Source: Cystobasidiomycetes sp. EMM_F5 (Eukaryota). From it: a stretch of 38,874 nucleotides of DNA. The translations under genes and the position numbers were made by a program. The notes under the pieces are model-generated. The model was not told where the DNA came from, did not search any database, and worked only from the letters and a program-made list of their open reading frames with translations. Where the stretch lies: positions 124,001 through 162,874 of the forward strand of contig JBPGPT010000035.1 in NCBI GenBank assembly GCA_051047955.1, written 5' to 3'. Below are positions 1 through 38,874 of the stretch, one piece after another; the first letter of the stretch is position 1; each line of letters opens with the position of its first letter.

Positions 1-199
1 TAGCCGTACAATCAGTCGTATAGTCAGTCAAAGTCGGCTGAATCTGATTCGTTTCAGCTCGTTCGAAAAAGAGCAATTAGCTCATCAGTGTCAGTATCCG
101 TTCTAAGCTTCTTTTCAGTAATGTGCTTCAATATCTCGTTGCAATCTCGTCTTCTTTGTCTCGTCAATCATCTTAAATTCATGCGGACTCCCCGCCAAC

Positions 200-2888
200 A
201 TGGACGATGATTTCGAGCAGCCCATCGCTTCGACGTCCAAGGCCACCGACATCTTCAGCGCCTTCCATGCTCCACTGGGACAGGCAGTGAGGGCTCAGCG
301 AGTTCGGAATAGTCAGAAGCAGGCGTCAAAAGAAATAAAAGATGGTATGGATACTCTGGACGAAGCTCTCGACTACCTGGATCCCGAGACTGGCCTCGCA
401 GTAGCGTTTGAGGGTATTCTGCAAGCCGCGTGAGTCAACGCGTATTATAATCATCGTTCGCGAGCTGATTTGCGACTTTGAACGACCATCCAGCTTGCAA
501 GATGTTCTGGATCCAGACGCAGTCCTCGACGACGATGAGCGAGCTGCATTCACCCTCGAAGCGCACACCTGGTCACTCCTCCAAGCGCTCTACTCCCTCA
601 GAACTTCCCCGCCCTCCACCGCTTCTCTCGCGGAATCCTACTACACGCCCCCGCTCACTCTGGTTCAGCATGCTGTCGCAAGCTCGCCAGCCCTGTCTGA
701 GCTGTCAGTCGTCAGAGACTGGCTGCACTCTTCCGCCTACAGTAACCTCCATCCCGCCGAAATCCGGAAAGGATACCATCCATACACACGCGCCAAACTG
801 AAGCAGGCAATCAGGACTGGAACGACCTCAACAAACCCCAACATAAGCAAGCTCGTCTCTTCTCTCGACCCAGATGCTACAAACAGGCTCTCCGGTCAGC
901 AGCGAAAAGTACTTGATACCGAAGACGCGACCTACGAGCATGCTTTCCTCAGATCTCTGTACGAATACGTTCGAGTAGGAGAGCTAGATCAAGCGATAGA
1001 CATGTGTCGACAGAGTGACTTTTCATGGCGAGCAGCGTCCCTTTCCGGCGGCAAACTCTACCAGAACGATATCCTCGCACGGTATGCCCTTTCTGCAAAC
1101 TCCGAAACTGGTCTGACCCCCATACAAGACATGGAGCTTGACCCCGACTCGCGCCAGAGGCAGGGCAACCTTCGTCGAAAGCTGTGGAAGGCAATGTGTC
1201 GGTCCATGTCGTCCGCCTCCCATCTCGACCCATATGAGCGAGCTCTATATGCGGCAGTAGCTGGCCAGATTGACCCCATCCTACCTGTCTGTTCGACATG
1301 GGAGGATCACGTGTGGGCAAGAGTGAATGGATTGCTCGAATCGGAGATCGATGCCATCCTTGCTCGTGCAGAACGCGACGAAAGTAACTATTTTCTATCT
1401 ACCTTTAGCGGTACTTCCCGGCAGGACGATAATCAAAACAACGCTACGTCCAAGCCGAAGAGCATTCCCAACAGCTTGAAAGACATCTTCGACAACTTGC
1501 TCAAAGATCAGAAAGTAGCTATGGATGCCCGCTCTCCTTTCCACGTTGCTCAAGCTTGGCTCATCCTCGATCGAGCGCCAGACCTTCTCACATCATTCGT
1601 TACGCGCCTGGAACGACAGCAGGCTTCAGAGTCGGACGCACTCTCCGAACCTCAACTGGCGCAGCTTTTACGATTCTTTGCGCATCTCGTCCTGTTTCTC
1701 CGCTTGATTGCCTCGCAATCTGAATCCTCACTCGAAGAAGGTGCAACACCTCTACAACCTCTACCCGCAGATGCATCCGCGGCCGTACTTGTGGCGTACG
1801 TACGTGTTCTGCAAGCTCACGGCAAGCCTCCTTCGCTCGTTGCATTCTACTCGAGCGCACTTGACCCCTCGCAGGCCATTGAATGCTATGCTTCCTACCT
1901 CGTCAGCGAGTTCCCGGCCACGGCTACAATAGGAGGTCAAGAAGCGTCTGAGAGATCAGCACGAAAGCAAGCATTAGTACTTGCGGAGGAGAATGGAATA
2001 GATCTGCCTGCAGTAGCGAGACGTGCCGTAGATCTTACGATAGCCGATACCTTGGCCGATCATCCTGACTACGACGCCATTCAAGCTTCCTTTGGTCTCC
2101 TTGGGCCGTCGTCGGATAGCGCTGATGGGGCGAACAGGCATCAAGAATTGGTTCGATCAGTAGAATGGCTCACTTTCTCAGTTGCGACGTATCAAGACGC
2201 TCTAATCCACGCCAATGCTATGATGCGGTACTTTTTGTGCGCTGGTCATCCTGCAACAGCCCGGCGTATAATCTACCATATTCCTCCAGACTTGTTGCCG
2301 TCATCTGCACAAGCCAATTACGACATCGCAGACGAGGAAGTAGTCAAGGATAACGTGAACGAGTACCTCGACTACATCTCTTTTTTCGACGTACTCCAGC
2401 TCCATACTCAATTCTCCGAAGTCTGGGCTCATCGACCTCCTGCCTCCGCTCGTGCCACGGAGCGCCTGCAATATACCGAAGCTCTGCGCACAACAGTCGA
2501 CGCGTTTTATGATGCTGTTATCGAGCTACTCACAGCCGAATGGCTCGTCCTTCCGTCTGACTCAGACAAGCGACAAGACCTACCGAGTCAACGGCGGTCG
2601 CTAGAGTTGTCTCGTATACGAACTGCGTATATCCCGGAGCTCGTGCTCCGTCTACATCACGCTCTCGTAGATTCTGGAACAGGTTTCCTACCACAGAACA
2701 TACAGAGAGCACTCAACCTCGCCAACATTGTCGCTGATGAACGCTACCGACTGTACGTCGAATTTATGGGAGACGGGCATTCCGCCGCAAAGACTCAAAA
2801 CCGGCTGAAGGAATACTTGTCACTCGTACGGGATGCAAGCCTGGCAGCTCTCGCTATAAGCAACGATCCATTCAGAATAGTGCAATAG
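200..2888 (+). CDS. NUP84: Nuclear pore Y-complex protein Nup84/Nup107 (2 exons: 200-429, 494-2888; about 874 aa)
   Basis: Intron 430-493 (GTGAGT...GCTGAT...CAG) joins the 200 ORF in frame to the 408 ORF. Family-typical segments: LDPDA, YEYVRVGELDQAIDMCRQSDFSWRAASLSGG, YERALYAAVAG, VCSTWEDHVWA, LLRFFAHLVLFL, IRTAYIPELVLRLH. Confidence 0.92.
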
Positions 2889-2903
2889 GCGCTCTACAGG
2901 TGC

Positions 2904-2939
2904 CTGCCCCATAGTAGCTCCTACTGAGCTATGGGGCAG
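2904..2939. repeat. Inverted repeat/hairpin between the convergent NUP84 and TRM732 3' ends
   Basis: CTGCCCCATAG (2904-2914) and CTATGGGGCAG (2929-2939) are perfect 11-bp reverse complements, with an inner CTC/GAG stem. Confidence 0.8.
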
Positions 2940-3072
2940 CAACAATAACATGTTTATGCCGGCATTTGTGTTGCATTTGAAATTCGAATGGAGAGCGACG
3001 GCGTGGGCTGTTTTGTCAGCACCATGTATGATGTGCTTCGCTCCTAAGGCAGAGTACATAACGAAATCGATA

Positions 3073-6000
3073 CTATGCTGTGAATGCTTCATGAATAATA
3101 CGCAGTCCAGCTGCAGCTTCTGCTAAGGCCACGGCGGCCATAGGCACATGGCTACTCGTCGCTTCCTCGATTTGGCCTCTTTGTTGCTGAAGAATGGATG
3201 AGAATTTCTCATAAGTTGAACGGCAAGCTGGTGCATGTGTCTGCAGCAGATCTTTGACGGCAAAAAGATTGATGTCCGGGTCGATGTATACGTTCGACCT
3301 CTCAACCGCAAACAATACGCCAGCCTGCTCTTCCGAACTATTGATGAGTGACGCTGAGCCAAGCAGGATGTCAGCCGAAGCGCTTCGGATACGATATAGC
3401 GCATACTTGTATATGCAACCAAGTCTCCCAATAGTCTTCGGACATCGTCGGCTATTGCGGTCTTTTGCAGGTATGCCCAAACAAGCTCTGTCGCTTTCGA
3501 GCTTTGCGCGGCTACGCCTCCATGATAAAGAGAAGCTATCCTCGATGCTAAATGTCTTATTTCCAAATCTTCGTCTTGCATCAGGCACACAAGAGTATAT
3601 GCGTGAAAGACAGAGATAGGTCCGCGTCTATGGTATACACCCTCGAGGGTTCTGCATGCACATAATCGGGCTTCGGCAGACTGAACATCGTCTGGATTAG
3701 AAGCTTGTCATCAGGACCTTCGTTGACGACATACCTCTGACTTGGCATTCACGTTCAAGCTTGCCTCCAGCAGGTCATTCGAGCTCGGGTCATAAGGTGT
3801 AGTGCGAAACAAAAGAGGCAACAATGCCTCCTTCAATGGTATTGACCTTGTTGATTGATATCGAGCCATCAAGCTGTCGTACGGCATAGATTTGATCAAC
3901 GGCATCCTCCCGTATGCGCCAGCTGCTTCGATTGCAACATCGGCATCTTCGCTTGCGTCCGCAGCAATCTTGCATATTCGTAGGGCTGTCTTCTCAGACA
4001 CTTCTCTGGGCTGCACAGCAAGCATGTGAGACAGTGCTGCCAACTTGCCTTCGCTTGTACCGCCAAGCAACTCTTGCAGATGACCGTTCGGATTAGAGCG
4101 TAGCATGTACTGTGCGCGTGCTTGCCGCCACGAAGCCGTGCCTGGGGGACTGCTTAGAGGGTATTCGCCTGATCTAAGCAGCGACTGCTTCAATCTCGGC
4201 AATTGACCAGGACGAAGTAGTAATATGTGTAATGTTGCTGTATGAACACTCAATGCGTGTTTCGAGGACAGTATGTCTGCTGCAATGGAATGTGCTGCAT
4301 CCCCTAGATGTCAACATCGTCAGCAAGGCAGATGGATGCACGTTTCAAGTACGCATACAGAACGATGAAGGTGCAGATGAGCTAGCCGTGCGTACAAGGT
4401 GCAAGACCTGCAGGAGCAGGCCGTGTAGCTATCAAAACGACTGCATCAGCTGGATTTTCCCTCAAGCAGATCAGCCCTGAACACTAACCTCGTTCTCATT
4501 CTTCACCAGAGGACTGGAGTCCAATATCTTCAGAGCTGTCGACCAAGTCTGATCCGGCGGGACGAGGCCAGTCATTGCTGCTGCGGCTGCCTCTCGTACC
4601 TTCCAGACATGAGATGCTGAGCATTTCCCAACGAGTTCTCGAAATCGCTGGTTGGCGAATGAGGTATCAGAGACTCCTGTAGGCGTTGCAAGTAGAGATA
4701 GGAGCAGCAGAATCGAGAACACGGAACCGAGCGCCTCAACGGACGTGGATGAATGTCTCGCCTCAAGCTCGTTACACAGTATAGTTTGCAAAGACGGATA
4801 CTGACAGAAGAAATCGATGAACGATGGTCGTCGACTGATGGCGACTTCCTCTTTTCGTGCACCGAACAGCCGCTGTACGAGCGCAGCATATAGCAAAAGA
4901 CTCCCGTTACGGACATGCCAGCTGTGACGACGATATCAGTGGATACTGTTAGCCTGCAATACTATTACTCACGCTGGACTACCAAAGCCACCGACAGCAG
5001 CGACGAAAGCTTTTTCGATGTACGGTTTGACGCTCGTTGACAGCCTCCCATCCTGGAAGAGCACACGAAGCGTGTTGAGCGCATGAGATTTGGCTGCCTC
5101 GGAAGCCGTCGTCTGAAAGTCGAGGAGGGGATGAAGCAGTCTTCCGAAAGCGTATGACAGATCATCGGTGTTTGATCCAGCCAGTACGCCAAGTATCAAA
5201 TACGGTAGCCCGGCGCTACGCCTTTTAATCGTAAGATGCTCATCCAGCACTTGAGTAAGATGGATCTGCAGAAGAATGTTAACTACAGTATAGCATTGGT
5301 GAAATACTTCGACTCGCCTCGAGCCAAGTCCGAGGCAGTGATTGCACCAACGACGGCCTTTTCGACAGAACCGAGCACAAACGGCCGTAAGCAGCCGACT
5401 GACATGATATCAGACTTGTCAATGATAAGTTGAAGGTACGACGACGTAACAAGACTGACGATATGCGCAACCGCTCCGCGATGATCCACCTGTATCAGCC
5501 AAGTACCGAAAAGTCTACCATACAAGCTTAGCTCTTGCTCCGACCACATGAGCTCAGTCTTGCCGGTTGTGAGGGTAAGGATAGTCGACAGCAGATCGCT
5601 ATAATGATCTCGTCAGTAATTAATGTAGGAATAGCTTGTACGCTACGCTTTCCCACTTACGCAGCGTCCTTCAAGGAGCGCCATGCGGCGCTCAACACCG
5701 CGCCATCTCTAGCATTTTCCTCTTCGTCGTCCTCAACACCACTTGCTACTCTTTCGCAGGCCACATCATGACTGGCATTAGCAGCATCCTCTCGCACAAG
5801 CAGGGGCTTGATGATTGTCCATATCTGCTGTATCGCCTTCAGATATCTCTCACAAGTATGTCGCAAAGAGGCATCGGAAGGGATAGCAGGACGGTCCTGT
5901 ATCAAGCGGCTGAAGATCGATACATCTCAATTGCCGTATAGTACAATCCTTTTGATAGAAGTTTGCTTACTTGATGGCTGAGAACAGGCCCTGTATACTA

Positions 6001-7467
6001 CCGGTCGAGGCGGTCTGTGCGAAGTCCAGATGAGCAGCTTGCAAAGACCGTTCCAGCTCATCGAGTAATATCTTCAGATCTACAGCAAGACACCGTATCA
6101 GCCCGACTCCTACTCTGCCCTACCATGACTTAGCACCTACTATGATCATGTTTTTGCATCTTCTCACTCGCCAGGCGGAAAAGGAGGATCCCGCTAGTCA
6201 TGTCCGAGTCTCGTTGCCCGTTTATTGAAGAGAGAGCAGAAGGTACGAGGCCATCAACCGCATCGCGTGACAGAGGACACCTTCTCAAGATCTCGAACGC
6301 ACTCTGCTTGACGTTTTCATACGTCGATACTTTGATGATCTGCAGTAGCCTGCTTGTCAGAAGGTTTGTTCCCGTCGTGCTACTGCCTTCTTGATGGTCG
6401 GAATTACTTGAAAGGTGTAGCGTGATACCCCAAAGCTTCGGTGTCTGCTGTTTCCTTGACGACTTGCCGGAGACGGTGTCGTTTGATATAAATGCTGGAT
6501 CGATGCCTTCGTTCAGAAGGACCAAGAGGTAGTTCAGTGCGTTGACATGACATCTGTACGGTTTGTATATCTTGAGTGAATCGATGGCGTAATCCGTCCA
6601 CCATGTAAAGAAGCGCAGGAGATTGTCCAAGTATTTTGTATTTTCGGCATGTGCGGTAGTGTCCTCAAGCTGTCGTTGGACATGTCTCTTGATCTCTCGT
6701 CGACATGCATAGCTCGATTGTCTACACCTTACTAGAAAGTCCTTCCACACGCCAATCAGTCCAGTCTGGACTGTTGCTGAATCCGAGTCATGTAGATTGT
6801 ACGTCCAGAAGAGGCGATGCAGGTCGAGGAGATTACTTGATATAGGTCTTGTGAGGGATGCACTGCTGCCTATCGGCAGGAGAGAGAGGAGTCGTATTGC
6901 TTCAAATCGCGTTGCGGGGTCAGAGTGAATGAGCGATGGTCGGATGACATTGGCCATCTGAGCGTCTGTGAGTGCCGATATGCTCGGAGTACATTGTGCG
7001 CCTATCCTTGCGAGTGTGAGGGTGTTTAGCGTGTCGTTGTTGTCTGATGCGACCGTCTCGAGCAGTGCCTGCAGTAAATTTGGAATGGAGGGCAGGAGGA
7101 TGGGAACGAGGGTTTCGTAGACTGCCTGACGAGTGGACGTGGAGGGAATCAGTAGCAGTGGATATAACTTGGCGGATACTGCAGAAGCGTCACAGAGAAC
7201 TCCCTCTTGATAGCTCTTTTCGACGAGAATGGCTAAAACCTTTGCGGACTGGGATGCGCCCGAGGATTCCTGCAGCCCAGCGACGAGGCTAGCCCATACT
7301 TCTGGAAAGTGAGCGTATACGCTCTCCACGCTGGTTGCTTGCAACACCTGACCGAGTGTCTGCAGTGCCCTTCTATCTCGCGCTGTCCATGTCTCTCTGA
7401 GCAGCTGCAGCGTGCGTGTGTTGTCGTTGTCTTTGTCTTTGTCGTTGTCTTTATCCATATCCCCCAT
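3073..7467 (-). CDS. TRM732: tRNA 2'-O-methylation cofactor Trm732/THADA (DUF2428, armadillo-like), multi-exon
   Basis: Minus-strand ORF pieces 6130-7470, 5657-5905, 5283-5549, 4969-5250, 4471-4896, 3711-4253, 3123-3590 and 3073-3588 carry the signature RRSAGLPYLILGVL plus AAWRSLKDAA, VDHRGA, HALNTLRVLFQD, SFIDFFCQYPSL, HVWKVREAAA, LMQDEDLEIRHLAS and LFAVERSNVY. First ATG is at 7467. Internal exon boundaries are only partly resolved. Confidence 0.88.
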
Positions 7468-7477
7468 CACTCCATCT

Positions 7478-7558
7478 TATCTGATTAGCTGATTGTCTGC
7501 TGATTGTCTGCAATCAGTTCAATCTCTGCCGCAATCAGTGCCGAAATCAGTGGCAATC
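7478..7558. promoter_or_regulatory. CTGATT/AATCAG motif array in the ~190-bp divergent promoter
   Basis: CTGATT at 7481, 7489 and 7500, followed by the reverse form CAATCAG at 7511 and 7532, AAATCAG at 7544 and CAATC at 7520 and 7554. Confidence 0.55.
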
Positions 7559-7656
7559 GTCATATTTACATTCACTCCTTGGCGGTCAGCAGCTTGCTCT
7601 CCCGACAATCGGACAGCACTTCTGACCATCAATATACGCTCAATATTAATACAGCC

Positions 7657-8905
7657 ATGTACATTCCATTCGTATCCATATCCAGACGGGCTGGGGGCGG
7701 TGGAGGGTGAGTCGGCATGCAGGATATAACACTTGTATGCAGGCTGATGGAGCAATTGTACATTCACACCCTCTCTACATACCTTCCCAGCCGCGGCGGA
7801 GGAGGCTCATCGTCTGGCAGCGGCGCGCGCGGTGGAAGTACTGGGAGTACCGGCTCATCCAGTGGTGGAAGCACCAAAGGCTCGACATCGTCGACCAAAC
7901 CACCTCCCTACTCTCCAGGCGCACCTCCCCCTCCGTACACTGTAGGCGGTGGGACATCGGCTCGCGGTTCGACATCGTCCACCGGTGGCGGAAGACAGTA
8001 TACAGTCGCAGCTGGTCAGCCATTCGCAGGAGCAGTGGCAGGCGGGGGAACTCGCTCTCAAGTGTATGGTTCTAGAGGGTATGGCAGCGTTGGATACTAT
8101 CCGGTGAGTCATGCCACTCGTCAACTCGTCAATATCTTGCTGACAATGTCTCAATGTTCCATGCATTACTCTAACGACCCAACTATCTACGAACCAACTA
8201 CCGATAAACCCACAATCGCTGAATGCAGTACTTCCCCTTTATTTGGTGGCCCATGGTCAGTTTTATCAAGAATGAAATACGCAAGACACTCGCTGACGAG
8301 ATTCCTCCCCATCCTAAACAACGCAGTACTACCCAACGTATCCATACTACTACGGCAGCTCAATCTACGGACCCGCCAACAACTCTTCTCGTCCGGGAGG
8401 GGAACTGCAATCGTACACCCTGATACCTTCGTCTGCCGTCAACGGCACCGCAAGCAACGGCATGGCAGGGCCGTCCAACAACACCTTCTTCATCTATTCC
8501 GACGCAAACAGCGTGCAAGACATGGTCGGCATTCTCCAGGCAACTTGTTCCCTTGCCGCAGTTTACGGGCGCAACCTTACAGCAACGCCATTCAACGCCG
8601 TCCAATTCTACCGAGGAGATTCCTTCTCGCTCCATCTACAAGACTACAATAATACGTTACCGGATATCGAAGTCACGGACCCGTCGACAAACTTTACAGA
8701 GCCAGACACTCTGCCAAGCCCATTACCGTCAAACGTAAACTCTACACTGCTCAACTGCCTCAATACGACTATCGGAAGCTACGTCGGGCTCATTGACTCG
8801 GACTATGCGTCGGATAACGCAGCGTGGAGAACGACGCCAGCTGCCGGGACGTCCTTCATGGCGAGTGCTGCCCTCTTGGTGGCGCTCTGCCATATGCTGT
8901 TCTAG
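7657..8905 (+). CDS. Gly/Ser-rich fungal protein with C-terminal GPI-anchor-like signal (exons 7657-7706, 7791-8103, 8229-8255, 8327-8905)
   Basis: Canonical GT-AG introns join MYIPFVSISRRAGGGG to ...GQPFAGAVAGGGTRSQVYGSRGYGSVGYYP, YFPFIWWPM, YYPTYPYYYGSSIYGPANNSSRPGG and the 8462 ORF (VQFYRGDSFSL, LLNCLNTTIG), ending in hydrophobic ASAALLVALCHMLF. These motifs resemble an uncharacterised basidiomycete family as I recall it. Confidence 0.75.
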
Positions 8906-9444
8906 CGCACATGTGTTGGTACCGCATCAACAAGTTGTGGCATTAGTAATTGGTACTGGCATCCATCTGGAGTGGCTATTCATTGGTATGCAGTTGAAGA
9001 TGGAGGAACAGAAGGTGGGACAGATGCGATGGTTATACGTTCTGGAGTAATGAGGATACCGACGGCACATGACTTATCATGCCTAATATATGACTTGTGA
9101 CGACTTGCGTCTATGTTGTGTTACTAGCAATCTACTAATGACCTAATCTACGACGCTGCTTCTCTATGGGGATATAGACGTTACATGGTTCACCAAGCTA
9201 CAATGACAGAACAACCTCTGTACGGTGATGGAGGTCAGTTGATACAGATACATGCCCACTCCGATCGATGAAGGGGCATGTTATATGGCTACGAGTCCTC
9301 TGCCCGTCCGGATGTACCTCGCTCCTTCCTTTCCTACTACAGCATCTTTCGACGCTCTGAGTAGCTTATCTGTCACTTTGTAGCTGAGAGGGTGCGCAGA
9401 TGGTGTCAGACATGCATTAAAAGGCTTGCAAATGACTGGGAGAC

Positions 9445-10144
9445 TCACGATTTCCCGCTTGATCCATCAGAGTTTGTCGTTGCACTTCTGTTCATGCTGA
9501 CGTCTGATGGTGCAGAATGAGTATATGCAGGGTTTCGAGCATTGTAGATGGCCAGCGGCGATGGTGTCGATCTCGACTTTGCGGACGAAGGCGAAGTAGT
9601 CTTTGCGGTACCAGACGGCGACTTTGGTCCCATTTCCCATTCGGCTGGCGATTCCCACTTCCTGCTCGTGCTGGCTACGAGGCTGACCTTGAATACCGGA
9701 GGAGTCCAACCTGGTTTCATCAAGAGGTGGGCTTTGTCGAGTGCCGTCTTTATGGCTCGTGAAGGCGCGTCTGGCAGAGTGGCGAGGGAGATGTTTGTGG
9801 ATGAGGGAGCGGACGATGCGAGAGCATTGACGAGTCGTGGAGCCCCCCAGGATTGACCTGACCAGTCTTGAGATGTGATTGCGGCTGATAGTTGGACCTG
9901 CTGCGAGGCGGTGATGGAGTGGCAGAGGTAGATTGCGCGAAGACTGAGGCTGGGGAGTGAGGACATGTCTTGGAGGAGTGACACTGCGGAAGGGTAGGAC
10001 TGGACTACTTCGTATATTGGACGGAGGAAGGCTGTGGCTGGTGTGTACATGTCAGCGTCATCGACACTTGTCAGTCGAATTCATGAGCCCACCCTTCTCG
10101 CACTCTCCAGCGTCCACTCCGCACAGCACTACAGCGAGGCTCAT
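9445..10144 (-). CDS. Hypothetical protein (exons 10144-10093, 10037-9445; possibly a further 3' exon)
   Basis: Intron 10092-10038 (GTGGGC...GCTGAC...CAG) gives MSLAVVLCGVDAGECEKATAFLRPIYEVVQSY..., a globular alpha/beta-looking N-terminus with an S/P-rich tail. A GTGAGT donor at 9448 overlaps the stop, so the C-terminus may be spliced. Confidence 0.55.
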
Positions 10145-10595
10145 GTTGGTACAGTCGGGGGCAGTCAGTTCGTCACAAGGGAAAGGACTCGAATCCATTT
10201 CGCAGCCCCGGCGTATCGGCACATGCCTTCCGTGCGTTATCAGTGATTCTCCGCGAGCCATGCGGCCTACTACCAGCCCGGCCAGGACTACTGAGCTGCA
10301 GCTCATCACACGGTCAGCCGTATTCCCCTTCTGGCAGTGGGCATTGCCATTTCCGGACGAGGGTCAGTGCGAGTCGGCGAGAGAGGTGAGAAGGGAGAGA
10401 GCATGTTAGTCAGCAGGGTGTGAGGGGAGAGAGGAGAGAGGGAGAAGGAGGTTAGCAGGAGAGGAAAGCACTCGAGGAAAGGGAGGGAGCAGATAAACTG
10501 TATAGTTGGCGCGAGGATAGGGGTCAGGTACAGGCACAGCCCTTGACGTGGACGAGGAGGAGGAGGACGCTCCCTCTGACTAATACGCACACGCT

Positions 10596-10654
10596 ATCTG
10601 ATAAGATCTCTGTGTCTACTGATAAGATAAGATAAGGTTAGATCTAATCAGATC
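10596..10654. promoter_or_regulatory. Cluster of GATAAG sites upstream of the Pil1-like gene
   Basis: ATCTGATAAG at 10596-10605, tandem GATAAGATAAGATAAG at 10621-10636 and CTAATCAGATC at 10644-10654, all within 75 bp of ATG 10671. Confidence 0.55.
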
Positions 10655-10670
10655 ACATCCATCTCCCGCC

Positions 10671-12364
10671 ATGCACCGCACACCGTCCAGGCCAGCAGAG
10701 GGCAACGGCAACGACAACACGCACAGCGGAGGGTTCCTATCCAAGCTGCGCGGACAGGCAGAGGCAGCACTGGCAAAGCTGCCATCCAGCGCAGGCGAGC
10801 TCGAGTCGAATCTGAGGCACGGCATAGTCGCAGGTGAATTTGGGATACGCTCGGACCGCGTGTTGACGACTGACAGTGGTCGACAGCCAACCCCCGTCAG
10901 AGCCCGCATACCCTCAAGACGCAGCTGGCAATCAAGACGTACAAGGGTGTACTGCTGGATCATGAGGGAATAGCAAGAGAGAATAAAGCACTCTCAAAGA
11001 CTATCCTCGACCTGACAAAGGAGGACAACCATGCAACAGGCACAATCAACGACGACATAGTAGACGTAGGAGACCGACTCGCATTCCTCCTCTACCGCAC
11101 TGGAGACCTACACCAGCAGTATGCAAAGGAAGCAGAACAGGCTCGCGTCTACCTGAAGGACATTCGGAATGCCGAGACGCCCCTCAACGCACAGCGGGAT
11201 CGGAGACTACAGCTGACAAGGGATATTGCAAGGTTGCGAACAAACGCCAAACCCGACACATCCACCACGTCACGCATAAATGCTCTACAATTGGAACTGG
11301 ACGAGTTTACTCGTCAAGGATCCCCGCTCGCAAATGCAGAAGCGGCAGCACTGACAGCTAGAAGAGCCAAGTTGAGCACTGCATTCAAAGTACACTTTCA
11401 AGCACTACAAGAGCTAGGCGAGAAGCTGGCCATTCTCGCAGTGTACGGGCAAGCATTGGCAGACGGGATAGATACAAGCAGTCAAGCGGGCAAGACGGAC
11501 TACACGGGCAATGAACGGACAGCTGCTATTCGGAATGGAGTAGAGCATAATCTGAATGCATGGTCATTGAGCAAGGCAAATACTCCCAAACCTTCGTTGC
11601 CAGGCACGACAAACATCTCCTCAGCAGTATCAGCTACGTCCTACGCGCCCTCATTCTCCGAAACACATCGTGCAGAACTGGCAGCGCTATCGACGGGCGA
11701 CACAGCACATGCGCAAACGGCTGCCCTCGATTCGTACTATCCTACGACCTCATCGAGTCCAGGACTTGGAGGAGAACAGCACAACAAAGCCTCGTCGATC
11801 CACTCTACAGACTCGCACGCTGCCGTAGCGCACGCAAGCGTAGGAAGCTCCTATCCGCAACACGCCGGAAACAACGCACCACTTCCACCACCTCGTCATC
11901 CGAGCCTGACTCATTCCTCGTCGGGCGGAGGAGGTGCATCAAGCCCGCCCGTTCCGTCAACAGTCCCGCACTCTTCTCCGCTCGTTCAACAACTCAATCA
12001 GATGCCAGTCAGTGCCATCTCACCGACTCCAGTCAAGCAGGATCCACATGCCTCTCCTTCAATCCCTGGCGTAGCACCACAGACACCTACAATCGCAGAG
12101 ACTGGCAAACCCATAACAGGAACAGGAGGACCCTCTTCTGGTGTCCTCTCACCGCCAACAACCAGTACTGGTACTACTGGTGCAAGTGCGACAATGAGTA
12201 AAGAGGAGGAAGCGAGAATCGAGACGCAGAGGAGGTTTGATGCGCTCAGAACCGGACAAGCCAATGGAGGGGCTGATCTGGAAAGGGAAGTAAGTCTAAG
12301 TGGAAGGAGAGGAGGCGAGCAGCTGCCCCCTTACCAATCGCAAGGTGGTTCGAGCGGTCAATGA
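10671..12364 (+). CDS. Pil1/Lsp1-family eisosome BAR-domain protein with long disordered C-terminus (exons 10671-10833, 10887-12364; about 546 aa)
   Basis: Intron 10834-10886 (GTGAAT...CTGAC...CAG). The spliced frame reads DDIVDVGDRLAFLLYRTGDLHQQYAKEAEQARVYLKDIRNAETPLNAQRDRRLQLTRDIARL...FQALQELGEKLAILAVYGQAL, which matches the Pil1 domain pattern. Confidence 0.85.
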
Positions 12365-12866
12365 ATAAATGGATTCGGAGTAAAGTAGTCGGAATAAAAG
12401 AAAGGCTTCTAGCTTCATGCGCGCGAATATCAGACGAGTAAAACACGTACTCTCAAATTCAGTCGCATCGACATGGCTAGGCCTGATTTCATGATTTTGA
12501 GTGAGAACGCTACGATTCAGACACGTTGTGCATGCTCCCAACTTCCAACGAGAGTTACTATCTTTACCTGTTCATTCGGTTATTATCTTTACCTGTTCAT
12601 TCGTCGATGTAGTTTAGCGAGACCTTTCTTGACCTCCCTGCCGCGCTCCCAATCTTGTCTCGCCCGAATCAGTCCCTGAATCCAGCTTGGTAGTCCATCT
12701 GCACGCTTTGCCTGAGAACTGCCCGCTAGCGCGCGACTCCGCAATGAGTCTCGATGAGCTTCGCTTATATGGCGGCTCTGGAAAATCTGGATGTCACAAA
12801 ACGGTAGAGCAGTCATGGAAGCATGACGAATATCACTTAGTGAGCAAATCAACCACATTATGCCCG

Positions 12867-13573
12867 TTAAAAGCTTACACCTCTACGCCCTGATGATGCA
12901 GCGGGCGTGAATACTGGCTGACTGCGCGGCACTGACAGCCGAGATTGTGTTGATGACATTCTCGAAATTGAAACTGGACGCTCAGGGCGGAATTCGTCCA
13001 AAGATGCCTCAGCATCAACATTGTACGGTCTTTCACCATAAAAAAGGCGCCAGAGGTCCGTACTTGTCAACGTAGGCGTGATTTCTGGGCTTGAACTGCG
13101 ACGCGGCAGTCGTCTTGCCTCCTGCTCTGCAGCTGCTTCCTTTTCACTAAGTAGACGTACGGTGACGTGCTTTCTACTTGTTGGGGTCTCAATGGTAGCG
13201 CGCTGTGCGCTATAAGTAGCTGCCTGTGAGGTAGAATCACCATTTCAGCTGGACCCTGTACCACGCTTCAAGCTATGAGAGCGGCGTCTTGCGGTACTGG
13301 TGGGAAATGGCCTACCACTCCGCGGTCAGAGTCATGAACTCCAGCGTCGCAAGATCTGCGTCGTGCAAAAGCGCTTGGGTTGCATTTTATTGGTTCTCGA
13401 AAAGACGCAGAAGACGCCGTGCTAGCCACCGAAAGCGCAAGTAACGATCGTCTTTGTTGCGTTCCGGATGGCCGCAGCGGGTTCTGAGGTTGGCCAAGAG
13501 GCCAAGTCCGCGCGCTAGTGACTGCTGCTGCTGCTTCGGCTAGTTGTCGCCTGCCATCCATCTTGCGTCGCAA
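12867..13573 (-). CDS. Possible low-complexity orphan coding region
   Basis: Three adjacent minus-strand S/R/P-rich ORFs (13268-13573, 13067-13264, 12867-13070). No recognisable domain and the exon structure is unresolved. Confidence 0.2.
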
Positions 13574-13895
13574 AGCGCCTCCGCAATGCGATGATGGTGT
13601 AGGCGAGATCTCTACGTCACGTTGCCGGTTTGATGTGGCAAGATACAGAGGTGAGTGCAGAGAGTACGGCTGGTCTTACGTGGTGTCAGTCATCAGTAAC
13701 TCTGACAAATCAGCACTGACGCAACAGCATTGACAGTGTGACGCGAGTTTTGGGAACCATGAGAACAGGGTTACGAAAAGCCAGTGGCGGTGAGTATGTT
13801 TTGACAGTCAATGCTATGCCCTGCATGACCTGAGACGGCCAGTGTGAATCTCGGATAATTCACTAAGTAAGCCTTTGATTATATGATCTCTGATT

Positions 13896-16805
13896 TCATG
13901 ACCTTCGCGCTCGTCGATTCAGTTTTGCAGAACCCTGCTTGATTTGGCGCTTCACTTCTCGCGTCATTTTGTTCTTGTTTGGGTCGCCATCGTATTGCTG
14001 CTTGTTAGAGCGCGACGCTTCCACATTTGTTGCCGAAAGGCCTGTCCAGCGCCTCCACCACGACTCTCTGTGAGGGCCGTTCTTATTGCGCTTCTGTAAA
14101 CGCTGGATGAAGGCGCGCCAGCGTAGGCAAGTAAGCAACATATATCAAGATACAAAAGCCGGTAGACAATGTCAAGAAATCATCGGACTTACACCTCTGT
14201 GTCCTGACGCAGCAGATGGCGGATTCAGGTCGAGTCCGCTCATACGTGGCAGGGGAACCGGCGTCCCATCCGGAAATTGGATCGGCTTCCGACCGTGCGG
14301 TGTGTTTGTATACACTTCTGTGCCAGGAGTATGAGCAAACCGCTGTTGAAAGACAAACCAAGGTATTTAGTCAGCGTTAACGAACGACTGGGTACATACT
14401 GCAGTAGTATGCTCACAAATGGCGACAAGTCAACTAGATGTTTCCTCTCCCTTTCAATGCGCTCGATGAGCTTTTGCCGATTCGCACGCCTCTGAGGTTG
14501 ATTTTCCATGTGTCTGCCGTGCCGCTCTAGATAAGCCAATTCGTCTTCCACTTCTTTCGTGAGATTCTTATTATCCTTGTCATGCTGCTTCAGCATTTGC
14601 TCTCGAGTCGAATAAGACCGTAGTTGTAACGGTTGGCCGTGATCGATGGAGTCCTAAGATTGCCGGAATGCGAGCTTAGCTCAGCGGGTACATTTGTACA
14701 GTGAGTTCGTTTGGCTTACCGAAGCAGCCGCTGGATTTCGGTGAGTATGGGACGTAGGCAGCCTGGCAGGAGGCCGAGTTCGAGTTGACAGTGTCGATGC
14801 TGACTCTGTCCGCTGAGACCGATGACTCGCCAAGAGTGCCGTAGAATCAACGCCAAAGTCCGCTGGATCCAGCTAGTCGTTTCATCATCGTCAGCGAGCT
14901 GTTTCAGAATGACGGTGATGGATCCTAGACTCACGTAAAGAGCAACATCCGTTAGACGCCAGTGCTGCCTCTCCAAAATGATCTGTGCCACAAGTCGCTG
15001 CCGCTCTACACTTCGTGCTTTGAAGCCTGGCATCAATTCTTGATGGCGGAGGCGGTAATCTTGCTCTTGAGCTAGCTCGAAATCTATACGCTTCAAGTCC
15101 GCATCGTGCACATAGAGTGCTTCTGTTGCATTTGGGAAATGCCTACGTTTGGGCGGTCTGACTGATGTTGGAATCTACAAGGTCGGCGATCGAGCATATC
15201 TCATCAGCAGATGATACAGCTTATGTGCGCCAACCATGCTCACAATACCAATAGACGATCGCAGACTGGCCGAAGAATCTGAAGGCCTGACTGATTCGGT
15301 AGGGTGCTGCGGTGACCTTTCACGACGCTGTCCATCAATTGCACCTGAAACTCGGACATGATTTTGTATATAGCCGGTCGATGCTCTTGCATTGGAAGTG
15401 CTGGCCCTCGTCATTGGCTGATGTGCTGTTCGCATAATCACAGTGTGATTATTATTGGCAGAAGGGTAGTCAACAGTCGAGGTGCGTCGATTGTCAATGA
15501 GCGCATCGATGGGCGCGCCTGCTCCGCTTGTATTGTTCCGCAGTAGTCGGTCTGCTTCCCGTTTTGCAGCTGCTTCCTCCGCCTTGAGTCTCTGTAACAG
15601 AACGAGGCGCTCGTCTGTCTTTGCTGTCTGAGCAGTTGTGGGTTGCCTGCCAGGATAATACACCTGTACAAAAATGGCCCAGTCAGATGGAAATTTATCA
15701 TGCTCCAAGCTGCCAGCTCTACTACTCACCTGCATCGGAGCGTTCTGCTGAGCAGAAGCAAATTCCCAACGTCTTGTTGTAGTTGTCGTACTTGTAATAT
15801 TGGTATTGACGGTCGGGCGTTGTGGTCGGCTAGCCGCCGTCTCACTTTCACGCCGTGGCTTGGGATCAATCCTCCTAGGCTGAGCAGTCGTAACCTGACT
15901 TGACGTGGATGTGTGCTGAGGCTGCTGTTGTGCTGGTACCGCTAGCGGGATGTTTGGGTCGGGTGCCTTCATTCTTTGCCTTGCCCGCTGTTCTAGTCTC
16001 TGCCGACGGTCCTCAGCTGCCTGTTGCTCAGAGAGTCTAGGTAGATCAACAGTGTCACCGCCCGGTCGTCGCACGTGAACAACATCATCAGTAGCAGGGC
16101 CATTGATAAGACTGGCCCATTGTTTGGATGGCCGCACGAAGTGCGAGGCTTGTTTCCCCGACGCCCCCGAGTTGCGCCGAGCTGCAGTTGCATGTGGAGC
16201 AGAATCTTTCGAAGCGGACCTTGGTGCAGGTGGCTGTTCTACCTCTAGGGATGCCCGCATGGCGTCCACGGTCCCCTGCCATTCTTCACCAGAATATTCG
16301 TACGGTGGAGTAACGTCACGGTGACGACTGCTTGTCTGGGGGACTCGGGATGATCCTTCCTGGATGACAGGTTGTGCGCGCTGTGCACGATTCTGAGATG
16401 CAGATTTATGGTCAGTAACAATAGGTCGACAGCTTTCGACCCCTCACCTGTACCGGCATCTTGCCTTGTTTTCGCTCGGATATTTCGCCGTGACCCTGGA
16501 CGTTCAATGCCTTCGATGGCGTCTCATCCTCTGCTGGCCTGAATTGCTGCACGTACAAATCTACGTCAGCGCCATGCCAAAGACAACGCAGCAGACTTCT
16601 GACATACTTGGGATGCTTGCGCTTGCTGCGCGTCGAACCATCTCTTTCGGTTCGAAAGTTCCGTAATTTTGGTGTCGGCAAGGTCCAGTGCTTTTGTGTC
16701 TGATTGAGACGTATGACCAGAGGACGCTATGGCATTCTTTAGTAGTCGCTTCGCTTTAACCGCGGTTCTGAGCTCCCCTTCATCAGCAGCGGTCCACTCG
16801 ACCAT
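13896..16805 (-). CDS. Large multi-exon orphan protein (disordered N-terminal half, helical/charged C-terminal half)
   Basis: Frame-preserving introns at 16607-16547, 16447-16393 and 15729-15664 link ATG 16805 to the 364-aa ORF. Downstream ORFs 14716-15111, 14240-14596 and 13896-14141 have splice-like borders. No recognised domain. Confidence 0.55.
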
Positions 16806-17212
16806 CGTCTTGGATTGATATCCGGTTCTGGGAGATTAGGAAGGTCTGGTGCGAGAGATCTGGTTGGCAAGACGAGAAGAGCTTCACTGAGAGCAGAAAG
16901 ATTGGCCTTTTCCCCCCTTTGACGGGGTTTGCTTTGTTGACCCATCTGTAGTGCGATGCAACACAGCGGGCACTGCCCTGACTGCCGAGCAAGGTTACCG
17001 TGCATGCAGATCGGAAAAGCCAGAGCTATCTTATGGAGCATTCTGGTCCAATCTGGTGGTGTTGACTTCTCCCTGGCTCGTTTCGGATTCTACAGCACGG
17101 AGGGTCTGTGCGCGACAAGCGACGGGGAGACCTGCCACGGAGAACTTGATGGATGTGCCCCTTAAAGTCCAAGTGTCACGCTATAGCTGCCACCTAATGT
17201 GACAGGCAAGCA

Positions 17213-18117
17213 TTAGGAGTTGACAGCTGACACGGATGTTCCGGAGGTAGCGCTCTCGGTTGTCTGGTCGTGACTTCCTTTATGCTTGCTGGCCTTGTCT
17301 CCGAGCACCGACATGAGCACAGAGACCACTCTAATGCAATCTTCATAGTCTTCGAGAGTGGGTTCTGCTGATGCCCACCTTGCATTCTCGAGGTGCTGTT
17401 CATACAATCTGAGAATTGGAGCAAGTGTTGCTGGAAGAACAGGCTGCACCAGCGTCGGTGCACTATCTCCATCAGCCGCGATGATTGTTTCTGGCTCCAG
17501 GAGAGGCCAATAATCGGCCAGCGGCGATCGATTTCGACTATTCAAAGGCTTGGGTGGGATAGAGTGGGGAAAGAGTTGCGTCCAAACGGCTTCGGTCAAG
17601 ACGCCGACTGAGTCGAGAATCTCCGTGCGGAAGTGTAGTCCATCATAGACTGAGCCTGGCGTGCCCCAGCCTGGCAAAGTACGTCCTCGAGGGCAGCTCT
17701 GATACGCAATCATTGCGCATCGTGTATACTCCGCTGCAGTCAGCCTGTATACGTTCTGCGTGGACAGTGGAGTCTAAGCTGAAATATAAATTTTACAATG
17801 CGATAATCTACCTTGTTCAGCTCATCTTTGCCCAGCGGAAGGTAACCTTTGGGGATGCTCGCCAGCTCTTTCCGAACCGTCCAGAGGCGGGCAAAGGAGA
17901 TGAAGATGCTAAGCGCGACGACGAGAAAGTACCCTCCACCGACGATTGCTGTATCTGAGAACCGCAGCGGTCCTCGTGCGTTCTTTACGACTTGCTGGCC
18001 GATGTCGTAGCCTGTCCCGAGCAAGACGACGGTCAAGAGGACGATGAGGGAGAAGAGGGAGACTTTGTAGAGTCTGTCTGCGAATACTGATGCGTTGTGC
18101 GAGCCTGATGCGGACAT
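17213..18117 (-). CDS. DLT1: Dlt1 (defect at low temperature 1)-like membrane protein (exons 18117-17812, 17755-17213; about 282 aa)
   Basis: Two N-terminal TM helices, then RLWTVRKELASIPKGYLPLGKDEL, EYTRCAMIAYQSCPR, PGWG and YEQHLENARWA, which fits the fungal Dlt1 pattern. Phase-0 intron at 17811-17756. Confidence 0.7.
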
Positions 18118-18338
18118 TGCTGGAGCCAGTTGCGTTAAATATCGCCTTCAATGGTCTGAAATGGGCTGGCTGTCAACAGCGCAGCCGGCGGGACAGAGCA
18201 GCCGCGAGGATACGAGTATCATGTTGTATTTGCAGAGTCATACTCGTAAACATTTCAACATTGTTGCTGGTCATGATTTGTACCAAGATCAACCTGGTTG
18301 CAACTCGGGATTCCAATAGCCATCTCTGCTTCCTGCCA

Positions 18339-19383
18339 ATGTCGACGTTTGCTCGTTTCTTTCTGCCGACAACACGGAGCACACCGTACTCCCAGACAAT
18401 ATCCTGGAATCGCTTCTCAAGACTGCGACGATGGCAGTCTTCAGCGTCATCAAAGTCCGGCAATGCTGCTGGTGGGGCTGCTCCGATAGCTGATGCAGCA
18501 GCAGCTTCGACAAAGAGGCAGTCGCGGTTTAGCAGGGCGTACGAGAATATGAAGAAGAAACCGTGCGCCGTTTGGAAGTCGGGATATGCGGTCATGTTGG
18601 GACTGACTTGATGCTGAATACAGAGGGACTCACATCGGGAGCTTCCTTCTCTTGCACGAACTGACTGCCGTACTCCCTCTGTGTATGCGTTCAACCATGC
18701 GCAGAACACTAACCATTAGTGCTGACTTTACCTGTGCCCCAACAGTCCCATTATACTGTCCGTCAGTACACGCTTCATAGTGGATCATTCAGCTAACAAT
18801 ACACGTTCTGATCTATCTCCCACTATAGACTTCTTCCAATGGACAGACTTGGCCCCGTCATTACTAGGAGGGCCGGCCGTAGCGACAATGGCTAAATTCA
18901 CAATACCTGACGTGATACCGGCTTCATTAGGAGGCGGACGCAGAGTGGAAGACGTGATGACCGAATGGATAGATACATCTGCACGTACCGTAGCGCGAGT
19001 CGGCTCGAAATACGGCATCATGGGTTTCCACAAGGTACAGCAGCTCCGTGGCAAAGAAAAGGAGATTGTTGAGGAAGAAGGCGCTGCAGCTGTCAGAGAA
19101 GGTATGAGAGGCATGCCTAATCTAGGAATCAGATCCAAGATTGCAGAAAGTGTCAGTGGCGTCAGCGTCAGGACAGTTATGGATGCAGGTGAGTCGCATA
19201 ATCCTTGTCATCCGACGGAATCCATTACTTATAGCAGTCTTGTATACAGTCGCAGCATATGCTGTCGTGAAGGCACTTCTACCGGTCCGACTTGCTATCT
19301 CTGTCGCTGGAACGCCGTGGTTTGCTTCCCGTATCGTCATACCCTGCATCAACGCCATTCGAAGAAAGCCGCAAGGGGTATAG
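18339..19383 (+). CDS. MRX11: Mitochondrial FLILHELTA-family protein Mrx11 (exons 18339-18562, 18624-18682, 18746-18757, 18829-19188, 19250-19383)
   Basis: Exon 2 encodes GSFLLLHELTAVLPL (family signature). The last exon encodes AAYAVVKALLPVRLAISVAGTPWFA. The N-terminus is an Arg/Ser-rich presequence. Confidence 0.85.
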
Positions 19384-20695
19384 CATTGTGTCCAAGACAC
19401 GGAGAGCTCTGCTGCCGGTTAATGGCCAATTTGGTAATGCAGGATGCGATGCTTTACTGAAGTCACAAAAGCAAGCGCAAATTCATCCCCCGACTTGGCG
19501 CCTGATTAGATGTGAAGTTCAATGCACTTCAAGCAAGGTCTGTGGTACTGCGACACCGGCTGCCGTCTTTTTCACCGTTGCAGCGGTGTAGACCATGCAG
19601 GCGTTTGTAATCACATAGCAGTCACAACAGCATTACCCTCAAGAAGGTTGTTGTTGTTGGAAGTCAACACGATATTCATGAAGCAGCTTCTGTAAGCTCG
19701 AGATTGGTAAATAATTGCTGCCTGGCGACTTTGGATCTCTCGACTTGAATGCCACAGGAAATATGCGGCACCGGTCTTCTTTGCTTTGAACCTCTTCGAA
19801 TCCTGCCTCGGTCCAACAATGAATCTCACCGTTGCAGCGCGTACTAATGGCAAGCCATGGCCCCGACTTTGCAGAGACATCTCAAGACTAACGATGTGAC
19901 ATCATGTCTGCTAAAATACAGTATTGGGAGGAAAGCTTTTACCAGTCCGTACAGATTTGCTTTTCTCCGTCAAGGAGATTGCAGACTCTGATGCCGGGCT
20001 AGTGCTCCATGGAGCCTATAACAGGTTTCCTGCGAAATGGGTATTGCGATACCGGACCTCTAGATCGGGGCTCGCACACCGGTGTGTAGTGATACAGTGC
20101 AGAAGTGTGAATGTTTAAGCGTTACTTACATTCTCTCCTCGACTAGTCGCCGCGGTGGTCACAGACGAGTTTCTCGAATTCTCCGCTCAGCGTGGTAATG
20201 ACTTGCGACAGAGCGGGACGATAATAGGTGGATCAGGCAGCGGTTCTGTCTTTCCAGGCTTGAAGGGTGGCTGCAAGTGGTGAGCAGTGCTTTTGTTACG
20301 TCACTTCGGCTTCATTGAAAGGCTACTATAGGTGTTTATGTGCTTCGAGGTGGCTCGAGGCATTCCAGGCGAGGGGGACGTACGGTGACAGCATCGTCCC
20401 ACAAGTCATGTTGGAGTCGACGCACCAGGCGGCTCTGGTAAGTTTGACAAATGATCGCTCACGCTTGATGCCTAAAACCATATTCACAGAAAACAATCAG
20501 CATTGAAGATTTGCAAAAGTTCTCATTCAAGGATGGAGACAAGGCAAAGAGCGAGTTGTGATGAGTCAACTATATTTATCTTTGTAGCTTTGCGTAACAT
20601 GATACATTATTCGACACGTCACTGATACTGTTGGAACTGCTATACCGGCTAAATTCTTCCGCAGACAATCTTTACTGACTCAAGTGTCTGTTTCA

Positions 20696-21934
20696 TCATA
20701 TGAACAAATGTAGACTAACAGCAAGGAGACCCAGGATCGTTAGGACCGTCGGCTCGAGTCGGTTGGCCGCATTTGTATCCCACGGGACGCTCACTAGAAT
20801 CGGGCAAACTTTAGCAGATAAAGCAATCACGTCAACGATATATCGGACCCACACTTGCTGTTGAGCGCTTGTAGAAGCCCAGTGTCGCTTTCGGATGACC
20901 ATATCCCCACGCCCACTACAGGATTCCTGACTGTATCATTGCGATGTTTGTTGACCAGAGCTCCGAGCTGACATAACGGCGTTAGTCATCAGACAAGGTG
21001 GGGCTTGCATGTCGCTCACCTGATTTCCACTCCACAAGTTCGAACCAGTATTCTTGGCATACGCTCCAGCGTCTCCTGGTGCGCCAATCAAGATGTTCAT
21101 TCGGTCGGTAGCGTTGTTCTGTATGCCCATCCAGGTTCTTAAAGTGGAGTCAAAGCTAGCCTGTCCGAGCGAGCATCGATTGTCGTTGTAAAATTGTATC
21201 ATTAGATAATCGAACGGCACAGTCTTGACCATAGTCTCCATGGGGTTTATGTCTGTCGAGTTTATCCTACATTCTGGTGTCCCAACGATGAGAAGGTCTT
21301 TGTTGTATGACAACAGAATATTCGTAAAGGTATCGTAATGTAATTGGTCGATCTGCCCAGAGTTGTTCTCCACATCAAGAACCACGCCATCGAACGGGAC
21401 CGACCCAAACGGTCTGGTTGGAGATCCAGCTACTCCAGTAGGATTGGGAAAGATGAAAGTATTCCATACATCTGTCGCAGTCTTGCTAGCTTGTTGGGCA
21501 TTCTGAAAGGTATAGTCGCCCCCGCATGATTTGTCGACACATCCGCCCATTGCTAGCATAATCTTGATGTTCTTTCCACGACAGTATCCGATATCCGAGG
21601 ATATCTGCGCGCAACCACCTGTCCCCACGTTGGTACCAGTTGACACGGGAACCGTACAATTGTATGAATCGACTTCCAAGCGCATCGGGATGTAGCCATA
21701 CTGCGATAGGAAGCTTATCGCAATCATGTCGAAGAAGCCAGTGTCGCACATTGCTCTCAGCGAAGTCGCAACAGCTGGCGACTGTCCGAAGCTGGATCAG
21801 CAAGACATCAGTTGCGTCAGAAAGGTTACTCGGATTTCGACTGACAAGCCCAGGACATAGCCTGCACAAGACGGGACGAGGCACGCCAGCAGCGCAAACG
21901 CTGATATCGATATCAGCCTCAGCGTCCATCCCAT
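20696..21934 (-). CDS. GH18 class III (Cts1/hevamine-type) chitinase-like protein with signal peptide and GPI-like tail
   Basis: Signal peptide MGWTLRLISISAFALLACLVPSCAG. After intron 21845-21792 it reads GFFGQ...CDTGFFDMIAISFL, ISSDIGYCRGKNIKIMLAMGG, RPFGSVPFDGVVLDVE, FDYLMIQFYND, ILIGAPG. After the intron starting at 21019 it reads VVGVGIWS. A probable last exon ends NAANRLEPTVLTILGLLAVSLHLFI. Confidence 0.85.
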
Positions 21935-23243
21935 GTTGCTGACCATTCTTGCAGCGGCGGGGTCGCCCAATAAAGCACTCCAGCACACGGACTCTTCAGC
22001 GCATCAGCTGGGCCAACAAAAGCCGCTTTGGGCTGGTCAGCAGGTCTTGAACGAGCATAGAGTGGGAAGGAAGGGAAACAGGGCGAATCATCTACACCGT
22101 CGCCAACCTCTGTCGATTGAGACCATTTCAAATCCCGCGCATATATATCGTCCGACTTGGCGTAAGTTATAGCAAACTGACAGACCCGGAAGCAGTCTAA
22201 TATTCAGGAATATGCGCATCAAAGACCTCCCTTCTGATCCATTTACAATTCATCCCCTTTCAGCGGCAGCGGCAGCGGAATCGTGACTGGCCCGATGACC
22301 CGTCGCACAGCATCGTCTGGACTCAGCGATTTAGTAGGGATTCCTGTCCACAGCTCGTTCCAAAGCTTCCAGCCTCTGTATCCGTTTCGTTCACTGGGAC
22401 ACGCCTACGTGTCCTCAAGTACGCTCTGCACGCAACATGAGCAGCCAGCAAACGCGTCACAGAGGCATGAACGACACCCGTGGTGGCCTGTCGAATGCAG
22501 CTGCAGATGCGACAGAAGCCTATGACAGACTTCGTCGCAGGGGCTTGTCCGGGGATGAGCCCATCCATCGTGCAATACCGCTGTGGGCAGCTCCAAAGGT
22601 CTCCTTCAGACCAGTCGTCTGGACGACAGCCAACAGACACGCTCCAACTACTCCATCTCGCTTCAATGTTCGTCCTTAGAGACGATTAGTACAGTCGGCG
22701 ACGCTTGCTGCAGTAGGTCGACATCCGATGCTTGCCTCGTTATGTCAGTATTGCCAGCCTGGTGTAGGCATATCTGCAACTCGAGACCCTGCTACTGCAC
22801 TAAAACATCTGGCAATGTCTACCTGACAGTATTGCCACTAGATTCACAGCCAAGTCATGGTTTTTGCGTGCCCTAGCTTGAGCAGCAAGTTATACCTATC
22901 GCAGTTGCTTTGCTCACGGACGCATATACCTCTACTTCGCTATACTGCCGCGGTAGCTGACACAATGACGCTGAATTGTCTCGATGCCCTGTTCTCACCG
23001 TCACGGTCACGATCTTCACAGAGCGGTGTCTGCGTCACTACGAGGCTATACTAATGCATCGCAGAAGGCACTTCTAGCATGCGCACGCAACTGCTGACCG
23101 CTGTCTACGGCCCAGTTACCATCTGTTGCTGTTACTCTAGCATATTCAGGTCCTAACCGCTTGTGGCTGCCAAGTAGCCATCTTTAGAGATCGCGCAAAG
23201 GTGCCTTCACCGCCGCAATCTGCCACAGTACAAATTGCACAAT

Positions 23244-23918
23244 ATGTCGTCAGACGATCCGAGAGCAGGGCTGGCTGCTGCCGCTGCAGCAGCAAATGCC
23301 GTAATGAGTCGTGCCAATCCACAGCAGCCACCATTTTACACTTCACGGCGTAACTCGCCTTCATCATCAACATCAAACAGTTTACGGGCGCCTAGTACTG
23401 AAAGTCTGCACCGAACTTCGGGTGCTGTGTATGCGGGCCAAGCAAACGATTCACAGAGGTTGCTGGCTCCCAGTGATCGAACGGCGCGTACTACCAGCGG
23501 ATCAAGCGCCAACACAGGAGCTACCGTCAGAAGACGACGGTCGACACCAATTCCTGACAGAGTGTCGGCAAACAACGGCTCGCGCGACTCGGTTCAATCA
23601 GACACAACAATTGTCATGCCCCCTAACGCTGTTCAGCGATCGCAGGACCGGCAGCGACGGCAGCAAACGCGGGAAGATAGAGCTTTCCTAGGGATAAATG
23701 CAGCAGCAGCTACGAGGCGGCCACCCATTCCGGGGGAAGGCCTGACACTTGCCGAAGTCAATGAAATACGAGGAAACACGGACGTTGGCGCCATCCTATC
23801 TAGACGAGCTCAGACTAGTCAGTTTGAAAGCGCAGGTCCGCCGTCCCGCTCTCGGTCATCTCGCAACGCAAGATTACCTCTGTCCTGGCTGCGGAATGCC
23901 TTCATCAGTCGGAGATAG
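23244..23918 (+). CDS. Hypothetical disordered S/R-rich protein (224 aa)
   Basis: Uninterrupted ORF from ATG 23244 with a poly-Ala tract. No recognised domain. Confidence 0.45.
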   Translation: MSSDDPRAGLAAAAAAANAVMSRANPQQPPFYTSRRNSPSSSTSNSLRAPSTESLHRTSGAVYAGQANDSQRLLAPSDRTARTTSGSSANTGATVRRRRSTPIPDRVSANNGSRDSVQSDTTIVMPPNAVQRSQDRQRRQQTREDRAFLGINAAAATRRPPIPGEGLTLAEVNEIRGNTDVGAILSRRAQTSQFESAGPPSRSRSSRNARLPLSWLRNAFISRR

Positions 23919-24376
23919 TATCGCTACCGAGCTCTTACAAGCAAGGCAGACTCGAGAGGCGTACGATAGTACAGCGATGCTTGGCAATCATCGAACAACA
24001 TGTGAAGTAACAGCTATTAGACGTGGTTGTCTCTTCCTGAGAGAGCGGAGTCGGCACAATCACGCGATTGCTGATCACAATATGGACGTCGCATTCCTTG
24101 ACGTGCAGCATCGCATATCTGGTTGTTCGATGCAATAATGCAACAATGCAATCATTGCTTCCCTGTGTCACGTTATGACGCGCTCGCTGCCCCTTGAATA
24201 GACCACAGACAATGGACGGGCGATGCCAATGCACTGACCCCTTATCCGTCATGCTTCCGTTGGGCCTTAAAATGGGCAACATACTCAGCACAGATCCACC
24301 CTCGCTTCCAAGAATCCTCCCTCTTTACACCACAATGCGCGGACGTTGACCCAAAACTCCAAAATTGGTCGCATCC

Positions 24377-25138
24377 ATGACGCCGGCTTTTAACACCCGA
24401 AAAGGTCTCGCCAAAGCGGCAGAGGAAGCTAACTTTCTTTTAGATAGAGGTATATCGCCCTTCTCGACGGCCAGGCGGACTCGTGACTTCAGCTTGATAG
24501 AGTACCATACAGCGCTTGCTCGCAATCCGCGCAATCCAGCCAACACTGGACGGGTACATTTAGCCCATGCGCCAAGTCGCGATGGCTTGGTCGCTTCGGT
24601 ACATTCAGATTTCTCAGCTGGCCCCCCAAACCCAACATTGCGGCATGAACATTCAGATGCTGTACTCGCACGTCATCTGAAAAGGGACCATCTGCCGGCC
24701 GAACAGCGTTCGAACGATTTGCTGCCAGAAAATGCCACCCTGCATCGTCCACCATCCAGTTCTAGCACCTTTGGGAGAACGCTGCGAGGCTTTCCGTCTC
24801 AGACATCCATCCAGACCACTCACACCGTGATCATACCCCCAAACAGGCAACAACGTCTGATTCGCATTCTTCCACAGTAAGTCCAATATTTTGACCTCTC
24901 TTTGATCAGTCTGATGGTAGTACACAGGGATCCTGCGTTCCGCAGTCTCGGTCGCCGCAGGACCACAAGACGACCTCCATTGCCAGGTGCCAAACTCGCC
25001 GACATGACGTTGGAGGATTACACTCAGAGCGTAGTGAATGCGAAAGCGGGCCATCATCTCAGTCACGACAGTCAAGCTTCGCAATATCGCCAGGCAAGAT
25101 CCGCCCAATGGCCCTTACATCCCAGTCAAAGGCGATAA
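24377..25138 (+). CDS. Hypothetical protein (exons 24377-24876, 24928-25138)
   Basis: A GTAAGT...CTGAT...CAG intron at 24877-24927 joins the 24365 and 24902 ORFs in frame. Confidence 0.45.
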
Positions 25139-25511
25139 TGAATCGTCTGACTGCTCCTACAATAGGCCAACTGACTGCGCAAGTTACGCGAGCTGAGTTA
25201 GTGTACTCTACAGGTTTGATGAGACGACCATCATGAATTTGGCATTGGCCACCGCATGAATCGACAATATAACATACAGGCTCCTCTCTACTGAACGCTG
25301 TATTGGCACGATACAAAACACACCATCTCAAAATGCCAGAATGACGCCGAACACGTCGAATCTTACACAGCACTAGTGTCACACAGCAGTTACCGCCACA
25401 CAAATTTGATGACCCTTTTCCCATGGTCGCACCAGGATCACCACTACTTTCTGGTCCTACGGTCAAGCCTGTGCTGTGGATGCGTTTGCCGCGACGCTTT
25501 AAATAGAGCAG

Positions 25512-25991
25512 ATGTCGGTTAGATCTTCTCCTCTCGCATCTCCGACTCTCCGTAGGCCAATATACATCTTGGACGGAGAAACAGTCAGTCATCTCACATC
25601 AGTCCTCTGCTCAGGACTCGACTTCAAGATCGGCATGGCAGAACGTAACCGCGACGGCGTGTACACGTATAAGATAACGGGAGCAGCGGAAGCAGCTGTT
25701 GAAGCCTGCAAGAAGCACCGCAGAATTCAGGAGCGGCAGGCGTCAGCGGGACTGCAACAGAGACGACCATCAGGCACTGAAACACTGCCCAGAAATGGGT
25801 CTTCAGCATCTCTTCAACCAGAAGTTGGAAGCGACCCGCGCATCGTAACACCACCACGCCGCAGATCCTCGAATGATACAATCCGTCGACTAAGCTCCGG
25901 TTTTGATGGTGCACCGTCTTTGACTAGTCCTCCGACATCTGCGGGGACCCCTACGAGACAAGTGATGCATATTCGCATTGGCAGTCTTTAG
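25512..25991 (+). CDS. Hypothetical protein (159 aa)
   Basis: ORF with protein-like composition (GLDFKIGMAERNRDGVYTYKITGAAEAAVEACKKHRR). No recognised domain. Confidence 0.3.
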   Translation: MSVRSSPLASPTLRRPIYILDGETVSHLTSVLCSGLDFKIGMAERNRDGVYTYKITGAAEAAVEACKKHRRIQERQASAGLQQRRPSGTETLPRNGSSASLQPEVGSDPRIVTPPRRRSSNDTIRRLSSGFDGAPSLTSPPTSAGTPTRQVMHIRIGSL

Positions 25992-26256
25992 CAGTCTTGC
26001 TGATTGACCATAACTCAATAGTCGTCGCCCGAGCAATGACGGTCGTGCACGATGAATGACGTTGGGCGCATAGGTGTCACACATCGGTGGTCCAATGCTG
26101 TTTTAGTTAGTTGTGACCCCATTTTGTATGATTAAGATTGGCTGTGCATTGCCTGTATGTATTAGTTATCAGTCTCGAGGAGAGAGGATTGCCGTTGACT
26201 CGACGAAACTTCCATAGTCCCCACCTACTATACATGTGATTGTGTTCGTCTATCTT

Positions 26257-27560
26257 TTACTGCGTCGGGACCTGAAGCAACATATTCCCTCCTGAGCTGG
26301 GAAGGTACGTCACGTTTCTATTCTTTGCCATTGTTCCTGCAATATCCTTTGCCGCTTCGATCCTTCGTAACAAGACGAGACCTTCTCCGGCGGTATTGAT
26401 GGCGGATGAAATAATGGTCGCTGCTTCTGCTTCTCCTTCTGCGCGAATGACGGACGCCTGTCGTTCTTGCTCACTTCGCTCGACGACAAACTTGGCTCGC
26501 TCAGCTTCCTGTTGTGCAATCTGCTTTTGTTCGACGGCTTGCGTGAATTCTTTCCCGAAGCTGCAGATGAACGGTACGATATAGACGAGGTAAGTATGCG
26601 TAATGGAAGGAATGACAGATTGATACTCACGTCAAGTGTGTCTGATGGTAGACAGAAAAGACGAGGACGAAAAACAATGTCAGCACTTTGTTTGCCACTG
26701 ATCTGGACGGCGCAGCCGTTCTTGAGATTCCACGACATTGTCGTGGGATTCAAGCAGGGCAGAGCCGTGACTATTTGTCCAGTCCATGTACGGCTTCGCC
26801 GTGCTTGCTGTATACCCACGGCAGAGCCGTCATCTATTGTGCCGTAATCTGACCACTCACCAATGAGACATCATCGAGCATGATATTAAACTCCCTTGCC
26901 CTCTTGAGCAGATCCTCCCTTATCCTCGAGCTGACAATCTCTCTCTGGGTGATGAGTTCTGCTGCATCAAACTGAGCGACGATGGCTTTGAGCACTTCAT
27001 TTCCGATTGACGGAAGTACTCGTTCGTCATAGTCCTGACCGAGCGTGCGATGGATCGTAGCGAGGTTGTTTACGTCTGGCCGGGACATTACCCTCAGAGT
27101 GAGGGATACCTGCTGGAGATCTCTTGACCCGGTCGTTGTTGAAATGTTGCGAGGTGTGATGCGGACATTGTAGAGGATTGCTCGTTGGAGTCCGGGAATG
27201 AGGCTGCGTCAATCAGAGGGTTAGTGAGAAATTGAATACGACGGCTACGCCGTCAATATGTCCAATGATGGTTATGACTTGCAAATGCGTTCCTTCACCG
27301 ATGGCGCGGTCCTTTACACCCGAGAATCGGTCAAAGATGATGGCGCGGTATCCACCTGGCACGTCGTACTGTCGACATTATAAAACGATATGAGCTGCGC
27401 CGTCCGTCCCTTTCAAAAGATTGCCGCCCACCAAACTCGACTGTGCGATTCCTACGCCAATAATGGCCGGGACTACATCAGGCGAAATGTGAGCACGTCT
27501 CCGTTTATTCCGTGTCATGGCGTCGTAGTCACCTGCAAATCGTCCAATGATTGCAGACAT
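26257..27560 (-). CDS. PHB1: Prohibitin 1 (exons 27560-27533, 27472-27432, 27368-27283, 27203-26861, 26641-26631, 26560-26257)
   Basis: Spliced product: [116 protein letters not shown]. Confidence 0.97.
26707..26830. repeat. Four ACGGC-N3-GCCGT palindromes inside PHB1 intron 4
   Basis: ACGGCgcaGCCGT at 26707, AGGGCagaGCCGT at 26756, ACGGCttcGCCGT at 26790, ACGGCagaGCCGT at 26818. Internal palindrome CCACGACA-T-TGTCGTGG at 26730-26746. Confidence 0.9.
27240..27254. repeat. Single GACGGC-TAC-GCCGTC palindrome in PHB1 intron 3
   Basis: Sequence gACGGCtacGCCGTc, the same motif as in intron 4. Confidence 0.85.
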
Positions 27561-27764
27561 GGCTCGTGTCGATGTTGGCAAAAGGCTGACGAGTGCTTTG
27601 ATGAAATTGAAGACATTATGGCTTTCCAATCAGACAACGAGTATCGAGTAGTGCTCTACAAGGATAGAGTATTCCGAAATGCCCGCACTGTGCAGCTCAA
27701 TCTCCTCTATATCCATCAAACGTGTTCAATATGCTGCGTAAAGACTGCCTCGACCGAGAGAATG

Positions 27765-28074
27765 GCGGCAAAGCCGCTCAATGTGACCAGAAGGAAGCAG
27801 ATAGTTTAGTGAATTAAATATAAAGAAGGAGCGGCTCTGCCGCTGTGGGATTCTTGGATTTGTCGAATTTGAACGGTGTAAACGCGTACGTCTGGCGAGT
27901 CCATTGTGAACGCGGCAAAGCCGCTCTAATAACGTGCCCTACAATAGGTCAGGCTTCATTGTAGAGCATGTTAATGTCAGTGAGCGGCCTTGCCGCAGTC
28001 AAGTCTTGGGATTAGTTGGATCCAATTGCTACTTTGACGTTGAAGCTGTACGGAATGCAGCGGCAGAGCTGCTC
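27765..28074. repeat. Five alternating-orientation GCGGC-N3-GCCGC(TC) palindromic repeats in the PHB1/PTP divergent intergenic region
   Basis: Cores start at 27765, 27831, 27912, 27984 and 28060. The 15-mer GCGGCARRGCCGCTC runs +,-,+,-,+. Confidence 0.92.
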
Positions 28075-28329
28075 TTTTGCTGGATATCATTAGTCTGTGT
28101 GTAGTCTTGCCCATCACTGCCGATTATCAACAATCCTGCCAGTTGGTTGAAATGCATCCCCTTTGCCGTTTCCATCTTTCCTTTTGACCATTCAAATCAA
28201 ACCATGACTGGATGATATCTGATTAGACGCTGCCCAATCTACTGCGTCTCGTCATTCAACGACAGCTCTAGACACTCTCAAACATCACACACCACTCCTC
28301 GCCGTCGTTGAAGGAATCCTGCAATACTG

Positions 28330-31300
28330 ATGCCGTCATCGGACAACGAAGAGATGCAGACGGCAGAGACGGCGAGCAGCAACTACTTTGGCGTGGTGGA
28401 GGGTCCCATCAGCGATACTCTGACAAACCTGCCCGCCTCGACAAGGTCTGTCCTCGCAAAGCGGGACCGCCATTCCCATTCTTCATCAGCAGCGACGGCG
28501 AGCAATGCCCCGTCTTCACCGGGTGGAGTTGGGATATCGCCCTTTTCGTATACGCACCGTACAGGCAGCAGTGCAAGTGTAAACCACCATAAATCAGTAA
28601 GAACGCCCATCCTCTCATCTCCGAGGCATGGCCACGATGACGACGACGACGACGAGGACGGGGAAGATGGGAATGGAAGGGAGGATCCGACGAGCGACGA
28701 CGAGATTGGAGCAAGAGACGGTGCGCGAGGGCTGGGCGTATCGGGCAACACTCCATCCACACATACCGCCTTCAACTTTGAATCCACTCTGCTCCAACTC
28801 AAACTCCCAGGAGCCGGAATTGTAAGCGGTGGTGGACCGCCAATCAAACCCATGCCAAAGGGGCTGCTGGGTGGAATCAGTTCAAGAAGGAGCAGTAACG
28901 TCCCGCTGCTCAACTCGCCCGGCGTCAGTTCTGCACATACTCCAGGCGTACACACCCCACACGCTGCACCGCAAGGTGTAGAAGCCAGCGGAAGCTTCTT
29001 CAACATGTCTCATCAGCCATCAAAGAGCGTCGGAGCTACCTTTTTCGCTGGACACTCTTCATCATCGTCGACACTGGCGGCTCAGCCGCCATTCGCCACA
29101 TCCTCTACAATGACCACTGCAGCTACTCCAACAGCAAATGGACCATTGAGCAGTACTACAAGCTCTGCTATGCGCATGTCTGCCAGCGATGCTGGCCCAT
29201 CGACTACGCTCACACAACCAGGAAGCACGGCTATGCCATTAAAGCTGCCCATCGGCGGAGTACGCGGTATGCCGCTCAAATTGCCAGGCGGTATCGCAGG
29301 CGTTCCGAACAGCTCCCTTACTGGAAAGAGTCTATCTGGCGCATCAACGGTCGCAAGCGGTGTACGGCGCGGTTCACTCGTCGTCAATACGAGATTCAAA
29401 GCCGTCTGCGTGCCGAGCCAGGAAATGCTAGACTATCTCATGGTGTCGCCGCCCTCTACGCCGGATGCATCGCCGACAATTGCACAGTATCGTTCGCAAA
29501 GGGAAAGAGAGTCGTCCGTTGCAAGTACAGTCTCGTCAACCTCGACTTCCACATCGACATCTTCGGCCACAGATCGGACCAACGAGCAGCGGTACAACAC
29601 AGATACGCTCGTTTTAGACCTACGTCCCCATACTTCATACGTCGCACAAGGTCGCCTCCGAGGATCCCTCAATATCTGCGTTCCCAGTACTCTGCTCCGC
29701 CGTCCGGCATTCAGTTTGGCAAAGATTGCAGAGACTCTGCCTACACGCAGAGAGCGCTCGAGGTTTGCAAAGAAGCTCAACCTCATCGACGCAGTGAGCG
29801 AAGGGGATATATCGTCTTATAAAAACGCCGGAGGAGCAGAAGGTGAACTGAGGCGTGCAAAAAGAGTACTGGTTCTAGATCAAGAGAGTACAGCACTTAC
29901 CGCCGATTCTGCCATCTTCTTTCTGCTCTCCAAGCTCGAACGAGCGGGTTTCAAAGGAGATTTGTGTTGGTTGAAGGGTGGTTTCGCTACACTTCTCAAA
30001 TGGCTTTACGATCAATCACACGCTGCACGAGCAGATGACGCAAAAGCAATGCAGACTTCGCCTGATGGAACGGCGGATATGCTCAATGCGGCAGACCAGA
30101 TCGGCAAAGACATCGTCGACTGGCAACCCCTGTCCGAGGATGATATCGTGGACGACGACGATGCCGATGCGGAGGATGGTCAGGAGACAGACGACAGTGA
30201 AGCATTTGGTCCCGATTCGCAATCTGGACAGCAGGACGAGACGATGACGGGTAACAACGATGCCACCACACCGCACGCTGCACCTCAAATCGATAGTACT
30301 GGCGCATTTCCTCTATCTATACCACGTTCCACTAGAGCGCCCTCGAGGTCAGATTCCGTAATGACCACGGACTCTACACCGGAGTTCGCATCTGTATTCA
30401 GTTCGGCACATTCATCATTTGCCGAAACGGATTCTGGCTTTGCGTCTGGCGGATCGGGACCTCGCGCATTCGATGCTGCTCGTCTACAACTGCCAGGAAT
30501 GAAACGGTCTGCCAGTCCAGGTAACATTCAAGGTTTGACTGGCTCGTTGGATCAACTGCAGCGTAGAGGAGTGACTGAAGAGCCCTCGGAGCCGCGAAAT
30601 GACAAAGGGTTGTCCAAGAGTTCGTCAGTGCCGATAATAAGGCCTGGAAAGTTACCTCTGGCGGCATTCCAATCGGGTTCTACTGCCGCTGCTGCTGCAA
30701 CTCTAGAATTGAAAGACACCCCTGCAGCCCCCGGACAGAAAAAGTCCTCATCGCCAATCGCACAGCTTCGACAGCTAGGCGCATCGGGAATGAGCGGGCC
30801 CAGTCTACCAATGCCCGACAAATGGGCTGGACTTGCGAAGTTGGAGCCAGTACCATCTAGCAAAGTGGCCGCGAACCCCTTCTTTGACAATATTCGCCAA
30901 AATATAGAGGTACGCTGGCATCCTCTCACACTGTACAGTCTCCAACTACTGACTCGCATGCGTTCGCTCGTACAGGCCGCAAGTATTGATACAACACTAG
31001 CACACGTCCCGCCGATGGAGATTGCACCCGAGTTCACCGACCCAGCTGTGATGGAGCATCTACCACCCTTCCTGCGACATCTCATCTCGCTATCGCCTGT
31101 CGCACGTGCCAAGAAACTGCATACTGAATACTTCGAGCTCGAGCGTAACGAGCAGCGTCGACTACAAAAGGTTCTCGATTGGCATTGTGAACAATCGCAG
31201 AGCAACGCATCCGGCCATACACAAGTTCTCCCGAACTCGACATCCGACAAGGATCATATTGTAGATGAGGTTGCTGATTCAATGTCTCATCGTGCTGCTA

Positions 31301-32745
31301 AATCAAAAGGCGATCAATACCATCCTTTCTCCATCTCTGCCGGCGTGGAGAAGGGTCATCTGAATCGCTATAAGAATATGTGGCCAGTGAGTCAGAGTGC
31401 GAGCTACGATGGCATTTTTACCCCTGCTAATAGATATTTCGCTCACTGCGAACAGTATGAGCATGCTCGTGTACGGCTTGCTTCAGAAGAGTCTCCCAAT
31501 ACCGGCGATTACATCAACGCTTCTCATATTCGACTAAGAGGAACTCGGAAGAGATACATCGCTGCACAAGGTCCGCTAGAAGGGACTACTGAGCACTTTT
31601 GGCGACTCGTCATGGAGCAGCATGTAAACGTTATTGTTATGCTTACGCTTCTCACTGAGGGCGGACGCGAAAAATGTACAAACTATTTTCGGACAGCCAA
31701 GCACGGTTCGATCTCTGTCAAGATGGTCGACGAGCGCGGAGACTCGCAAGCGATACGTCGCGCTTCGGCTGAAGAAGTTGGATTCTTTGGCTTTGGCGAA
31801 GCGGTCGCTACGCCACAACAGGCCGAGAAGACTGTACCGAACAAGAGTCCAGATACGGCCTCAAAATTAGGGCATAAGCGGTCACGATCACGGCGACTCA
31901 TGGACGATGCCCTGGTGCACCGCGTCATCGAGGTCAGACGGGATACAGACCCGCCAGATACACCGCCGCATGTCGTTCAGCACATTCAGTATATCTTGTG
32001 GCCGGACTTTGATATTCCGCCTGATCCGGCGGCTGTAGTTGACGTCATTGCCGAGACTAGTCAGGCTCATCGTGATGCAGCAAGTTCAAGAGACGATCCT
32101 GTACTGGTGCATTGTTCAGCAGGTGTAGGCAGAACGGGAAGTGAGTGACCATTATTATCTGGGGTACGGGTATGTGCGGATCTGATTATTCCATTAATCC
32201 ATTTAGCGTTTATCGCGGTCGATACGCTGCTTGAGAGATTCCGAAAGCAAAGGCGGCGCGGCAGCCGAACATCCAGTCACAGTACCAGTAGAGCTGGAAG
32301 TACAGAAACCTCTCGGCACGCTTCACCTACATTGATGGATGTCGACGCAGCGAGTGCTCCTCGGTCGTTTAGCCAAACCAATTCCGCAAAGCATACGTCA
32401 TTCTTCTCGGACAGCGCAAATAGCGAAACACTCCAAGCAATGAGTCTTGAACAAAAAGGTCCGCCACAGTCGCCTTCGAAACGAGGATATACCCCGGGAC
32501 TCAATGAGGACGACACGGAAGATCTCGTGGCGTATCTGCAAGAGAAAGATCTGCTGCCTCAAGATCGTGAGGATCCGATAAAGTCTGTCGTCGATCAGAT
32601 GCGTGAGCAGAGAATGAGCTCTGTTGCGAATGCTTCGCAGTATGTCTTTACCCATCTGGCACTCTTGGCTGGCATCGTAACAGATCTGCGCGAGGAAGGG
32701 ATCCTCCCTCCAAAGCAGGGCTCGCAGGCAAGCGAAACACCATAG
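28330..32745 (+). CDS. Protein tyrosine phosphatase with N-terminal rhodanese/CH2-like domain (Ptp2/Ptp3/Pyp1-type MAPK phosphatase); introns 30910-30975, 31387-31455, 32141-32206
   Basis: Rhodanese-like LVLDLRP...GSLNICVPSTLLRRP...LKGGF. PTP motifs NRYKNMWPYEHARVRL, DYINAS, YIAAQGPL, IVMLT, KCTNYF, WPDF, VHCSAGVGRTGTFIAVD and MREQR...QYVF. Confidence 0.93.
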
Positions 32746-32979
32746 GCTGTTAAAGCGCTGTAAAAAATGACTGGCTTAGTGTCGCCACGCTGTGGGGTCA
32801 ATTTCGCAATTTCGCAATCTCGCGCAACTGTTCATTAGCATAGTGCATATATCCGTGTAGCATGGGCTGTCGTTCGAAGAGAGTAGTACAGCAAGCAGTA
32901 CTCTGAATGTCATGTTCCGATACTAAAGGGTTATGATACATATGGTCCTTTCCGCTCGACATCAAGGAACAGCCAGTCA

Positions 32980-33997
32980 TCAGATCTCGACAGTCTTACC
33001 TTCGGCGCGCAACCTGGCCTCGAATTTGCTAAACTCGTCGGCCGCGACTGCTTCTTCGGCTGAGATGACCTGCTCGACACCCTTGACTTCGGGGATCTGC
33101 ATTGTCATGCACTTGTCAGCCAGTACAAAACAGACTCAACGCTTTATAGGGTCGGCTTACATAATGCATCAGCATTCGCTCTATGCCGTTCTTGAGCGTT
33201 ACGCTACTCGAAGAGCACCCGCGACAGGAGCCTTTGAGGGATACGCGGACCATGCCCGTTTGCTCATCGAATCCTTCGTATGCCAGATCTCCGCCGTCCT
33301 CCATCACTGCCGGTCTCACCCGAGTGTCGAGCAGTTCCTTGACCATGGCGACCACCTCGGAGTCTGTGTCTAGTATGCGCGTATCCTCCGGGCCGTTGTC
33401 GGCCATTCCTTCGTAGAATAATGCCTTTCCCTGACTAAAGTGCTCGATAATGATGCTGTAAATCTCGGGCTTGAGTGTGGACCACTGCGTATCCTCCGCC
33501 TTGTTTACAGACAGGAAGTCTGGGCCAAAGAAGACCATCCGTACGCCTGGAACGTCAAAGAGTGCGGAGGCCAGTGGCGACTTCATGGCATCCTTTGATG
33601 AAAGAAACTCGTGCGTCTGCCCGCTTTCGCTCAAAGCTACTCCAGGAATGAACTTGAGACTGTCTTCGTTGGGCGTAGTCTCAGTTTGCACAAACATGTT
33701 GCGGCCTGTATGCATTTCCAACCATTTTGTCAGCTCGTTTGGAGCTCGAATCGTTCAAAAAACGTAAGGCTCACGCTGCTGCCCAAGGACGCTGCGAGGA
33801 GCGGTATGTCTGATGTTTCGAAGTGCTGGACTGTGAGACGCCCACTGCAAACGTCGAGAGCCTTGATGGAAATATCGAAGTTGCAGGCCATCCATGACGC
33901 CCATTCTCGCTGGCAGAGCGGTTCGCCTCGTGCATGCCAGCGCTGTCCGCTGCAGTGTGCGGCATATGCAGCCTGGCAGCGTCGCAGTTCCCGACAT
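32980..33997 (-). CDS. NFU1: Mitochondrial Fe-S cluster carrier Nfu1 (3 exons)
   Basis: MFVQTETTPNEDSLKFIPG, SPLASALF, FFGPDFLSVNK, ELLDTRVRPAVMEDGGD, LKGSCRGCSSSSVTLKNGIERMLMHY, then IPEVKGVEQV after a GTAAGC intron. Arg-rich presequence exon. The start ATG is uncertain. Confidence 0.95.
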
Positions 33998-34271
33998 GAT
34001 TTACTTTCAGGTGATGGTGCAAAAGCAAGGATATATCAAAGAAAGATATGCATATAAACAGGTTTTGGGTGCGAGCAACAGAGTGCTCGCGGGTATGCAC
34101 TAACAACAGGTGCTTTTGGCATCTCATAACTCGGAAACTAACGATGCGGGTATGCCGGGTATGTCATTTATAGTCAAGCTGACCAGTCTGAGAGAACGAT
34201 AAGCAAGAGGGTATCATGGAAGAGCCAATGGAGGAGCGATAACGTGATGGTAAGACATCGAGCGACGACGT

Positions 34272-36755
34272 TCAAGGCGAGTAGTGAGACGCGAGTACGG
34301 CAGAGTCTGGTGTAGCAGCTCGACTTGCACTCGCAGCGGTCGTAGAAGACTCCGGTGCAGCAAAGACAGGCTGGCCCCGTGGAAAGTTGGTCGAAAGCCG
34401 CTGCAGAGTGAATCGCTTCGACCTCTCTGCTGTTTCCTGGTCACTGGTCGCAGGGTCGCGGTATACTGGCTGGAAATTTGCCCGGATGCGTTCATGCTCT
34501 GTAGCGGACAGGCTACGGGCTCTGCTGATTGGCGATGGACGTGGTGACACTAAGGTGATTGGTGTCAGTCCAGTATCAGGGACCGCGTCTGCTTCAGCGA
34601 GCGAGTTTCTCCCCTTGCGGGAAACGTAAGCATAGCTTGATGGATCTGTTACCGGGCGGAAGGCTTCGAGCGGCGGCAACGAATGCATTTCCGTGATACT
34701 CGGCAGGCGCATCTTGTCCGTGCCCGGAGTATGACGCTCGTTCTCCGAGCCGCGACGTGCTTGGAGCAGTCCAGCAATAGCATCAACTTCCATGTCGGTT
34801 TGGCTGTCGGGGGAGTTGCTTCGGGACCGCATCTCTGACGAGCTAGGCTGTGGCAGATTGTAGCTATCGCGAACGTCTTCGGGAAACAGATCGGCGAGAA
34901 CGCGCGGTTGTCCGACAACGCCCCTCTCCAGATGTCCTCCAGCTGTGTAAGGAAACACTCGGTCGTCACGATGCCGAGCTACATCTTTTGTGCTCAACGA
35001 AGCAGAGCGTTGCATCGGGTAAGGGGCATACAAAGAGGAAGAAGAGCGTGGTTCGCTGCGATGAAGACGCGATGTAGAAGGCTGAGACCTTGACGTGGAA
35101 GGCGGCGGTGCAGTGCCTGCGCCAGCTCCAGTCGGAGGGAACCTCTCTCGTGCGAGAAGCAGAGTCTTTTCTGGAAGATACTGCAGATTGCGCAGGACTT
35201 CTGAAATGTCTTTACCGTCGTGACGACGCCTGACACGTGCTAGGCGAGTGACGCGCAGCTCCTCAAGAAGCATAATGGCTTCGTCGAAGTTTGTCGCTTC
35301 TCTTCCAGAGTTTTTGATGTGCTGGGAGGGAAAGGAGCATTGCAAGATATCATTGTTACGCGGAGCGAAAATGGAAAAGATTTGAGGTAGGTTCGTCACG
35401 GCGGTGCATGTGGAGAGATTGATATTGCATATGATTAGTGTTTGGCAACAGTCAGCTCACATGTTAGATGGCGGGGTTAAGGCGACTTACACCACAGCTA
35501 TTGCAGAGCGATCGCAATCCCAACGGACCACGACGCCAAGGTGCATTATTACCAGAGCATACTACACAGCTTGGTTGTTCGGCAGGGCATGTGTTAATCT
35601 GAATGCCAGCGGTCATAGAGACGACTCGATCAGTAAGAATGAAATAGTAAAGACGTCAATCAGAAAGTCATTACGTACATTGAGGCGAGGATGAGATCTT
35701 GAAGCTGTGCTCATTTTACCGCCAACAAAAACGGGGTGCAAGTATGGCTGATTGTGGGCCATCATACTGGGATGGGAACTGTAGTATGGAGTTGGCACGA
35801 CACCCGTAGGTGGGTAGACGGAATATGGATGGACGAGTGAGGATGACGATGCGTACGCAGATGCACCGGATCGGAGTGTAGGCGGACAAGGGTAAGGACA
35901 GCCGGCGGACAAGGTGGATGGGTACTGTCCGGCTAGAGCTGGATTTGCACTGTTATCTTGAGCAATGTGGGGATAAGGATAAGCTGCGTTATAGTGTGCA
36001 GCAGGGTGCTGAGGATGGGGTGGGTAAGCGTATGAGGGGTGTACGTCCGGTGGTGGGACAGGTACAGGATACGGATGCAAAGAGTGTGGATAGTATAGAT
36101 ACGGAGGGTTGTGAGGAAGAGGTGGGTGATTGGATTGAGCGGCAGAGCTGTGGTGCTCGGCGATCGGATAGAGAGAGTGGGTTGCAGACTGGGTATTCTG
36201 GGTATTTGGAGAGTGAGACGGTTGCACAGCTGATTGTGGGTATGAATGGTTGGGAGACAAGGACTTGTCGCAGGTGCGAGATGAAGTTGAGACTGCTGTC
36301 GACTCGGTAAAAGGGTGCGCACCGGAGACATTGCCGACATCTGTACCAAGGAGAGAAAGCGGCAATGATCCACCGGAAGTCGAGTGGGAAACGGGTGGGT
36401 TGTGCGGAGTATCTGCAGAATGCCCGACTTGTCCTTTTGTCGCTTCTGGGTTCCCCTCCGACATTGGTATCTGTAATGAGAAAGACTGAAGCTCATCGTC
36501 AAACGGTGGATTGGATATCTCGGCTCGCTTCCCGGGAGCGTCAGCTATGTCAGATCCGTCTGCGTGTATAGTCGTGTCATGCTGATGCGAGTCTCGTATG
36601 CTGTCCGCATGGAGAGTAGAAGAGGATCTTGCGTGTGTGGTAGTTTCAGGCGGAGAGTAGACATTCCGGGCTTCAGCTGCATCTGCGAGCATATCTTTTG
36701 ACGCATTTGTGGAAGGTGATGAATCGCCGTCCAGACTGCCAGCGGGGCTCCTCAT
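34272..36755 (-). CDS. GATA-type zinc-finger protein (exons 36755-35679, 35598-35491, 35321-34272; about 744 aa)
   Basis: A 108-nt exon missed by the ORF track encodes INTCPAEQPSCVVCSGNNAPWRRGPLGLRSLCNSCG. It is flanked by phase-0 introns (GTACGT...CAG and GTAAGT...CAG) that join the 396-aa and 375-aa ORFs. There is a P/Y/H-rich region upstream of the finger. Confidence 0.82.
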
Positions 36756-38805
36756 GCACGTTGTGTGACGCAACCGACCAATCTGCCAGACCTGACTCTG
36801 CAAAGCACGGACCTCGTGTGGCTGTTGCCGATATCTTGTGGGATGTCGTGATGGATGGTTAATGTCGCGAATCGCTCAAACTGATCCAAGTGATAGCTGA
36901 TAGCAATGTTCGATAATGAGTACCCGGATTGAATATCTTGCGACTCTACTCCAGCCAGAATTGGTTGATTCGGCCGTGTATATATCTGCCAAAGGAGTCC
37001 TGTCCGGTCGGTACGGTGTTGAAAGGACCAGACATACGCAACCACGCTACAACGCGGCGACGTGTGATTGCGGTGCAGTGCAGTCTGAGCAAGAGTACTG
37101 CGTGAATCGTCAGTCGCGTCAGTCCAGTGCGATAGGGACGTGGGATGGTCCAATAAAACCCCAGGACAGGGCCGGGCAAGGGCTTAGAATTTCAATCAAT
37201 TCTGACTGTGACCTGACTACGGCCGTTCCGCTGTGATTCGCGAGCATTCCCGTCGGAGGTCTCAGCCTGGCTGGTGTTTGCAGAGTTCTTGGTCGTTCCA
37301 ACTCTGGTCAACGATGTCCGGACGCGGTAAGCGAGCGACGAGTACGACGAGGGATCAGACGGGACTGCGATGAGCTGTAAGGTGTTTGCTCGCAGTCTTG
37401 TCGTTGCATTCACGTCTCCAGCACCATGTTGACCTCGTTTCGATATTGTGATGACGCAGCAACGTCGTCAATATGAGACTGTCGATGAATACCCAGACGC
37501 AGCCAGCATGAACAATGAGAGCATGACATGGTTGCAGCGACTCTGGCTGGCTCATCAGAGTTGAATGGTCAGAGTCCAAGATGTAGGGTCCCGAGATGGC
37601 GATACGACGATGGAAGCCTGCATACAAGGATATCATCAACACGATGCTCGGACATTGTTCATGGCCTCATTATCGTTGAAGGTGTCGAATCGCTAGTACG
37701 CTGCGATAAAGCCATTCCAACCTCATTCGGATGCAGGCATTCTGGTTGCGAGAGACGGTGCCAGGCCATCAAGAGCACATATCAGCCATTGCAAGACGCC
37801 AATGTGATCCCATGCTGGTCAAGATGAGAATATCCCGGTCATTGTGCTCGTTGATTGTGATGGATGGCTTGATTTATCCTACAAGTCTCAACTCAACACG
37901 ATGTGACGCGACCCACAGCCATCCTGCTGCCTCTCTGTGACGCTCACTGCAGTCGTCACTTCTTCGCCCTTATGACTTGTGTGGCCCCGACGCGGCCTGC
38001 CGCATTCCTCAACTAAACTCTGAGCCCGCCGTCAGGTCGTGTGCGCGTGGGAGGCTTTCTAGCAGACATTCCGGACAAGACCAACACTCTCAGGACTGTA
38101 ACTCTGTGCCGTGTACTGTTGATACTCCAAGCTTCCTCCTAGAGCATCGCCTAATCTTCCAAAGACGCGCCCGCGTACTCGGAAAATAGGCACGTTTAAT
38201 CTTCAGAGAAGAATATGTATGGATGCAAACGTCGACAAGAGTATACAAGCTGACCGAGAAGCCTACGCTAACAAGAATATCCGACTCCCTTGCGTAGATG
38301 CGCTGAGCTGATCCCAATTGCAGGCGGTACCCGGTCAAATCTGATCAAACCATATATTCGGCAGCCAACTTAAATTATATTTCCAGTCTCAAGAATCTGC
38401 ACGTCGAACATTGCCCAACTCATTGCACTAGACCCTGCACCCCAAGCATCATGACTAACTCAACTCGCGCTAGGAGTAAGCCCGCTAATAATTACAAACG
38501 GCTGATGACGTCGGCCATTTTAAGATTTTGAAAATGGGTAGGTTACGCTTGGAATGACCAAAGACGCCGGGGATACTATCTCAAGCTCTGATGACGATGT
38601 CAGAAAGACACAAGCGCGAAAGAGAGGACTTGCCGGTAAGTAGAAGTTTGACGAAAGCTTGGCTTACGGCACCCTGCGTATTTTCTTCCTGCGAAAGACT
38701 TTTGCTCGAGAGACTGACCTTGTTGGGTGATCATACCAGGCTAACCTAAGATGCGACGATGTTGATGGTGCCGATGAGATGCCGTAGTGATGTTGACCCG
38801 CAGAC

Positions 38806-38850
38806 TATTTAAGGGAGAAGTCGACCCTTCCTTCTCTCTTCTCTTCTTCA
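38806..38850 (+). promoter_or_regulatory. Possible core promoter of a gene beyond the window
   Basis: TATTTAA followed by the pyrimidine tract CCCTTCCTTCTCTCTTCTCTTCTTC. Confidence 0.3.
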
Positions 38851-38874
38851 ACAGACCACATTCCCTCCCACATT

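Follow-up and report, generated by a model that had tools for sequence, protein, structure and literature searches.

A cluster of about twelve short palindromes, far beyond chance, is present at the prohibitin (PHB1) locus, in the nuclear genome of a member of the Pucciniomycotina for which no closely related sequence is available. Judging from the DNA sequence, our tentative explanation is that these palindromes may be recognised by a DNA-binding protein that acts as a dimer and resembles the Zn2Cys6 type, and that they may have increased in number through short local copying.

Palindromes at the PHB1 locus

When the 38.9-kb window (the whole stretch of DNA that was analysed) was searched with the 13-base pattern RCGGCNNNGCCGY, nine exact matches were found against 0.17 expected, well above the background frequency for local composition: in 100 dinucleotide shuffles the maximum was one match per shuffle, and none reached two. 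The core CGGCNNNGCCG (CGGC-N3-GCCG) was also found nine times, against 0.59 expected, and eight of these exact cores were concentrated in 26707-27996. The CGG-N5-CCG form pointed out in the original prediction is that of all copies and corresponds to the sole enriched spacing; upon scanning of CGGC..GCCG from N0 to N12, N3 alone stood out (nine versus 0-2 for each other spacing).

The eight perfect copies previously located at 26707, 26790, 26818, 27241, 27765, 27831, 27912 and 27984 were all recovered, and so were copies 26756 and 28060, with one mismatch each. The statement that the window holds no other N3-spaced copy has to be corrected, since a ninth perfect copy, GCGGC-TCA-GCCGC, lies at 29077-29089 in the phosphatase ORF (codons Ala-Ala-Gln-Pro-Pro); it does not carry the TC flank described below and has probably arisen by chance from GC-rich codons. 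The 37 kb of the window outside the 1.4-kb cluster contain this one copy, in low-complexity coding sequence, and zero copies in the other promoters and introns, so that the term "dispersed" is not supported for the family. At the locus itself, the family could be extended with a symmetric variant at 26732 and a decayed copy in intron 2. The resulting copies, about 12, include a decay series of eight perfect members, two with one mismatch and at least one badly decayed.

Chance or an assembly artefact can practically be dismissed, and for the whole cluster this explanation is already refuted. It would suit just the exonic copy at 29077, explicable by GC-rich Ala/Pro codons, and it is contradicted by the shuffles, by the N3-specific spacing and by the recovery of two copies on an independent contig. 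The latter, of 167 nt and from a run labelled phyllosphere metagenome, spans 27864-28030 with a sole difference at 27955, so that copies 27912 and 27984 are intact in it.

PHB1 was modelled on the minus strand (26257-27560) as six exons with an open 270-codon CDS and GT/GC-AG borders; the Band_7 domain lies in exon 4, and an 11-nt micro-exon at 26631-26641. In this model, introns 1 to 5 occupy 27473-27532 (60 nt), 27369-27431 (63 nt), 27204-27282 (79 nt, GC-AG), 26642-26860 (219 nt) and 26561-26630 (70 nt), introns 2 and 3 being skipped by spliced contigs. Divergently from PHB1, and separated from it by a 770-bp promoter, a single ORF on the plus strand (28330-32148) encodes a protein tyrosine phosphatase (PTP) of 1272 aa with a rhodanese-like domain (Pfam Y_phosphatase 6.4e-43, Rhodanese 1.4e-4). 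The context is nuclear, with spliceosomal GT/GC-AG introns seen in spliced contigs and with genes for Nup84 (nucleoporin), Pil1 (eisosome) and PTP. The host is a yeast-like basidiomycete from a barely sampled branch of the Pucciniomycotina.

With the 270-codon exon model, the copies of the locus all fall in introns or in PHB1-PTP intergenic DNA and none in PHB1 exons, in agreement with the non-coding placement claimed before. Seven are found in PHB1 introns 2-4 when the variant and the decayed copy are counted; as the gene to the left is convergent, these are not upstream sites of another gene. Intron 4 holds perfect copies at 26707-26719 (ACGGC-GCA-GCCGT), 26790-26802 (ACGGC-TTC-GCCGT) and 26818-26830 (ACGGC-AGA-GCCGT), and a one-mismatch copy at 26756-26768 (AGGGC-AGA-GCCGT). 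It also contains the symmetric variant at 26732-26744 (ACGAC-ATT-GTCGT), in which the fourth pair has changed from G-C to A-T on both arms and around which a near-perfect palindrome of 34 nt extends (26721-26754). Within intron 4 the array comes after the 5' splice site and before the branch region; this intron has three times the length of the other four PHB1 introns, its surplus being about the length of the array. Intron 3 carries a perfect copy at 27241-27253 (ACGGC-TAC-GCCGT), and in intron 2 the decayed copy at 27392-27405 retains one arm, the centre and a flank.

The divergent promoter contains five copies, all upstream of both start codons (205-512 nt from the PHB1 ATG, 258-553 nt from the phosphatase ATG); they are oriented 15-mers of the form GCGGC-ARR-GCCGC-TC. 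On the plus strand, GCGGCAAAGCCGCTC is present at 27765-27779 (205 nt from the PHB1 ATG) and, with the same sequence, at 27912-27926, while GCGGCAGAGCTGCTC, with a transition in one arm, is found at 28060-28074 (258 nt from the PTP ATG). On the minus strand, in reverse orientation, GCGGCAGAGCCGCTC is found at 27829-27843 and GCGGCAAGGCCGCTC at 27982-27996.

Arms, centres and hairpins

For the six intron copies, pairwise identity was 90% in the arms (partly an ascertainment effect, as the copies were found via their arms), 33% in the centres and 35% in the ±6-nt flanks, the random level being 31-32%. Thus, these copies retain their half-sites and vary freely in the spacer, as a site for a dimeric DNA-binding protein would be expected to do. 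In the promoter, centre identity was 0.67 and each of the five centres consists of three purines (AAA, AGA, AAA, AAG and AGA on the strand with the 3'-TC); the varying centre of the original prediction therefore holds for the intron copies and fails for the intergenic ones. As was also claimed, the outer pair splits by location: every intron copy has A..T and every intergenic copy has G..C. Of the 60 arm cells, 59 are paired, and at two positions both sides have changed together. Besides the outer pair, a single compensatory pair change occurs in the 12 copies, so that the arm sequence CGGC itself is kept and not merely its pairing ability.

Loops and flanks are common to some of the copies, and these are therefore related by copying. 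The promoter copies match each other at 85-90% over 19-20 nt, and all differences among the five 15-mers are transitions. Over 19 nt, copy 27241 of intron 3 shows 84% complementarity to 26701-26719 of intron 4, the decayed copy of intron 2 contains 12 nt exactly complementary to 26705-26716 of intron 4, and a CAAGC flank is common, in inverted orientation, to copies 26790 and 26756. The alternation of orientation proposed earlier is strict in the five promoter copies (+ - + - +), an arrangement with a chance probability of 1 in 16. The gaps between the alternating copies measure 66-81 nt, and copies of the same orientation are spaced by 147, 148 and 153 nt. The sequences that separate the copies show no relationship to one another (best z 2.3-2.7 over all pairs). 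Two larger events were considered and rejected: an inverted duplication centred near 27952, in which three stem pairs share a common centre to within 2.5 nt but the intervening stretches do not align, and a tandem duplication of a 148-nt unit, for which only the 147/148/153 spacing and a TGGGATT..TTGGAT remnant in two spacers were found.

In two of the seven neighbour pairs, the spacer between the copies is an inverted repeat as well, and hairpins of 70-93 nt result. At 27908-28000, pairing of copies 27912 and 27984 forms a 93-nt hairpin (-46.3/-48.9 kcal/mol, z -7.0/-8.4) which encloses a 16-bp inner inverted repeat (27930-27945/27958-27973) and for which z was -4.2 when the spacer was shuffled with the copies fixed. 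The second hairpin, of 70 nt, lies at 26703-26772 in intron 4, where the 26732 variant is enclosed by the paired copies 26707 and 26756 (z -5.1/-4.6; spacer-shuffle z -5.2/-4.8). Hairpins of such strength number four in the 38.9-kb window, two of them at the locus. Intron 4 as a whole folds at -79.6 kcal/mol (z -3.65 versus shuffles) and the promoter segment with z -5.8 and -6.3, or -3.3 and -2.5 with the copies held fixed. Since palindromes fold equally on both strands, these scores cannot separate RNA from DNA explanations.

A putative binding-site platform and its rivals

The original prediction offered either a dispersed family of miniature palindromic elements or a multi-site protein-binding platform, and both readings withstood the present analysis. 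If the palindromes are protein-binding sites, a putative symmetric dimer, most likely of the Zn2Cys6 type, would read the inverted CGG triplets five bases apart. The sites would have been multiplied at this single locus by short-range copying of units of about 15-20 nt in either orientation. The resulting homotypic platform, to which the divergent PHB1/phosphatase promoter contributes five sites and PHB1 introns 2-4 six to seven, would tune the transcription of PHB1, of the phosphatase or of both. The excess of cores with N3 spacing alone enriched, the unrelated spacers around a CGGC sequence that is itself kept, and the position of five copies upstream of both start codons point to protein binding, and the absence of the motif from the other promoters and introns in 37 kb is as expected for a gene-specific control element. 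Furthermore, in the available part of PMC9961346, 11-base palindromes of the CGG-N5-CCG form are reported for Zn2Cys6 regulators: the KojR (Zn2Cys6) consensus CGRCTWAGYCG is such a palindrome, AflR motifs are also described as 11-bp palindromes, and CRISPR-made defects in the motif copy of the kojA promoter abolished kojic acid production. However, more than half of the copies are intronic, in the 3' half of PHB1, and a symmetric dimer leaves the asymmetric 15-mers, their purine centres, the TC flank and the alternation without explanation. The 70-93 nt hairpins, rare in the window, and the intron 4 surplus that matches the array also speak against it; the always-symmetric outer pair, split by location, better fits copy lineages or base pairing; and no C6 zinc-cluster (Zn2Cys6) pattern is encoded in the six frames of the window.

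The main rival to protein binding, which we hold to be rather unlikely, is a selfish or neutral nuclear family of mini-palindromes, REP-like in look. A GC-rich hairpin unit of 13-20 nt would copy itself into nearby tolerant DNA in either orientation and persist only in introns and intergenic DNA, with no need of a host function. Copying might proceed through hairpin-primed template switching, through templated repair or with the help of an unknown enzyme. Such spreading would account for the centres and short flanks common to different introns in both orientations (12 nt exact, 19 nt at 84%), for the decay series, for palindromy that survives two double-sided changes, for doublets folding as long hairpins and for the inflation of intron 4 by about the array length. 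The 15-mers differ by transitions alone, as young neutral copies do, the strict alternation at 66-81 nt gaps is what chained inverted copying would give, and 80 other fungal PHB1 loci lack the cluster. Nevertheless, the unit is far smaller than any nuclear mobile element known so far. Target-site duplications were not seen by eye (three of the five promoter copies are without flanking direct repeats), the doublet interiors are unrelated, and a single copy lies outside the locus in 37 kb. HUH/Y1 or recombinase genes flanked by the motif, which the original prediction proposed to look for, were not found either: transposase, HUH and recombinase domains were absent from the 41 distinct frames scanned of the 80 window reading frames of at least 110 aa. 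In addition, arm identity of 90% beside randomised centres would not be predicted by pure neutral decay or by pairing-only correction, and the 147/148/153 nt regularity speaks for a larger unit that was duplicated before selection acted on the motif.

It is improbable that the hairpins act at the RNA level, in the PHB1 pre-mRNA (in introns and perhaps also in an extended 5' leader) or in a transcript associated with the promoter. In that case, intron 4 could be compacted so that splice site and branch point approach each other, or an RNA-binding protein could be bound. The folding of intron 4 and of the promoter segment is better than that of shuffles, for the promoter also with the copies fixed, and it agrees with an RNA role, as do the 59 of 60 paired arm cells with their double-sided changes and the array position between 5' splice site and branch region. 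On the other side, the stem sequence is fixed instead of freely covarying, the purine centres alternate between strands, so that no single transcript shows them uniformly, and the Rfam 15 covariance models gave no match at E up to 1 in 25500-29500 on both strands. In line with the original statement on gene features, no gene among the frames scanned explains the cluster, nor does an RNA family of Rfam 15.

Comparison with known systems and other loci

At GAL1-GAL10, several inverted-CGG sites for Gal4, with one fixed spacing (11) and variable spacer sequence, lie in one bidirectional promoter. The PHB1 promoter resembles this cluster in its several fixed-spacing inverted-CGG sites; in contrast, the Gal4 sites have a spacing of 11 and show no intronic members, alternation or hairpin doublets. 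REP/BIME/REPIN elements are bacterial imperfect palindromes of 20-40 nt, present in hundreds per genome and tied to RAYT (HUH) transposases. The likeness to them that had been suggested stands for GC-rich palindromy, non-coding location, alternating clusters and inverted doublets folding into 60-90 nt hairpins; it does not extend to length, as the core has 13 nt (15 in the promoter) and only the doublets reach 70-93 nt, nor to a RAYT/HUH gene, absent from the 41 window frames scanned, and the locus is eukaryotic, nuclear and the single one seen. The mitochondrial GC clusters and ultra-short elements of fungi are short GC-rich hairpins in organellar introns and spacers; the units are alike, whereas the palindromes described here are nuclear and fall outside that class. 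We consider it unlikely that the locus represents a nuclear eukaryotic counterpart of REP/REPIN or of mitochondrial GC clusters that spread by copy-and-invert into introns and promoters, with BIME-like alternating arrays and REPIN-like doublets and without a transposon-sized vehicle. As for MITE or foldback elements, inverted ends of 15-20 nt are present, but the interiors are unrelated and flanking direct repeats were not seen by eye (three of five).

The sites of KojR and AflR, as described in the available part of PMC9961346, also consist of inverted CG-containing half-sites around a fixed three-base centre in an 11-bp palindrome, and are situated in divergent intergenic DNA, some hundreds of bases before the start codons; the A. 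oryzae site CGGCAAAGTCG is one base away from the promoter core found here. They differ in occurring once per promoter, in ascomycete secondary-metabolite clusters, beside the regulator gene, whereas here 12 copies of a 13-bp palindrome, half of them intronic, are associated with a basidiomycete housekeeping gene with no regulator gene nearby. In the accessible text of three studies (PMC8794818, PMC5453318, PMC8604942), template switching creates and maintains hairpins and homogenises inverted-repeat arms. It resembles the present case in short reverse-complement copying nearby, without target duplications and with arms kept complementary; it differs in that single events give individual hairpins, not repeated spread of one 13-mer.

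A comparable cluster was absent from 80 other fungal PHB1 loci (metagenome scan, 393,124 bases), which contained 16 cores in total, with a maximum of five in one 8.3-kb locus of 67% GC. None of the 15 loci examined for another repeated 5+5 palindrome had one, synteny with the phosphatase was found in 0 of 80, and the best locus reached 82-83% identity in the most conserved exon. This comparison shows only that the cluster is not an old PHB1 feature. In viral contigs, G-type palindrome pairs occurred in at least 119 stretches, which were unrelated and for the most part GC-rich phage DNA (median GC 0.66). The literature on CGG-N5-CCG, CGGCNNNGCCG and the exact 11-mers yielded, among the papers listed, passing mentions or primer-like matches alone, and that on Pucciniomycotina or basidiomycete palindromes mitochondrial work alone. 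The GC-rich replication origin motif of Pichia pastoris was also set aside, its core TYGAAC, as given in the available part of PMC3945215, having no match to the palindrome.

Should a protein bind the palindromes, they would form an unusually dense and exact homotypic platform, with twelve near-identical sites, half of them intronic, at a housekeeping gene for a mitochondrial scaffold, and would offer a ready 13-bp probe for finding the regulator. Should they have spread by themselves, this would be the first analogue of REP-like mini-palindromes in a eukaryotic nucleus and a natural example of hairpins seeding hairpins via template switching. In either case, short palindromes can inflate an intron threefold with splicing undisturbed.

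A second motif, TGGGATT, is present at 27846-27852 on the plus strand and further at 26744 and 28007; these three of its four occurrences in the window sit shortly after a palindrome.

A palindrome cluster at the prohibitin locus

When the window (38,874 bases) was searched for RCGGCNNNGCCGY, 9 matches were found versus 0.17 expected, none of 100 shuffled windows giving more than 1. The 8-base core (CGGC-N3-GCCG) was likewise observed 9 times in the window against 0.59 expected, and 8 of these 9 matches fell within 26707-27996. Upon varying the CGGC..GCCG spacer from 0 to 12 bases, 9 occurrences were obtained for N3 and 0-2 for all other spacings. When all 5+5 palindromes with centres of 2-6 bases were listed without bias, GCGGC/N3 (5 copies) and ACGGC/N3 (4 copies) came first, the rest reaching at most 2. 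Since the N3 spacing is enriched, the counts exceed expectation and the motif ranks first in an unbiased list, it was concluded that the cluster is real and far from chance; it is genuine, statistically extreme and lineage-specific.

The eight perfect copies of the original prediction were present exactly where it had placed them, and its two one-mismatch copies (26756 and 28060) were both recovered. Contrary to its statement, the window does hold another N3-spaced copy, a ninth perfect one within the phosphatase open reading frame (29077), whose codons read Ala-Ala-Gln-Pro-Pro.

For comparison, a metagenome scan with exon 4 of the prohibitin gene PHB1 as query provided 80 loci (393 kb), which contained 16 cores altogether. 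Neither the palindrome cluster nor synteny with the phosphatase was found among these 80 PHB1 loci. At the position of intron 4, the coding sequence was unbroken in 20 of the 21 loci examined out of the 80, some of which records may be transcripts. As the best of the 80 loci was only 82-83% identical in exon 4, itself very conserved, the comparison shows a lineage-specific cluster and nothing finer. Within the 6 kb of a viral contig (L150, 6089 bases, 52% GC), CGGC-N3-GCCG palindromes number twelve, and several of these are GCGGC-GAA/GCA/AAA-GCCGC hairpins whose flanks are unrelated; this phage-type contig has its own dense GC hairpin family, without relation to the window. In the literature, judged mostly by titles and abstracts, no report of the motif or of such arrays in nuclear fungal DNA was found.

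Arrangement and relatedness of the copies

Intron 4 carries five units spaced 24-34 nt apart, including a symmetric variant, ACGAC-ATT-GTCGT (26732-26744), in which the fourth pair is altered on both arms; minus the palindrome array, this intron would have a normal length. In intron 2 there is a decayed copy, of which one arm, the centre and a flank remain. Among the intron copies, pairwise identity is 90% for the arms, versus 33% for the centres and 35% for the flanks, the random level being 31-32%. Around the whole intron 4 array, a box C/D-like frame of about 167 nt was noticed by eye (26674-26840, minus strand): AGAUGA (26835-26830), an imperfect C box, has ACAAU before it and CUGA (26683-26680) has C-AUUGU after it; the latter could form a terminal stem with ACAAU. 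This candidate has no Rfam match.

The five promoter copies, situated between PHB1 and the divergent phosphatase gene, are 15-mers (GCGGC-ARR-GCCGC-TC) in strictly alternating orientation, + - + - +, with gaps of 66, 81, 72 and 76 nt; copies of the same orientation are 147, 148 and 153 nt apart. They differ from one another by transitions only, and their centre is likewise conserved (67%). The heptamer TGGGATT follows three palindromes on the + strand (26744, 27846 and 28007), 2-24 nt beyond each, and the window contains only one more TGGGATT; two of the three extend as TGGGATT..TTGGAT. The heptamer may mark a further protein site, or may be what remains of a duplicated unit.

In two of the seven neighbour pairs (26707/26756 and 27912/27984), the spacer between the copies is an inverted repeat in its own right, and these doublets form hairpins of 70 and 93 nt (z -4.6 to -8.4; -4.2 to -5.2 when the copies were fixed and the spacers shuffled). 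This was not so in the other five pairs. The window has few hairpins of 11 or more paired bases, 4 in total, 2 of them at the palindrome locus. A run with the label phyllosphere metagenome yielded a contig that covers 27864-28030 with one change, located in the apical loop of the 93-nt hairpin.

Centres and short flanks are common to copies across introns and orientations, which shows that the copies arose by copying and not independently. Comparison of the longer spacers between copies revealed no relatedness.

Possible nature of the palindromes

The cluster is most likely a palindromic protein-binding platform, and the palindromes are tentatively regarded as candidate protein-binding sites multiplied by local copy-and-paste. 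A dimeric DNA-binding protein would recognise the copies, which local copy-and-paste would have multiplied. Such a binder explains why the arm sequence is fixed and the spacing strict, why centre and flanks are free in the intron copies, and why copies lie in the promoter and are confined to one locus; it does not account for copies alternating in orientation or lying in introns, nor for the purine centres and the doublets that form hairpins. In its working, the cluster may resemble a homotypic zinc-cluster site array. For Zn2Cys6 regulators, CGG-N5-CCG inside an 11-bp palindrome is documented (PMC9961346): the KojR consensus is CGRCTWAGYCG, and that paper calls the AflR motifs 11-bp palindromes.

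A selfish or neutral mini-palindrome, that is, a self-propagating or neutrally copied hairpin, would account for loops and flanks being shared, for the series of decaying copies, for the alternation and the doublets, and for the inflated intron. No nuclear mechanism is known at such a size, no mobile-element gene was found nearby in the 41 of 80 reading frames scanned, a single copy occurs elsewhere in 37 kb, and 90% arm identity next to randomised centres is not predicted. This origin is somewhat less likely than binding sites. Short template switching, in which a stretch is reported to be copied nearby as its reverse complement and the arms to stay complementary (PMC8794818, PMC5453318, PMC8604942), is a plausible source of the copies whether they are binding sites or a selfish or neutral hairpin. 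The cluster resembles bacterial REP/BIME/REPIN elements in being palindromic and non-coding, and in its alternation and doublets, but departs from them in size and host, in the number of copies known and in the transposase. That it is a nuclear REP-like hairpin repeat, which would be a novel kind of element, is unlikely. In 12 copies, which had been picked as palindromic, pairing holds at 59 of 60 arm positions; six copies have A-U as the outer pair and six have G-C, classes that may correspond to two lineages. A role of the palindromes in RNA structure is very improbable, and no Rfam family matched the cluster. A MITE was rejected (no target duplication seen by eye at 3 of the 5 promoter copies, interiors unrelated), as was a mitochondrial GC cluster, the context being nuclear.

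Genes of the locus and host

The minus-strand gene (26257..27560) encodes prohibitin, with the Band_7 domain in exon 4. Its model comprises 270 codons in an uninterrupted reading frame, five introns (60, 63, 79, 219 and 70 nt), one of them GC-AG, and an 11-nt micro-exon (26631-26641) between introns 4 and 5. Spliced contigs from public runs skip 27204-27282 and 27369-27431 exactly, the former being the GC-AG intron (donor GCAAGT), which they confirm. Because the left neighbour points towards PHB1, the intron copies do not sit upstream of a further gene. A CCAATCAG box (27626-27630) is found about 66-70 nt before the PHB1 start codon; this form is characteristic of respiratory-gene sites for the CCAAT complex.

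The divergent gene (28330..32148, +) encodes a tyrosine phosphatase of 1272 aa with a rhodanese-like domain. Its Asp/Glu-rich GAC/GAT repeat (28636-28661) draws high-depth contigs of other organisms; this depth was rejected as expression evidence, the match being low-complexity. Nup84, Trm732, Pil1, a family-18 glycosidase and Nfu are the window's other genes, all of an ordinary nuclear kind. For the nucleoporin, the best named relatives belong to Microbotryomycetes at only 43-44% identity, so that the host is a member of the Pucciniomycotina that has no close sequenced relatives. Twelve nt past the Nup84 stop codon, a GC-rich hairpin (2900-2943; 13 bp, 14-nt loop) was observed, whose sequence is unrelated to the palindrome family.
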